A DNA stretch of 64,000 nt from Myxococcales bacterium (GCA_047601445.1 JASGJH010000001.1:9312001-9376000), one strand, 5' to 3'. Shown: positions 1 through 64,000, counted from the stretch's first letter. Translations and numbers: made by a program. Notes: generated by a model from the sequence alone, not told the origin.

Positions 1-116
1 CGTGGCTGCGCGCCAAATGGGGGTGCTGAGCGCCACGGTGAGGGCGCCGAGCCCGCCCAGTAAGCGACGGCGGGTGAGCACGGTACGAAGATCGGTTGGC
101 TCGTGGCTTCGAGGAC

Positions 117-120
<4 letters not shown>
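1..120 (-). CDS. N-terminus of a Tat-exported protein, probably DUF1552 family (partial, runs off window)
   Basis: ATG at 120 overlaps the upstream TGA (ATGA). Translates MSPRSHEPTDLRTVLTRRRLLGGLGALTVALSTPIWRAAT, a twin-arginine signal. DUF1552 is inferred from its usual position after DUF1592 genes. Confidence 0.7.
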
Positions 121-1883
<1,763 letters not shown>

Positions 1884-1906
1884 CCATGCCCCCTATGCGA
1901 GCAAAG

Positions 1907-1937
1907 GATGAGTGGGGGGATCCCGGCGCTTCGATCA
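1907..1937 (-). promoter_or_regulatory. Putative ECF sigma promoter, copy 1 (TGATCG-N17-CACTCATC on minus strand)
   Basis: 26/31 identical to 4223-4253; its proximal edge is 24 nt from the start codon at 1883. Confidence 0.65.
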
Positions 1938-2005
1938 CCTGAAAGAGCACGCCCCACGCGATGTCGACCACGCTGTCCTCGACGCGATCGTGCAGAACTC
2001 CGCCA

Positions 2006-2833
2006 CTACGGAAGCGTGCAGCAGATGTCGCAGTCGTAGGCGGGTAGGGCAGGGCGGCCGGCACAGGCTTGGGCACCGCAGGTCTGGCCTGCGAGGCCAC
2101 CGCAGCTCGCCACGCACTCGCCGTTGAGTTGGATCGAGTGCGGCGGTGAGCAGGGCGTATCGTTGCCTGGTGGTACGTCGCCCAGCGCGGTGAGGTACAG
2201 GCGATCGAGCGCTACCCCAGGCACGCAGTTGGCGATGGTCAGCACGTGGGGCCCCGCGGCGAGCATGAACGTGAGGTGATGTCCGTAGTCGGCATCGTTG
2301 TGGAGGTCGTCCCAGTACCAGACGTCGCCGGTGCTGATGCGCCACTTGAAGAAGTCACCGTCGTCGAGCTGAACCCAGAAGCGATTGTTGGCGGCGCCCG
2401 GAGCGTGGATCCGCCCCCAAATCACGTATTCACCGGCCTGCGCCAGGGCGAACTCGTAGCGAGCACGGGCCATCCCCGGAGCCGTGTCGGCATGCTCGGC
2501 CTGGGGCGGCTCGAGTATTCGACTCGCCGACGCGGCGGGATCCGAGCCCACGGTGAAGCCCCCAGAGAGCGCGGCACTCTCGGCTTCCAGGTAGAACGCG
2601 AGGGGCATCGGCACGGCCGCTTCGCTGGCCTGCGCATCCGGGACGACGCCCGCATCGTCGCTCGGCGTGCGCGCATCGCGAGGGCCTTCCCAGGCGCCCA
2701 CGGAGGTATCCGTGGCCGGGCAAGCCGCACACAAGCACGTGGCGAGAGCGCACATCGCACGAGCGGCGTAGGCGCTGCCCTGGATCTCGGAGCGGGCGAC
2801 TCCGCGCGCGAGCAAAGCGTCCCTGGACTTCAC
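2006..2833 (-). CDS. Secreted/lipoprotein with galactose-binding-like (CBM-type) beta-sandwich and Cys-rich C-terminus
   Basis: Hydrophobic Cys-containing N-terminus, DAG linker, LEAE..LSGGF...GEYVIWGR...FWVQLD...GPHVLTI...LDRLYLT pattern; overlaps the upstream gene. Confidence 0.6.
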   Translation of the reverse strand: MKSRDALLARGVARSEIQGSAYAARAMCALATCLCAACPATDTSVGAWEGPRDARTPSDDAGVVPDAQASEAAVPMPLAFYLEAESAALSGGFTVGSDPAASASRILEPPQAEHADTAPGMARARYEFALAQAGEYVIWGRIHAPGAANNRFWVQLDDGDFFKWRISTGDVWYWDDLHNDADYGHHLTFMLAAGPHVLTIANCVPGVALDRLYLTALGDVPPGNDTPCSPPHSIQLNGECVASCGGLAGQTCGAQACAGRPALPAYDCDICCTLP

Positions 2834-3615
2834 GGCGCGCTCAGAAATCTCGCGAGTCGAGGGCTGTGCGGGCTCTCGGGATGGGCGGATATGAAGGCCT
2901 TCACCTTGCGTGCGACCAACGCGTGGTGTCCCTGCGCGGCGAGCACCTCGATCAACAGCACTTCACGCTCCTGGCCGAGCACGCCCCGCGGAGATTGCGC
3001 TCCGAGCCTCTCGAGCGTGGCGCGCGCCGCCGACGTGTCGCCGGCATGGAGCTGGGTGCGAGCAAGAGCCAAGGCCCGACTCTCGTGGAGCAACGGATCG
3101 CTTGCCCGGCTCTTGGTGGTCCTGGGTTCCTGCGCGGATGCTCGTACTTCCTCCAGCGCGGCTGGCTCGGAGCCCACTTGCAGTGCGCCTTCTTCGGCGG
3201 TCGCGAGTCTCGTCGTGTGCACCGCGACCTGCGCTCGAGCAGGAGCAGGCGCTGCTGCGTGTCGATCATGTTGGTCTAGCCAGACCGCGCCGCCGCCCAC
3301 CGCCGCACTCGTGACGGCCAATGCCACCGCTAGTTTGAGCCCGACCGCGGCTTTGGGCGCCAACGACAGCGTGCCAGCCACGACGGTTGCCTCGGCGCCC
3401 ACCTTCGCCGTGGCAGCCGCACCCGCTGCTCCGGTCGCCGCGCCACTCACGGCTGCGCCCGCGAGCGCCGCCGCGCCAAGTTGCGCCGCGATGCCCTGCC
3501 ATGCCTGGTCCTGGATGGCCTTCGTGGGCCCTGCACCGCGTACGCTTTGCAGCAACGCGCGTTCGAACTCGTCGGCATCGCTTGCTGCGCTCAATAACCG
3601 TTCGGGATCGCCCAT
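2830..3615 (-). CDS. Putative anti-sigma factor (single TM, C-terminal TPR-like domain), myxobacterial type
   Basis: Directly downstream of the ECF sigma; Ala-rich linker, one TM, C-terminal GVLGQEREVLLIEVL...FISAHPESPHSPRL motif. Confidence 0.7.
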   Translation of the reverse strand: MGDPERLLSAASDADEFERALLQSVRGAGPTKAIQDQAWQGIAAQLGAAALAGAAVSGAATGAAGAAATAKVGAEATVVAGTLSLAPKAAVGLKLAVALAVTSAAVGGGAVWLDQHDRHAAAPAPARAQVAVHTTRLATAEEGALQVGSEPAALEEVRASAQEPRTTKSRASDPLLHESRALALARTQLHAGDTSAARATLERLGAQSPRGVLGQEREVLLIEVLAAQGHHALVARKVKAFISAHPESPHSPRLARFLSAP

Positions 3616-4199
3616 CAGACTGCCTCCCTGGATTCGTTGGCCGAAAGGCGCGCGACCTCGCGCCGAAAGGACTCCCGTGCCAGGCGCAGGCGGGAGCGCA
3701 CCGTGCCCACCGAGATGCCGAGCAGCTCCGCGATCTCCTCGCCGGAGAACTCCTCGATCTCGAACAGCACGAACACCTCCCGTTGCGCCTCGGGGATCTT
3801 GCGCAAGATGTTCTCTGCCAACATGGCCTCTTGGCGCGTCTCGGTGTTCGCGCTCGGATCCCCTGGCGCCGGCGCGCGATCGAAGTCCGTGCCGTCGACC
3901 GCGACTTCCCGCCGGATCGGGGCGGAGCGCCGGTAGTCACTCGCCTGGCGCTGGCAGATACCGAACAGCCAGCTCTTGAAGGAGGAGCGCTGCTCGAACT
4001 CCGGTAGGCGCAGGAACGCCGTCAAGAATACCTTCTGGACCACGTCGGAGAGGTCGGAGTCGCGCACTCCGAAGCGCCGCAAGCAGCGCCAAGCGAAGGG
4101 CGCATGTGCCTCGTAGAGCGCACGAAAGTCGGGCGTCGAAGCACGCTCTGGGGCGTGCGAGCGCAAGTCCGAGGGCTTCATGCCGGCGCTGCTTCGCAA
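3615..4199 (-). CDS. ECF RNA polymerase sigma-70 factor
   Basis: Region 2 DVVQKVFL...FKSWLFGI; region 4 QREVFVLFEIEEFSGEEIAELLGISVGTVRSRLRLAR. Start is TTG 4199 or ATG 4181. Confidence 0.95.
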   Translation of the reverse strand: MRSSAGMKPSDLRSHAPERASTPDFRALYEAHAPFAWRCLRRFGVRDSDLSDVVQKVFLTAFLRLPEFEQRSSFKSWLFGICQRQASDYRRSAPIRREVAVDGTDFDRAPAPGDPSANTETRQEAMLAENILRKIPEAQREVFVLFEIEEFSGEEIAELLGISVGTVRSRLRLARESFRREVARLSANESREAV

Positions 4200-4222
4200 G
4201 GGGTCATCTAGCGTGCCTGATA

Positions 4223-4253
4223 GATGAGTGGGGGGATCCCCGAGAAACGATCA
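4223..4253 (-). promoter_or_regulatory. Putative ECF sigma promoter, copy 2 (autoregulatory)
   Basis: Near-identical to 1907-1937; 24 nt from the TTG start of the ECF gene. Confidence 0.65.
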
Positions 4254-4300
4254 TTCTATGCGCAGGTCACGAAGAGCGACTAGGCTGCCGGCCTGCATCG

Positions 4301-5275
4301 ATGCGGATTCCGTCGACAGCGTTCATTTTGGGGGTGGCCCTACTTTGCTCGGCCGTCGAAGCCCAAAGCGGTCCGGTCGTGCTGCGCGGGCCCGGTGCCG
4401 AGGGGTGCCCCGAGGGTGAGCAGCTCGGTGCCCGCATCGCCGCGATTCGACACGAAGCCGAGGCCCCTGCGAGCGCTGCGTACGAGGTGTCGTTCAGCCA
4501 CTCCGGCAGCGAGTATGCCGCTGCGGTCCGACGCATCGATGACCCTTCGGGTGTGCGAACGCTTACGACCCAGGGCGAGAGCTGTGCCGCCCTGGCGGAA
4601 GCCACGGCGATGACGATTTTGCTGTTGCTGGACTCGGAGCCGCAGCCCGAGCGAAGCCCCAGCCCGCCCAATCTGTCGCCGCCATCGCCGACGCCACCCG
4701 TGACGACGACCCGGGAGGTTGCGCCGCCAGTTCCCGCGGGCTCCGAGGGCCCGACCGCGCCCCATGAGGCCGGGCTGCGCGGGACCTTGGCCATCGGCGG
4801 AGGAGTACTGGTCGGCGCCCTGCGTCCCGCCATGCCGACCTTCGAGACCGAGCTCGGCCTGCTTTGGAGGGCGCTGCGCGCGGGCCTGGGTGTGCTGTGG
4901 ACCGTGCCCGCCAATGTGGAGTTCGGACCCGGCACCCTGCACGAGGCTTCCTTCGCAGGGACGGCCCGCGTCTCCTGCGCTGCGTTGACGCGCGGGCCGC
5001 TGCGTCTCGAGCTGGGCTCCGGCTTGATCGCCGGTGTCGCTGACGTGCAAGCCAGGGGCTACACGCGCAACCAACACGAGCGTGAGCCGTGGCTCGCGCT
5101 ACCGCTCGGCCTGAGCTTCGGCTACTGGCAGCGTCATGTCGGAGTCGAGCTGGTCGGCAGCGCGCTGCTACCCCTGATTCGCCACGACTTCAGCATCCAG
5201 GGCCTCGGACCTGCCTATCGGTCCTTGCCGGTATGGCCGTGGATCTCGCTGCGCGTGACCGGTATCTGGCCGTGA
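4301..5275 (+). CDS. Secreted protein with Pro-rich linker and probable C-terminal outer-membrane beta-barrel
   Basis: Signal peptide MRIPSTAFILGVALLCSAVEA; two Cys in the N-domain; amphipathic beta strands ending in an aromatic residue; divergent from the ECF gene. Confidence 0.6.
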   Translation: MRIPSTAFILGVALLCSAVEAQSGPVVLRGPGAEGCPEGEQLGARIAAIRHEAEAPASAAYEVSFSHSGSEYAAAVRRIDDPSGVRTLTTQGESCAALAEATAMTILLLLDSEPQPERSPSPPNLSPPSPTPPVTTTREVAPPVPAGSEGPTAPHEAGLRGTLAIGGGVLVGALRPAMPTFETELGLLWRALRAGLGVLWTVPANVEFGPGTLHEASFAGTARVSCAALTRGPLRLELGSGLIAGVADVQARGYTRNQHEREPWLALPLGLSFGYWQRHVGVELVGSALLPLIRHDFSIQGLGPAYRSLPVWPWISLRVTGIWP

Positions 5276-5337
5276 CCGCCACGCTTCGCCGAGCCGCGCG
5301 ATACCCCTGGCACGCAGCATCGCCGTCGCATGGCAGC

Positions 5338-7680
5338 TCAGCCGCCCTCGCGCAGTTGCTTCGCGCGCTCCTCCGCGCGCTCCCACATGCGTAGGTAGCC
5401 CTCGGCCGAGCGGAACAGCGGCTCCAGATCGGCATCCGAATTGGCGTCCCCGCGCGCGTCCTCGATGAGCTCGGGCAAGAGCCCGATGTGCACCAAGCCC
5501 TCGGTATTGAAGTCGAGCGTGCGCTCGCCCACCTTGGGCTGGGTGAACTCCACATCGCCCGTATAGGACTTGAAGGGGTAAGTGACACGGTCGGCCTGAA
5601 CCGCCTGGCAGCCCGCGCGCTCGCCGAAGCGCGGCTTCGGTGCCCCCGCGAAGCCATTCAGATCGAGGCCCAAGCCTTCGGCGCCGTAGCCCCCGTACTT
5701 CTTCTGCAGCGCGACGCGCTCGAGCAGCGGCTTGAGCATGGCGCCCTTCAGCTGCGGATCGCGACAGCGTCCGAAGTTCATTCGCGAGATGCCCCCCAGT
5801 GCATAGAGACGGCCGTCGTAATGCGTACCGTGGGTGCCCGCGGCCGGATAGTCGTGCTCTTCGAGCAGCTCGAACGCTCGCTGGTAGCCGCGGCGAGGCA
5901 AGTGATCGAGCTCGATGATCATCCCGCGCGCCATCATCTCGCGCATCAGCGTCTCGCCGAGCGCAGTGAGCCCCGTCTTCTGGCAATAGTTCCCCTTGAG
6001 AGGTGCGCCTATCAACCGTGGGGAGTGCTCGGTCAAGGTCAGCATGGGCTGCTTGGCGAACTTGCTCATGTCGTTCGGGGGCGGTGCGTCGTAGCGGTCG
6101 CGCGGCTTGTTGAGCCCGCCGAACTCCACGTTTCCCGAATCGAAGACGGTCGGCACAGCGTCGGGACAGCTCTCTACGAAGTTCGAGTACTGTCCGCTGT
6201 TGACGAAGTTGCCCAGCTCGATGAAGCCGCGGTGGCCGTCGCCCGCGGAGAAGGCATTGTCGTACTTGTGCACGGGAAACATCGCGCGCACGCCGAGGGC
6301 GTAGTAGTCGTCGAGGGTTTCACGAACATACGCTGGGTCGCATTTGGGCGCGCCGCTGTGGGGCACGGAGAAGCAATCGAACAGGTTCGAGGTCTCGATG
6401 CCGAGCACTACCGCGAGCTTACCGTCCGCGATCACCTTGCGCGCTGCAGTCGGGGTCTCGACGATGCGGAAGAATCCCCGACCTGGGCCACCGGCCTGTG
6501 CGTCGATGTAGCGCTCCATGTTGCGAGCTTCGCGCAGGATGCGGTCGACGGCGACCATGTCGTTGCAGGAGTACCGCACGTCTTGGTAGCCCTGGCCTAC
6601 AGTGAAGTCGCAGATGATCTGGTTGGTGGTGGCGTGCAAAATCTCCAGCCTTAGGCCCGAAAGCCAGGCGCGCTGGAGCCACACGTAGTACTGGGTCTGG
6701 TGGGTCGAGCTGAAGGGGCCGTTCGGCCAATCGGTGAAGTCTGGATAGCCTGCGGTGTGGTGGTTGTCGCGCCCGAGCTGTCCGCCGAACAGCACGGGCA
6801 ACAGCGTGTTGGCTTTGAAGCCTTCGGGGCCTCGGTCGAAGCCATAGCCGAAGAAGTCCTTGCGCCCCATCTCGCCGTGAAACGGCTCGCAGCTCCCGAG
6901 CGCGTGCTCGACACCGAGGCGGTGGAAGGGAGCGCCGTGGAAAATGCCGCCGCCTCCGAAGCCGAAGTTGGACAGCACGTGGGAGTGCGCATCGACAATA
7001 CCGTAGAGCGTGCCGTCGTCGAACTTGGTGCGGCCGACGCTGCCGCGCGCGTCGAGCGAGAGCTCCGGGTGTTCGCTGCAGCCGGTGGCGGCCTCGAAGC
7101 GAATGGGGGCGGCCTCCGATTCGGCGAGCACCAGGCCCTGCGCACCGAGGAAGCGGGCGCTCTGCTTGTGTTGCACGGAGAACTCAGCGGGTGAGCTCGC
7201 GCGCGGCAGGACCTGCCACTCTGCGGGCGAGACGAACGTGTCGTCAAGCAACGAGATGTCCGATTCGAGCGAGGTCGTGCGGACGAGCGAGAGCTCCTTG
7301 CCGGTGACGTAGCCCTTCTCGTGATCGTAGAGGAGGTAGGTTCCCAGATCGGCAGCCTTGAGATAGAAGCGGGCGGCCGCGCTGGCGGTGCTCGTGGCGA
7401 ATGCGTAGCCGCCATGGCTCTGCGTCACCAAATAGCTGCCGTTGGTGCCGAGTGTGTAGCAACCGCCGGCGAATGCGTAGGGATTCGGCTGCGGCGCACC
7501 CGCGTCGGTCTCCGCCTTGGGCCGAGCGGCATCGGGTGTGTCGCCATCCGTGCCTGGGGAGTCCTGAACGGCGGCATCGCGTGGAGGTTCTGGATCCGGA
7601 TCGAGCGAGTGCGGGCCGTCAGAACCGCATGCGCCCAGCACTGCCACACCGACCACCGTGGCCGCGTACAACCATCTCAC
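5338..7680 (-). CDS. Lipoprotein, amidohydrolase / membrane dipeptidase (M19)-like, resembling sphingolipid ceramide N-deacylase family
   Basis: Lipobox LGAC; DAHSH, THQTQYYVWLQRAWLSGLRL, GKLAVVLGIE, HKYDN, GLTALGE..MREMMARGMIIELDH, GLVHIGLLPELIED. Confidence 0.75.
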   Translation of the reverse strand: MRWLYAATVVGVAVLGACGSDGPHSLDPDPEPPRDAAVQDSPGTDGDTPDAARPKAETDAGAPQPNPYAFAGGCYTLGTNGSYLVTQSHGGYAFATSTASAAARFYLKAADLGTYLLYDHEKGYVTGKELSLVRTTSLESDISLLDDTFVSPAEWQVLPRASSPAEFSVQHKQSARFLGAQGLVLAESEAAPIRFEAATGCSEHPELSLDARGSVGRTKFDDGTLYGIVDAHSHVLSNFGFGGGGIFHGAPFHRLGVEHALGSCEPFHGEMGRKDFFGYGFDRGPEGFKANTLLPVLFGGQLGRDNHHTAGYPDFTDWPNGPFSSTHQTQYYVWLQRAWLSGLRLEILHATTNQIICDFTVGQGYQDVRYSCNDMVAVDRILREARNMERYIDAQAGGPGRGFFRIVETPTAARKVIADGKLAVVLGIETSNLFDCFSVPHSGAPKCDPAYVRETLDDYYALGVRAMFPVHKYDNAFSAGDGHRGFIELGNFVNSGQYSNFVESCPDAVPTVFDSGNVEFGGLNKPRDRYDAPPPNDMSKFAKQPMLTLTEHSPRLIGAPLKGNYCQKTGLTALGETLMREMMARGMIIELDHLPRRGYQRAFELLEEHDYPAAGTHGTHYDGRLYALGGISRMNFGRCRDPQLKGAMLKPLLERVALQKKYGGYGAEGLGLDLNGFAGAPKPRFGERAGCQAVQADRVTYPFKSYTGDVEFTQPKVGERTLDFNTEGLVHIGLLPELIEDARGDANSDADLEPLFRSAEGYLRMWERAEERAKQLREGG

Positions 7681-7829
7681 TCGATCACACTACGAGCTGC
7701 GTGCAGGTTCGGCCCGTCCTTTCTCGCAGCAGGTAGCGTCGGAAGATGAGGGCCGATACCAGGACGGCAACGGGAGCGATGGGAGCTCGATGGCCCATCA
7801 GTCGGATCGCCGAGCTTCCCTCCAGTCCC

Positions 7830-8945
7830 TCACTTCTCCGTGGCCTTGATCTGCTCCACGATGTTCTTCACCACCTCCGGATTGATCGACGTGGTGTGCG
7901 AATGTCCGCCCATCGTGAACTCGGAGTGGGCCCAGCCCGGATCGCAGTTCGGCCACTCTCCGAGCATCTGCATGTTGCCGATGTCCTTGGGGCCGACCTT
8001 GGCGTCGCAGCCGTGGTTCTTGGCGTCGGTGCTTTGATCCGGTAGGCCCGCGACCATGTCGGTGTCGCCCACCGTGTGGATCTGGGAGACGCGCTTGGGG
8101 CACTCGCTGTTCGCGCTGCCAGCGCCCGGACCAAAGCCGCCGCCTCCGACCTTGCTCGTGCCGCCGGACATGCCGAGCACACCGGTGGCGCGTGACTTGA
8201 GCATGTCGTCGCAGACGAAGGTCTTGGCGAACATGGCGCCCCATGAGTGGCCGGCGACCCACAGCCCTGTCAGGTCGTACTTGGCGAACTTCTCGTAGAC
8301 CCAGTCGATCACCGCGTAGAGGTGCGGCTTGTCTTGGCCGTTGTCTCCATTGCCCCACTGGGAGACCACGGACTTGGGCTCGACGACGATGAGGTTGTGG
8401 GAGTCGACCAGCTGGTAGGCCGCGAAGTAGCCGTGCGTGTAGAACTTGAGGTTCTCGGTGGACATGGTGCCGTGCAGCAGGAGCACCACGGTGACCGCGG
8501 CACCTTCATGCTTGTTGCAGGGGTAGGTCACGATCACGTCGCGACCTCCGACCTTCACGTTGGCCGCACCCAGTGGGCTGCCGAAGCCGCCCTTGGCGGG
8601 GCCGCAGGGCACGTCTGGTAGCGTCACCACGGGCTTGGATGGGTCGCCATCGAGAGGGCCTTCGTGACCCGGCTTCTCCGTGTCGCCATCGCCAACGTCA
8701 CCATCGCCGGTGTCGCCGTCACCCGAGTCTAGGTCGCCATCGCCGTCGCCGTCCCCCTTGTCGTCGTGCTTGCCATCGCCATCGCCATCGCCGTCCCCAT
8801 CGCCATCGCCGTCCCCATCGCCATCGCCGTCTCCGTCGCCGCTGATCGATTCGCCTAGCTTGTCCGTGTCGAGGGGCGCGGCTGCACACGCCGTCGTCGC
8901 CACGCACGCCAACAATCCCAACCAACGCCACGCTCGAGTCCGCAT
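7830..8945 (-). CDS. Lipoprotein alpha/beta-hydrolase (PHB-depolymerase/esterase-like) with Gly-Asp repeat
   Basis: Lipobox TTAC; LLHG oxyanion motif, GHSWG nucleophile elbow, GDTD and GHSH acid/His candidates. Confidence 0.75.
   Translation of the reverse strand: MRTRAWRWLGLLACVATTACAAAPLDTDKLGESISGDGDGDGDGDGDGDGDGDGDGDGKHDDKGDGDGDGDLDSGDGDTGDGDVGDGDTEKPGHEGPLDGDPSKPVVTLPDVPCGPAKGGFGSPLGAANVKVGGRDVIVTYPCNKHEGAAVTVVLLLHGTMSTENLKFYTHGYFAAYQLVDSHNLIVVEPKSVVSQWGNGDNGQDKPHLYAVIDWVYEKFAKYDLTGLWVAGHSWGAMFAKTFVCDDMLKSRATGVLGMSGGTSKVGGGGFGPGAGSANSECPKRVSQIHTVGDTDMVAGLPDQSTDAKNHGCDAKVGPKDIGNMQMLGEWPNCDPGWAHSEFTMGGHSHTTSINPEVVKNIVEQIKATEK
8683..8841 (-). repeat. In-frame hexamer repeat encoding (Gly-Asp)n
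   Basis: CCATCG/CCGTCG/CCGTCC units; about 11 contiguous GD pairs plus degenerate GDGD copies. Confidence 0.9.
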
Positions 8946-9142
8946 ATCGTCCTCCGCAGTCCGCCACGCCGCCGCTCTCTTGCGAGCCTCTAACGCGTGT
9001 AGCGAGCGCGCCGCAAGCTCGACCACGTGCGGCGTAAAGTTGCGGTGTTCATGCCTGAAAACGCGGCGTTTGGCGCAAAGGGTCATGCCTTTGGAATGAC
9101 TCGACTGACCCCCTGTCGGCCCCCGTGCTAACTCGGGGGTCC

Positions 9143-10309
9143 ATGCGCGACGTGCCCCTTCGAACTGAGCTCGCTGACACCTGGCAAGACGTGGCGGCGT
9201 CATTCCGTCGCGCTCTGCCTGCGATCCTCGCCTTCGCCGTCATTCGTGCCCTGGGCCTGTGGGCGGTCTCGCTGGAAGCGCCGTCCCACAAGGTCGACTA
9301 CTGGCCGCTCTTCCACTCGGCCTACGACTGTCGCTGGTACATCAACGTCGTCAAAGACGGCTACGACACCACGGTCACGCCGCTCGACGCCTGGGGCAAG
9401 CTCCGCAACCCCAACGTGACGTTCTTCCCACTCTTGCCGGGCATGATGTGGCTGGTGAGCAAGCTCGGCTTCGAGGTCCACTGGAGCGGTCTCATCGTCT
9501 CCTGGTCCTTCAGTCTGCTCGCGGCCTGGGGCATCTATGCGGTCGGCGAGCGCCTCGACGGAAGGCGTACCGGCACGTTGCTCGCGCTGCTCTGGGGCTC
9601 GATGCCGCACAGCATCGTGCTCTCGATGGCGTACACCGAGGGCGTATTCACCGCACTGTGCGCGTTCTGCCTGCTGGCATTGCTCGACCGCAGGTGGCTC
9701 ACGGCGGCGCTCTTCTGCGTGCTCGCAGGGCTAACACGTCCCACCGGTGTGGCTCTGGTGGCCGCCGTTGGCGTGAGCGCCCTGCTCGCCGTCTTCAAGC
9801 GCCAGGACGGCTACCGTCCGTGGCTCTGCGGAGCCCTGTGTCCGCTCGGGTTCGTGGGCTGGCTCGCCTGGGTCGGACAGCGCCTGGGTTCGCCCACCGG
9901 ATACTTCGAGGCGATTCGCAAGTGGGGCAGTCCCTTCGACTTCGGCAAGTACACGCTGGCGCAGATCAAGAGCATCATGCTCGTGGCAGGTAAGCATCCG
10001 CTCGCGGTGATCGTCGTGATGATCGTCCTGGTGGTGGCGGTGGTTCTGTTCGCCTGGTGCATCGTGCTGCGGCAGCCGCTGCCGCTGCTCACGTTCTCGT
10101 TCATGGTGCTCGTGCTGGTGCTGGGCGCCGGTGGCTTCTTCCACTCCAAGGCGCGCATCCTCTTCCCGGCCTTCCCGCTGCTCTTGCCCATCGCCCAGGG
10201 CCTCAGCCGGGCGCCGCGCGCGGGCGCCTACGTGACCATGGCAGGTATCCTGGGCTGCTCCACGGTGTACTGGGTCTACCTGCGTCTGGTTTGGCTCTAT
10301 TCTCCCTAG
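9143..10309 (+). CDS. GT-C family (PIG-V-like) membrane mannosyltransferase
   Basis: Multi-TM; YDCRWY...GYD, FFPLLP, MAYTEGVF, LAGLTRPTG, SKARILFPAFPLLLP. Confidence 0.8.
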   Translation: MRDVPLRTELADTWQDVAASFRRALPAILAFAVIRALGLWAVSLEAPSHKVDYWPLFHSAYDCRWYINVVKDGYDTTVTPLDAWGKLRNPNVTFFPLLPGMMWLVSKLGFEVHWSGLIVSWSFSLLAAWGIYAVGERLDGRRTGTLLALLWGSMPHSIVLSMAYTEGVFTALCAFCLLALLDRRWLTAALFCVLAGLTRPTGVALVAAVGVSALLAVFKRQDGYRPWLCGALCPLGFVGWLAWVGQRLGSPTGYFEAIRKWGSPFDFGKYTLAQIKSIMLVAGKHPLAVIVVMIVLVVAVVLFAWCIVLRQPLPLLTFSFMVLVLVLGAGGFFHSKARILFPAFPLLLPIAQGLSRAPRAGAYVTMAGILGCSTVYWVYLRLVWLYSP

Positions 10310-10378
10310 TTTCCCGGGAAAATCATCGAGGTCCGAAAACCGCGAGCGCGCCGGGGCGTGAAGGCCTAGCTTCCCTGG

Positions 10379-11950
10379 GTGGAGCTCGACCGCCAAGCCT
10401 GTTATCGCGTGCTCTTGGCGCGCGACCGCCGCTACGACGGGCGCTTCTTCACCTGCGTGACGAGCACCGGCATCTACTGCCGCCCGATTTGTCCGGCGCG
10501 CACACCCAAGCTCGAGAACTGCGTGTTCGTGACCAGCGCGGCGGCAGCCCAGGAGGCCGGGTACCGTCCGTGCCTACGCTGTCGTCCAGAGCGCTCGCCC
10601 GACATCGTGGGAACCTGGGGGAGCTCGGCGACCGTGTCGCGCGCGCTCAAGCTTATCGAACGCGGCGCGCTCGATGGGGACGACTGCGAGGCCCTCGCCG
10701 CCCGCCTCGGAGTCGGCGCGCGTCAGCTGCGGCGCTTGTTTCACCAGCACGTGGGAGCGTCGCCCATCAGCGTCGCGCAGACGCGCCGTGTGCTGCTGGC
10801 CAAGCAGCTCATCCACGACAGCAGCTTGAGCATGACCCAGGTGGCTTCGGCGAGCGGCTTCTCGAGTTTGCGGCGCTTCAACGAGACCTTTCGTGCGCTC
10901 TATGGACGCCCGCCGAGCGCCCTGCGAAGGCGCAGCGTTCCGGCGCGCGACACGAACTCATCGCTCGAGCTGTTCTTGCCCTATCGCCCGCCCTACGACT
11001 TTCCCCATCTGCTGGCATTTCTGCAGGCGCGCGCCATCACCGGCGTGGAGCAGGTGGTGGAGGGACGCTACGAGCGCGTGATCGACGTGGCAGGCCGTCC
11101 GGGTGCGCTTGCCGTCTCCAATTGTGCCGAGCGCAGCGCGCTGCGCGTGCGTGTGCATTTGCCGGACCTGGCTGCCTTGCCGAGCGTGGTGGCCCGGGTT
11201 CGCCACCTGTTCGATTTGGGGAGCGATCCGCGGGTCATCGCGCGCGAGCTCGGGCGCGATCCGCTGTTGGCGCCGCTGGTGGCCACTCGCCCGGGGCTGC
11301 GCGTGCCGGGCGCCTGGGACGCGTTCGAGGTGGCGGTGCGAGGCATCATCGGTCAGCAAATCACGGTGCGCGCCGCTACGAAGCTCCTGGGCGAGCTCGT
11401 GGCGAACCTGGGCAGCCCGCTCGCTCGGGGGCCGTGGGAGCCAGGCTTGAGTCATGCCTTTCCCAGCCCCGAGCGCTTCGAGCTCGCGAAGCTCGAGCGG
11501 CTCGGTATGCCGCGCGCACGGGCGGCCGCGCTCCACGGCGTGGCGCGCACGCTCCTGAGTGAGCCCGATCTCTTCGAGGTGGGACGCTCGCTGGAAGAGA
11601 CCGTCGCGCGCCTGGTGCAGCTGCCGGGCATCGGAGAGTGGACGGCCCAGTACATCGCGATGCGCGCGCTGGGGCAGAGCGACGCCTTGCCCGTCGGCGA
11701 CATCGGTCTGTTGCGCGCGCTGGCGCAGGACGGCGTTCGCCCCACGCCCAAGGTGCTCCTGGCGCGCGCGGAGGCCTGGCGTCCTTGGCGTTCCTACGCA
11801 GTGCTGCACTTGTGGACCGAGGAGGCCGCGCGCGCGGCCTCGAAACCGCCATCTGCCCAGCCCGCCGAGCGCCGAGCACCGCGCCGCCGCAACGAGTCCA
11901 AACGAACCAAGGAGGAGCGCCGTGTCGACGTCCATGCCGCTGCGAGTTGA
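10379..11950 (+). CDS. alkA: Ada Zn-binding/AraC-AlkA fusion, DNA-3-methyladenine glycosylase II
   Basis: STGIYCRPICP, GYRPCLRCRPE, AraC HTH, HhH-GPD LPGIGEWTAQYIAMRA, WRPWRSYA. Confidence 0.95.
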   Translation: MELDRQACYRVLLARDRRYDGRFFTCVTSTGIYCRPICPARTPKLENCVFVTSAAAAQEAGYRPCLRCRPERSPDIVGTWGSSATVSRALKLIERGALDGDDCEALAARLGVGARQLRRLFHQHVGASPISVAQTRRVLLAKQLIHDSSLSMTQVASASGFSSLRRFNETFRALYGRPPSALRRRSVPARDTNSSLELFLPYRPPYDFPHLLAFLQARAITGVEQVVEGRYERVIDVAGRPGALAVSNCAERSALRVRVHLPDLAALPSVVARVRHLFDLGSDPRVIARELGRDPLLAPLVATRPGLRVPGAWDAFEVAVRGIIGQQITVRAATKLLGELVANLGSPLARGPWEPGLSHAFPSPERFELAKLERLGMPRARAAALHGVARTLLSEPDLFEVGRSLEETVARLVQLPGIGEWTAQYIAMRALGQSDALPVGDIGLLRALAQDGVRPTPKVLLARAEAWRPWRSYAVLHLWTEEAARAASKPPSAQPAERRAPRRRNESKRTKEERRVDVHAAAS

Positions 11951-12455
11951 GCGTCACCTCTCACCCCTGGGCCCACTGCTGCTGGTGACCAGCCAGGATG
12001 GCACCCTGCGGGCACTGGATTACGAGGCCTACAGAGACCGCATGCTGCGTTTGCTCGCGCTGCACTATGGCGAATGCGCGCTCACCCCGAGTCCCGGGAG
12101 TCCCTCGCTCGCGCGTGCCCTCGCCGACTACTTCACGGGTGACCTGGAACGACTCGAGGCGCTGCCCGTGGCCACCGGGGGCACGGCCTTTCAACGCGAG
12201 GTTTGGCGGGCCCTGCGCGCGATTCCTGCCGGCACCAGGCTTTCTTACGGTGAGCTTGCGGCGCGCCTCGGACGGCCGAGCGCAGCGCGTGCGGTGGGAC
12301 TCGCCAATGGCGCGAACCCGATCGCCATCGTGGTCCCCTGTCACAGGGTGATCGGCGCGAACGGTTCGCTCACTGGCTACGCGGGCGGTGTCGAGCGCAA
12401 GCGCTGGCTGCTCGAGCACGAAGCGCGTCGCACTCCGTTCGTGGCGAGTGTCTGA
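11922..12455 (+). CDS. ogt: Methylated-DNA-[protein]-cysteine S-methyltransferase
   Basis: GTAFQREVW, AARAVG, NPIAIVVPCHRVIG; GGAGGAG precedes GTG 11922 (alternative ATG 11934). Confidence 0.95.
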   Translation: MSTSMPLRVERHLSPLGPLLLVTSQDGTLRALDYEAYRDRMLRLLALHYGECALTPSPGSPSLARALADYFTGDLERLEALPVATGGTAFQREVWRALRAIPAGTRLSYGELAARLGRPSAARAVGLANGANPIAIVVPCHRVIGANGSLTGYAGGVERKRWLLEHEARRTPFVASV

Positions 12456-12535
12456 AAGGCAGACGCAGACGTAACGCGCTTGACAAGTTGGCGAAGAGGC
12501 GCGCGCTCTAGGCCCAAAATCTCGGTGTTTTCGCG

Positions 12536-12552
12536 TTGGCACGTCGCCTGCT
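12536..12552 (+). promoter_or_regulatory. sigma54 (-24/-12) promoter
   Basis: TTGGCACGTCGCCTGCT: GG 12538-39, N10, GC 12550-51. Confidence 0.75.
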
Positions 12553-12563
12553 CATGCGGCTGC

Positions 12564-12974
12564 ATGCACAAACAACTTTTGAGATTGCAGAGCTCCGAGC
12601 ACGCGCGCAGGTCACGGCGCAGGCTCGGCATGACGTTGATCGAGATCATGATCGTGGTCGTCATCATGGCCCTCGTCACCATGGGGGTGGCGGTGGCCGT
12701 GGTCCCAGCGTTCGAGCAAGCCAAGCTCAAACAAGCGGAGTCGGCTGTTCAAACCGTGAAGAATGCCGTCACCCTCTACAAGATCACGCACAGCTCGGAG
12801 TGCCCCAGCATGACCCAGCTCACCGAGGCCAACGTGATCCAGCGCTCCACCGCCACCAAGGACCCATGGGAGCACGACTTCGCCATCGCTTGCGACGCTC
12901 AAGAAATCTCCGTGCGCTCCGCTGGACCCGACGGCGAGTTCGACACGGTGGACGATGTGCCTCGCGGCGAGTGA
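12564..12974 (+). CDS. GspG-like type II secretion major pseudopilin / prepilin
   Basis: Class III signal RRLG|MTLIEIMIVVVIM with E5; C-terminal KDPW...SAGPDGEFDTVDD. Confidence 0.85.
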   Translation: MHKQLLRLQSSEHARRSRRRLGMTLIEIMIVVVIMALVTMGVAVAVVPAFEQAKLKQAESAVQTVKNAVTLYKITHSSECPSMTQLTEANVIQRSTATKDPWEHDFAIACDAQEISVRSAGPDGEFDTVDDVPRGE

Positions 12975-13116
12975 GCATGCCTCTGCGCGGCGAACGCTGC
13001 TTCGTCGCCCCGCTCGTCCGCGGCGGTAGTCTCACAGATGGTGGGGCGCTGTCGGCTCCGCCGCCCACGCGAACGAGCAGGCGGGTTCGACCTGCGAATC
13101 CAAGGAGGAGGGCACC

Positions 13117-13416
13117 ATGCGCACCATGTTGAAGGTCACCATGCCGGTGGAGGCGGGCAACCAGGCGATCAAGGAAGGCACGATGCAGAAGGTGATGATG
13201 GCCTTCGCGAACCAGTGCAAGCCAGAGGCGGCTTACTTCATCGCGGAGGGAGGGGATTGCACGGGGGTCTTCGTGTTCGACCTCAAGGACCCCACCACGC
13301 TGCCTTCGGTGTGTGAGCCGTTCTTCTTCCAGCTCAAGGCCAGGGTCACCGTGACGCCGACCATGAACATGGAGGAGATGAAGGCAGGCATCGAGCGTGC
13401 AATGCGACCGATGTGA
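13117..13416 (+). CDS. Small conserved protein (DUF3303/GYD-like ferredoxin-type fold)
   Basis: AGGAGG RBS; EAGN.AIK.G...KPEAAYF...G..TG.FVFDL.D...P...EPFF pattern. Confidence 0.7.
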   Translation: MRTMLKVTMPVEAGNQAIKEGTMQKVMMAFANQCKPEAAYFIAEGGDCTGVFVFDLKDPTTLPSVCEPFFFQLKARVTVTPTMNMEEMKAGIERAMRPM

Positions 13417-13463
13417 GCGGGCTCGGGCATCCCGTCCGTGCACGGGCGTGATAGAACGGCGGG

Positions 13464-13850
13464 ATGTCGCTGAGCGAGCACGTGCAGAAGTTCGTCGAGT
13501 TGTGTGAGCAGGGCCGTACGCTGCAGGCCATGGATGCCTACTATGCCGAGGACGTGGTGGTGTACGAGAACCACGAACGCGCCCGCACCGGACGTGACGA
13601 ATGCCGAGCCTACGAGGAGCGAGCGCTCCAACAGGTGAGGCAATCCAGTCTAAAGGCTCGAGCGCGCGCGGTGGAGGCGCGGGATGGCGTGGCCTTCATC
13701 GAGTGGTTGATCCGCTTCGTGGGAGACGACGGGCGCCCGATGCGGCTCGAGGAGGTGGCCGTGCAGCGCTGGGCCGGCGGACGCATCATCGAGGAGCGCT
13801 TCTACTACGCCGGAGTGATCGACGAAGGGGACGAGGACGCCGAGACATGA
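13464..13850 (+). CDS. SnoaL-like / NTF2 family protein
   Basis: AMDAYYAEDVVVYEN...LEEVAVQRW..GRIIEERFYY. Confidence 0.85.
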   Translation: MSLSEHVQKFVELCEQGRTLQAMDAYYAEDVVVYENHERARTGRDECRAYEERALQQVRQSSLKARARAVEARDGVAFIEWLIRFVGDDGRPMRLEEVAVQRWAGGRIIEERFYYAGVIDEGDEDAET

Positions 13851-13882
13851 AGGCGTTCATCACGGAGGGGAGGGCGCCGCCG

Positions 13883-14314
13883 TCAGAGCAGCGGCTCGTA
13901 GCCGCCGCCGCGCTGCCTGCGACGGCACTCGGGCTTGAGCTCGCTGCGGGTGTTGGCCTCGAGGAGGGCGCAGGGGTCGAACCAGTGTAGGGTGCGAATC
14001 TCCGCGAGCACCGGGGCGAGCTCACCCTCGAATTCCGGGTTGTCCGGACAGCGGGTATGCCAGAGCGCGAACCGGTCCGGCACCTCCTCGAAGCACAGCA
14101 GTTCCTTCACCCCGCCGTTGCAGTTCGTGGCCACGACTAGCACCTGGCCCGGCAAGCGCCCGCGCTCGTGGACCCGGACCACCAGGTCGTGGTGGAACTC
14201 GCCCTGTTTCCAGTGCGCCACGATGTCGTAACCACGATGCTTGGTGATGACCGCTTCGAGCAGGGACCCGAAGGAGAGCTGGCGGGCGAGCTGGGCGAGG
14301 GCGTCATTGGGCAT
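13883..14314 (-). CDS. Conserved hypothetical protein (Cys/His-containing)
   Basis: Globular-looking ORF: HWKQGEFHHD, VATNCNGGVKE, HWFDPC, CRRRQRGGG. Confidence 0.65.
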   Translation of the reverse strand: MPNDALAQLARQLSFGSLLEAVITKHRGYDIVAHWKQGEFHHDLVVRVHERGRLPGQVLVVATNCNGGVKELLCFEEVPDRFALWHTRCPDNPEFEGELAPVLAEIRTLHWFDPCALLEANTRSELKPECRRRQRGGGYEPLL

Positions 14315-14417
14315 GCCTTCAGAACGCGTGCGGAGGGAAGAAAGTTCTAAATCGGCGTTCGGGCCCACGCTTTTTGTGTAGGTGGATCTCTCCCCAGCGC
14401 GCTTTTCCAGGCGGGCT

Positions 14418-15191
14418 TCAGTCGGTGGCCGTCTCGAAGGCCCGGAAGCGCTGGACGGCGTCCTGGACGAATGGGGAGAGGCTGACCGCGCCGACCAGGG
14501 CCTGGTTGATGGCGTGCCAGGGATGGGGCAACGGTCGCAGGACGTCCACGAACAGCACCACGCGGTCCTGCGCCGAGTCGTTCCAGACCTCGTGCTCGTA
14601 GGTGTCGTCGAACATCAGGCTCTTGCCCTCTTCCCACTGCAACAAGTGCTGGTCCACACGCAAGCGGCAGCGCTCGGGGTGAGGCACCACGAGCCCGAGG
14701 TGATAGCGCAGGAGACCCTTGTACGGGCCGCGGTGGGCAGGCACGTGGGTGCGCGGACCCAGGATGGAGAAGAACGCCGTCTTCATGCCTGGGATGGTCT
14801 CGACCAGCTGCGCCGTGCGCGGGCAGCGGCGGCAATTGACCTCCGAGCGATAGCCATAGGCGTGCAAGAAGAAGGTCTTCCAAGCGTGGCCCTGAGTCAG
14901 GTGAGCCTGGTCGGGCGAGATGTCCTGGAAGTTCGGGATGCGACCGCGAAAGGCGAGCACGCGCTCGAGTTCCGCCCGCATGTCGTGCCAGTGCTGCTCG
15001 AGCGGATGCACCCAGGGAAAGGCGTGGGCATCGAACACGGGGCGGTCGCCGTACGCCGAGCGCGCCGCGAGCCCTTCGCCGAGCTTGTCGAGGACCCTGC
15101 GACCCGAGCGCATGCCCTTACGGAGGACACGTCGCAGGGCGGGCACGGCCGGCGTGTAACTGGGGGGCGCAAATGGGATGTCGGTAGCCAT
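14418..15191 (-). CDS. Aspartyl/asparaginyl beta-hydroxylase family (LpxO-like) Fe(II)/2OG dioxygenase
   Basis: WKTFFL, AFFSILGP..HVPAHRGPYKGLLRYHLGL, FDDTYEHEVWN, RVVLFVD. Confidence 0.9.
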   Translation of the reverse strand: MATDIPFAPPSYTPAVPALRRVLRKGMRSGRRVLDKLGEGLAARSAYGDRPVFDAHAFPWVHPLEQHWHDMRAELERVLAFRGRIPNFQDISPDQAHLTQGHAWKTFFLHAYGYRSEVNCRRCPRTAQLVETIPGMKTAFFSILGPRTHVPAHRGPYKGLLRYHLGLVVPHPERCRLRVDQHLLQWEEGKSLMFDDTYEHEVWNDSAQDRVVLFVDVLRPLPHPWHAINQALVGAVSLSPFVQDAVQRFRAFETATD

Positions 15192-15204
15192 TCCGCTTCA
15201 CCCG

Positions 15205-15221
15205 AGCACGTAGGATGCCAG
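15205..15221 (-). promoter_or_regulatory. sigma54 promoter for the beta-hydroxylase
   Basis: Minus strand CTGGCATCCTACGTGCT: GG 15219-18, N10, GC 15207-06. Confidence 0.65.
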
Positions 15222-15409
15222 CCGAAGACTGTGCGAACGCGCGCGATTTGCCGGACTTACGCGAGATTTCTGTGGCGATGTGGGAGCCGGCGTAGCAGCT
15301 GCCTCACCTCGCGTTGCCGTCTTGGCAAAGCGTGCGCAGCGCCGGCGAGCGACTTCGCCAACCTGTCCAAAACTCCCGCCAAAGGTCCTCAAAATACGGG
15401 GGAATTTCA

Positions 15410-15426
15410 TTGGCGCACAGCTTGCT
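15410..15426 (+). promoter_or_regulatory. sigma54 promoter
   Basis: TTGGCGCACAGCTTGCT: GG 15412-13, N10, GC 15424-25; near-consensus. Confidence 0.8.
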
Positions 15427-15438
15427 CAGAGCCCCGGC

Positions 15439-16683
15439 ATGCACATTCAGTTGGTGTCGAGCGCCGCGCTCTGCGGCGTGTGGCGTCGTCTTGCGTCTTG
15501 CTCCTGGCATGCGGGAGCTCTCTGGTGGGGAGTCTGCGCGGCCCTGCTGTGGCCGTGCGCCATGGTCGGCGCGTCGCCGCCTGCCGGAGCCACGCCGTCC
15601 TTCCCCTTGAGTCAGGTGAGCGTGAGCATCGACAGCGATGAGAAGGAACGCTCCGAGGCGCTCTACGTGAACAAAGAGCAATGTGAAGTCGCGGAGGATG
15701 GCCAGGGGGTTACCATCGAGATCACGGTGACGTCGCTGAGCACGCAGCTCAATGCCGGCGCCGGGGTGCTCGAGCTATGGGTCGGCCAGTACTCCCAGGA
15801 CTGCTCGCTGGGTTCGAACCGGCAAACACTCAATGTTTCCCTCGATCACAAGACCGTCTGCTACCAGGTCGCCGATCCGATCTACGCCATCGACGCCACC
15901 AAGCAGAAATTCAAGCTCAACGCGCGCAGCCTGTTCTCGAGCGATCCGTCCGATCCAGACGTGGGTTGCGACCTCCAGAGCGGCCAGTCACTGTGGATCC
16001 TCCCGCTCGCCAATGCCACCCCGACCAGCGGCGCACCGGGCGATGCGATCGCGCCCGCGCTCGAGATCCGTTTCGTCGTCGATGTGACAGCGCTCGGTGC
16101 GCCAACCGACGTAAGTGGGGGCAGCGGCGAGACCCAGGCCGTAGTCGACTGGGACGCGCCGAGTGGGGCCGACACGCTCACCACCTACGAGATCTACTAC
16201 GACCTCACCGGCATCAGCGAGAGCGCCGATGCCACCTGCAGCTCGGAGCTCCTGGTGCCGGGGGCCGAAGCGGGAACGCCGAGTGAGGGCAGCCTCGAGC
16301 GTGTCAGTCTCGGGAACGCTACGCGCAAGACCATCAATCCTGGCGACCTGGGACTTGCCATCGGCGAGAAGGTGCCGCTCGCGCTCGTGGCGCTCGACGC
16401 GGCGGGGAACCGCAGCGTGCTGTCGGAGGTGGTGTGTCTGCGCATGGTGGATACGCAAGGCTTTTGGGACGCGTGCGACGCCGATGCGAGCTGTCGCGGA
16501 GGTCTCGCTGCGTGCAGCGCGGCGCCTTGGACGACGGCGCGCGAGGACGGGGGCGCGTTCGCGTGGGAGCTAGCGGGCCTCCTGTTCGCGCTGCTCTGGC
16601 GTAAGCGCCCTCGAGGCGCGGGCAGAGGCGGTGCTGGAGCGCGCGGCCCGGCTCAGGAGAGACGCGGTCGGTCTCACACGTAG
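15439..16683 (+). CDS. Cell-surface protein with FN3-like domain and MYXO-CTERM-like anchor (MXAN_2561-like)
   Basis: APTDVSGGSGE..AVVDW...YEIYY...ALDAAGNRSVLS..VC...GFW...CSAAP, then TM and WRKR tail. Confidence 0.65.
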   Translation: MHIQLVSSAALCGVWRRLASCSWHAGALWWGVCAALLWPCAMVGASPPAGATPSFPLSQVSVSIDSDEKERSEALYVNKEQCEVAEDGQGVTIEITVTSLSTQLNAGAGVLELWVGQYSQDCSLGSNRQTLNVSLDHKTVCYQVADPIYAIDATKQKFKLNARSLFSSDPSDPDVGCDLQSGQSLWILPLANATPTSGAPGDAIAPALEIRFVVDVTALGAPTDVSGGSGETQAVVDWDAPSGADTLTTYEIYYDLTGISESADATCSSELLVPGAEAGTPSEGSLERVSLGNATRKTINPGDLGLAIGEKVPLALVALDAAGNRSVLSEVVCLRMVDTQGFWDACDADASCRGGLAACSAAPWTTAREDGGAFAWELAGLLFALLWRKRPRGAGRGGAGARGPAQERRGRSHT

Positions 16684-16814
16684 ACCGTCGAGCGAGCAGC
16701 TCTTCGCACGCGATTCCGCGGGCATCGGAAGAATCGACTAGACGCGGAGACAGCGCACGCTCCGCGCCATTGCACGGTCCAGGAGGCGTGGGAGATCACA
16801 AGAAAGGAGGAGCC

Positions 16815-17138
16815 ATGGCGGACACGATCAGCGGTCAACCCCTCGGCCAAGACGATGAGTACGGAGCGTCGTCGCAAGCACCGCTTCCGTCCGAGGGCCC
16901 GCAGTCCAGCGGCTCTTCGAGCATCCAGACGGAGAGCAACGTTCGACTCGACAACGATCACGACCTCTCGCGCATTGGCGTGTGGATGGTCAGTCTTGGG
17001 GGCCTCGGCGTGTTGTGCGGAGGCGCGTTCCTCGTCGCCGGCGGCATCCTGCCAGGCGGCCTCGTGATCGCGGTCTCCTTGCTGTGCGCGTTCGTGGGCA
17101 TGTTGGCGTTGGGGCTGGTAGCGCACCACCAGGGCTAG
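16815..17138 (+). CDS. Small membrane protein (2 TM)
   Basis: AAAGGAGG RBS; acidic N-terminus and two hydrophobic helices. Confidence 0.65.
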   Translation: MADTISGQPLGQDDEYGASSQAPLPSEGPQSSGSSSIQTESNVRLDNDHDLSRIGVWMVSLGGLGVLCGGAFLVAGGILPGGLVIAVSLLCAFVGMLALGLVAHHQG

Positions 17139-17210
17139 CGGTGTCCTCAACCCACGTTTCCAGGCGCAACGAACCGTGCTTTCGTCCGTGAATCGTGCCA
17201 GTTTAGGGGA

Positions 17211-19331
17211 ATGGCAAGCGCCCCGCCCGATCGGAACGCGGAGGATGGCGACTGGTTTCGCGCTGCCTGTGAGACCTCGCCGATCGCGTTTAGTTTTTGT
17301 CGATACGTGCGCGACGAGCAAACGGGTGCCTTCCGCGACGTGCTGCTCCTGTACCAAAACGCCGCAGCCGCGCGCGTGACGCAGCTGCCGGCGGGTGCCT
17401 TCGCCGAGCCCCACAGCATCCGCACGGCGTTCCCGCAGGTCGCCGAGACGATCCTGTGGCAAGGCCACGATCAAGTGGCGACCTCCGGCCAGCCCTGGCA
17501 GGGCAACGTGCATTACGTCGGAGCAGGCGTGAATGGCTGGTTTCGCGTCACCATCAGCCGGGTGCGCGACGACCATGTGGCCGTCACCTTCGAAGACATC
17601 ACCGACATCAAGCGTATTGAGGAGGACAAGCTCGAGAGCGCTCAAATCAGCGAGGTGCTGCTCAAGGTCTCCCACGCCATTTCGGACTTGAGCCTGGAGA
17701 AGATCGTCCAGCGCGTGACCGACGAGGCTCGCCTCGTGTGCCGCGCCGAGTTTGGGGCGTTTTTCTACAATGTGCGCGATGCGAGCGGCGAGAGCTATAC
17801 GCTCTACACCCTGTCTGGCGTCCCGCGCGAGGCCTTCGCGCGCTTTCCCATGCCGCGCAACACCGCCTTGTTCGGGCCCACCTTCCGGGGCGAGCGCGTG
17901 GTGCGCATCGCGGACGTGCGCGCGGATCCTCGCTACGGCAAGAGTGCGCCGCACTACGGCATGCCCAAGGGCCACCTGCCCGTGCGCAGCTACCTGGCGG
18001 TGCCGGTGATCTCACGGACGGGTGAAGTGTTGGGGGGCCTGTTCTTCGGTCACTCCGCGGCCAGCGTCTTCACGGAGCGCGACGAGCGCATCGTGACCGC
18101 CATTGCCCAGCAGGCCGCCGTGGCCATGGACAACGCGCGCTTGCTCGAGATCGCCCAGCGCGAGAGCGCCACCGCCGAGGCCGCCAGCCGCGCCAAGGAC
18201 GAGTTCTTAGCCACCATCTCCCACGAGCTGCGGACGCCGCTGAACGCCATCTTGGGTTGGGCGAACATGCTGCAAACGGGACACCTTGCGCCCGAGAAGC
18301 AGCAGCGGGCCCTGGAGGCCATCGAGCGCAACGCACGCTCTCAGGCGGCGTTGATCGCCGACATGCTCGACGTATCGCGCATCGTCAGCGGACGCCTGAG
18401 CCTCAACATGTTCCCGTTCAGCGTGAGCAAGATGATCTATGCCGCGCTCGACGCCGTGCGGCCCATGGCGGAGTCCAAGCAAGTCCAGCTCAAGATCGAG
18501 CTCGAGGGTGATCTGGGGCTCATCAAGGGGGATCCCACGCGCCTGCAGCAGGTGGTCTGGAATCTCATCAACAACGCAGTGAAGTTCACCCCGTCGGGCG
18601 GTCACGTCGCCGTGCACGCCACGCGGGCGCAGGCATCTCTGCAGATTCGCGTGGAGGACGATGGCCGCGGCATCGAGCCTGCCTTCCTGCCCCATGTGTT
18701 CGAGCGCTTTCGCCAGGCGGACGCCAGCAGCACACGTTCCTTCGGGGGACTCGGTCTCGGGCTCTCCATCGTGAAGCACATCGTGGAGCTGCACGGCGGC
18801 ACGGTCAGCGCCCACAGCGCCGGCGCCCAGCAGGGCTCCACCTTCACCGTCACGCTCCCGTTCACGCCGCTCCCTGCTGGAGAGCGCGTGCCCATCAGCG
18901 CCATCGAGCCCATCTCCGAGCCACTGGGACGCCCGGCGCGACTCTCCGGGCTCAAGGTGCTGGTGGTGGACGACGAAGCCGACGCGCGCGATTTGCTGCG
19001 CGCGGTGCTCGAGCACAGCGATGCCCAGGTGCTGACCGCCGAGAACACCAGCCAGGCCATGGCCATTCTCGAAGGCGAACGCCCGGATGTACTCGTGAGC
19101 GACATCGGCATGCCCGGGGAAGATGGCTATTCGCTGATCGGCCGGGTGAGGGCCCTCAAGCCGAGCCAGGGCGGGCGCATTCCCGCCGTCGCGCTCACGG
19201 CCTACGCGAGTCCCCAGGACCGTACGCGCGCCCTCGCGCGGGGCTTCAACCATCACGTGACCAAGCCTGTGGACGCGAGCGAACTCCTGGTCGTGATCGC
19301 GAGCTTGGTGGAGCGCTACGCGACCGGCTGA
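17211..19331 (+). CDS. Hybrid sensor histidine kinase (PAS-GAF-HisKA-HATPase-REC)
   Basis: GAF HYGMPKGHLPVRSYLAVPV; SHELRTPL; NAVKFTP; GLGLGL; REC VVDDE..DIGMP..KP. Confidence 0.95.
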   Translation: MASAPPDRNAEDGDWFRAACETSPIAFSFCRYVRDEQTGAFRDVLLLYQNAAAARVTQLPAGAFAEPHSIRTAFPQVAETILWQGHDQVATSGQPWQGNVHYVGAGVNGWFRVTISRVRDDHVAVTFEDITDIKRIEEDKLESAQISEVLLKVSHAISDLSLEKIVQRVTDEARLVCRAEFGAFFYNVRDASGESYTLYTLSGVPREAFARFPMPRNTALFGPTFRGERVVRIADVRADPRYGKSAPHYGMPKGHLPVRSYLAVPVISRTGEVLGGLFFGHSAASVFTERDERIVTAIAQQAAVAMDNARLLEIAQRESATAEAASRAKDEFLATISHELRTPLNAILGWANMLQTGHLAPEKQQRALEAIERNARSQAALIADMLDVSRIVSGRLSLNMFPFSVSKMIYAALDAVRPMAESKQVQLKIELEGDLGLIKGDPTRLQQVVWNLINNAVKFTPSGGHVAVHATRAQASLQIRVEDDGRGIEPAFLPHVFERFRQADASSTRSFGGLGLGLSIVKHIVELHGGTVSAHSAGAQQGSTFTVTLPFTPLPAGERVPISAIEPISEPLGRPARLSGLKVLVVDDEADARDLLRAVLEHSDAQVLTAENTSQAMAILEGERPDVLVSDIGMPGEDGYSLIGRVRALKPSQGGRIPAVALTAYASPQDRTRALARGFNHHVTKPVDASELLVVIASLVERYATG

Positions 19332-19400
19332 GCACGAGCAAGCCTGGCCGCGGACCGGAATTGATTTGCCGGCCTTGATTGGGTTGAGTACGCCTGCGGC

Positions 19401-20057
19401 GTGACGTCTCACTCCTCATGGCGTCTGTTGCAGCGCGTAGTGAACCTCACCATCGCGCTCCTGGTGGCAGTCGGACTGGGCTCGCTGTGGTGGATGTGGC
19501 AGTGCTCGCCGCGGCACCAGTCCGGGCTGGTGTTCGTGCAGGTCGGGCCCTCCGTGGCGCAGGGGGGTACGGCGGCGCAGCTCTTGAACCTGCCGTTCTC
19601 GAGTTTCTCCTGCGGCGTCGACGAACCTGGCGCGGCCACCGTCTGCACGCGCGAGTTCGAGGGCAAGCCCCTGCAGGTGAGCTTTCACGGAGAAGGGGTG
19701 AGCTGCTTCGCTATCTACGACGGGTTCCAGCATGCATGCCGGCCCTGGATCGCCTCGCGCGGCTGTGCTGAGCGCACCGTCCGCATCGACGATGACCTCG
19801 GGCTCTCGCCGCAGCGCCTCGCCGAGCTGCGCGCGGGCGATCCACTCAGCCACATGGGCGAAGGCGATTGGGGACTGCCGACCTGGGTAGCTGGTCTGGC
19901 TCTAGGCGCGCTCGGGGCGTGGTTGGCATGGCGAGCCATGCGCCGTTCGCGCTGGCCTTGGCGCGCGGGTCTCACCCTGGTCGCGTTCGCGTTGGGCCTC
20001 GCCAGCGGCATCATCGGCTTCATCTTTTGGCTGTTCTTGCTGTGCTACGCGGACTGA
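19401..20057 (+). CDS. Hypothetical membrane protein with Cys-containing extracytoplasmic domain
   Basis: N-terminal TM, Cys-rich loop, two C-terminal TMs. Confidence 0.6.
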   Translation: MTSHSSWRLLQRVVNLTIALLVAVGLGSLWWMWQCSPRHQSGLVFVQVGPSVAQGGTAAQLLNLPFSSFSCGVDEPGAATVCTREFEGKPLQVSFHGEGVSCFAIYDGFQHACRPWIASRGCAERTVRIDDDLGLSPQRLAELRAGDPLSHMGEGDWGLPTWVAGLALGALGAWLAWRAMRRSRWPWRAGLTLVAFALGLASGIIGFIFWLFLLCYAD

Positions 20058-20118
20058 GCTCGTAGCCAAGCTGGGGGCGCTCGTGCCGCCGCTCGGGCTG
20101 GGCTATAAGCCCGCCGCC

Positions 20119-21030
20119 ATGTCGTCCCAGGCCTCCTTTCGCCCGCGCGATGCCGCTCTTCTGCTCTTGCTGGCGCTGGTCTGGGGCAACTCCTTCTTCT
20201 TCATCAAGACCGCGGTCGCGGTGGTGCCGCCGCCCTGGATCGTCACCATCCGCATGGTCCTCGGCGCGATGTTGTTGTTCGTCATCGCGCGCGTGACCGG
20301 GCAGAAGGCGCCCGGGAACCTTCGCAGCGTCGGACAAATGGCGCTGATCGGCATCTTTGGCTCTGCGCTTCCATGGCTGTGTCAGGCCTGGTCTCAGCGT
20401 TACCTGGACTCCGGCCTGGTCTCCGTGCTCAACGCGGTCACGCCCGTGGTGACGCTGCTCCTGGCAGTCGCATTGCGTCAGGAGCGGCTCTACACCAACC
20501 GCGTGCTCGGGCTGGGCCTCGCGGTGCTGGGGGCCTTGATCGTGGTTGGACTCGAGATACGGGCGGGCCGCTCTCCGCTCGCCTTGTTCGGCGCGGTGCT
20601 CGCGACCCTCGGCTATGCCATCGCGGCGGTGCTCACGCGCTCCTATGTGTCGGGTCGCATGTCCAACGTGTGGGCGGCGGCCACGCAGCTCGCTTGCGGT
20701 GCCGTCCTGCTCGGGCCCATCGCGTGGGCTACCCAGGGCGCGCCTCCCAGCGCGCTGCCGCTCGGGGTAGCGGGTGCGCTGTTGGCCCTGGGACTCCTGG
20801 GGACGGGGCTCGCCTTCTTGATCTATTTCGTGCTGCTCGAGCGGGTGGGCGCCACCAACACCTCCATGGTGACGTACCTGGTCCCCGTGGTGGGCCTCAC
20901 CTCGGGGGCGCTGTTTCGGGGCGAGCGTTTCGGTCCCAACGTCTACGCAGGGGCCTGCGCGATGATCGCCGGAGTATGGCTGGCTCAGCGCGCCCCGCGC
21001 GCGGCGGCAGTGCCGCGCGCATCCCATTGA
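20119..21030 (+). CDS. DMT/EamA family transporter
   Basis: LALVWGNSFFFIK, about 10 TM, GTGLAFLIYF...VTYLVPVVG. Confidence 0.92.
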   Translation: MSSQASFRPRDAALLLLLALVWGNSFFFIKTAVAVVPPPWIVTIRMVLGAMLLFVIARVTGQKAPGNLRSVGQMALIGIFGSALPWLCQAWSQRYLDSGLVSVLNAVTPVVTLLLAVALRQERLYTNRVLGLGLAVLGALIVVGLEIRAGRSPLALFGAVLATLGYAIAAVLTRSYVSGRMSNVWAAATQLACGAVLLGPIAWATQGAPPSALPLGVAGALLALGLLGTGLAFLIYFVLLERVGATNTSMVTYLVPVVGLTSGALFRGERFGPNVYAGACAMIAGVWLAQRAPRAAAVPRASH

Positions 21031-21064
21031 GCAGGGCGCCGGGCCAGCAAGGTTGGCGCGTGAC

Positions 21065-21676
21065 TCAATGTACGTAGCGGGGGTGCAGCGGCCTCCCGTG
21101 TTCGCGCCGCTCGCGCAGGGCCTGCCAGAAGCGCGCATCGACCCCGTAGCGCCGCGAGCCCTCTGCCAGGAACAACAACGACGTCATGAACAACGTGAGC
21201 GGGTACTCCATCCCGCCGTTCTGCGCGAAGAGTCCCTTGCCTGCGTGCACCATCAAGATCGCGACGGCCATGTTGATCGCGATCGCACACGAGACGAAGC
21301 GCGTGAACAACCCGAGGATCAACGCGATGCCGCCGCCGAGCTCCGCCGCCATCGAGAGCAGGGCCATGGTGGCGGGTGAAGGCACGCCCAGTTCGCGCAC
21401 TTTGTCGGCCCAGGCCGTCATATCCTGCAGCTTGAGCAAGCCGTGACCCAAGAAGACTGTCCCCACCGTCACGCGCAGGGCCGTATACATGAGGTCCCCG
21501 AAAAAGGTCCGCGCCCGCACGCGGCCATCCTCCTCCACCACAACGGTCCGTTGGATGGGCTCGCGCTCGATGAGGGGCTCCTGCGTAAGAACGCGCGGCT
21601 GTTCCTCCACGATACGCGCGTCATCCGTGTCTTCGGCGCGTGTCTCGAAACGTCCTTGGTCGAATTGTTCCGCCAT
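21065..21676 (-). CDS. DoxX family membrane protein
   Basis: LRVTVG..FLGHG..KL, AELGGG..LILGLFTR, GGMEYPL. Confidence 0.9.
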   Translation of the reverse strand: MAEQFDQGRFETRAEDTDDARIVEEQPRVLTQEPLIEREPIQRTVVVEEDGRVRARTFFGDLMYTALRVTVGTVFLGHGLLKLQDMTAWADKVRELGVPSPATMALLSMAAELGGGIALILGLFTRFVSCAIAINMAVAILMVHAGKGLFAQNGGMEYPLTLFMTSLLFLAEGSRRYGVDARFWQALRERREHGRPLHPRYVH

Positions 21677-21796
21677 GTTTGAACCCTCCGGCGTGACGGT
21701 GCGCCGAGTGTTGGGCGATCACCTCTTCGCCTTCTGATCCTTCCTTGTAAACACCCCGCGAGTCGCCGACAGTCGGAATAGCCGGTTCCATGGGAA

Positions 21797-23044
21797 CTAG
21801 AGCTCGCGCGCGGCCGTCTGCGTGCGCAGAACCCGAAAGGCGGGCTTCGTTTTGCCGTCCGCGGTGCGCAGGCCCAGGGTCCGCAGGTACTCCTTGAAAG
21901 CAGCGGTTCCCACGCCGTACGGGCCAGCGAGCTCCATGGCCTTCTGCTCGCTCACGTCGTTCAAACGCAGCACCGCGAGCCGCGGGATGCGCGCCGCGTG
22001 CGCGTCCCAGGCGCGCATAACCTCACAAAAGAAGCGCGCTTGTTGCGCGTCACTCGAGTCGTTTACGGTGGAGGACGCATAGCCGATCTCCTGCACGTGG
22101 ATGGGCTTGGACGCGGGGACGGACGCGGTGAGCGCCGCCAGATCGACAGCGGCCTGCGTGGGATCGCGCATGGTGAAGTCCGCTTCGAGCGGGTAGTAGG
22201 TGACGCCCACCACATCGACTTGATCGGCCCACGTGAGCATCACCTGTTGGGCTGGCCAACCGTCCGCCGTCTTGCGCGCTGCATCAGTCAGCGCGGGGAG
22301 GGTGGCGGTGAAGCCGACGGGGAGGTTGGGGTACTTGGCGTGCAAGTAGCTATGCACGCTGGCCAAGAACTGCCCATAGGCGGGCCAGAAATTGGCCTCG
22401 GTGCCGGGATTGAAGCCGTCGACCTCGTTGCCGATCATCAGGTTGACCAGGTGCTCGGGGGCGATCCGGGTCAACACGTAGTCCACGACCTTTTGGAAGC
22501 GGGCTGCGACCTTGGGATCATCGAAGGCGAGCTGTGCCAGGTCGCTCGGGACCGTCTTGCCCGTGGCGTCGACAGGCCGCAGGGTCAATGAAACCAGGCT
22601 ACCGGTCTGCGCTGCGAGCGCGTCGAAGGTCGCTAGCACCGACGGAGTGCCAGGATCGACGAGTGTGCCCGATGTCGTGCCCGCGCCCGCCGTGGTCTCG
22701 AGGGCGGTCCACGGCAGATGGAGCGTGAGGTAGCGCCCGCGGAGTTCCGCGAGCTGCGCCAGGTTGTCCTCGAACGACTCGCCGGGGTTCACGTCCAGAA
22801 TATCGGCGCCGAACATGCGTCCCTGCGCGCTCGCTGGTGGGAGGTCACAGGCGCCGTCGCCCGCGCTGTCCGTGGACGACGGGGTACTTGCGTCTGCGGG
22901 GTCCTCCGAAGCATCCGACGCAGTGTCGGCGCTCGCGTCGCTCGCGGCGTCGCGTCCACCATCATCGCGCGGTGGTACCGAAGACGGCTCTGAGCTACAG
23001 GCCGCGACCAGACTGAACGAGAGAAGTTTCGAAGACCAGCGCAT
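21797..23044 (-). CDS. Lipoprotein glycoside hydrolase, clan GH-A (GH53/GH5-like)
   Basis: Lipobox VAAC; IGNEVD acid/base, GVTYYP, HVQEIGY nucleophile, GLRTADG..KPAF. Confidence 0.75.
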   Translation of the reverse strand: MRWSSKLLSFSLVAACSSEPSSVPPRDDGGRDAASDASADTASDASEDPADASTPSSTDSAGDGACDLPPASAQGRMFGADILDVNPGESFEDNLAQLAELRGRYLTLHLPWTALETTAGAGTTSGTLVDPGTPSVLATFDALAAQTGSLVSLTLRPVDATGKTVPSDLAQLAFDDPKVAARFQKVVDYVLTRIAPEHLVNLMIGNEVDGFNPGTEANFWPAYGQFLASVHSYLHAKYPNLPVGFTATLPALTDAARKTADGWPAQQVMLTWADQVDVVGVTYYPLEADFTMRDPTQAAVDLAALTASVPASKPIHVQEIGYASSTVNDSSDAQQARFFCEVMRAWDAHAARIPRLAVLRLNDVSEQKAMELAGPYGVGTAAFKEYLRTLGLRTADGKTKPAFRVLRTQTAAREL

Positions 23045-23323
23045 GGTGCGGGCCGAGTCTAGGGCTGGAGGTCCGAGGCTTCCACGCGTGCGTGATAGGT
23101 GGTGCCCTGAAGGGCCGCCTTTTCCAGGGGGCTCGGTGTGGTCGCTTACCCGCTCGCGGCAAAGAGCGTGAGCCTCTACGCCGTCGAACCTGAACCGACC
23201 GCCAGTCCCAGCTGGCAGCGCGGGCATCGAGCTCTACTCATGGACACCACGTCGCGCCCGGCGCTCACGGCGGAAAGCCTCGTTGCGCGCGGCCACAAAC
23301 CTCCTCAAGCTCGTTATGCTGCC

Positions 23324-23716
23324 ATGCCAGAGATCCAGCACGAGCTCAAGGTCAGCGCTCCGCGCGCCAAGGTGATCACGGCGCTCACCGATCGCGGCGC
23401 TCTCGAGCGCTGGCACGGTGCGATCGTGAGCGGCGGCCCCCAGGAGTGGCGGCTGGCGTATCCGCAGGGGCCCGTGTTCCGCTGGCGGGTCTTGGAGGCC
23501 AGCGCGGAGCGCGTGTGCTGGCGCTGCGTGGAGGGCCCAGGCGACTCGGTGGGGACCCAAGTTTCGTTCGTGCTCTCTACGGCGGATCAGGACCGCACGC
23601 TGATCGAATTCGAGCACGCGGGCTGGCTCGCCAACGCCGCCAAGTTTCGCAAATGCAACACGCTCTGGGCGCTCCTGCTGTTGCGGTTGCAGCGAGAGGC
23701 CGAGAGCGCCAGCTGA
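23324..23716 (+). CDS. SRPBCC/AHSA1 domain protein
   Basis: ALT...LERW, VCWRCVEGP...GTQVSF, FEHAGW, CNTLWALLL. Confidence 0.85.
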   Translation: MPEIQHELKVSAPRAKVITALTDRGALERWHGAIVSGGPQEWRLAYPQGPVFRWRVLEASAERVCWRCVEGPGDSVGTQVSFVLSTADQDRTLIEFEHAGWLANAAKFRKCNTLWALLLLRLQREAESAS

Positions 23717-23761
23717 ACCAGGTGTCCCCGGTTGAGGCCGGGCTCGACGAGGAGTTGTCGT

Positions 23762-25405
23762 ATGACCCTCTCGCGGCGTCGTCAGATGAGCATGAGCGAG
23801 TTCGTGGCCGGTATGGAAGCCGCAGGTCTGCTCGTACGGATCAAGGAAGAGCGGCGTGTGGACCAGCTTCCGCAAGTCATGGAGGCGCATCCGACCAAGG
23901 CAGTGCTAGTCGAGAAGGTGAAGGACTGCGAGTTCTCGTTCCTGGCCAACGCCTATGCCACCCACGAGCAGTTTGCCTGGGCGCTGGAATGCGAACGCAA
24001 CCAAATCGGTGACCGAATCGCCGAGCTCGCCCGAGGAAGGGTGGAGCCCGAGGTCGTAGCGTCGGCTCCGTGCAAGCAGGTCATCCTCAAAGGCGACGAC
24101 GTGGACCTCACTCGCTTGCCCTTGTTCTTGCACCATGATCGCGACGGGCACGCATACACCAACGACAACCTGGTGATCACGCGCGATCCCGACACACGCA
24201 TCATCGACTGGGGTGTCTACCGCTCGATGTTCCGCACCAAGAGCGAGAAAAATTTCGACATGACCTGCACCAGCCATCGCGGGCGCCTGAACGGTCTCAA
24301 ATACCAGGCGCGCGGACAAAACATGCCGGTCGCGATCGTCCTCGGTGGGCCGACGCTCGACAAGCTGGCGTGTTTGGCAGGCGTGCCTCCGGAGACCTCG
24401 GACTTCGACGTGTTGGGGAGCTTCTACGGGCACGCGGCCAAGCTCGTGAAGTGCGAAACCAATGACCTGCTGGTGCCGGCCAACGCAGAGATCGTGCTGG
24501 AGGGTGAAGTGATTACCAGCGAAGGCTGGGTACACGACGAGGGACCCTACGGTGAATTCACGGGTATGTACGGTGGCGGGCTCAAGCACAATCCACGGGT
24601 CGTCATCCATTGCATGACCTATCGCAAGCACGCCATCTACCAGAACGCCACCATCGGCGGAGCCCACCCTGGCTACACCGACAACATGATCCAGCTGCCG
24701 GCCATCGAGAGCGATCTGTTCGCTGCGCTGCAGCTCGGGGGCATCAAGGTGCTCGACGTGCGTTGCCCGGCAGCGGGCCTCTCCAACATCGCGTACGCGC
24801 GCATCGAGCCGCAGGGCGGTGGCGATGCGAAGCAGGCCCTCTCGATCATGCTGACATGCTCCAAGCAAGGCTTGCCAAAGATCGCGATGGTGTTCGACGA
24901 CGACGTGGACATCTGGAACGACGACCGGATCCAGCAGTGCATGGCATTCCGTTACATGCCCGACCGGGACACGCTGATCATTCCGCAGTGCAACTCCATG
25001 TCGACCGATCCCAAGATCGAGGACGTTGACGCTCCGTTCTATGCGTCGAAGATCGGCATGGATTGCACGATTCCGCTGGTTGGAAAGTTCAATCGCAGTG
25101 CCTTCGACTGGTCGTCGGCCTGTGACCTGGGAGAGCCTCCTGCCAAGGTCCGCCCGATGAGCGAGGACGAGATTCTCGCCGACATGGGCGCCTTCATCCG
25201 TGCAGCGCCGCGCTCGTGGAAAGAAATCGTGCAGCGCTATCACGGGCAGCACTACCCGGCGATCTATCGTGCCTTCGGTCGCCTTCGCCACGAGCTTGGA
25301 CGTGCAGACGACGCGCCATGGTATCGCTACACCTTCTCGGACCGAGACTTCGCCTACGAAGCGCGTGTGTCGAGCCACGCCAATTTCGATCCCCGCCATC
25401 GTTAG
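23762..25405 (+). CDS. UbiD family prFMN-dependent (de)carboxylase
   Basis: VDLTRLP, GVYR, VPANAEIVLEG, EGPYGEFTG, DDDVDIWN, SKIGMDCT; GAGGAG RBS before ATG 23762. Confidence 0.92.
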   Translation: MTLSRRRQMSMSEFVAGMEAAGLLVRIKEERRVDQLPQVMEAHPTKAVLVEKVKDCEFSFLANAYATHEQFAWALECERNQIGDRIAELARGRVEPEVVASAPCKQVILKGDDVDLTRLPLFLHHDRDGHAYTNDNLVITRDPDTRIIDWGVYRSMFRTKSEKNFDMTCTSHRGRLNGLKYQARGQNMPVAIVLGGPTLDKLACLAGVPPETSDFDVLGSFYGHAAKLVKCETNDLLVPANAEIVLEGEVITSEGWVHDEGPYGEFTGMYGGGLKHNPRVVIHCMTYRKHAIYQNATIGGAHPGYTDNMIQLPAIESDLFAALQLGGIKVLDVRCPAAGLSNIAYARIEPQGGGDAKQALSIMLTCSKQGLPKIAMVFDDDVDIWNDDRIQQCMAFRYMPDRDTLIIPQCNSMSTDPKIEDVDAPFYASKIGMDCTIPLVGKFNRSAFDWSSACDLGEPPAKVRPMSEDEILADMGAFIRAAPRSWKEIVQRYHGQHYPAIYRAFGRLRHELGRADDAPWYRYTFSDRDFAYEARVSSHANFDPRHR

Positions 25406-25899
25406 CGAAGTCACACGGGCGCGCCTCGCAGGCGCTGTCGCGCGCGCCACGCTCGGGACGGGCGGCTCTGCTGTGAAACGTCATGTTCTGCGTGCGAACC
25501 GCTGCAGCTCTCGCGATGCCCTCGATCGGTCGAAGGACGTGGCGGCCCCCGAGCTCGGTTGCGTCATGTGCTCTTCGGCGAAAAGCGAGGGGCCTCTCAA
25601 TGTTTGCCTTGCTCGCGCGCTCGCATGACATCGTCGGGGGCACGAACCCGCGAATTGCTCGCTGATGCAGCGCGTAGGACAACGGCGTACGTTCGCGCGA
25701 AACACGGAATTTTGCTCCACCCGAGCGGTCTCCGTGAGCAGGCGTCCATGCGGCGTGTCGTGACAAAAAACGACCCGGCCGCGATTCGTCCATGCCATCA
25801 TCGCCGTCCAAGCCCGGGGGGGCGTGGTGCCGGTTCCGTCAGTCGGAGTCGTGCGCACGGTCGCGCTGCAGCGCGCCTCACCACCATCGTTGCGAGCGC

Positions 25900-27864
<1,965 letters not shown>

Positions 27865-27881
27865 CGGCGCCGCGGGCTGCT

Positions 27882-27914
27882 CGCGGAATCCCGCGCGGGC
27901 AGACGGAGTTCCGT
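27882..27914. promoter_or_regulatory. Tandem palindromic upstream activator sites (candidate)
   Basis: CGCGG-AATC-CCGCG (27882-95) and ACGGA-GT-TCCGT (27903-14), centres 20 bp apart, about -107/-87 from the predicted +1. Confidence 0.55.
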
Positions 27915-27967
27915 GCCCCAAGGTGCCGACGGATCGGCATTTTTGCGGGAGTTTCGCGGCATCGTGC

Positions 27968-27984
27968 TTGGCACGCCTCCTGCT
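27968..27984 (+). promoter_or_regulatory. sigma54 promoter of the rsb operon
   Basis: TTGGCACGCCTCCTGCT: GG 27970-71, N10, GC 27982-83. Confidence 0.8.
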
Positions 27985-28036
27985 CAGCTCTCCTGGGGCG
28001 CTGACACGACCATGTCGGCGGCAGGGGGAACAAGGG

Positions 28037-28468
28037 ATGGATCAACACGCGATCCCAGTGATCGAACTTTGGGGACGTCTGATCGTCGCGTTGCAAGGTG
28101 ACGTGGGCGACACGCAGATGGAGCGACTGCGAGAGGAGGTCCTACAGCGCGTGCGCGAGCGCGGCGCCCAGGGCTTGGTGATCGACGCATCCGGCATGTG
28201 GATGGTGGACAGCCACCTGTGCGCGATGCTGGGGCGCATCGTCTCCTCGGCGCGCCTGATGGGCGTGCGCGCGGTGCTGTCCGGCCTATCACCGCAGGTC
28301 GTTCTCACGCTGGGGGAGATGGGCATCGACCTAGAGGGCATCAGCACCGCCCTCACCCTCGAAGAAGCTTTGGAATCGCTTGGGGTTGCCGCTCTGCGCG
28401 ATGACCAGACGCACAGCACGCAGACGCTCGCCGAGCAATGGATCGAACTAACTGGAGCCGACCGATGA
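28037..28468 (+). CDS. rsbS: Stressosome STAS protein RsbS
   Basis: IPVIELWGRLIVALQGD...GLVIDASG..MVDS (phospho-Ser), SGLSPQVVLTLGEMG. Confidence 0.88.
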   Translation: MDQHAIPVIELWGRLIVALQGDVGDTQMERLREEVLQRVRERGAQGLVIDASGMWMVDSHLCAMLGRIVSSARLMGVRAVLSGLSPQVVLTLGEMGIDLEGISTALTLEEALESLGVAALRDDQTHSTQTLAEQWIELTGADR

Positions 28469-29352
28469 GTGATGGGATTTTGACTGCCAACGATACCCTC
28501 GACCCCAAGAGCATGACCGCGATGCTGGGCGTCCTGTTCGACGACAACCCCGACGGGATCGTGATCGCGGACACCTCCGGTCGCATCACCTGCAATCCGG
28601 TGGCCATTGCGGCTATTGGCGCCCCCGACCCGGACGTCTCGCCCGAAGAATGGAGCGAGCGCTACGGCCTGTTTCACGAGGACCAGCAGACGCGCTTCCC
28701 TCCGAACGCCGATCCACTCGCGCTCGCCATGCAGGGGCAGGTCGTGTCGGACGTGATCATGTTCAGCCGCAACCCGAACAAGCCGGAGGGCATCTTCGTC
28801 AGTGTGAGCGCGCGCCCGCTGGCCAACGGTGGTGCCATCGCGGTGTTTCGCGACGTCACCGAGAGGCGCCGCATGGCGGACGACCTGGCTCAGCGCAACG
28901 CGGAGCTGGCACTGCGCGAGCAGGAGAATCGGGAGCTCATCGCGCGTCTGCGTGTGGCGGTGGACGAACTCTCGACCCCGGTGCTGGAGATCTGGAACGA
29001 CGTGCTCGCGCTGCCGGTAGTCGGCATCGTGGACACCCAGCGCAGCGCACGCATGACCGAGCGCCTGTTGGCGGAGGTCGTGCGTACTCGCTGTCGCTCG
29101 GTCATCGTGGACCTCACGGGCGTCGAGCTGATCGACACCAGCACCGCGGACCGCTTCATCAAGCTGGCTCGTTCGGTCCAGCTCTTGGGTTCACGCTGTC
29201 TGGTCACCGGCATTCAGCCGGCCGTGGCGCAGACCCTGGTCGAGCTGGGCGTGGAATTCAGCGCCCTCGAGACCCACCGGAACCTCAAGAGCGCGCTCGA
29301 GGCCAGCATCCGCCGCGACGTGGCGGAGCGTCGTGCGCACCAGGAGAGGTAA
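28465..29352 (+). CDS. rsbR: Stressosome sensor RsbR (PAS-coiled coil-STAS)
   Basis: ELSTPVLEIW..VLALPVVGIVDTQRS and DLTGV..IDT (both Thr sites), TGIQPAVAQTLVELG; ATGA overlap with rsbS. Confidence 0.9.
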   Translation: MSDGILTANDTLDPKSMTAMLGVLFDDNPDGIVIADTSGRITCNPVAIAAIGAPDPDVSPEEWSERYGLFHEDQQTRFPPNADPLALAMQGQVVSDVIMFSRNPNKPEGIFVSVSARPLANGGAIAVFRDVTERRRMADDLAQRNAELALREQENRELIARLRVAVDELSTPVLEIWNDVLALPVVGIVDTQRSARMTERLLAEVVRTRCRSVIVDLTGVELIDTSTADRFIKLARSVQLLGSRCLVTGIQPAVAQTLVELGVEFSALETHRNLKSALEASIRRDVAERRAHQER

Positions 29353-29355
29353 GCC

Positions 29356-29799
29356 GTGTTGGGCCAAGAGGACACCGCGCCATTGATGCTGCTGCTCGGG
29401 AAGAGCGCCTCCGACCGCTTCGGATGCGCCTCGTCGGTCAAGCTCTTCGCGCGACGGGTGGGACTCTCGCCGAAGCGAGCGGAGGAGCTCGCGATCGTCG
29501 CCTCCGAGCTGGCCTCGAACGTGATCCGTCACGCCGACTCGGGTGCGCTGGAGCTGCGCCTGGAGTCGCAGCCACGTCCGCATGTCTTGCTGGTCTGTCG
29601 CGATCGGGGCCCCGGCATCGTCAACCCCGATGAAGCGCGTCGGGACGGCTTCTCGCGTGGGCAGATGCTGGCGCCCGACGCGCGCCGTGAGGGGCTCGGT
29701 AAGGGGCTGGGCGCGGTGGAGCGTCTGGTCGACGAGCTCAGGATCGAGTCGGTGGTGGGCTGTGGAACCACGGTCATCGTACGGAAGTGGATGCCATGA
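29356..29799 (+). CDS. rsbT: RsbT-like Ser/Thr switch kinase, copy 1
   Basis: IVASELASNVIRHA, DRGPGI, GLGKGL..VERLVDE..IES..G.GTTV..RKW. Confidence 0.85.
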   Translation: MLGQEDTAPLMLLLGKSASDRFGCASSVKLFARRVGLSPKRAEELAIVASELASNVIRHADSGALELRLESQPRPHVLLVCRDRGPGIVNPDEARRDGFSRGQMLAPDARREGLGKGLGAVERLVDELRIESVVGCGTTVIVRKWMP

Positions 29800-30464
29800 A
29801 CCTCGCAGACAGCTTGCGCCAGGCGCTGCGTGGGAACCTGAGCGCCATCTCCATCGAGTCGTTGATTCAGCGCCATGTCAGCGCCCCTGCGGCCACCGTG
29901 GCGGACCTACCCAAGAGCACGCGGGAAGAGTTGGCGGAGCGCGTCGCGAGCAGCGTGCGCCTGTTCAGCGCCAGTGAACCAGGGCTGCTGCGTACGCGCA
30001 TCCGGGTGGCACTGGGCCTCGACGAGGGGTTCCAGGACAGCGGGGCCGCGGGCGGGCTGCGGTCCCAGGTCGTTTCGGTCCGAGGTGAGCTCGACGTGAG
30101 CGTGGCGCGCAACGAAGCCCGCAGCCTGACGCTGGCACAGGGAGGCAGCGGGATGTTGGCGGTCAAGGTCGCGACCGCCGTCTCGGAGCTCGCGCGCAAC
30201 ATCGTGCTCTATGCGGGCACGGGTTCGGTGGCGATCGAGGTGCAGACGGAAGCTGCGGGCTTGGTGGTCCGGATTGTCGCGCGCGACGACGGACCTGGCA
30301 TCGCGCCCAGCCAGCTCGAGGCCATGTTTGCCGGGTCCTACCGCTCACGCAGTGGGCTTGGCAAAGGGCTGTTGGGCGTGAAGCGCGTGGCCAGTGACTT
30401 CAAAATCAACACCGCGCTCGGAAAGGGCACCATCGTGCACGCGGTGTTTCGAGGTAACTCGTGA
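29796..30464 (+). CDS. rsbT: RsbT-like kinase with ~85-aa N-terminal extra domain, copy 2
   Basis: ATAVSELARNIVLYA, DDGPGI, YRSRSGLGKGLLGVKR; ATGA overlap. Confidence 0.85.
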   Translation: MNLADSLRQALRGNLSAISIESLIQRHVSAPAATVADLPKSTREELAERVASSVRLFSASEPGLLRTRIRVALGLDEGFQDSGAAGGLRSQVVSVRGELDVSVARNEARSLTLAQGGSGMLAVKVATAVSELARNIVLYAGTGSVAIEVQTEAAGLVVRIVARDDGPGIAPSQLEAMFAGSYRSRSGLGKGLLGVKRVASDFKINTALGKGTIVHAVFRGNS

Positions 30465-31072
30465 TCAGCGCGATCGGTAGAGCTCGAGCTTATCCGGGTG
30501 AGCCGCGCTCGGGCGACGCGGTGTTGATCGAGGAGGTCCAAGGCAGGGTGTTGCTCGCGCTGGTCGACGCGCTCGGTCATGGACCCGTGGCAGCGTCGGC
30601 TGCCGATCTGGCAGTGGCGACCATTCGAGAGCACCGCAACGAGCGCCCAGCGCGCATCCTGCAGGCCTGTCACGAGCGTTTGCTGCGCGGGCGCGGTGCT
30701 GCGATCTCCGTGATCACGTTCGATGCGAGCGGCCACGGCGTCTTCGCGGGTGTGGGCAACGTGAGCGCCCGCGTCTATCCGGAGTCGCGCCACAATCCAG
30801 TGCTATTGCCGGGGTCGGGCGTCATCGGATATCGGCATCGTACCCTGCGTGAGGTGGAGTTCCGCCTCGCTGGCGACAGCGTCGGCCTGCTCTACAGTGA
30901 CGGCATCAGCTCCCGCGTCGACCCCATCGATCGCTCCCGGCTCACCCTCGCAGAAGCCTCCAAGCAGCTGCTCGCCGACTTCGGCAAACCAACCGACGAT
31001 GCCAGCCTGATCCTGTTCGCCCATCGAGGGAGTCCTCGCTTCGCACCCGAGCACGAGGCCGCCGTGCGCTGA
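30461..31072 (+). CDS. rsbX: RsbX-like PP2C/SpoIIE phosphatase
   Basis: GEPRSGD, LVDALGHGP, RGAA, AGVGNV, YSDGI, DDASL; GTGA overlap. Confidence 0.85.
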   Translation: MISAIGRARAYPGEPRSGDAVLIEEVQGRVLLALVDALGHGPVAASAADLAVATIREHRNERPARILQACHERLLRGRGAAISVITFDASGHGVFAGVGNVSARVYPESRHNPVLLPGSGVIGYRHRTLREVEFRLAGDSVGLLYSDGISSRVDPIDRSRLTLAEASKQLLADFGKPTDDASLILFAHRGSPRFAPEHEAAVR

Positions 31073-31170
31073 CCAAGTCAACGCACAGTTCCCGTGCCAG
31101 CCCTTGCGAAGCAAGGCGCGCCTGTGCCCGTGCCCGCCGAGGCCCGGCGTGCAGCGCCGGCCCGCTCCCC

Positions 31171-34100
31171 TCACGTCTCCTCATACACATGCCCATGCAG
31201 GTCCGGCGGGTCCTCGCGCAAGACCTGCAGCGCCCGCCGTGTCTTCGGTGCACTCTGGACAGTCTGCTCGCCGCGCGCGCGTTCGAGCTCGCCCTGGCGC
31301 AGTCGTCCGCGATGCAGCACTCGCGTTACGCCAGGGATGTTGAGCAGCGGTGGCGCGACCAGGGTCTCCAGCGAGAGCATGGAGCAGGGACAGTTGGCGC
31401 AGCTGCCCACGAAGCGCACGCTCACCTCGCCCGTGCTCTCGTCGAAGCCCACCAGATTGATGCGACCCCCGTCGTTGTCGAGCACCGGGCCGATGAAGGA
31501 GTCGATGACCTCGCGTACTTTGGCCTGAGCGCTGGTCGTGCTGTCGGTGATCACGCTGGAAAACGAGCGGAAGCGGGCCTCGCCGCAGTCGCCGACCTCG
31601 ATCCCGAGCTGCCGCGATTGCAGCCGCTCGATCAGGTCCGAGTCGGCTTGCGCGTCGAGCATCTCGAGCCCCACCAGCCCTTGCACCAACGCCGGCGAGA
31701 GGTTCGCGTGCAGCAGGAAGTCCCGATAGTCACGCGCGGCCGCCGGTACGAAGGAGAGCTTTTGCGTGAACTCTCGCCAGGGCAGCGCCACCGGGCCTGC
31801 CAGCCGAAAGTTGCCTGCGTCCACGCGCACGAACTGGGCCACCAGCTCGGCCAGTCGGTCGAAGAAGCGCCGGTGCTCCGCCTTGCTCGCGCTGCGCTTC
31901 TTCACGATCACCTTGGATCGCAGCGCGATCAGCTCCTTGTCCTTGGGCAGGACCCCGGTCACTACGTCGACCTTGACCGCGAGGTTGCGGCGGCGATCGA
32001 CGACGATCACCGCGTTGGTACCGGTGGCCCGCGAATGCACCAGGCGCGCCGCGTCGAGGTCGGCAGGCGTGATCCCCATGAAGTACGCGGGGACGTCGCC
32101 CGCGCACGGGATCGCGATGCCCGAAATCAGCGCGAGATCCTCACGCGGCACGGGTCGACCGCGGCCGAACAGGGCCTCGATGCCGGCCTTGATCGCCACG
32201 AACAGCTGAACCGCTACGACCTCTTCCTTGAGCTCGAGCACCGCGCTCTTGTGGGCCAGCAGCAGGTTGGCCTCCTCCACGCGTTCGTCGGCGCCGAGCA
32301 TCGGCACACCGCCAACGAGGTCCGACAGCAAGGTCAGGAGCGCGTTGTCGTACTCGATGCGTCGCAGGAGCGGCAGCAACACGTACAGGAGACGCTCCCT
32401 CGCATCGGCGGGCAGGGTGGCCAGCAGCAGCGCCCCTCGAGCTCGGTAGGCGGCGTCGTTCATGTAACGCTGCACGAAGGTGGCCATGGCCCCCACGGCC
32501 TCGGCGCGTGCACATTCTTGCTCGCCCCGGGGCTTGCGGAGCTCCTCCCAGGGCAGCCAGTCCGGCGCACCGGGCTCGCCGCGGGCCGCGCGTTCCATGG
32601 CCTGTTCGTCCGGATAGACGGCACGATAGTGGGCGTAGAGGCGCTCCACGCTCTGGAGCAGCGCAGCACGCTCGGGTTCCTGCCACAGGGCCGCCTCGAG
32701 CTTTCCGAGCTTCTCGAGCCGCACCGGGGTGCGCTTGATCAGGCTCTGGTTGGTGAAGCGATCACTGTCGAGATAGTCCGTCAAGCGGTTGGTCTCGCCC
32801 GCCACGAAGTCGAGGAAGGGGAACTCCACGGGCGCGTTCTCGTTCAGCGAGACGGTGCCGATGACCACGCCGTGCTGGCTCGACATCCGCACTGCGTCGC
32901 CCTCGGCGAGCCCTTCGCGCGCGGCGTAGCTCGGGTGGATCTGGATCGCGTAGGACTCGTCGTGGCGGCCCGCGATGGCCATGCTCTTGATGCCCGAGTT
33001 GTAGCGGCGAACGTAGAGCTTGGCGTCCTTGCCCGGTCGGCCACGCCCCGTGATCAAGCTGCGCAGCTGCTCGTCGCCGCGCGCCACCAGGTTCGCGAGC
33101 AGCTCCTCCGGTGGACGCACCAGCCGCGCCTGCCTGCGTTCGTGCTGCCGCAGACCCGGAAACACGTTGCCCTCGCTGCGCGCGTGCGCGTAGCGACCGT
33201 CGCCCTGCCACTGCACGCCCAAGCCTGCCCGCTGCTTGAGCAGCGCATGGGAGATCGGGGTGCCGTGCTCGTCTTCGAGGCGATTGTAGACGTCGAGCGC
33301 CCGCGAGGTCGACACCACGTGATCGAACACGTCGGAGGCACGGACGCTGCCGTCGGCTTGCAGGTAGCGCCCGAACGCGCGCGTGATCACGTCGGGGTCG
33401 AGGTCGTTCAACGCCGCCGTGTCGGTGTCGCGCAGGCGAGCCGCGATGGTCAGGGCGAGTCGCGCCAGGATCTGCTCGTCGGACCAGGCCAGGGCAGGAG
33501 GCTCGCTGATGCCCTGCTGGAGCTGCAACGTGCGGTCGCCGCGTTGAATCACGCCGGTCCGCTCGGTGTAGGTGAGGGCGGGCAAGATCACGTCGGCGTG
33601 GTCGAGCGCACCCTCCGGCAGGAACGAGTCGATCACGATGTTGTAGGCGCGCCCCAGGCGGCGCTTCCACTGGCCGAGACGCGGCATATTGCGCGTCATC
33701 TGGGTGCCCAGGAACAGGAAGCAGTACAGGTGGTCGTCCTCGGACATGCGCGCCACCGGGGTCCCCTCGGTGCGCGGAATATTGTGCTCCGGGATGTCGA
33801 GCAGCTCCGCGAGCTCCCTGCGGTGCGCCGGGTTGGCCGGGTCGAGGTTGAACACCAGCTTGCGTGAGTTCATCCCCAGCATGAGCTCACTGGTGGCGTT
33901 CGACTGGCCGGCGATGCGCATGGAGCCGGCGCCTCGCCGGCCGACGTTGCCGGTCAAGAGCAGCAGGTTCAAGTTGGTGGAGAAGCCGTAGGAGCCGGTG
34001 CTCTGGTTGATGCCCATGCTCGACACGAAGGCGGGCTTGGGGCGCTCTCCCGCCTCGTTCGGACGCGCGATCAGGCGAGCGTAGGCGCGGATGGTCGCCG

Positions 34101-35076
34101 CAAGCTCACTCACGTCCTGCCCCTCGAGCGCGATGCGGCGCGCCACCGTATCCACCGCGAAGCGTGGCTCCAGGCACATGGCCTCGAAGGCCGCGCGACT
34201 GGCGGGATCCACCGCGCGCTCGAGGTAGGCGCGGTCCTCCCAGCCCTGCATCAGGATCTCGTGGGCCACGGCCATGTTGAAGAGCACGTCGCCGCCCTGT
34301 TCGAAGCGAATGTGCAGCGTGCGTGGATCACTCGCTTGCAGGTCCACCACGGTGTGGGAGCGAACCGGATCGATCACGACCTTGACGGCCGCCTCGTTGC
34401 GCTTGGCCTTGGCGAAGGCCTGCGGAAAGGTCACGAGCGGGTTCGTGCCGTGCATCACGATCACGTCGGCCAGCGCCAGCTCCTCGAACTCGTGCCAGGT
34501 GAAGGAAGCTTCGTTGCCGAAGTTCAAGGTATGGCCCGCACCCGCGCTAGCCAGGCAGTGCTCGGAGTTGGCTCCCAGCGTCGAGATCTGGAAGACCAGC
34601 TTGTAGAGGCACTCCATCCAGATGGCTTCGACGGTCTGTTGTCCGTTGCCGTACATGGCGATGCCAGTCGGCCCGATCCACTCGCGAATGTGCAGGAACA
34701 GCCAGGCCGCGCGGTCGAGGGCGCGCTCCCAGGAGACCACCTCCATCTTGCCATCGTGCCCGCGGATCATCGGGGCTCGGATGCGGTCGTCCGCGATGCC
34801 GTGCTTCTCCAGCCGGCGTCGGCGCTGCAGGTCGCCGCCGGTCTCCAGAGACGTCAAACCCTTCACGCACAGGCCCAGGTCGCTGAGCGGCACCAAGCGT
34901 TCCTTCGAGCCCTCATCCCGCTGCACGGTGAAGGAGCAGCCCACGCCGCAGTAGCTGCATACGGATGCGCGCGACGTGAGCTCGGCGTGCCGCTGCTGGG
35001 CCTCGACATCGGTCCGTAGTTCTGCACTCTCGGCGAAGCGGCGAAGAAAGTCGGCGGGCTCCTCACGGGCGGCCAT
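31171..35076 (-). CDS. Mo-bisPGD oxidoreductase (NasA/NarB/NapA-like) fused to an unknown domain and a C-terminal NifU domain
   Basis: CSYCGVGC..LCVKG [4Fe-4S]; EHCLASA Mo-ligand Cys; SMGINQS; GQSNA; ADVILPA; IHPSYA..EGL.EGD.V; C-terminal PVLDNDGG...GSCANC; AGGAGG RBS; no Tat signal. Confidence 0.88.
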   Translation of the reverse strand: MAAREEPADFLRRFAESAELRTDVEAQQRHAELTSRASVCSYCGVGCSFTVQRDEGSKERLVPLSDLGLCVKGLTSLETGGDLQRRRRLEKHGIADDRIRAPMIRGHDGKMEVVSWERALDRAAWLFLHIREWIGPTGIAMYGNGQQTVEAIWMECLYKLVFQISTLGANSEHCLASAGAGHTLNFGNEASFTWHEFEELALADVIVMHGTNPLVTFPQAFAKAKRNEAAVKVVIDPVRSHTVVDLQASDPRTLHIRFEQGGDVLFNMAVAHEILMQGWEDRAYLERAVDPASRAAFEAMCLEPRFAVDTVARRIALEGQDVSELAATIRAYARLIARPNEAGERPKPAFVSSMGINQSTGSYGFSTNLNLLLLTGNVGRRGAGSMRIAGQSNATSELMLGMNSRKLVFNLDPANPAHRRELAELLDIPEHNIPRTEGTPVARMSEDDHLYCFLFLGTQMTRNMPRLGQWKRRLGRAYNIVIDSFLPEGALDHADVILPALTYTERTGVIQRGDRTLQLQQGISEPPALAWSDEQILARLALTIAARLRDTDTAALNDLDPDVITRAFGRYLQADGSVRASDVFDHVVSTSRALDVYNRLEDEHGTPISHALLKQRAGLGVQWQGDGRYAHARSEGNVFPGLRQHERRQARLVRPPEELLANLVARGDEQLRSLITGRGRPGKDAKLYVRRYNSGIKSMAIAGRHDESYAIQIHPSYAAREGLAEGDAVRMSSQHGVVIGTVSLNENAPVEFPFLDFVAGETNRLTDYLDSDRFTNQSLIKRTPVRLEKLGKLEAALWQEPERAALLQSVERLYAHYRAVYPDEQAMERAARGEPGAPDWLPWEELRKPRGEQECARAEAVGAMATFVQRYMNDAAYRARGALLLATLPADARERLLYVLLPLLRRIEYDNALLTLLSDLVGGVPMLGADERVEEANLLLAHKSAVLELKEEVVAVQLFVAIKAGIEALFGRGRPVPREDLALISGIAIPCAGDVPAYFMGITPADLDAARLVHSRATGTNAVIVVDRRRNLAVKVDVVTGVLPKDKELIALRSKVIVKKRSASKAEHRRFFDRLAELVAQFVRVDAGNFRLAGPVALPWREFTQKLSFVPAAARDYRDFLLHANLSPALVQGLVGLEMLDAQADSDLIERLQSRQLGIEVGDCGEARFRSFSSVITDSTTSAQAKVREVIDSFIGPVLDNDGGRINLVGFDESTGEVSVRFVGSCANCPCSMLSLETLVAPPLLNIPGVTRVLHRGRLRQGELERARGEQTVQSAPKTRRALQVLREDPPDLHGHVYEET

Positions 35077-35241
35077 GAACTCATCCTCCTAAGAAACCAG
35101 ACGAAGAAAGGTCTGACTGTCACCGCTATCACCGCGCGCCGAGGCTGCGCAGTATCCGGCTGCGACAACAAGCCTGACCGAAGGGACACTCGGCGCAGAT
35201 TGCGTCTTCGCAGGCGTGAGGAAGGCGCTAGCGTCACGTCG

Positions 35242-35811
35242 ATGCGTCTGTCGTTGATTTGCTCGATGTTCTTGTTCGTTGCCTGCGGCGACTCCTCGGA
35301 TACCGAACGAACCTCCGGAGGTGACCCGCCTGACCATGCTGCCGATGCAGGCCACGCTGCGGGCGAACACGGCGACGCGGGCTTCGACGAAACCGCTGGC
35401 GCGGAGCTCGGTGCGGCCTGCGATCCGGAGCATGCAAGCTCCTGCGGCGGGGACGACAACAAGTGCCTCACGGAGCTCGCGGTGCTCGACACCCGGGTCG
35501 AGTTCCGCGGCGGCTACTGCTCGGCAGGCTGTGACACCTCCGCGGAATGCGGCGCCGATGGGGCCTGTCCGGTCGGCGAGACGCGCGCCGAGCTCGCGGG
35601 CACGCCCATGGCAGCGTTGTTCGATACGCTGCCTTCCAATTGCCTACGCGCCTGTGAGTCGGCCGCGGAATGTCGCACCGAGGAGGGCTACGACTGCAAG
35701 CCCATGACGGCGGCCATGCCCGAGCAGCTGCGCGCCATCGTGGGCACGCTGCTCGCCGACAAGCCCATCACGAAGCGCACGCTCTGCGTCCCCATCCAGC
35801 CCGCGAAGTGA
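35242..35811 (+). CDS. Cys-rich lipoprotein
   Basis: Lipobox FVAC; GAAC, GGYCS..C, CLRAC, CR..EGYDC pattern typical of myxobacterial Cys-rich domains. Confidence 0.75.
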   Translation: MRLSLICSMFLFVACGDSSDTERTSGGDPPDHAADAGHAAGEHGDAGFDETAGAELGAACDPEHASSCGGDDNKCLTELAVLDTRVEFRGGYCSAGCDTSAECGADGACPVGETRAELAGTPMAALFDTLPSNCLRACESAAECRTEEGYDCKPMTAAMPEQLRAIVGTLLADKPITKRTLCVPIQPAK

Positions 35812-35828
35812 TGCGTGCTGTGAACTCG

Positions 35829-36660
<832 letters not shown>

Positions 36661-36767
36661 GGAACTAGGCCGTGCATGTAGCACGCGGCCCCGACCCCTC
36701 GCGCGCCCGCTGGGAGGACAGCGAACCTCGCGGAGGAGTGGGTCCGGTGCCCCCCGTTCAGGAAAAA

Positions 36768-37853
36768 TCAGTAGCTCATGACCGCTTCCGGTGAGCTTCC
36801 ATACTCGTGCGCCACGCCATCGGCTTTGCGACAGGCCTCGAAGAGCGCACGCCGCACGAGACCTGCGAGCACACGTTGTTCGAGGTAACCCTGCAAGACC
36901 TCGTGCCTTCGCTCCGGGAAGCGCGTGAGTAGCGGCAACGCCACGTCCTCCAGCATCCAGCGGCCGTGACGTCCGTCTTCGCGCAGGTGCAGCGACCAGT
37001 AGTCGTCATCGCCATTCGAGACCCCGAGGCGCCTGGCCGCTTGCGCGTAGGCCCAGTAAGCCGCGGGCGTGGCCAGCTCCGCGTAGGTGTAGGCTCCGCA
37101 GAAGCGCAGGTAGTGGCGCTTGTTCTCCGCCAGATAGAAGCCGTGGTTGATGGTGGCGAGAATCTCCCAGGGAGCCTCCTCGAAGTAAGCCTCGGGCCGA
37201 CTGCTGAGCTCCTGCTCCTCCAGCATGCGGGCGAAGTAGCTCGAGTGCTTCTTGGCGAGCCGTCCGGCGCCGTACTCTTCGACGAAGATGCGTGCCAGCG
37301 CCGCCTGCACGCCGTTGGGGGCGCCGCCGATGGCCCGCGCAAGCTGGCTGGCTTCCACGAGACCGGCGAGCGATCCGATTTCGAGCAGTCGTCGATATCC
37401 GCCGAGCTGCAAATCGTCGGCGAAATAGCGATCCATCGGCGACCCCGCCGCTGCACTGTCGCGCTCTGCCCAGAGGCGCAGGCTGGCCGCTGCATCCCGC
37501 GTGTCGACTTCGCCCGGTGTACCCCGCCGCGCGAGCCAGTTTGCCCAGTGAGACTCGAGCGTCATCCGCAGCTCGGCCAAGACCAGGGACTCCTCGTTGG
37601 CATAGCGGTTCGGGTCGTCGCCCCAGTAGAGCCGCAGGCGATTGAGCTCGTAGAGGCAGCGTTGCGCCTCCAGCCGACAGCGCTCGCGCTCTCCAGGATC
37701 ACTCCAGGCCCGCCGTGACAGCTGGTGAAACCGCGCGACGAGCGCCGCGCGCTGGTTCGGTCGTTGCGCCATCTCTTCGTCGAGGTTGCGCGTGTGGATC
37801 AAGGCCCGGATGACCTGATGGGGACTCGTGGAGTCGAGCAGGGTGGGGACCAT
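36768..37853 (-). CDS. Iron-containing redox enzyme (heme-oxygenase-like diiron oxidase, HDO)
   Basis: EEYGAG...KHS, YAE, HLREDGRHG metal-ligand motifs; ATG 37853 follows a sigma54 promoter. Confidence 0.85.
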   Translation of the reverse strand: MVPTLLDSTSPHQVIRALIHTRNLDEEMAQRPNQRAALVARFHQLSRRAWSDPGERERCRLEAQRCLYELNRLRLYWGDDPNRYANEESLVLAELRMTLESHWANWLARRGTPGEVDTRDAAASLRLWAERDSAAAGSPMDRYFADDLQLGGYRRLLEIGSLAGLVEASQLARAIGGAPNGVQAALARIFVEEYGAGRLAKKHSSYFARMLEEQELSSRPEAYFEEAPWEILATINHGFYLAENKRHYLRFCGAYTYAELATPAAYWAYAQAARRLGVSNGDDDYWSLHLREDGRHGRWMLEDVALPLLTRFPERRHEVLQGYLEQRVLAGLVRRALFEACRKADGVAHEYGSSPEAVMSY

Positions 37854-37864
37854 GGCGCTGCCAA

Positions 37865-37881
37865 AGCAACTAGTGATCCAG
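37865..37881 (-). promoter_or_regulatory. sigma54 promoter for the HDO gene
   Basis: Minus strand CTGGATCACTAGTTGCT: GG 37879-78, N10, GC 37867-66. Confidence 0.6.
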
Positions 37882-38074
37882 CCCCCGTTGCGCTCCGAAA
37901 AGTTCAGTCTCCGCAAACTTCTACGTTCTCGTTTTGCGCGGTGCCCCGTCGGGCCTCGATTCGTTCCGGATGTCCCTGCATCGCAGCGTGCGTATGTGCG
38001 AGGCAGAAATGCCTTCGTGCCCCAGGGCTCCTCGGCTCCCTGCGCCTCTAGGATGCGCCACGCCACCGGTCGCC

Positions 38075-38854
38075 TCATTTGAACTTGTCTTCGGGGAACA
38101 CGACGCCCTCGAGGCAGTCCCCCAGGTTGCTGTTCACCGCTGCCCCAGGTTCCAGCGTGCCGCTCCATGTGCCCTTACCGCCTGGTGCCTCACCGAGCGT
38201 GAACACGGGCTTGGGCTCGCGCACCTCGTAGGTCCCCTGGACGAAGGACTGCGTCTGCGGATCAAAGGTCGCCGCGGCGGTTCCCTTGAAGAAGTAGTTC
38301 ACGAAGTTCCCTGAGCCATCCTTGGTGGCGTAGTAGCCGCGCAGCTCCCCCGTTAGCTTGCCCGTGACGCAGTCGAGCTGACCGGTGAAGAGCGAGCGCG
38401 CGGGCTTGAAGTCGGGGGTGTCGTTGCCCTGCGCGACGAAGCATCCATTGCCGATGGTGTAGAACTCGCCTTCGCTGTTCTTCACGATGTCGAACTCCGT
38501 GTCGGCAGAGTCGGGCTTGCCCTCGAGGGGACCGATGACACCCGGCCACACGCTGTTGGCCGTCGACCAGTAGACGATCTCGTTGTGGCCTTTGTAGTGA
38601 CCAGGCTTGCAGTACACGCCGTCCTCGGGAGTGGGATCGCAATCGGTGCAGGCGCCTCCGTCGACATCGCTCGTAGGGTCCGCATCGCCATCGCCATCGC
38701 CATCGCCATCGCCATCACCATCGCCATCGCCATCGCCAGGATCGCTCGAGGCCGGGTGACCGTCATCCACGGGCATGCCGCGGTTCGAACCGGGGTCGTC
38801 GCCGCAGCCGAGAAGCAGGAGGAGCACGAAGAAGGTAGAAGCTATGCGAGGCAT
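38075..38854 (-). CDS. Lipoprotein, uncharacterised family type A (copy 1), with GD repeat
   Basis: Lipobox LLGC; CKPGHYKG, EGEFY, LDCVTG, FDPQTQSFV; paralog of 42305..43132. Confidence 0.8.
   Translation of the reverse strand: MPRIASTFFVLLLLLGCGDDPGSNRGMPVDDGHPASSDPGDGDGDGDGDGDGDGDGDADPTSDVDGGACTDCDPTPEDGVYCKPGHYKGHNEIVYWSTANSVWPGVIGPLEGKPDSADTEFDIVKNSEGEFYTIGNGCFVAQGNDTPDFKPARSLFTGQLDCVTGKLTGELRGYYATKDGSGNFVNYFFKGTAAATFDPQTQSFVQGTYEVREPKPVFTLGEAPGGKGTWSGTLEPGAAVNSNLGDCLEGVVFPEDKFK
38682..38737 (-). repeat. In-frame (GGCGAT)n repeat encoding about 9 Gly-Asp pairs
   Basis: CATCGC tandem units on the plus strand. Confidence 0.9.
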
Positions 38855-38878
38855 GTGAATCCCTTTCGTCCAAGCCGC

Positions 38879-39529
38879 TCAGGGTGCGGGCTCGAAATGA
38901 ACGTCGAAGCTGCCCATGCAGGCCATGCCCGCGCTGTCGGCATCGGCGAACCAGCTGCCGCGGATGTGCGGAGCGTTGGTGTCGTCCTCCGAGATCGTTC
39001 CTTGGAGGGCCGCTGTGAAGACGCCTACGGTCGGGAGCACGCCTGATAGGCCGTAATCACCGTCGGTGATCTCCGCGTGAAACTCGCCGCCTTCGCAGTC
39101 GAGACCCCCGCGCAACTGACCCGAGAAATCGGCGATCAGGAACTTGCCCTGGAGTTTGTCGCCCTCGGGATCGACCACCAGGTCGTCACACAGCTCCAGG
39201 CAACCGTCGTCGGTGGTTGCCGTACGCCCAGGCACGAGATCGAAGGCGAGCGCGCCGCCCGGCAGGGGCGCCTGGCAGGTGTAGGTCCCCACGTAGCGTC
39301 CAGCGCGGCAGACCTGGTCGTTGCTGCCTGCGTCCACGGATTCGAGCGGAGGTTCCTCGGCGGCGCGCGCGTGGTCGCCATCCTCGCCATTGCCCCGAGG
39401 TGCTTCGGCCTCCGCATCGGGGAGGGCCGGGCCCACGGCGGCGCGGACGGGGAGAGCGTCCGAGCACGCCGTGAGCGCGCCTGCCATGACCAGGGCCACG
39501 ACGGGGAGTTGGGGTGAATGCGGTCGCAT
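38879..39529 (-). CDS. Lipoprotein, uncharacterised family type B (copy 1)
   Basis: Lipobox LTAC; CRAGRYVGTYTC, LAFDLV, CLELCDDLV, GGLDC..GEFHAEITDG; paralog of 41637..42308. Confidence 0.8.
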   Translation of the reverse strand: MRPHSPQLPVVALVMAGALTACSDALPVRAAVGPALPDAEAEAPRGNGEDGDHARAAEEPPLESVDAGSNDQVCRAGRYVGTYTCQAPLPGGALAFDLVPGRTATTDDGCLELCDDLVVDPEGDKLQGKFLIADFSGQLRGGLDCEGGEFHAEITDGDYGLSGVLPTVGVFTAALQGTISEDDTNAPHIRGSWFADADSAGMACMGSFDVHFEPAP

Positions 39530-39703
39530 GTTCCTCGGGAAAAAAGCCAAAAGGGAGCGCGAATCGGATGCTTTGGAGTTAGCCTCGTCGGGGCCCCCGC
39601 CACAATCTGAGGGGCGTCCGTTTGGGGAGCGCTGAAGAGCGCTTCGGTCTCGGGTGAGTGGTCAACCGAGCCGCAGACGGGGACGCTAGGGGCACAGCAG
39701 TCA

Positions 39704-40807
39704 ATGAAACGAACCGCCGCGAACCTCGAATGGCCTCGTATCCGCCTCGTGCCCGCGTTGCTCTGGTTGGGCTGGTTGATGAGCGGCACGCTGATTGCGG
39801 TCTTCACCGCGCTGCCAAGTCAGCCCGACGTGCGCAACGTGTACATGCTCTCCTATCTGGCTCACACCCTGGCGCTCTGGGCTTCGATTCCTCTCGTGCA
39901 GTTCGCGAGCGCCAACGGCCACAACATCGCCCTGCGCCGGCCCAGGTTCTGGCGCTGGTTCCCGCGCGTGATGCTGCTCAACGGCGCCTGCTTTTCGCTG
40001 TTCTTCCTGCTCAAGCTGACACTCGCCCGCGCGCTGCGAGCAGGCAGCGCCGCTCTGCTCGACGTGCCCGGCGCCACGCCCATCGGTTTCGTCGAGGAGC
40101 TGCTCTACGAGCTGCCCAAGGACATGGCGCACTTCACATGGTTGTTCGCCGCGTTCCTCGCCTTTCGCTTCTACACGCGGGAGCGACAGGAGGCCGAACG
40201 CGCAGCACGGCTCGAAGCGATGCTCGTGAAGTCGCGGCTCGAGGCCCTGAATGCCAGGCTCGATCCTCACTTCATCTACAACGCGCTGAACACCCTCAAC
40301 TCCCTGATGCACTCGGACCTCGCGCGCACGGAGCAGCTGTTCGAGGACCTGGGCGCGCTGCTGCGCGCGGTGCTGTCCGAGGACCGACCCGTCTGGAGCT
40401 TGGCCGAGGAGCGCGCTCACACCCGGCGCTACGCGGACCTCGTGGAGGCCCGTTTCGGAGAGCGCGTGCGCGTGAAGTTCTCCCTGCCTCGGGAGCTCGA
40501 CCGTGTGGCGCTGCCCCGCTTCTGCCTCCTCACCTTGGTGGAGAATGCGGTGAAGCACAATCAACACGAGCGTCGGCCGCTGCGCATCGACGTGTATGGC
40601 GAGCGCACCCCGCAGGGGCTCTCCCTCGCCGTGAGCGACGACGGCGTGGGCTTCTGCGTGCGGGGGAACGGGTCCGTGCGCGCCGGAGGCCTGGACAGAC
40701 TCGGCGAGACCTTGCGTTTGCTCTACGGCGCCGACGCTACGCTGACGCGAGAGAGCGCTGATCCCCATGGAGCGCGCGTCACGCTGCGCTTGCCGGAGGC
40801 ATCATGA
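39704..40807 (+). CDS. LytS/YehU-family sensor histidine kinase
   Basis: 4 TM; LNARLDPHFIYNALN, ARFGER, LVENAVKH, DDGVG. Confidence 0.92.
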   Translation: MKRTAANLEWPRIRLVPALLWLGWLMSGTLIAVFTALPSQPDVRNVYMLSYLAHTLALWASIPLVQFASANGHNIALRRPRFWRWFPRVMLLNGACFSLFFLLKLTLARALRAGSAALLDVPGATPIGFVEELLYELPKDMAHFTWLFAAFLAFRFYTRERQEAERAARLEAMLVKSRLEALNARLDPHFIYNALNTLNSLMHSDLARTEQLFEDLGALLRAVLSEDRPVWSLAEERAHTRRYADLVEARFGERVRVKFSLPRELDRVALPRFCLLTLVENAVKHNQHERRPLRIDVYGERTPQGLSLAVSDDGVGFCVRGNGSVRAGGLDRLGETLRLLYGADATLTRESADPHGARVTLRLPEAS

Positions 40808-41550
40808 CCAGGCTGCGCGCGCTGATCGTGGACGATGAGAAGCCGGCCCGCGACAACCTGGCGCGCCTGCTCTCGCAGGACGTGCGCTTCGAGCTCGTGG
40901 GGCAGGCGGTCGACGGCGGAGACGCGCTGGTGCAGATCGAGCGCCTGGTGCCGGACCTGGTGTTGCTCGACATTCAGTTGCCGGGGCTGAATGGTTTCGA
41001 AGTGCTGCGGGCGTTGGGGGAACGCGACTTCGCCGTGGTGTTCTCCACGGCCCACGACGAGTATGCCCTGCGAGCCTTCGATGCCCATGCGGTGGACTAT
41101 CTGCTCAAGCCCTATGCCGCGGAGCGCTTTCGGCGTGCGCTCGACAAGGCCGCAGCAGCCCTCGCCAGCAAGCAGCGTGCGAACCACGACGAGCTCATTC
41201 GCAGCGCGCTGGCCCACGCACGGCCCAAGCTGGCCTTCAAGGAGCGCGGCGGAAACTGGGTCAGCTTTGCGCCCGAGGAGGTGCTCTGGGTGGCGGCCTA
41301 CAAGAAGCACACGCGCGTGGTGCTGCGACAGTGCGAGTACGTGGTGCGCGCCTCGCTACGTGAGCTGGAGCAGCGCCTCGACGAGGCCTTCGCGCGCACG
41401 CATCGCAGCGAGATCGTGAACCTCCGGGCGGTGCTGCGGGTGGAGCCATGGACGCACGGCGATGCCATCTTGGTGCTGGACGGCGGCGCCACCAGGGTGC
41501 TCACCAGGACCTATCGTAAGGATTTTTTGGCCGCTCTGGCAGGTCGGTGA
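40804..41550 (+). CDS. LytTR family response regulator
   Basis: IVDDE, DIQLPG..GF, STAHDEYA..AF...AVDYLLKP, FARTHRS.IVN. Confidence 0.95.
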   Translation: MTRLRALIVDDEKPARDNLARLLSQDVRFELVGQAVDGGDALVQIERLVPDLVLLDIQLPGLNGFEVLRALGERDFAVVFSTAHDEYALRAFDAHAVDYLLKPYAAERFRRALDKAAAALASKQRANHDELIRSALAHARPKLAFKERGGNWVSFAPEEVLWVAAYKKHTRVVLRQCEYVVRASLRELEQRLDEAFARTHRSEIVNLRAVLRVEPWTHGDAILVLDGGATRVLTRTYRKDFLAALAGR

Positions 41551-41636
41551 AAAGACTTCACAAGCCAGCGAGGTCCAGAAGTTTCCTGGTGAAAGATTGG
41601 GTGCATCATGCGCGATGGCGATCTTGGCGCGGAGTC

Positions 41637-42308
41637 TCACGGCTCGAGCGTTACGGTAAAGTCGGAAGGGCAGGTGATCCCCACACTGGGAACCAACACC
41701 ATTTTTCCTGTGATGGCCTGCGGAGGTCCCGCCATGTGCATCCCTGTGACCATGCCCGTGATCGTGTTCTTGGGGCCTGGCCACGGGCTCGGCTCGCCGA
41801 CCTCACCATCGGTTACTTCCGCCTTGAACTGCCCGCTGCTGCAGTCCAGGCCTCCGCTCAAGTGCGCCGTGAAAACGAGCGGGCCGTACATGCCTTTCAA
41901 CTCGGCGCTGGCGTCGCTGATCACCAGGTCGGCACAGAATTCCAGACCCACGCAGGTTCCCTCGGCCTCGGTCGCGCCGTCCTTGAGCACGAGGTCGAAG
42001 GCCAGCGGTCCTTCGCCGAACGCACCCAGCATGCTGCAGTTGTACGAGCCCTCGTAGTGGCCCGGAGCGCACTTCGGGTTCGGAGCGCGGGTACTCGCAT
42101 CCGGGTAGGACTCGTGGACCTGATCGTCGTCATCGTCGGGATCGAGATCACCAGCCTCGGCCTCGCCGGCGTCCTCGTTGCCGTAGCCGGGTCGATCACC
42201 CTCGTTGTCTGCGCTCTTGGGTGGAACCGTCGAACATGCACAAGCCAGAGCCCAGACGGCGGACCAGAACAACATGGTTGAGACACGATGCATGGGGATC
42301 GACCTCAT
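41637..42308 (-). CDS. Lipoprotein, uncharacterised family type B (copy 2)
   Basis: Lipobox ACAC; CAPGHYEGSYNC, LAFDLV, CVGLEFCADLV, GGLDCSSGQFKAEVTDG; ATGA overlap with upstream gene. Confidence 0.8.
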   Translation of the reverse strand: MRSIPMHRVSTMLFWSAVWALACACSTVPPKSADNEGDRPGYGNEDAGEAEAGDLDPDDDDDQVHESYPDASTRAPNPKCAPGHYEGSYNCSMLGAFGEGPLAFDLVLKDGATEAEGTCVGLEFCADLVISDASAELKGMYGPLVFTAHLSGGLDCSSGQFKAEVTDGEVGEPSPWPGPKNTITGMVTGMHMAGPPQAITGKMVLVPSVGITCPSDFTVTLEP

Positions 42309-43132
42309 GTGGGGTTCGGAATGGGTTGCGGGGTCAGGTCGCTCGGGAAGGGCAGGTCGAAGCACGCCTGCGGTGTCGACGGGGCGGTCGCTTCCTCCGA
42401 CAGTGCGCCGGTGAAGGATCCCTGCCCGCCAAAGCCTGTCCCCTTCTCGCGCAGGTCCCATTTGCCATCGACAAACGACCTGGTCTTTGGATCGTAGCGA
42501 CCCGTCATCTTGCCTTTGGCGAAGTAGCGCGCCCAACCGCCGAAGGAATCCCAGTTCGAAGCGAGATACTCGAGACGCACCTCGAAATCGATGACCCCGG
42601 TCGTGCAGTCGACGGTTCCCAGCATCTCCAGCGTGTTGCCATAGGCGGTGTCGTCTTTTCCTCCCCACTTTTCCTCCCCAGGCGGTGGAGGGACGCAGGC
42701 TCCCTTGACCGAATAGAATTCGCCGTCGCCGTCGCGTACGAGCTCGAACGTCCACTCCGCGTCGATCGAACCAGTCATCCCGGGGGTTAACCCCCAGAGG
42801 CTCGAAGCCGAGGAACGATAGCTGCCCGTGGTTCTCCCTTTGTAGACCCCTGCGACGCAGAGGGCCTCGTCGCGCACCGCCGCTTCGCAGTCCTCACAAT
42901 CGCCAAACTCACCTGAGCTGCATGTGCGCTTTCCGTACTCGGTGTCCGAGCAGCTGCACACCTCCTGCTCGCCATCGATGCACTCGGCGTTGCCGCTGTC
43001 ATCGCTCGCGGCGTCCTCGTCTTGGTCGGGGGCTCCGGCGTCAGGTGGGTCTGAGGGCACTCCGTGACTCTCGGGTGAATCGCCGCATCCCGTCAGAATG
43101 CACAAGAGCAAGGGTATGGATAAGCGCTGCAT
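42305..43132 (-). CDS. Lipoprotein, uncharacterised family type A (copy 2)
   Basis: MQRLSIPLLLCILTGC; small Cys-rich module; CVAGVYKG, DGEFY, VDCTTG, YDPKTRSFV. Confidence 0.8.
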   Translation of the reverse strand: MQRLSIPLLLCILTGCGDSPESHGVPSDPPDAGAPDQDEDAASDDSGNAECIDGEQEVCSCSDTEYGKRTCSSGEFGDCEDCEAAVRDEALCVAGVYKGRTTGSYRSSASSLWGLTPGMTGSIDAEWTFELVRDGDGEFYSVKGACVPPPPGEEKWGGKDDTAYGNTLEMLGTVDCTTGVIDFEVRLEYLASNWDSFGGWARYFAKGKMTGRYDPKTRSFVDGKWDLREKGTGFGGQGSFTGALSEEATAPSTPQACFDLPFPSDLTPQPIPNPT

Positions 43133-43213
43133 CTGGGCCTCGCGTGTCGGCGGCCTAATTGCCAAGTATCTCTTGGTCGCACATGGGCCTCGATGAAGTC
43201 CATGCGCGGCCCG

Positions 43214-43248
43214 CCGGCTCGCACCGGCGATGAACCAGTTCGCACCAG
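43214..43248. promoter_or_regulatory. LytTR-type direct repeat (21-bp period)
   Basis: CCGGCTCGCACCGG (43214-27) and CCAGTTCGCACCAG (43235-48), 11/14 identical, between the divergent genes. Confidence 0.55.
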
Positions 43249-43286
43249 TTTGTGTTCGGCACCGCGCGCCGAGAGGTGTAGATCCA

Positions 43287-45134
43287 ATGGCAATGTCGCA
43301 TTGGACCTGGCCGCGGATTCGCGCTCGCACGGCTTGGCTCAGCTGGCTGTCGCTGATGGCCTTTGCTCAGCTGGCGAGCGTGGCCCTGGACGCGGGGTTG
43401 AACGACGAGGCGCCGTCCTACCTCTGGCTGATGTTCTCGGCAGGCGCGACTGGGGCGTGGGCGGCGTTGCCCATCGTTCTGACGACCGTCCTAAACGCAC
43501 CCGACCGCCGTCGCGCTGGGTGGGGACGCTACCTGGGCTTTCACGCGCTGGGTTGGGTGCCTTTCGCCGTCGTGAGCACGGCGTTGCCTGAGCTATTGCT
43601 CTACGCAGCTGTGGTGCTGTTGGACGCTCCTCTGAAGATGAGTCCTCTGTCCGTGACGGCGGGCGCGGCGTTGCAGAGCAACGTACCCCTCTATGCCAGT
43701 CTCGTGACGTTGCTGACCACCTACGAAGAGTGGTCGCACAACCGCGTCCTCGAACTCGAGTCCGCCCGCCTGCAACGCGAGATCGCCCAGGCAGAGCTCG
43801 AGGTGGTGCGCTCGCGACTCGATCCGGAACGGGCCTACGCTGCCCTGGTGGCGGCGCGCGATTGCCTCCCCGCTCATCCCGATCGCTGCGAGCTGCACAT
43901 TCAGGAGCTCGGCGATGCATTGCGGATCTCGCTCTCGGATGCACGTCCCGACGAATCGACCCTCCCTGTAATTGCGTCACCGGCAAGGCCGCACGTGCCC
44001 GCGACTCCGGGGGCCGAGCGACCTCCGCTTCACGAGCCAGCGACACCGCAGCCTCCGCAACAGACCACGCTACGACTCGCTTGGCTCGCGATCGGTTGGC
44101 TGGTCGCGATGCTAATCGCAGCGGGCTCGCACGTCGCCTACCCTCAATTCGGCAAGCTCCACTATGTCGCAGCCACTGGGCGTGCCGTGGGCGCCTGGCT
44201 GGCGCTTCCGATCATCTCCAGGGCGGTCGCGTGGGCAGGTACGCCGCGCTTGCGCTCTGGCCGGTTCGTCGCTCGATACCTCATGGGGTTCGTTGGCTTC
44301 GCGCTGGTGTGGGCGCTCGTGGCTCCGCTCGTTCGCGAGGCCCTCGCATGGTTGACGGGGATCTCGTTGCCGCCTTCGAGCCTCGTCGGTAGCTTCCTGA
44401 CCGAGCTCCAGCTCGTTGGGACCGTGCATCTTGCGCTGGCGGCGGGCTTCATGGCTGCGTCGGCCGGGCGGCTGCGACGTGAGACCGAGCTGCGGGCCGA
44501 GATGCTTCGCCGGGCGCTCGCGGAAAGCCAGCTGGGTGTCCTGGACGCGCACCTCGACCCCCACTTCTTGTTCAACGCCTTGAACACCCTTGGCGAGATG
44601 GCCTACGAGGATCCGCAGCGCGCGCGGATTTTGATCGACGCCTTGCGTGCACTTCTGCGCGACGCGCTCGCCTACGACGGACCACAGTGGACGGTCGCTC
44701 AGGAGGAGCTGCGTACACAGCAATTTGCCGACTTCGTCGTGGCGCGATTCGATGAGCGCGTGCGTGTGCTCTGGGCCGTGCCTTCCGAACTCGCACAGAT
44801 CTCGATCCCACGTCTGAGTCTGCAGTCGCTGGTGGAGAACGCAGTCAAGCACAACCAACACCGGCTCGAACCCTTGACGATTCGCGTCGAGGGGCAGCGC
44901 GAGGGGAGTCATGCGCGCTTTCGTGTGAGTGATGATGGCGACGGGCTTCGTGCACCAGTCGAGTCAAAAGCGCGCAATCGCTCGCACGGTCCAACGCAGC
45001 GCCGCGGTGGACTATCGCGGCTGGTCGAGATGCTCTGGTTGCTGCACGGCGAAGAAGCGAGTCTCGAGGTGTCTGCAGCGCACGCCCAGGGCATGCTGGT
45101 GGAGCTGCGCGTACCTCTCGGGAGGCAAGTGTGA
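43287..45134 (+). CDS. LytS-family kinase with duplicated TM sensor and a degenerate first DHp
   Basis: Module 1: TMs + RSRLDPERAYAAL (no His); module 2: TMs + DAHLDPHFLFNALN + LVENAVKH + DDGDG. GAGAGG RBS before ATG 43287. Confidence 0.88.
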   Translation: MAMSHWTWPRIRARTAWLSWLSLMAFAQLASVALDAGLNDEAPSYLWLMFSAGATGAWAALPIVLTTVLNAPDRRRAGWGRYLGFHALGWVPFAVVSTALPELLLYAAVVLLDAPLKMSPLSVTAGAALQSNVPLYASLVTLLTTYEEWSHNRVLELESARLQREIAQAELEVVRSRLDPERAYAALVAARDCLPAHPDRCELHIQELGDALRISLSDARPDESTLPVIASPARPHVPATPGAERPPLHEPATPQPPQQTTLRLAWLAIGWLVAMLIAAGSHVAYPQFGKLHYVAATGRAVGAWLALPIISRAVAWAGTPRLRSGRFVARYLMGFVGFALVWALVAPLVREALAWLTGISLPPSSLVGSFLTELQLVGTVHLALAAGFMAASAGRLRRETELRAEMLRRALAESQLGVLDAHLDPHFLFNALNTLGEMAYEDPQRARILIDALRALLRDALAYDGPQWTVAQEELRTQQFADFVVARFDERVRVLWAVPSELAQISIPRLSLQSLVENAVKHNQHRLEPLTIRVEGQREGSHARFRVSDDGDGLRAPVESKARNRSHGPTQRRGGLSRLVEMLWLLHGEEASLEVSAAHAQGMLVELRVPLGRQV

Positions 45135-45901
45135 CACTTCGTGTATTGATCGTGGACGACGAACGCCTCGCGCGGGTCAAGGTCGCGCGCTTCCTGGAGA
45201 GCGACGATAGGTTCCGCGTGGTGGGTGAAGCGTGCAACGGGGTGCAGGCGCTTGAACGGATCGAGGAACTCGAGCCCGATCTGGTGGTGCTGGACATCCA
45301 GATGCCCGGCCTCGACGGCTTCGAGGTGCTGGATGCATTCGGAGGGGAGGCGCCATTCACCGTGATCTTCTCGACTGCCTACGATCGCTACGCGCTGGAC
45401 GCCTTCAACGCCCACGCCGTGGACTACCTGCTCAAGCCGTACGACCGGGAGCGGTTCAACCGCGCGCTACAGAAGGCCTTTGACCAGCGTACGGTCGCGG
45501 TTCGTCGGCACGCCGCCTTGGTTGAGGGCGCCCTCGGCGAGACCCGCTCCAAGCTCGTCGTCAAGGAGGTCGAGGGCCCGTGGCACGCCCTGCACTTGTC
45601 GCGGGTTCACCGGCTCTCGGCCGCGAACAAGTACGCGCGCGTGGTGGTGGACGGCCGCGAGATTCTCGTGCGTAGGCCGCTCAGCGAGCTTGCCAAGCTG
45701 CTCGACGACCGCTTCGTGCGTGTGCAACGAGGGGAAGTCGTGCGCATCGGGGCGGTGGTGCGGCTCGAACCACGAGGACACGGTGACGCCACGCTGCACT
45801 TGGTCGATGGTAGCCGGGTGTCGCTTTCCCGGACCTTTCGTCAAGGATTCGAGGCGCTTTGGAGGTCTGAAGACAAGCAGGGCCTGGCAGTCAAGCCATG
45901 A
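45131..45901 (+). CDS. LytTR family response regulator
   Basis: IVDDE, DIQMPG.DGF, STAYD.YA..AF...AVDYLLKP, FVRVQRG.VV; GTGA overlap. Confidence 0.95.
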   Translation: MTLRVLIVDDERLARVKVARFLESDDRFRVVGEACNGVQALERIEELEPDLVVLDIQMPGLDGFEVLDAFGGEAPFTVIFSTAYDRYALDAFNAHAVDYLLKPYDRERFNRALQKAFDQRTVAVRRHAALVEGALGETRSKLVVKEVEGPWHALHLSRVHRLSAANKYARVVVDGREILVRRPLSELAKLLDDRFVRVQRGEVVRIGAVVRLEPRGHGDATLHLVDGSRVSLSRTFRQGFEALWRSEDKQGLAVKP

Positions 45902-46024
45902 GGGGAGCGAGTGCTACCCGGAACCCTGCCCGGCGTGAGCGCCTGGTGATCGCCACCAACGGGGTCTACGCGCCGCCTTCGAGCTTCGTGATGGAGAAGG
46001 GGTACACGCCGTACTGACGCGCGG

Positions 46025-46591
46025 CTACTTGCTCTGCGCGCGCAGGGTCTTGAGCGCGCCGCCCCAGGCCAACACCTGGTCGAGCACCACGTTCACTTCC
46101 TGCTCGTGACGCGGGCTGGGGTTGAACTTGGAGAAGTGCTCGAAGTCCGTGTACACCGAGAGCATCACCTGGGCGCGTACGTCGGCCACCATCAGCTCGC
46201 CCATCACCAGGCGCAAGGACTCCACGGCACGCGCGCCGCCGGCGCTTCCGTAGCTCACGAACCCCGCGGCCTTGTTGTTCCACTCGGCGTACAGATAGTC
46301 GATGGCGTTCTTGAGCGCCGCCGACACGCCGTGGTTGTACTCGGGTGTGACGAACACGAACGCATCCAGGGAGCTGATCTTCGCCGCCCACGCCTTGGTG
46401 TGGGGCTTCGAGTACTGAGCCATCATTGGCGGCACCGGCTCGTCGAGCAGCGGCAAGTTGAAGGACGCGATGTCCACCAGCTCGTACTCGGCGTCCGTAC
46501 GCTTCTTGGCGATGTTGTGGACCCATTCGGCGACCGCGATGTTGTTGCGCCCAGGACGCGTGCTCCCGGTCAAAACCCCGACTCTCAGCAT
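46025..46591 (-). CDS. NAD(P)H-dependent FMN reductase
   Basis: GSTRPGR, VTPEYNHG..AALKNAID, SYG..GGARA. Confidence 0.95.
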   Translation of the reverse strand: MLRVGVLTGSTRPGRNNIAVAEWVHNIAKKRTDAEYELVDIASFNLPLLDEPVPPMMAQYSKPHTKAWAAKISSLDAFVFVTPEYNHGVSAALKNAIDYLYAEWNNKAAGFVSYGSAGGARAVESLRLVMGELMVADVRAQVMLSVYTDFEHFSKFNPSPRHEQEVNVVLDQVLAWGGALKTLRAQSK

Positions 46592-46782
46592 CGTTTCTCT
46601 TCCTCCAGCTTTGGTCCCGGGAGAGGGTAACCTGCGGCGTTCCGTGTTCGCTATGGTGAGCTTCGTTCAGGTGTGCGCAACGCGTTCACGCGCGCGCGCC
46701 CGTGGGCGTGCGTTGGGCAGCTCGCTGTTGACAATGCCGGGTTCGAATCCTCACAATGAGCCCCAATCGAGGTTCCAGTAAG

Positions 46783-47205
46783 ATGACCATGGCAATTAGT
46801 CGCCTGGGACGAGTGATGGTGGCCGTTCACGACGCCGCCCCTCCCACCGACGATGAATGGGCTCGCTGGGTAGCGCTGGTTGGTGAACCGAGCTCCCCCG
46901 AATTGCGTCTATTGGTTGAGACCACTGGCCAAGGTGGGCCGAATGCCAAGCAACGCAAGTTGCTCGCCGAGGCCACCCATGGGCTGGACGTGCGCTGTGC
47001 CATCCTCTCGGACTCCTTGGCAGTGCGCGGTGTTATCACGGCGCTCGCTTGGCTCGGGCTCGCCCAACGCGCCTTCGTGCCGGGCGATCATCGCGGCGCC
47101 GTCGACTACCTCGGCCTTTCCCCGAAGGAGTACGCCGAGCTCCTCGAGTGCTTGCCCAAGCTCCGCCGAATGTGTGGGTTCATGGAGCAGCGCGCGGCCC
47201 GCTGA
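46783..47205 (+). CDS. Small STAS/SEC14-like protein (myxobacterial family)
   Basis: PPTDDEW, GGPNAKQR, S..VRG.ITAL.W pattern. Alternative start 46756. Confidence 0.65.
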   Translation: MTMAISRLGRVMVAVHDAAPPTDDEWARWVALVGEPSSPELRLLVETTGQGGPNAKQRKLLAEATHGLDVRCAILSDSLAVRGVITALAWLGLAQRAFVPGDHRGAVDYLGLSPKEYAELLECLPKLRRMCGFMEQRAAR

Positions 47206-47253
47206 GCGCGAATGTGGGCGGGGTGTCTGCCCTGCCAGCGCGGCGAGAATGAT

Positions 47254-49233
47254 CTAGCGTGTCGACTCGCCGAGCGCGTCGGCGATGGCCGCGATCAGCT
47301 CCTCGGCCGTGAAGGGCTTACGCAGGACGGGATGTCCCAGCCCCGCGTGCACGGCTTCCTCGCTGTAGCCAGTGATGAACAGCACGCGCGGCTTCGAACC
47401 GTTGCCCGCCATGCGTGCTACCAACTCCGGCCCTCGCATGTGCGCCATGACGACGTCACAGATCACGAGGTCCAGCGCCGCTCCGCGTTCGCTCCAGACT
47501 TGCAGAGCGTCGTCGGGGCGACTGGCCACTCGCACCGTATGGCCGCGCCGCTCGAGGATGTGTCGGGTCACCTCGCCGATGCGACTCTCATCGTCGACCA
47601 CGAGGAGCTCGAGCGGACGCAGGCTGCGCCCGCGCGGCCGAGTGAGCGCGCGCTGACCCTCCGTGTGCGCATTGTTGGCCTCGGCTGCCGGCAGCACGAT
47701 GGTGAAGATGGTCCCACCCCCTGGGCGAGCGTCCACGCGCACCGTGCCGCCGTGTTGCTCCGCGGTTCCGAGCACAGTCGCAAGCCCCAGTCCCGTGCCG
47801 CCCACCTGCTTTCGCGTGGTGAAGAAGGGCTCGAAGATATGGGGACGCACCGCCTCGTCGATGCCGGGCCCCTGATCGCTGACGGAGAACTCCACGCGCA
47901 GCGCGCCTTCCGCGACGCGTGCTCGGGTCCCGAGCTGCACCACCCCGCCTCCCGGCATCGCGTCGCGGGCGTTGACCACGAGGTTGACCAACGCGCGCTC
48001 GAACTCGAGGGGATCGACTCGCACTTCCGGCAAATCGGGCGCCAGGTCGATCTCGAGTCGCACCTCGTCGCCCACCAAGCGTTGCATCAACGTGATGGTG
48101 GAGCGCACGAGAGCGTTCGGCGCCACTTGCTTGAGCGATAGCTGTGCCTTGCGACCGAAGGCCAACAACCGATGTGTGAGGCTCGCCGCAGAGCTGAGCG
48201 CCTGCAGCGAGTTCTCGACCTCCGAGCTAGCGCCGATGCGGTCACTCAGTAGGTCGAGGTTGGCGATGATCACGGTCAGCAGGTTGTTGAAGTCATGGGC
48301 GATGCCTCCCGCCAGTCTGCCCACGGCCTCCATCTTCTGCGCGTGGGCGAGCTCTTCGCGCATGCGCACCTGGTCGGTCACGTCGAGCATGGTGCCGCGT
48401 ACCTCGCGCGTGCCGTCGAGACCCACCGCCGGAAAGCCCGTCAAGCGCACGTGGCGAATCTGCCCGTCGGGTCGCTGCAGTCGTCCATCGATTTCGCCGC
48501 CCTGCAAGTCGTCGAGGGCCTGTTCGTAGCGCGCCTGAAAGGCTGGCCTGTCCTCGGCCACCACGCGCTCGAGGAACAGCTCGGGCCGGGCCTCCACGTC
48601 TGGATCGATGCCCGCGATGCGACGAAACTCGCGCGACCACTCGATCTCTCCGTGGCTCGGATTCATACGCCAGCTGCCGAGCTGAGCAAACTGCTGGGCC
48701 TCTTCCAGCAGGGCAAGCGTGCGCAACAACTTGGCTTCGGTCTCGAGACTCTCGGTGCGGTCGAGCACGCCGCCGACCACCCTTCGCACGGTTCCCGCGG
48801 CGTCGTAGAGCATCGCGGTGGACGAGCGAGTATGGCGAATCGAGCCATCGGGCCGCACGACGCGGCAATCGTTGGGCGGCACCACGCCATCGCGTGCTTG
48901 ACGCTCGGCCGCCTGGGCGCTCGCGCGGTCCTCGGGATGCACCGAGGCCATGAAGGTCTCCACCGAGGGCGTGACGCTGCCCGGCTCGAGCCCGAGGATC
49001 CGATACAGCTCGTCGGACCAGGTGACGCGGCCACTGGCGACGTCCCAGGTCCATGTGCCCAGGTGCGCCACACTCTCGGCATCGCGCAAGAGCTCTTCAC
49101 GTTCGGCCAGCGAGACGCCGTCGGTGTCTTCGTGTCGGGCCGCCGCCCGCTGCAGCTCCGCCACCTTGAGGCGCAGCCCCACGACCTCTTGCTGCAGAGC
49201 GCGGAAATGCTCGCCCCTCGCTCCATCCCCCAT
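47254..49233 (-). CDS. Hybrid sensor kinase (PAS-PAS-HisKA-HATPase-REC), CckA-like
   Basis: Two PAS_3 (G.W.W, WS.E), QKMEAVGRLAGGIAHDFNNLL, NARDAM, FEPFFTT, GTGLGL, REC. Confidence 0.95.
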   Translation of the reverse strand: MGDGARGEHFRALQQEVVGLRLKVAELQRAAARHEDTDGVSLAEREELLRDAESVAHLGTWTWDVASGRVTWSDELYRILGLEPGSVTPSVETFMASVHPEDRASAQAAERQARDGVVPPNDCRVVRPDGSIRHTRSSTAMLYDAAGTVRRVVGGVLDRTESLETEAKLLRTLALLEEAQQFAQLGSWRMNPSHGEIEWSREFRRIAGIDPDVEARPELFLERVVAEDRPAFQARYEQALDDLQGGEIDGRLQRPDGQIRHVRLTGFPAVGLDGTREVRGTMLDVTDQVRMREELAHAQKMEAVGRLAGGIAHDFNNLLTVIIANLDLLSDRIGASSEVENSLQALSSAASLTHRLLAFGRKAQLSLKQVAPNALVRSTITLMQRLVGDEVRLEIDLAPDLPEVRVDPLEFERALVNLVVNARDAMPGGGVVQLGTRARVAEGALRVEFSVSDQGPGIDEAVRPHIFEPFFTTRKQVGGTGLGLATVLGTAEQHGGTVRVDARPGGGTIFTIVLPAAEANNAHTEGQRALTRPRGRSLRPLELLVVDDESRIGEVTRHILERRGHTVRVASRPDDALQVWSERGAALDLVICDVVMAHMRGPELVARMAGNGSKPRVLFITGYSEEAVHAGLGHPVLRKPFTAEELIAAIADALGESTR

Positions 49234-49273
49234 TTCAGGAGCCTAACACAAAGGTGCTCGGCCCTGCCTCGAC

Positions 49274-49936
49274 TCAGTCGGCGGGTCGATAGAGCATGAG
49301 CCCCGCGTAGCTGCACACCAGGGCAGTCGACTCGTCTGCCGACGAGCCCGCAGGCAACCAAACGCGACCGTTGCCCGTGACGTCCACCGCGCCGAGCGCA
49401 CCGCCAGGGCTCTTGAACTGATAGCCGAGCGCGGCCTTCACCGGACCGCCGCTCTGGGGCTGATGCAGCACCGTCAACGCGTAGGCGTTTCCGATGATCT
49501 GCGCGCGTCCCGTGCCGTTCGTGATGGTCACGTCCGCCCGCGGTGTGTTGTCTTCCGCACACCAGCAGTGGAAGCTCGAGGTCACCTTGGCGAAGCCTGC
49601 CTTGCCCCTGGATTCGTACTCTGCCGTGCATTCTCCGTGCAGGGCATGGGCCGCTGCCTTGAGCTCGAAGCGATAAGCGCTCTTGCGCGCGAGGCGCTGG
49701 AAGCCGCCTGCGTTCTGCTGCGAGCTCTGGTCGAAGTCACGATCGATTCCAGTGACCAGATAGTCGCCGACGTGAATATCCTTCTCCCGGAAGCTCGTGC
49801 GGAAGCCGGACGAGTAGCCTTGCACGGGGAGCTCGCGCGCATCCTTGACGGCGATCGGGGCCCTGAGCACGTGCTTCGTGCAGCCGCCGCCGAGCAGGGC
49901 GAGCGACAATGCGGTGGGGGCGATCCAGGGCTTCAT
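49274..49936 (-). CDS. Hypothetical lipoprotein
   Basis: MKPWIAPTALSLALLGGGC lipobox; beta-rich mature region. Confidence 0.7.
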   Translation of the reverse strand: MKPWIAPTALSLALLGGGCTKHVLRAPIAVKDARELPVQGYSSGFRTSFREKDIHVGDYLVTGIDRDFDQSSQQNAGGFQRLARKSAYRFELKAAAHALHGECTAEYESRGKAGFAKVTSSFHCWCAEDNTPRADVTITNGTGRAQIIGNAYALTVLHQPQSGGPVKAALGYQFKSPGGALGAVDVTGNGRVWLPAGSSADESTALVCSYAGLMLYRPAD

Positions 49937-50080
49937 GGGCGTACTTCTCCTCGCACAGCGGCCGCACGGACGACACCCGCGCGACGCCCCAAGCATGCGT
50001 CGAGCCCGTGAAAATGCATCCGTTCGTGCGCGCTCGGGCGGGGAAGAGGGCCGCTCGCGCAGCACGCGCCTGGCGCGGGC

Positions 50081-50443
50081 CTAGCGGCGGTGCCCGCGGC
50101 CCGGACTCGGCGAGGTCACCAGAATGGCCCACAGCAGGGCCACGGCGCCCACCGCGGCGCCGATGATGGGGAAGGGGATTGCCACCAACAGCCCCGCAGC
50201 CACCGCCTTTTGCCAGACGGCTCCGGGCGCATCGGGGTTGCGCGTGTGCTCCGTCCAACCCACGAAGGCGGCGCACGCGGAGCTTCCGATCAGCGTGGTC
50301 AGGAGCATCGAGCGCGCACCCAGCAACCAGTTCGCCCCATACATCAGCCAGTCGATCACGAGCATGCTCAACGCGCTTGCGGCGTGCAGGGGCGCCAGGG
50401 GGGCGGACTTGTGGGGCTCATCGTGATGGATGGGGGCGTTCAT
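50081..50443 (-). CDS. Small membrane protein
   Basis: GGAG RBS; 3-4 TM; AGLLVAIPFPIIG motif. Confidence 0.65.
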   Translation of the reverse strand: MNAPIHHDEPHKSAPLAPLHAASALSMLVIDWLMYGANWLLGARSMLLTTLIGSSACAAFVGWTEHTRNPDAPGAVWQKAVAAGLLVAIPFPIIGAAVGAVALLWAILVTSPSPGRGHRR

Positions 50444-50489
50444 GGAGTACTCCAAAAGCCGGCGTCTCCGCGGCGATGGAAGAATCAGG

Positions 50490-50506
50490 TGCAGGTTCTG
50501 CACCAA
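50490..50506 (-). promoter_or_regulatory. Possible sigma54 promoter overlapping a palindrome
   Basis: Minus strand TTGGTGCAGAACCTGCA (GG-N10-GC); also GGTGCAG-AAC-CTGCACC inverted repeat, so could instead be a hairpin. Confidence 0.35.
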
Positions 50507-50541
50507 CGCTCGAAAGCGCCCGCATGAGCCCAGGCCCGCGA

Positions 50542-52281
50542 TCAATCGTGCTTGAAGGTATCGCCCACCAAAGAGCGCAGCATGGCCTGAGCATCCCCGA
50601 CCGTGCTGGGCATGGCCCTGGCTTGCAGCCCGGGCGCGGCGAAGCGGGAGAGGGCCAGGCCCACGATGGTCTGCTCGAGGTCGTTGAGGGGGCGCCCGTC
50701 GACATCGGAGGGAGGCGGCGGGACGGGTCGAGGCGTTGGCGACGGCCAGCTCGAAGGTACGCGCACCGCATCAAGGTTGATGGCGTCCGCCAGATCGGGT
50801 GCATCGCGATCACGGTCGGTGAGGGCGGATAGCCCGAACCTCTGGCACAGAGTGCGCACCAGGGCCGCGTGGTGAAGGGGCCGGTTGATCACCGTGTTGG
50901 CCTGCGTATAGGCCGAGATGACGATGGCGGGAACGCGCAGGCCCAGGCGGTCGAACATGAAGCCGAGCTCGCCCTCGGGCTGCGGGTTCTGCGGCGTCGT
51001 GGCGGGCGGCGGGGCCACGTGATCGAAGCAGTTGCCGTGCTCGTCGAAGGTGAGCAGGAGCAGCGTGTTCAGCGCGTTGGACCCGGTCTGCGCCGCGCTG
51101 TTCTTCACGGCCGTATACACGTCGTACACGAGCTGATCGCCGGCACGCACGTCGGACCAGCCTCCGATGGGGAGGTCCGCGCTCAGGGGGGCTGGGGGGT
51201 GGTAGTCGTTGTTGTTGTAGAGCATGCGCGGTTCCACGAACGCGTAGGTCGGCAGCGTTCCGGCCTGCACGTGCTGGTAGAACTCAGTCATGGTGTAGAA
51301 GTTCGTGCGCCAGAAGGGCACCAGCATCAGCCCGTGCAGCAACGCCGTGAGCGGCACGACCTGCGATTCGTCGTAGTACACCGCCCAGCTGATGCCGGCC
51401 TCCGAGAGGCGGTTGAAGATGGTGAGCGCGTCGTTCGCGAGCCACTTCGAATAGGGCTCGTTCACCACGAAGCCCGAAGACGAAGACGCGTGGAAGAAGG
51501 AGCGGTTGGGGATGGTCTCCGTGGGGACCGCGCAGAACCAGGCGTCGTAGACAGCGAACTCCTTGGCCAACGTGTTGATCACGGGCAGCTGCTCGGGGCT
51601 GAAGCTGTCCATGATCACGCGGTACTCGTCGAAGGTCGGATTGCGCCCCTTGAGCGTGCGGAAGTTGTTGCAGTAGTCCCACACGAAGCCGTCCATGGTG
51701 GCGGGCGTTCCGGGCGGGGGGGCGTTGTACGGCGGCAGCATTTCGCTGGCGTCGCGGAAGGCGTTCTCAGGCGGGTCCACGATGCTGTAGAGCGCCGTGT
51801 TCACGTGCTGATATTCCTCGCCCGGGTCGGGGTTCGGATTCTGCATGTCGGCGTCGGTGCCCGGACTCACGCGGTTGGCCACGTACTTGTTGCCGTCGTC
51901 GATGTAGTCCGGCACGGGATTGCGGAATTCCTTGCCCGCGAGCCCGTTGAACATTTGATTGCGCGGCTCGCCAGCCGGGTAGCAGTAGCCGAGCAAACTA
52001 TCGAAGGAACGATTCTCGAACATCACCACCACGAAGTGGTCGAACTGCTTGAATGGTGTGTCCGGCCCGGGTGGGGGCGGTGTCGTCGTATCGTCGTCGT
52101 TCTTGGGAAAGATGCAGCCGCTCACGAGGGCGGCGCTGGCGGCCGCAGAGGCCTTGAAGAAATCACGTCGACCCGTCACGCCGTCGCTGCTCGATGGGTT
52201 GGTGGGCTGCGCGGCCTCGACAGCGGGGGGCTCGAGACTATCGGAGTCTTCGGGCTTACGACCGGACTCGTCGTCGCTCAT
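50542..52281 (-). CDS. Phosphoesterase / phospholipase C (PlcH/AcpA family), Tat lipoprotein
   Basis: RRDFFK..VSGC; HFVVVMFENRSFD, VPTETIPNR, DYHPP, TFDEHG..FDHV.PP, LGLRVP. Confidence 0.92.
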   Translation of the reverse strand: MSDDESGRKPEDSDSLEPPAVEAAQPTNPSSSDGVTGRRDFFKASAAASAALVSGCIFPKNDDDTTTPPPPGPDTPFKQFDHFVVVMFENRSFDSLLGYCYPAGEPRNQMFNGLAGKEFRNPVPDYIDDGNKYVANRVSPGTDADMQNPNPDPGEEYQHVNTALYSIVDPPENAFRDASEMLPPYNAPPPGTPATMDGFVWDYCNNFRTLKGRNPTFDEYRVIMDSFSPEQLPVINTLAKEFAVYDAWFCAVPTETIPNRSFFHASSSSGFVVNEPYSKWLANDALTIFNRLSEAGISWAVYYDESQVVPLTALLHGLMLVPFWRTNFYTMTEFYQHVQAGTLPTYAFVEPRMLYNNNDYHPPAPLSADLPIGGWSDVRAGDQLVYDVYTAVKNSAAQTGSNALNTLLLLTFDEHGNCFDHVAPPPATTPQNPQPEGELGFMFDRLGLRVPAIVISAYTQANTVINRPLHHAALVRTLCQRFGLSALTDRDRDAPDLADAINLDAVRVPSSWPSPTPRPVPPPPSDVDGRPLNDLEQTIVGLALSRFAAPGLQARAMPSTVGDAQAMLRSLVGDTFKHD

Positions 52282-52618
52282 GGTTCGTTCGCTCCTGGAC
52301 GCTAGAGCGAACCACGGTGCCACGGCGTGCGCGTTCCTCAAAGCAAGTTTTTATCGAGTCTCTTGCGTGTCTTGACGCGTGGAATCCCCATTTTTGAGCG
52401 GACACGTTCCCAGGGAGCGAGGGGCGCGAACTCGCCACCCGATGCGCTCGGAGCGCTCCAGGATGGGGGCGGGCGTCCACTACGGCCTGGCTGACTTGCA
52501 CGTTCGGTTGTGTCTTGTATAGAGGACGCTGCTCCGTTCGGCGCGACTGGCGACTCTCGGTGGCAGGCGATCTGCAGTCGATTGCCGAGCTGGGCGTTCG
52601 CGAAGCCGGCTAGCTGTC

Positions 52619-53836
52619 ATGACGCAAAACAACGAGGGCTCGCATCCGGGGGTAGGGCTAGCGGCCTTGGTTCGCCTCGTTTGTGGACAAGTGTTTCTGC
52701 ATGCGAGCATGGCGGGCCTGCGCATGGCGGTTCCGCTGCAAACGCTGCGCGCTGACGGCCGCGAACTCGCGCTCGGCCCCTTACTCGCAGCCTTCGCTGC
52801 GGCTGGCCTGCTGGTGTCCATCCCGGGCGGGCGACTCGTCGATCGTCGCGGCTATCACCTGCCTCTGTACTTGGCGGTCGCATCGACCTCGCTCGGTGCG
52901 AGCGTGGTGTTGCTATCGACCTACGCGGTGACCCAACGCTTGGCCCTGCTATTGGTCGGTGCGCTGCTCTCGGGAGGAGGCAGCAGCCTGGGCCTCATCG
53001 CCATCCAACGACATGCCGGGCGGGATGCCCGCAACGGCACCGAGCTCAAGCGTGTGTTCAGCTGGCTGGGGGTGGCGCCTCCGTTGAGCAATTTCGTGGG
53101 CGCCACCCTGACCGGTATCCTGATCGATTATGCGGGCTTTCGGGCCGCCTTCGTGGTCCTCGCGCTGTTCCCGCTCGGGAGCCTGCTCAGCTCCCGCTTC
53201 GTCCCACGCGAGATCCCACGGGCAAGCCCGGCGACCAAGCCGAAGCCCGCCTGGGATCTACTCGAAGGAGCTCCGATGCGGCGTCTGTTGCTCGTGAGCT
53301 GGTTCATGTCGGCAAGCTGGGACCTCCATACCTTCATGGTGCCAGTGCTCGGCAATGAACGTGGGCTGAGCGCATCCGCCATCGGCGCCATCCTCGGCAC
53401 GTTCGCGTGTGCGGTGACCATGACGAGATTCGTGCTCCCGTTCTTCGCGCATCGTCTCACCGAGGTCGCCATGCTGAGGGTTGCCTTGACGGTGGTCGCG
53501 TGCACGTTCGCAATTTATCCGCTCGCTGGGACCTCCTGGGGGATGGTCGGCTGCGCGGTCTGCCTGGCTTTCGCGCTCGGCACTTCGCAGCCGATGGTGT
53601 TGAGCTCTCTCCACCACATCACGCCCCGCGAGCGCCAGGGTGAGGCGCTCGGGCTGCGCGCCATGACGAGCAACACGTCGAGCACACTCTTGCCGCTGGT
53701 CTTCGGGGCTGCAGGTACCGTACTGGGGGCCACGCTGCTCTTCTGGTCCATGAGCGCCTTGGCTTGTGTCGTCAGCGTGATCGCTCGCTCGCTGCGCGAG
53801 ACCCCGGCCGGATCGTTCGCTGAGCCGCCCGGCTGA
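52619..53836 (+). CDS. MFS transporter
   Basis: GRLVDRRG motif A, about 12 TM, SASWDLHTF, RQGEALGLR. Confidence 0.9.
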   Translation: MTQNNEGSHPGVGLAALVRLVCGQVFLHASMAGLRMAVPLQTLRADGRELALGPLLAAFAAAGLLVSIPGGRLVDRRGYHLPLYLAVASTSLGASVVLLSTYAVTQRLALLLVGALLSGGGSSLGLIAIQRHAGRDARNGTELKRVFSWLGVAPPLSNFVGATLTGILIDYAGFRAAFVVLALFPLGSLLSSRFVPREIPRASPATKPKPAWDLLEGAPMRRLLLVSWFMSASWDLHTFMVPVLGNERGLSASAIGAILGTFACAVTMTRFVLPFFAHRLTEVAMLRVALTVVACTFAIYPLAGTSWGMVGCAVCLAFALGTSQPMVLSSLHHITPRERQGEALGLRAMTSNTSSTLLPLVFGAAGTVLGATLLFWSMSALACVVSVIARSLRETPAGSFAEPPG

Positions 53837-53871
53837 GGGCGTCTCGTCGACCTCCTCAAAACGCGCTTCTG

Positions 53872-54543
53872 CTACTGGAGTCTGTGCGTCGATCCGACGT
53901 AGCTCCGATAGCGCTCGATGTAGAAGGTGACCGGGTTCTCGTGGGTCTTCACCGCAGGCAGAATGGCCGCGGCCTCCCTCCAGCGTGAAAGCAGCCCGAG
54001 CTCGGACGGGATGCTCGCGCCACGATGGTACTCGAGGGCAGGCCAGCGCTCGAACCAGGGGTAGAGGGTGAAGTCCACAAGACTCGGCGTCGCCCCCAGG
54101 AAGAAGGGGCCGGGCGTGGCATGCCGAGCGAGTTGCTCCTCCAAAAACACCAGCGCCTCGCGCAGCTCGCGTGAAGCGCGCGCAAGCTCGGAGTCGTCCT
54201 GAGCGCGCAGTACGGCGCCGAAAGCGGGGGTAAAGCGCGTGTTGGCGTAGTCGATCAAGATGCGGGCCCGCGCGCGCTCGCCGGGTTCACGGGGCAGCAG
54301 GGCCGTTTCGGGGAAGACCTCGTCCAGGTACTCGTTGATGATCGCCGACTCCCAGATGCGGCGGCCGCCGTGCTCGATGGCGGGCACTTTGCCGTAGCCA
54401 GAAACCGCGCGGTCGAACCAGGCAGGCTTGTTTCGCAGGTCGATCTCCTTGAGCTCGAATTCCACCTGCTTGGCGCTCAAGACCAACCGTGTGCGATGAG
54501 CATAGGGGCATGCGCGCGCACTGAATAGCGTCACCTGGGCCAT
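53872..54543 (-). CDS. Glutathione S-transferase (omega/tau-like)
   Basis: CPYAHR, GKVPAI, ESAIINEYLDE, SLVDF..YPWFER. Confidence 0.93.
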   Translation of the reverse strand: MAQVTLFSARACPYAHRTRLVLSAKQVEFELKEIDLRNKPAWFDRAVSGYGKVPAIEHGGRRIWESAIINEYLDEVFPETALLPREPGERARARILIDYANTRFTPAFGAVLRAQDDSELARASRELREALVFLEEQLARHATPGPFFLGATPSLVDFTLYPWFERWPALEYHRGASIPSELGLLSRWREAAAILPAVKTHENPVTFYIERYRSYVGSTHRLQ

Positions 54544-54584
54544 GAACACTCCTCTCGCCTCAAACCCTTTGCGAGCTCCGATGC

Positions 54585-55055
54585 CTACACCACGCTTTGG
54601 CTCGCGACTTCGCGAGTCGCAGATTCCGGACGTTCCTTGAGGCGGTCCCTCCGGCGCTTGAGCCAGGCATCCACGGAGAGCGCGCCCGGGCCAGTCGTCA
54701 GCAATGTGCCGAACACGAGGGCGAACAGCAGCGCCAGCTCCTTCTTGTTCCAGGGATCACCAGCATGCTGCACGAGTCCGGCCACTAGCATGGTGAACAA
54801 GACCGCGGCTGCAGCGGGCCGCGTGAAGAAGCCCACCAGCACCAGCAGGGCGCCCACGAACTCAGCACCCGTCGCCAGGCCAAAGCTCGCCACCGGGCCG
54901 ATGTGTAGGGGATCGGCGAAGTGCGCGGCTTTTTCCGAGAACGCCAGCAGCTTGGGTAGCCCGTGGGAGAAGGCCATGAAGGCGCCGCCCCCGAGCCGCA
55001 GCAGCAGCAAGCCCTGGTCGACACGCGTCTGGGTTGAGTTCTGCTCGGACATCAT
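54585..55055 (-). CDS. DoxX family membrane protein
   Basis: GLLLLR..G..M..HG.PK, FADP, AEF.G..LV.VG.FTR, GPG.LSVD. Confidence 0.9.
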   Translation of the reverse strand: MMSEQNSTQTRVDQGLLLLRLGGGAFMAFSHGLPKLLAFSEKAAHFADPLHIGPVASFGLATGAEFVGALLVLVGFFTRPAAAAVLFTMLVAGLVQHAGDPWNKKELALLFALVFGTLLTTGPGALSVDAWLKRRRDRLKERPESATREVASQSVV

Positions 55056-55115
55056 GACCTCCGTCGTGTCCTGTATAATAGACACGAGCCGGGAAGTCGA
55101 GCCTGCTGCTGCCCT

Positions 55116-55757
55116 CTAGCGTCGCCGCGCGCGGATGCTGGTGGGCTCGTCGGCTTCGTTGGCTTGGCTCGCCTGACTTGCAAACGTGACCAGCAGCGCC
55201 GTCACGACGTGGGTCGCGGTCGAGACGGCGTCCGCGCGATCGACCGTGCCCTCGATCCAGCCCGCCAGCGTGGCGCGGCCGGCCGCCACGATGATCCACA
55301 GCACGTACGAAGCTCGGCTGGCCGGGACGCCCAGGAAGACACCGAGCTGCTCCTGCCACGGACCGAGCAAGCCCATGAAGATGGTGCGGCCCAGCTCGCA
55401 CAGCTCGGGCTCCACGCCACGCGCGTCGAGCAAGAGCCAGGGACCTGCTCCCTTCTGCTCGATGGCATCGCAGCAAGCCTCCACGAAAGCCGTGGCGATC
55501 GTCTGCACGCTGGCGGTCGGCTGGCGCTGCAACACTTCGTGAAAGCGCGCTCCCAGGAATTCGGCGAAGTCTTCGAGGACCGCCTGCAGCAGCGCCTGGC
55601 GCGTGGGGAACAGGCGGTAAACCAGCGGCCTCGAAACGTTGGTGCGTGAAGCCAATTCGGTGATCTGCACCTGCTCGAGGCCATGCTCGGTGAGGAGGCG
55701 AGCTGCTTCGGCGAGGAGCTGGCGTCGTCGAACGTCTGGCGGCACCCGGGAGCCCAT
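55116..55757 (-). CDS. TetR/AcrR family transcriptional regulator
   Basis: RRRQLLAEA..L..EHG....ITELA....VSRPLVYRLFPTRQAL. Confidence 0.92.
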   Translation of the reverse strand: MGSRVPPDVRRRQLLAEAARLLTEHGLEQVQITELASRTNVSRPLVYRLFPTRQALLQAVLEDFAEFLGARFHEVLQRQPTASVQTIATAFVEACCDAIEQKGAGPWLLLDARGVEPELCELGRTIFMGLLGPWQEQLGVFLGVPASRASYVLWIIVAAGRATLAGWIEGTVDRADAVSTATHVVTALLVTFASQASQANEADEPTSIRARRR

Positions 55758-55833
55758 CGGCAGGAACTTATAGGAGGGGACCCGAGGCGTCGAGCGATTG
55801 GGATTGACTGCTTGCCATGCCTCTCTTGCGAGT

Positions 55834-55848
55834 GTTACACGGTGTAAC
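55834..55848. promoter_or_regulatory. Candidate TetR operator (perfect palindrome GTTACAC-G-GTGTAAC)
   Basis: 7-bp arms with 1-bp spacer, AT-rich, between the divergent tetR and desaturase genes. Confidence 0.7.
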
Positions 55849-55897
55849 GAAACGCTCGGGTTGCACACGCCCGGCTTGCGGTCCCACGGAGCGCCTT

Positions 55898-56788
55898 ATG
55901 TCCACGAACGACTCTCCTTCCTTGCTCGGGCGCGTCAGCGACGCGCAGGCCGTGCGGGCCATTACCGAAGCGACCCACCGTACCCGCGAAACGCGCCGAC
56001 GCGTGGATTGGGCGAGCCTGGTCGACCGCGCGGTGCTGGTCGGGATGGCGGCGCTCGGCCTGGCCTGCCCGCAGGGGGCGGGGCTCTGGTATCGGGCGTT
56101 TGCGGTCGCATTGCTCGGGCTCTGGGCCACGGTGCTGGGCGCGGCGGCCCTGGTCACCCTCATCTCGGAACGCCAAGGCGAGCGTCTTCAGGGACCGCGG
56201 CGCAAGCCCGCGCTGATCGCCCGCGAAGTGCGCACCACCATGCTGTCCGCGTGGATCGCCGCCAGCCTCCTGGCCTGGCCGCTGGCGCGCCTGTGGTCCG
56301 GCAAGCCCACCGGTCTGGTGTGGGATCTGGAGCAAGCGGGCGGGGGAGTTCTCATCTTCTCGCAGACCTTTGCGGCCCTGTTCGTGCTCGATGCCTGGCT
56401 GTACTGGAAGCATCGGCTGCTCCACACGCGCGCGCTCTTCGGGTTTCATCGCGATCATCACGCTTTCCGCGACCCCACTGCGTTCGCCGGCTTCGCGGTG
56501 GGGCCCGTGGAAGCGCTTCTCACGTTCTGGCCCATCGTGTTCTTGGCTCTCCCCGAGGCCATTCACTACGGCCCGCTCTATCTGTCGCTGGTGATCGGCT
56601 TCGTGGTGCTCAACCTCTACCTGCACTGCGGCGTCTCCGTGCGTTTTATCGAGGCGAGCCTGCCGCGCCTCTTCCTCAACACCTCCGTCTTCCACAATCG
56701 CCATCACGCCAACGCCGAGGTGAACTTCGGGGAGGCCTTCACGATCTGGGATCATCTCTGTCGCACGCGTGAGCAGGACCAGGGGTAG
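55898..56788 (+). CDS. Sterol desaturase / fatty acid hydroxylase family
   Basis: His boxes YWKHRLLH, FHRDHH, HCG, FHNRHH; NFG..FTIWDHLC.T. Confidence 0.92.
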   Translation: MSTNDSPSLLGRVSDAQAVRAITEATHRTRETRRRVDWASLVDRAVLVGMAALGLACPQGAGLWYRAFAVALLGLWATVLGAAALVTLISERQGERLQGPRRKPALIAREVRTTMLSAWIAASLLAWPLARLWSGKPTGLVWDLEQAGGGVLIFSQTFAALFVLDAWLYWKHRLLHTRALFGFHRDHHAFRDPTAFAGFAVGPVEALLTFWPIVFLALPEAIHYGPLYLSLVIGFVVLNLYLHCGVSVRFIEASLPRLFLNTSVFHNRHHANAEVNFGEAFTIWDHLCRTREQDQG

Positions 56789-56860
56789 GGGCCGAACTCC
56801 AAACGCGCCAGCGCCTCGGGACTTGCGCCGCGTCCCGCACGGAGCGAGGCTCGGAGGGCG

Positions 56861-58828
56861 ATGGCCGAGTTCACGCCCCAGACGTCAACGCCGCAAACGT
56901 CCAGCTTGGCGGAGTGGGGGATCTATCCGCGCCCACAGCGCGTGCACGGGCGTTCCGGCGGCCTGCAGCTCCCGGCGCGGCTCTCGCTGGTGGGCGTTTC
57001 TAGCGAACACGGGCCGGCGGTCCGTGAGCTCGAGCGGGCACTGAGCCTGCGCGGACATCGACTCGAAGCAGCCGACTCGGCTAGCTCGTTTCCGGCGTCG
57101 TCCATCCAGGTGATGGCGAGCGATCCGGGGAGCCTGCCTCGGGAGTCGGGGCCCTGCGCGCGTCAGGGGTACGTGTTGGCGCTCGACGAGCGCGCAGGCA
57201 TCACCATCCGACCAGGAGGCGAAGCGGGTCTCCACTACGCTCTCATCACGCTGACGCAGTTGATCCGAAACGCCCTGGGTGCGCATGGACAGCTCGAGCT
57301 CCCCTGCTGCGTGCTCGAGGACTGGCCCGACTTTCCCCAGCGCGGGCTGCTGCTGGACGTGAGTCGCGACAAGGTCCCCACGCTCGCCACCTTGAAGGCG
57401 CTGGTCGATCGCATCGCGAACCTCAAGCTCAACCAGCTCCAGCTCTACATGGAGCACACCTTTGCGTATCCGGGACACGAGCAGGTCTGGCGTGACGCAA
57501 GTCCCCTCACGCCCGAAGACATCCGTGAGCTCGACGAGCACTGCGCTGCCCGTCACGTGGAGCTCGTCCCCAACCAAAACAGCTTCGGACACATGCAGCG
57601 CTGGCTCGCGCACGCTCCCTATCGCGCGCTCGCCGAGTGCCCGGAGGGCTTCGAGCACCCCTGGAACTGGAGCGGCGAGCCCTACGGGTTGTGCGCCACC
57701 GACCCCGCCAGCCTGCGCTTCCTCGAAGGCCTCTACGACGCGCTGCTGCCCAACTTCCGTAGCGGGCAGTTCAACGTGGGACTCGATGAGACCCTGGACC
57801 TCGGCGCCGGCCGCTCGCACGAGGCCTGCGAAGCGCGCGGCACCGAGCGGGTGTACCTGGAGTTTCTGCGACAGGTGCATGCGCGCGTGCAGGCCCGCGG
57901 CAAGTCCATGCAGTTTTGGGGCGATATCATCATCAAGCGGCCGGACCTGCTGGCCGAGCTGCCCAGGGACGCCGTCGCGCTCGAATGGGGCTACGAGGCC
58001 GACCATCCCTTTGCGGAGCACCTCGCGCTGTTTCGAGCGGCGCAGCTGCCGTTCTACGTGTGCCCCGGCACCAGTAGCTGGAACTCCATCGCGGGACGTA
58101 GCGAGAACGCGCTTCTCAACCTGGCCAAAGCCGCGCGAGAGGGAAAGCATGCGGGCGCGGGCGGGTACTTGATCACCGACTGGGGCGACCATGGACACCT
58201 GCAACCGCTGTCGGTTAGCTATCTGGGCATCCTGGCTGGTGCAGGCTTCAGTTGGAGCGTACGTGAGGCGCAGGATCCGTTCGCGCACGCTTGGCCCGAG
58301 CTGCTCGATCGCTTCGCCTTCTGCGAGGTGGGAGCAGGCCTGGGGCGGCTGGCCTACGAGCTCGGGAATACGTACCTCCAAGCGGGCAGCCTGCGGCCCA
58401 ACGCCTCGGTGCTGTTTTGGATCCTGATCAAGCCGGAGCGCACTTTCAGTCCGCCCGGGGTCAGCGAAGAAACGCTGGCGCGCACGCTCGAGCACCTCGA
58501 GCGCCTTGGCACTAGGCCCGTTGGCGCTGTCCCCTCGGCAACGCCCAGCGCAGCGGAGGAGCAGGCCGAGCAGGCGCTCGCACGCGAGGAGCTCGAGTGG
58601 GCAGGCGACCTGCTGCGCTTTGCCTGTCACCTCGGGCGTGCGCGCTACGCGCTCTCCAATCGCGAACACATCGCGCTCGCCCCCGCGCATGTGCGGGCTG
58701 CCTTGGCGCAGGAGCTACGGCCGCTCCTGGAGCGTCACCGGCGCCTCTGGCTGGCCCGCAATCGGCCCGGCGGACTGGTCGACTCGGCGCGCCGGCTCGA
58801 GCGCGTCCTGGACGAGCTGAGTAGTTGA
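56861..58828 (+). CDS. GH20 family glycoside hydrolase (beta-N-acetylhexosaminidase-like), no signal peptide
   Basis: DWPDFPQRGLLLDVSR, LQLYMEH, NQNSFGH, NVGLDE (catalytic DE), FWGD, TDWGD.GH. Confidence 0.88.
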   Translation: MAEFTPQTSTPQTSSLAEWGIYPRPQRVHGRSGGLQLPARLSLVGVSSEHGPAVRELERALSLRGHRLEAADSASSFPASSIQVMASDPGSLPRESGPCARQGYVLALDERAGITIRPGGEAGLHYALITLTQLIRNALGAHGQLELPCCVLEDWPDFPQRGLLLDVSRDKVPTLATLKALVDRIANLKLNQLQLYMEHTFAYPGHEQVWRDASPLTPEDIRELDEHCAARHVELVPNQNSFGHMQRWLAHAPYRALAECPEGFEHPWNWSGEPYGLCATDPASLRFLEGLYDALLPNFRSGQFNVGLDETLDLGAGRSHEACEARGTERVYLEFLRQVHARVQARGKSMQFWGDIIIKRPDLLAELPRDAVALEWGYEADHPFAEHLALFRAAQLPFYVCPGTSSWNSIAGRSENALLNLAKAAREGKHAGAGGYLITDWGDHGHLQPLSVSYLGILAGAGFSWSVREAQDPFAHAWPELLDRFAFCEVGAGLGRLAYELGNTYLQAGSLRPNASVLFWILIKPERTFSPPGVSEETLARTLEHLERLGTRPVGAVPSATPSAAEEQAEQALAREELEWAGDLLRFACHLGRARYALSNREHIALAPAHVRAALAQELRPLLERHRRLWLARNRPGGLVDSARRLERVLDELSS

Positions 58829-60102
58829 CCCGTGCGGTCCTCGGCCCGTATGTCCAGCCAGTGACAGCCCGCCCAGGACGTTCGCGTTGGTCTTTGCTGC
58901 GTGCGCCCGGCCTGCCTGCGCCCGGCCTGCTCGTCACCACCTTCGTACTCGGGCTCACGGGCGCCTTCATGGTGCCGTTCGGGGCGCTCTGGGCCACCGA
59001 AGAGATCGGCATGAGCACCGAGCAGCTGGGCACGTTCACCACCCTCAACGCCGCCAGCGCCATCGTGGTGAGCACCTGGTTCGGCCGTTGGTCCGACACG
59101 CACCTGAGCCGTCGCAGGCTGTTGCTCGTGGGCTCCTGCGCAGGCGCTCTCGGGGCGCTCGGCTATGCGCTGGTGCACGAGCTCGTGCCATTGCTCTTGA
59201 TCGGGTCCTCGGCTTTTGCCCTGGCTTCCATGAACTTTGCGCAGCTTTTTGCCCACGTGCGTGAGGAGCTCGATCGCGCGGGTTCATCCGAGGCGGCTCG
59301 TCGTGCGCCCGGCGTTACGCGCACGACGGCGATTCCGCTCGCGCTCGGCGTGCTGCGCGCCTGCTACGCCCTGGCGTGGACGGTGGGGCCCAACCTCGGT
59401 GCCGTGATCAAGCGGCACTTCGGCTATCGAGGCTTGTTTCTCAGCACCTCGAGCTTCTTCGTGGTCCTGTTCGTGTGCAGTGCGTGCTTCGTGGCCCAGC
59501 GCCCGCGCGAGGCTGCAGCCGCCAGTGCCGCGCCCCGCCCGCGCACGGCACTGGCGCAGCCGCGCATCCTGGTGCATTGCCTGGCGTTCGCCCTGATGTT
59601 CGCCGCGAGCGCGCTGAACTCGCTCAATTTGCCTCTGCACATCACGCGTCAGCTGGGTGGTACGGAGGACAACGTGGGCCTTACCTTCGCCATCTCCCCG
59701 CTGTTCGAGATGGTGTTCATGGTGGCCTTCGGGCACTTCGCGGCAAAAGGGCACCAGCGCGCCATCATGTTGCTCGGCACGGGGGCGGCCGTGGGCTACT
59801 TCGTGCTGCTGCGCTTCGCCACGCTGCCCTGGCAGGTCTACCCCTTGCAGGTCCTGTTGGCGGCGGGGGTCGCCGTGACGGCCAGCGTCGCGATCCCGTT
59901 CTTCCAGGACCTCTTGCCCCAGCAGCCTGGCCTCATCACGAGCCTCTATTCGAACGCGCTCAAGGTCGGCAGCCTGATCGGGTTCTCGAGCTTCGCGATG
60001 CTCGCAGCTCGCGTCGGAAGCGACGGGCTGTTCCTGGTGTGCGCTGGGCTCGGGGCGGTCAGCCTGACCCTGCTGGCGGTCTTCTCACCTCGGCGGGTCT
60101 GA
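58825..60102 (+). CDS. MFS sugar efflux transporter (SET-like)
   Basis: FGRWSD..LSRR, QLFAHVRE, ALAWTVGP, FFQDLLP..PG..TSLYSN; TTGA overlap. Confidence 0.85.
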   Translation: MTRAVLGPYVQPVTARPGRSRWSLLRAPGLPAPGLLVTTFVLGLTGAFMVPFGALWATEEIGMSTEQLGTFTTLNAASAIVVSTWFGRWSDTHLSRRRLLLVGSCAGALGALGYALVHELVPLLLIGSSAFALASMNFAQLFAHVREELDRAGSSEAARRAPGVTRTTAIPLALGVLRACYALAWTVGPNLGAVIKRHFGYRGLFLSTSSFFVVLFVCSACFVAQRPREAAAASAAPRPRTALAQPRILVHCLAFALMFAASALNSLNLPLHITRQLGGTEDNVGLTFAISPLFEMVFMVAFGHFAAKGHQRAIMLLGTGAAVGYFVLLRFATLPWQVYPLQVLLAAGVAVTASVAIPFFQDLLPQQPGLITSLYSNALKVGSLIGFSSFAMLAARVGSDGLFLVCAGLGAVSLTLLAVFSPRRV

Positions 60103-60267
60103 GCCTTTGGCCGAGGAATTTGGTCCTCGTCGTTCGTGCTCGTCGTCGTAGCCGTGCGCGTGCGCGTCCTGGTGGGCGACTGCCGGCAGGCATTCCTAGC
60201 CGGACCCGCGAGCTGTCTGTGGGGATTCTTGGCCTGCGCCGCCCGGCTTGCCCTAAGCTCGAAGTCC

Positions 60268-61842
60268 ATGCGCGCACCGCATTCGAGCAAGCGACGCTCT
60301 TTTCTCACCTCGCTGGCCGCCGGTCTCGGACTCGCGCCGTGGTCCCAGGTCGCCGGCGCGCTCGACTCGAGCGCGGGGACGGCCACGCCCCGACGCAAGC
60401 TCACGCTGCCACGGCGCAAGGGCCACACGCCGCGCAACGTCATCCTCGTGATCACGGACGACCAACGCTACGACGCCCTCGGTTTCATGAAGGCTCAGAG
60501 CTTTCTGGAGACGCCCCATCTCGACGCCCTCGCCGCGCGCGGCGTGCACTTCGAGAACGCCTTCGTCAGCACCGCGCTGTGCTCGCCGTCGCGCGCCACC
60601 ATCTTGACCGGGTTGTACGCCCATCAGCACCGCGTGGTGGACAACAACCATCCGGTCGCGCCCGAACTGGTGTTCTTTCCCGAGTACCTCAAGCGCGCGG
60701 GATACGAGACCGCCCTCGTGGGCAAGTGGCACATGGGAGGCGAGAGCGACGCGCCGCAACGGGGGTTCGACCACTGGGTCAGCTTCCGCGGGCAGGGGTC
60801 CTACGTGCCCACGTCCGATGGACTGAACATCGATGGACAACGGGTCCCTCAGCGCGGCTACATCACCGACGAGCTCACCGAGTACGCCCTGGACTGGCTC
60901 GGCAAGCGCCAGGGCAAGCGTCCCTTCTTCCTCATGCTCGCGCACAAGGCCGTGCACTCCAAGCTGGTGCCCGCGCCGCGTCACCAGGGGCGCTACGCGA
61001 ATGCGAGCTTTCGCCCGCCCCGCAGCATGTCGCCGAGTCCGTCCCAACAGGCGCTGCAGCCGCTGTGGGTCAAGAACCAGCGCAACAGTGTGCACGGAGT
61101 CGAGTTTCCGTATCAGGATCCTCAGGGCAAACTCGCGGCCTATTTCCAGCGCTATGCGGAGACGCTGCTCTCGGTGGACGAGAGCGTCGGCGCCCTGGTG
61201 GACCACCTGCGCGCACGTCAGCTGCTGGACTCCACCGTGATCCTCTTCATGAGTGACAATGGCTTTGCCTTCGGCGAACACGGCCTCATCGACAAGCGCA
61301 CCGCCTACGAAGAGTCCATGCGCATCCCGCTCATCATGTCGTGCCCGGAGCTCTTCGAACCCGGCCGAGCGGTCTCGGCCCTGGCAGCCAACCTCGACAT
61401 CGCTCCCACCATCCTGGAGTTGGCCGGTCTCGAGCCACCCGCTCACCTCCGCGGCCGCAGCCTGGTGGGCCCGGCGCGCGGTGAGTCGGTGCCCTGGCGA
61501 GACGCGCTGCTCTACGAGTACTACTGGGAGCGGAACTACCCACAGACCCCGAGCTTGCACGCGCTGCGAAGCGACACCCACAAGTACATTCGCCCCCACG
61601 GCGTGTGGGACCTCGACGAGCTCTACGACTTGCGCAGCGACGCCGGGGAAGAGGACAACCTCATCTTCAGCCCGGGCCACGAGGCCCTGGCCGCCCAGCT
61701 CAACGCACGCTTGTTCGACCTCTTGTCCGAGACCCAGGGCCTCGACATCCCGATGAAGCCAGACACCGGCGAGCGCTACCTGCTGCGCCGCGCCGACGGC
61801 TCGGGTACCGCGGGGTTTCCGCCCCAGTTCCTCAAGCGGTGA
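60268..61842 (+). CDS. Tat-exported formylglycine sulfatase (GlcNAc-6-sulfatase-like)
   Basis: KRRSFL signal; TDDQR, CSPSRATILTG, GKWH, HKAVH, SDNG, DKR..YEES.R.P. Confidence 0.92.
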   Translation: MRAPHSSKRRSFLTSLAAGLGLAPWSQVAGALDSSAGTATPRRKLTLPRRKGHTPRNVILVITDDQRYDALGFMKAQSFLETPHLDALAARGVHFENAFVSTALCSPSRATILTGLYAHQHRVVDNNHPVAPELVFFPEYLKRAGYETALVGKWHMGGESDAPQRGFDHWVSFRGQGSYVPTSDGLNIDGQRVPQRGYITDELTEYALDWLGKRQGKRPFFLMLAHKAVHSKLVPAPRHQGRYANASFRPPRSMSPSPSQQALQPLWVKNQRNSVHGVEFPYQDPQGKLAAYFQRYAETLLSVDESVGALVDHLRARQLLDSTVILFMSDNGFAFGEHGLIDKRTAYEESMRIPLIMSCPELFEPGRAVSALAANLDIAPTILELAGLEPPAHLRGRSLVGPARGESVPWRDALLYEYYWERNYPQTPSLHALRSDTHKYIRPHGVWDLDELYDLRSDAGEEDNLIFSPGHEALAAQLNARLFDLLSETQGLDIPMKPDTGERYLLRRADGSGTAGFPPQFLKR

Positions 61843-61861
61843 GGACTGCGTACGACCTGGT

Positions 61862-64000
61862 TCATCCGCCCACGCGAATCCACGCGCGTCCCACCATGCT
61901 CATGCGCTGGTGACCGACCACCACCGCGAGCTCGTAGTCGCCGGCCGTGGCCGGTGCCGTCATGGTGACCTTCGCGGTGCGCGAGGTGGCATCGACCGCG
62001 CTCACGCTGCAGGTCCCCGAGGCTGCCGAGCACTCCACGAACTCGGGTTGGTCCGCGTCGTGCTCCTGCCAGCTTACGTCGAACTCCACCGTGGCTCCGG
62101 GGCTGATGCTGGCGGCCGCCTTGCTGGTCACCGTGACCGCGCCCGCCATGCTGTCGTAGGCTGCCAGGTACTGCTTGCCCTTCTTGTCCTGGCTCAGCAC
62201 CCAAACGCGTCGGCCATCGAGCGCGATGTCGAGCACGCTGCGATTCAACAAGCTGAGACGACCCAGCAGAACGGGCTGCGCGGGGGCTGCCACATCGAGC
62301 AGCGTCACGTCGGACGCGGGCTCACTGAAGCCGGAGAAATAGGCCACGGTGGCGCCATCCACGGCGAACCCCGTCGCGTTGACCAGCTCGAGCGAGCGTG
62401 AGCCCGTGAGCATGGGCGCCGTCGGCGTCGTCAGAATCCCACACGCCCACGCTGCCAGAGGCACCCACGCCAACCAGGATGCCGTTGCCCGCCTGCAAGT
62501 AGCTCCCGACGAAGGAGCCGACGGCCGTGGGCGCGCTCGCGTCCGAGAAGTCGATCACGCTGCTCTGACCGAAGGCCGTCGGGCTCGACGTGTACACGAG
62601 GTCGCCGTTGGCGGTCAGCTGGCCGTACATGAAAGCGGCATAGGTCGCGCGCAGCGTCGGGGCGCGCGGATTGGAGAGGTCGAACTGGCGCAGACCCATC
62701 GGCGTACCGAGGTAGAGTCGATTGGCGGAGGCAGCCATGGTCTGCCAACGATCGATCGGCAGCTCCACGAGCGGCATCAGCGAGGCGTCGAGCACCCGCA
62801 GTGTAGCGTCCTCCACCACGAAGATGTTTCCGTCGTGGACGGCGAGCTGGCGACGTGCGGCCGGCAGCGAGGCACTCCCGACCAGCTTGGGTGTGGTATC
62901 GCGCACGTCGTACACCTGCAGCGCGTTGAAGTTGGCCACGTACAGGCGTCCGTCGCTCACCAGGACATCGGACGCTCCGTACATCCCGGGTTCGAGCTCC
63001 ACCAGCGGATCGGGTGCCAGGTTGGCGGCGAAACGCGCCGACGCCACGCCACCCGCGCGCAAGGCTGCGTACGCGTGCGCGGGGCCGATCGCGAGAGCGA
63101 GGGGTTCCGCGTCGCGGCCCAGCGGTTGGGCCCAGGCCAAGGGACCGTCGAGGGCGAGCGGATCGACCGCGAGCATCCCCGCCCAATTGTCCTCGGTGGC
63201 CGCGAACATGTAGGGCGCCGTATAGCGCACGGCGCTGACGTCCCCGAGATCCACGGTTCCGAGGTTGGCGGGCGGTGTCGTCGCGAAATTCAGCGTGTAA
63301 AGCGAATGGCTCGAGCTGCAGTACGCGCGCTTGTTCGCGGCATCGAAGGAGTTGTTGGTGCACCACTGGGACATGACGCCGGCGGTCTTCGCGTTTCCAG
63401 GGTCGCTCACGTCCACGCGCTCGATGCCGCTGACGTACCGGTGCAGGTACACCATGCTGTCCTCTCCGGCAGGGACTTCCACGCCGAGCGTATCGCCGCC
63501 GCGGTAGGCCCCGAGCAGGGTGGGGTGTGCTGCATCGCTCACGTCGTAGATATGGAGCCCTTCAACGCTGGCATAGGTGGTCTTGAAGGTCGCGTAGAGG
63601 CGGTCCCCGCGCAGGTCGATGTCCGTCATCTGCAGGGGCACCGAGAGCTCACGGATCAGCTTGGGTGACGTGGGGGTCGACACGTCGATTTCGTAGGCAC
63701 CCAGGATGTCCGACGTCAGATAGAGGCGCGTGCCCGCGAGCGTGAGCTCCGAGGTCTCGCCCGGTAGCTCGAGCTTCTTCACGAGCGAGGGATTTGCCGG
63801 GTTCGAGATGTCGTGCACCTCGAGACCGTCGTACACGCTGGCATAGAGATAGTTGCCCGATACCAGGATGTCGCGCGAACCCGAGTCGATGGTGCTCACC
63901 AGCGTGGGCGTCGCTGGCGTACTCACGTCCACGATGTCGACGTTCAAGAACCGGCGCAAGTAGCAGTAGTTGCCCTGCGCGCGCACGCCTTCGGCGCGCG
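61862..64000 (-). CDS. Large LVIVD-repeat beta-propeller protein with C-terminal Ig-like domain (5' partial; +1 frameshift near 62435)
   Basis: Repeated IVDVSTPATP, VHDISNPANP, IYDVSDAAHP, QFDLSNPRAP; frames 62322..63986 and 61862..62473 join if one T is removed. Confidence 0.85.

Follow-up and report, generated by a model that had tools for sequence, protein, structure and literature searches.

The chemistry of Mo-bisPGD enzymes drives the nitrogen, arsenic, iodine, and carbon cycles. AioA and IdrA have no protein ligand to Mo, contain a [3Fe-4S] cluster, and are periplasmic; the placement of AioA/IdrA, NasA, and NapA is uncertain, which Wells et al. attributed to lost intermediates (PMC10100899). 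The substrate channel of Cj NapA includes the residues Arg174 and Arg463 (PMC12769810), and the identity of the protein sulfurating the cofactor of Nap-type enzymes has been stated as an open question (PMC10609526, section 3.3). The function of FmdE proteins was also stated as an open question; their core has a thioredoxin-like fold in circularly permuted form and also resembles a serine dehydratase domain, and FHGHxC is their metal-binding motif (PMC2954224). NfuA regenerates the lipoyl synthase cluster in the course of turnover, and Nfu domains are cluster carriers, with the cluster believed to sit between two monomers (PMC9585516). A gene from the 64,000-nt window of a Myxococcales genome analyzed here represents a molybdenum enzyme family that is rare, strongly conserved, and apparently yet to be studied, and that bears on FmdE function, Nap-type cofactor sulfuration, and the AioA/IdrA–NasA–NapA placement.

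Gene structure and homologs

The gene (31171..35076, (-) strand) was translated as a single open frame of 1301 aa comprising a Mo-bisPGD/[4Fe-4S] catalytic unit, a helical connector, an FmdE-fold domain, and an Nfu domain. A Shine-Dalgarno sequence AGGAGG is located 8 nt 5' of the ATG (35085..35090, (-)). The codon use is genome-typical across all three parts with a GC3 of 0.88, and the codon likelihood of the gene corresponds to the 79th percentile of 1595 filtered long ORFs of the genome. Three Pfam domains were above the cut-off, namely, Molybdopterin (PF00384, aa 98–541), Molydop_binding (PF01568, aa 689–778), and NifU (PF01106, aa 1187–1252), and Molybdop_Fe4S4 (aa 36–57) was below it. 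The ORF is real and intact; its length is as given in the preliminary description, and the strings EHCLASA, GQSNATSE, GIAIPCAGDVPAYFMG, PVLDNDGG, and GSCANC listed there are all present in the translation. The AlphaFold2 pTM values of 0.90 for aa 33–1190 and 0.91 for aa 790–1265, Nfu included, are consistent with packed domains.

The search with aa 790–1301 resulted in 123 matches, and the 120 of them listed come from several phyla. Since 116/120 listed homologs carry the same three main Pfam domains, the fusion defines a family; together with literature searches that gave no match for the architecture, this agrees with the new DMSO-reductase (MopB) architecture proposed earlier. A length of at least 1230 aa was observed in 108 of the 120, referred to below as full-length members, and a simple pattern scan found a Tat-like motif in none of these (0/108).

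It is extremely improbable that the fusion arose from misassembly or faulty gene calling or that the gene is a pseudogene. Such an origin would fit the frameshift in an ABC ATPase gene lying about 1 kb upstream in the same assembly, as well as the broken versions among homologs; however, the 108 full-length homologs derive from independent assemblies, including a 4.6 Mb contig of a named species, the broken homologs are interrupted at differing places, where an out-of-frame tail follows or the contig ends, and a full-length close relative exists for most of them. This reading was rejected on the full-length homologs. Natural split or Mo-only forms were sought among the top 8000 candidates scored (E <= 1e-40), and none of 26 matches of 330–1050 aa ended cleanly after domain IV. 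Consistently split homologs would have spoken against the preliminary description, but the homologs are fused. One 874-aa sequence (P0209), present on 9 contigs, seems to run out of frame beyond aa ~807 and could be a genuine broken allele.

Domain composition

With PF00384 and PF01568 above the cut-off and a Foldseek fold match, the protein shows the four-domain Mo/W-bisPGD-binding fold of the DMSO reductase (MopB) superfamily, to which it belongs. Its N-terminal [4Fe-4S] site (aa 36–74; 34855..34971, (-)) was aligned to NapA/NasA/Fdh and includes C40, C43, and C47, present in 107/108 full-length members (one gap), as well as C70 and K72, present in 108/108; K72 takes the position of the cluster-to-pterin (relay) lysine. 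The Mo-bisPGD core (aa 98–660; 33097..34785, (-)) was delimited by PF00384 and Foldseek, the latter matching the pLDDT 90 model to FdhH and NapA with E about 1e-32 and a TM-score to target of about 0.8. In the Mo-ligand loop (aa 168–182; 34531..34575, (-)), the residues E172, H173, C174, and H182 are each found in 108/108 members, with C174 predicted to be the Mo ligand. The molybdopterin dinucleotide-binding domain IV (aa 661–789; 32710..33096, (-); PF01568) contains R678, N693, K781, and an Arg-rich insert, and 33% of its columns are at least 90% conserved. The Mo/W-cofactor-binding residues are conserved in the family and form a predicted bis-pterin site; the four-Cys [4Fe-4S] motif, the relay Lys, and the Cys ligand are those of NasA/NasC/NarB-type enzymes.

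The following stretch of about 400 aa had been described as an unrecognized domain. It is indeed not a NasA module, but it consists of a helical connector, an FmdE-fold domain, and a variable linker. The helical connector (aa 790–933; 32278..32709, (-)) was delimited on the AlphaFold2 model; it shows low conservation (16% of columns reach 90% or more) and, searched with VIA as part of a larger model, had no structural match above Z 6.1. The FmdE/FwdE-fold domain (aa 934–1105; 31762..32277, (-)) was assigned using VIA (Z 11.8, rmsd 3.1, and 141 aligned residues to 2glz), HHalign (probability 91%), and Pfam (FmdE, E 0.0021, below the cut-off). The match came from the wide VIA search, as Foldseek alone with aa 790–1265 had no match at E <= 0.001 and ESM Atlas with aa 925–1125 had no usable one. 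The domain shares with FmdE/FwdE (PF02663) the fold (Z 10.5–11.8 to three structures), one His, and Cys-x-x-Asp, with C991/D994 aligning to the Cys55/Asp58 position. However, it lacks FHGHxC, the motif Cys being replaced by a Glu-rich insert, shows 9–12% identity in structural alignments, and is fused inside a catalytic Mo enzyme. Its invariant residues are H942, E948, K950, E951, E952, C991, D994, H1014, and H1068, and 35% of its columns are at least 90% conserved, about as in domain IV. The domain search gave 17 matches among 1.84 billion representatives, all 17 aligning to full-length family members; by this search, such a version of the FmdE fold is found only in this family.

The variable linker (aa 1106–1180; 31537..31761, (-)) has 9% of columns at least 90% conserved and a lower pLDDT. 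It is followed by the Nfu (NifU C-terminal) domain (aa 1181–1256; 31309..31536, (-)), where 37% of columns reach this conservation, about as in domain IV. The fused NifU/Nfu-type domain noted earlier was verified by PF01106 (E 2.3e-12), the CnfU fold (VIA Z 10.3 to 2z51), and the CxxC pair C1226/C1229, found in 107/108 full-length members (one gap). These features are common to NfuA, NFU1, and NifU, whereas the A-type N-terminal domain of NfuA was not detected and the Nfu domain is fused to its presumed client enzyme. The predicted complex of aa 790–1139, Nfu, and a 4Fe-4S ligand scored 0.01, which counts neither way.

Active site and relationships to known enzymes

In the alignment, Arg174 and Arg463 of Cj NapA correspond to E172 and L398, respectively, each invariant in 108/108 members. 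Both NapA/NasA channel arginines are therefore absent, with acidic or neutral residues in their place, and the altered active site reported in the preliminary description is real. Among the metagenomic Nas-type proteins, from 60 loci of which 5 were excluded for insufficient length, both arginines, at the Cys-2 and GGRE positions, were kept in 55/55; the one at the Arg174 position was also missing from one haloarchaeal NasA. The basic residues remaining in the channel are R387, R405, K/R406, and K147, the last present in 105/108 members and replaced by Q in this protein. Because the channel keeps basic residues, anions, including nitrate, are still possible substrates. Nevertheless, the lost arginines and the NasC and NapA HMM scores far below the cut-offs make the non-nitrate substrate suggested earlier probable.

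The active-site loop (aa 380–406; 33859..33939, (-)) includes R387, Q391, E397, L398, and a basic residue at 405/406. R387 aligns with AioA Arg419, which presumably has a role in substrate binding. According to the motif search, Arg at this position occurs in 108/108 members, 2/2 AioA-like proteins, and 0/78 other references. Two insertions were also detected. Insertion 1 (aa 236–255; 34312..34371, (-)) has a length common to AioA/IdrA-type enzymes, i.e., 19–21 residues in 108/108 members and 21 in 2/2 AioA-like proteins versus 14 residues in 16/17 and 18 in the remaining one of the Nas/Nap/Fdh references. Insertion 2 (aa 332–355; 34012..34083, (-)) resembles these enzymes in its length and Pro/Arg pattern in the PDB alignment, with 23–26 residues in the five members aligned, 24 in 2/2 AioA-like proteins, and 16–19 in 17/17 references. 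The AioA-like comparison sample comprised two proteins and PDB alignments. For aa 230–410, the 11 best PDB matches were all AioA/AroA, and the top three matches by ESM Atlas features belonged to the AioA/IdrA clade (0.93), which is taken as a lead only. A likeness between NSEHC of the family and NSEC/NSEV of AioA was found to be offset in the alignment and dismissed as a coincidence. Thus, the Arg at position 387 and two insertions of matching length connect the family with AioA/IdrA; in contrast, it keeps C174 and C40/C43/C47/C70, where AioA-like proteins differ, has neither a Tat signal nor a conserved Rieske neighbor, and is less similar overall to them than to Nas.

Using the family profile over the whole Mo domain, the median was 167 bits for Nas-type and 62 for AioA-like proteins, with AioA favored over Nas-type only in aa 230–300. 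The top NCBIfam match was Fdh-alpha (174 bits versus a cut-off of 666); the scores were 144 versus 1100 for NasC (NF047855), 139 versus 1000 for NF041323, and 103 versus 904 for NapA. Along with the highest overall profile score, the family shares with NasA/NasC/NarB the likely cytoplasmic location, the Cys-ligated Mo-bisPGD, and one N-terminal [4Fe-4S] cluster, and the protein is 26–30% identical to them in the best aligned segment. It differs from them in two replaced channel arginines, a changed GQ-x-N loop, two insertions, FmdE-fold and Nfu domains instead of BFD/flavodoxin modules at the C-terminus, the absence of a nas operon context, and an NCBIfam score of about an eighth of the cut-off. 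Desulfovibrio NapA was the best PDB sequence match for the whole protein (E 7e-33), and the relay lysine and the His-Cys pair, the latter as in E. coli NapA, are shared; however, the family has no Tat signal or nap partners, has changed Arg174/Arg463 positions, and carries about 510 additional C-terminal residues. FdhF/FdsA have the same fold (top Foldseek match 1fdi), but the family lacks the His after the Cys/Sec ligand (L175) and the Arg directly before GQ (A389) in 108/108 members.

Two of the trees were quick ones, namely, one for which 11 of 48 rows were left out for speed and the mixture-model tree below. The Fdh clade excluded the family with a support of 100/99 (22 chosen rows). In the AU test (24 chosen rows), neither the family + AioA (p-AU 0.345) nor the family + NapA (0.238) grouping was rejected, and in a mixture-model tree (18 chosen rows) the family attached at an open node. 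Its stem is very long, from 1.7 to 3.1 changes per site depending on the model. The phylogenetic check proposed earlier thus separated the family from Fdh, but left the AioA and NapA placements equally unrejected.

Genomic context and possible function

The gene occurs singly, and its distribution is patchy. No conserved neighbors and no nearby genes for a partner subunit or electron transfer were found across the member loci L001–L019, and no nitrite reductase or nitrate transporter was recognized beside these loci (several on short contigs) or in the window ORFs scanned. The absence of nitrite reductase, transporter, and Moco genes stated in the preliminary description held for the 15 neighboring ORFs scanned (21.8–41.6 kb); their sole transporter part is an MlaF-like ABC ATPase. 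Among the scanned ORFs, no arsenic- or iodine-related neighbor was recognized, and no FmdE gene was found beside two AioA-like loci. The stressosome-like genes lie on the opposite strand, converging on the 1301-aa gene; the proposed redox island was abandoned, since neither they nor the diiron enzyme have a homolog beside the members at L001–L019. Stress-type genes adjoining single members encode a globin (L002/L005, L014), DUF1858 (L004), a catalase-peroxidase-like protein (L001), and GST (L002); each occurs at 1–2 independent loci, which could be due to chance.

The host genome encodes a NasC-like enzyme (807 bits) adjoining an FAD/BFD partner, a second Nas-like enzyme, moaA, a mobA-like match below the cut-off, and a separate NfuA-sized protein. 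FdhD was not found in this genome (98.7% complete) and was present in the other family-bearing genome checked (G440). Viral contigs gave no relative, 0/962 matching plasmid records covered 80% of the protein, and the promoter/terminator scan of 30.8–38.3 kb showed nothing above shuffles.

Taken together, the protein is best explained, if tentatively, as a cytoplasmic Mo (or W) bis-pterin reductase of a non-nitrate small oxy-compound, whose tail would load and repair its own cofactors. Judging from the active-site residues, the enzyme probably acts on something other than nitrate, and its FmdE-fold and Nfu domains are likely to maintain the cofactors in working order. NarB takes electrons from ferredoxin or flavodoxin. 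Similarly, a general soluble carrier (ferredoxin or flavodoxin) would donate electrons to the N-terminal [4Fe-4S] cluster, next to two Arg-rich patches, and K72 and a pterin would relay them on to Mo. Given the likeness of R387 and the two insertions to the AioA/IdrA clade, the substrate would at first guess be an oxy-species of a halogen or metalloid (iodate, chlorate, arsenate, or antimonate type), with an N-oxide as the second choice. The FmdE-fold domain may bind or sulfurate the Mo cofactor via C991, which is the job of FdhD for formate dehydrogenases. The Nfu CxxC may carry a [4Fe-4S] cluster open to exchange, bound across two chains or with the aid of C991, and would renew the catalytic cluster when oxidative or nitrosative stress has damaged it. 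With such a built-in cofactor kit, it would be understandable that the gene moves between phyla on its own.

The enzyme could also be a nitrate reductase, assimilatory or redox-balancing, that has diverged strongly, with R387, R405/406, and K147 replacing the lost arginines and the tail as a maturation aid, but this is rather doubtful. The best overall profile scores are Nas-type, the Cys ligand, the E. coli NapA-like His-Cys pair, and the MG(I/V)NQ and GQ-x-N motifs are kept, and the position outside the Fdh clade (100/99) agrees with it. Globins convert NO to nitrate, and the one beside two independent members could supply the substrate. However, both channel arginines are changed in 108/108 members, the stem branch is very long (1.7–3.1 changes per site), the host already has two Nas-type enzymes, and the loci and window ORFs scanned offer no recognized nitrite reductase or nitrate transporter. 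The tail might instead be an electron-entry or second catalytic module, in which C991, nearby His/Glu, and the Nfu CxxC form a fixed metal/thiol site that feeds the Mo centre or performs a second step on the same substrate. In favor of this are the nine invariant polar residues of the FmdE-like domain, which exceed the needs of a scaffold, the absence of a nearby partner subunit gene, the thioredoxin-like and serine-dehydratase-domain-like FmdE core (PMC2954224), and the pTM of 0.91 with Nfu included. Nevertheless, it is unlikely, as Nfu domains are carriers whose cluster is believed to lie between two monomers (PMC9585516), and a 75-residue variable linker precedes this one.

In acetylene hydratase, a reduced Mo/W site catalyzes hydration, and acidic residues serve as acid/base. 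A non-redox or sulfur-transfer enzyme of this kind (the hydratase is listed in PMC10100899), which needs no electron partner, would fit the stand-alone gene without electron-transfer neighbors, the invariant E172/H173 next to the Cys ligand, and E397; it is very unlikely, given that the sequence and fold matches are to Nas/Nap/Fdh/Aio, acetylene hydratase is not among the matches listed, and the relay lysine K72 is invariant. The family could also have survived as a lineage that is sister to, or intermediate between, the Cys-ligated nitrate reductases and the ligand-free AioA/IdrA clade; the enzyme would then be a cytoplasmic halogen/metalloid oxy-species reductase maturing itself, with the FmdE-fold domain sulfurating or inserting the Mo cofactor via C991 and the Nfu domain supplying Fe-S clusters. 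This combined reading is quite unlikely as a whole; if true, it would assign a function to the FmdE fold for the first time, and self-maturation would give a handle on the sulfuration of Nap/Nas-type cofactors without FdhD.

Because the active site is invariant but unfamiliar, the family probably stands for a reaction that has yet to be assigned. Being a single soluble gene product represented in RefSeq by named genera, Marinicellulosiphila megalodicopiae (WP_422381154.1) and Minwuia (WP_281017185.1), it is directly testable. The database label 'nitrate reductase' on some members may be mistaken.

Gene structure, family and distribution

The gene was found as a single open frame of 1301 aa on the minus strand (window 31171–35076), with AGGAGG 8 nt 5' of its start and host-like codon use across the Mo, middle and Nfu parts. 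The host assembly is one 9.5 Mb contig with a completeness of 98.7%. Pfam detected a [4Fe-4S] motif (weak), the molybdopterin core, a dinucleotide-binding domain, and NifU (aa 1187–1252) in the protein. Every NCBIfam model scored below its cut-off, the top scores being 174 of 666 for Fdh-alpha and 144 of 1100 for NasC. No related description of the three-domain architecture was found in the literature, most subscription papers lying outside the search scope. The protein is new at the family level, the kind of enzyme itself being already known.

In total, 123 homologs of aa 790–1301 were retrieved, and the three main Pfam domains occurred together in 116 of the 120 listed, whose identity over this segment was 44–57% (78% for one close relative). 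Their named sources were cyanobacteria, Caldilineaceae, Alpha- and Gammaproteobacteria, Myxococcota, and Verrucomicrobiota. Among 108 family proteins of at least 1230 aa, columns conserved at ≥90% made up 48% of the Mo core, 33% of domain IV, 35% of the middle domain (aa 934–1105), 37% of Nfu, 16% of the helical connector, and 9% of the linker. Shorter homologs look like contig-end fragments or frameshifts, although one form of 874 aa that recurs may represent a genuinely broken allele; a clean end after domain IV was seen in none of the 26 matches of 330–1050 aa. The metagenome scan retained 80 of 193 relatives (78 loci), of which 18 loci showed 58–70% identity and 60 showed 25–30%, the gap between being empty.

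The middle domain was not found in 400 sampled genomes of the host phylum, in 60 relatives (9 of the same genus; 72–99% complete), or in 21 other genomes in the family of a second carrier, G440. The best matches elsewhere in those 400 genomes had E-values of 2e-10 or weaker and, among the matches listed, were all centred on the NifU part. Such a patchy spread, combined with high conservation, suggests that the gene has been transferred horizontally on its own.

Catalytic unit and phylogenetic placement

The family very probably represents redox enzymes with a bound Mo/W cofactor. FdhH and NapA took the top Foldseek ranks for the catalytic unit, and residues C40, C43, C47, C70, K72, C174, M354, N357, Q391, N393, R678, N693, and K781 were kept. 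In PMC12769810, the C. jejuni NapA channel is described as including Arg174, Asp191, Glu192, Arg463, Arg471, and His715, with Lys79 as the relay. When these positions were mapped onto the family via E. coli NapA, Arg174 was replaced by E172, Asp191 by E189, Glu192 by A190, Arg463 by L398, and Arg471 by K/R406; the His715 position fell in an unsure loop of the alignment, and this residue is also not retained in Nas. E397, H182, and R387 were new invariants of the family. The Fdh marks (His following the ligand and Arg preceding GQ) were missing, and a Tat-like motif was present in none of the 108 members. The main substrate is likely a compound other than nitrate.

In the trees, the family formed a fully supported clade with a very long stem and short inner branches, located outside Fdh (support 100/99). 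It was not placed among Nas, Nap, and Aio: the p-AU values were 0.345 for grouping with AioA and 0.238 for grouping with NapA, and further trees likewise gave no placement. The same placement uncertainty is reported in PMC10100899, where intermediates are supposed to have been lost; its main text does not mention NifU, NfuA, or FmdE.

The ESM Atlas listing was headed by arsenite-oxidase clusters, which were taken as a lead and then tested. The best 11 PDB matches of aa 230–410 were AioA/AroA, and R387-x-x-G-Q391 aligned with R-M-G-G-H of AioA (Arg419 by the 1g8j range). Arg419 of AioA binds arsenite. Comparison with two AioA/IdrA-clade proteins of the host's phylum revealed two insertions in common with the family: the first comprised 19–21 residues in the family and 21 in the AioA-like proteins (14 in all but one of the 17 references, the exception having 18), and the second 23–26 and 24 residues, respectively (16–19 in the references). 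Arg at the 387 position occurred in both AioA-like proteins and in none of the 78 other references. By contrast, the whole-domain family profile preferred Nas, with median scores of 167 bits for Nas, 127 for Nap, 116 for Fdh, and 62 for AioA-like proteins, and only aa 230–300 favoured AioA. Of 301 genomes from the host's phylum, two contain AioA/IdrA-clade proteins; their frames (L164 in G096, 1003 aa; L165 in G182, 1046 aa) are longer than the solved AioA chains (~820 aa), and fusions or IdrA-type enzymes are possible.

The fused tail and its proposed role

The AlphaFold2 model of aa 790–1265 (pLDDT 91.8, pTM 0.91) contains a bundle of helices, an alpha+beta domain, and an Nfu domain. In a wide VIA search, aa 934–1105 matched three FmdE/FwdE structures with Z-scores of 11.8, 11.2, and 10.5 (rmsd ~3 Å, 131–146 residues aligned), the best match outside FmdE and Nfu having a Z-score of 6.8. 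Pfam FmdE matched the domain below the cut-off (E 0.0021), and 10 of 13 members matched at E ≤ 10. HHalign against 18 FmdE proteins gave a probability of 91% and aligned C991-x-x-D994 with the Cys-x-x-Asp of FmdE; in global mode, the second HGH-motif His was paired with H942. According to PMC2954224, the equivalent Cys binds Zn/Ni together with FHGHxC and, in one crystal form, was covalently attached to a ligand of unknown identity, the function of the FmdE family being stated as open. Unlike FmdE, the middle domain lacks FHGHxC. The FmdE profile matched only fused proteins (12 weak matches) among six-frame ORFs of 21 loci, and the middle-domain profile retrieved 17 proteins from 1.84 billion representatives, every one aligning to full-length family members. 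The predicted model of aa 33–1190 had a pTM of 0.90, consistent with the tail packing against the catalytic unit.

The tail could serve either cofactor maintenance or electron entry. Maintenance is plausible because FdhD is a cysteine-dependent sulfurtransferase, as presented in PMC10609526, and NfuA restores a cluster during turnover, as outlined in PMC9585516. The former source states the Nap equivalent of FdhD as unknown, and in the latter the NfuA CxxC cluster is believed to lie between two monomers. FdhD was not detected in the host genome (98.7% complete) and is present in G440. A maintenance role is moderately favoured and somewhat likelier than electron entry. The complete reading, a non-nitrate cytoplasmic Mo/W reductase with a cofactor-maintenance tail, is put forward tentatively.

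Gene neighbourhood and other Mo and Fe-S genes

The gene is bordered on either side by plus-strand genes. Downstream and convergent with it lies a stressosome-like module (window 27923–31072, plus strand; STAS, PAS-STAS, two HATPase anti-sigma-type kinases, and SpoIIE phosphatase by Pfam), which was not linked to the gene at other family loci. It is preceded by genes for a UbiD-family decarboxylase, under every NCBIfam cut-off, and, after that, a PAS sigma-54 activator (23732–27864, plus). An unannotated plus-strand ORF of 203 aa is directly upstream of the family gene, followed on the minus strand by a frameshifted MlaF-like ABC ATPase (35644–36684) and a haem-oxygenase-like diiron protein (PF14518; 36768–38168) without an NCBIfam match. 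The ATPase resumes in another frame after a break near 36080; an indel in the assembly would explain this, as would a broken gene.

The window region 20–46 kb was compared with family loci L001–L019 (13 different neighbourhoods whose flanks were usable, several of them short). Matches outside the family gene were limited to a globin, one enzyme (common to L002/L005 and L007), an ABC uptake cluster, and generic ABC ATPases. A single-domain globin directly adjoins the gene at two independent loci, L002/L005 (11841–12743, minus) and L014 (800–1237, plus), with 51% identity between the two globins; the three host globin matches are all far from the window. The same ABC cluster occurs in L003 (1–2924) and L010 (11857–16016), preceding the gene at one of these loci and following it at the other; it is by look of the sugar or glycerol-phosphate type, Pfam giving solute-binding families only. 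DUF1858, TauE, GST, CobW, and a catalase-peroxidase-like protein were neighbours at single loci.

The host genome contains eight PF00384 matches, which include a NasC-like enzyme with an FAD/BFD protein behind it and a Nas-like Mo enzyme (G000:C1 8445273–8449231, minus; L143 13274–17232). The latter is preceded by a ferredoxin-DmsC membrane-anchor fusion, an unusual partner for this type, and has a further, unassigned Mo enzyme at a distance of 2 kb. The host also carries NIR/SIR-type genes, moaA, a separate NfuA-sized protein, and a mobA-like gene (match below the cut-off). Elsewhere in the phylum, NifU-type matches were observed within long open frames of 946 aa (L088, G343:C9), 1502 aa (L097, G247:C50), and 807 aa (G398:C293), which may represent further fusions of Nfu or result from frame artefacts.
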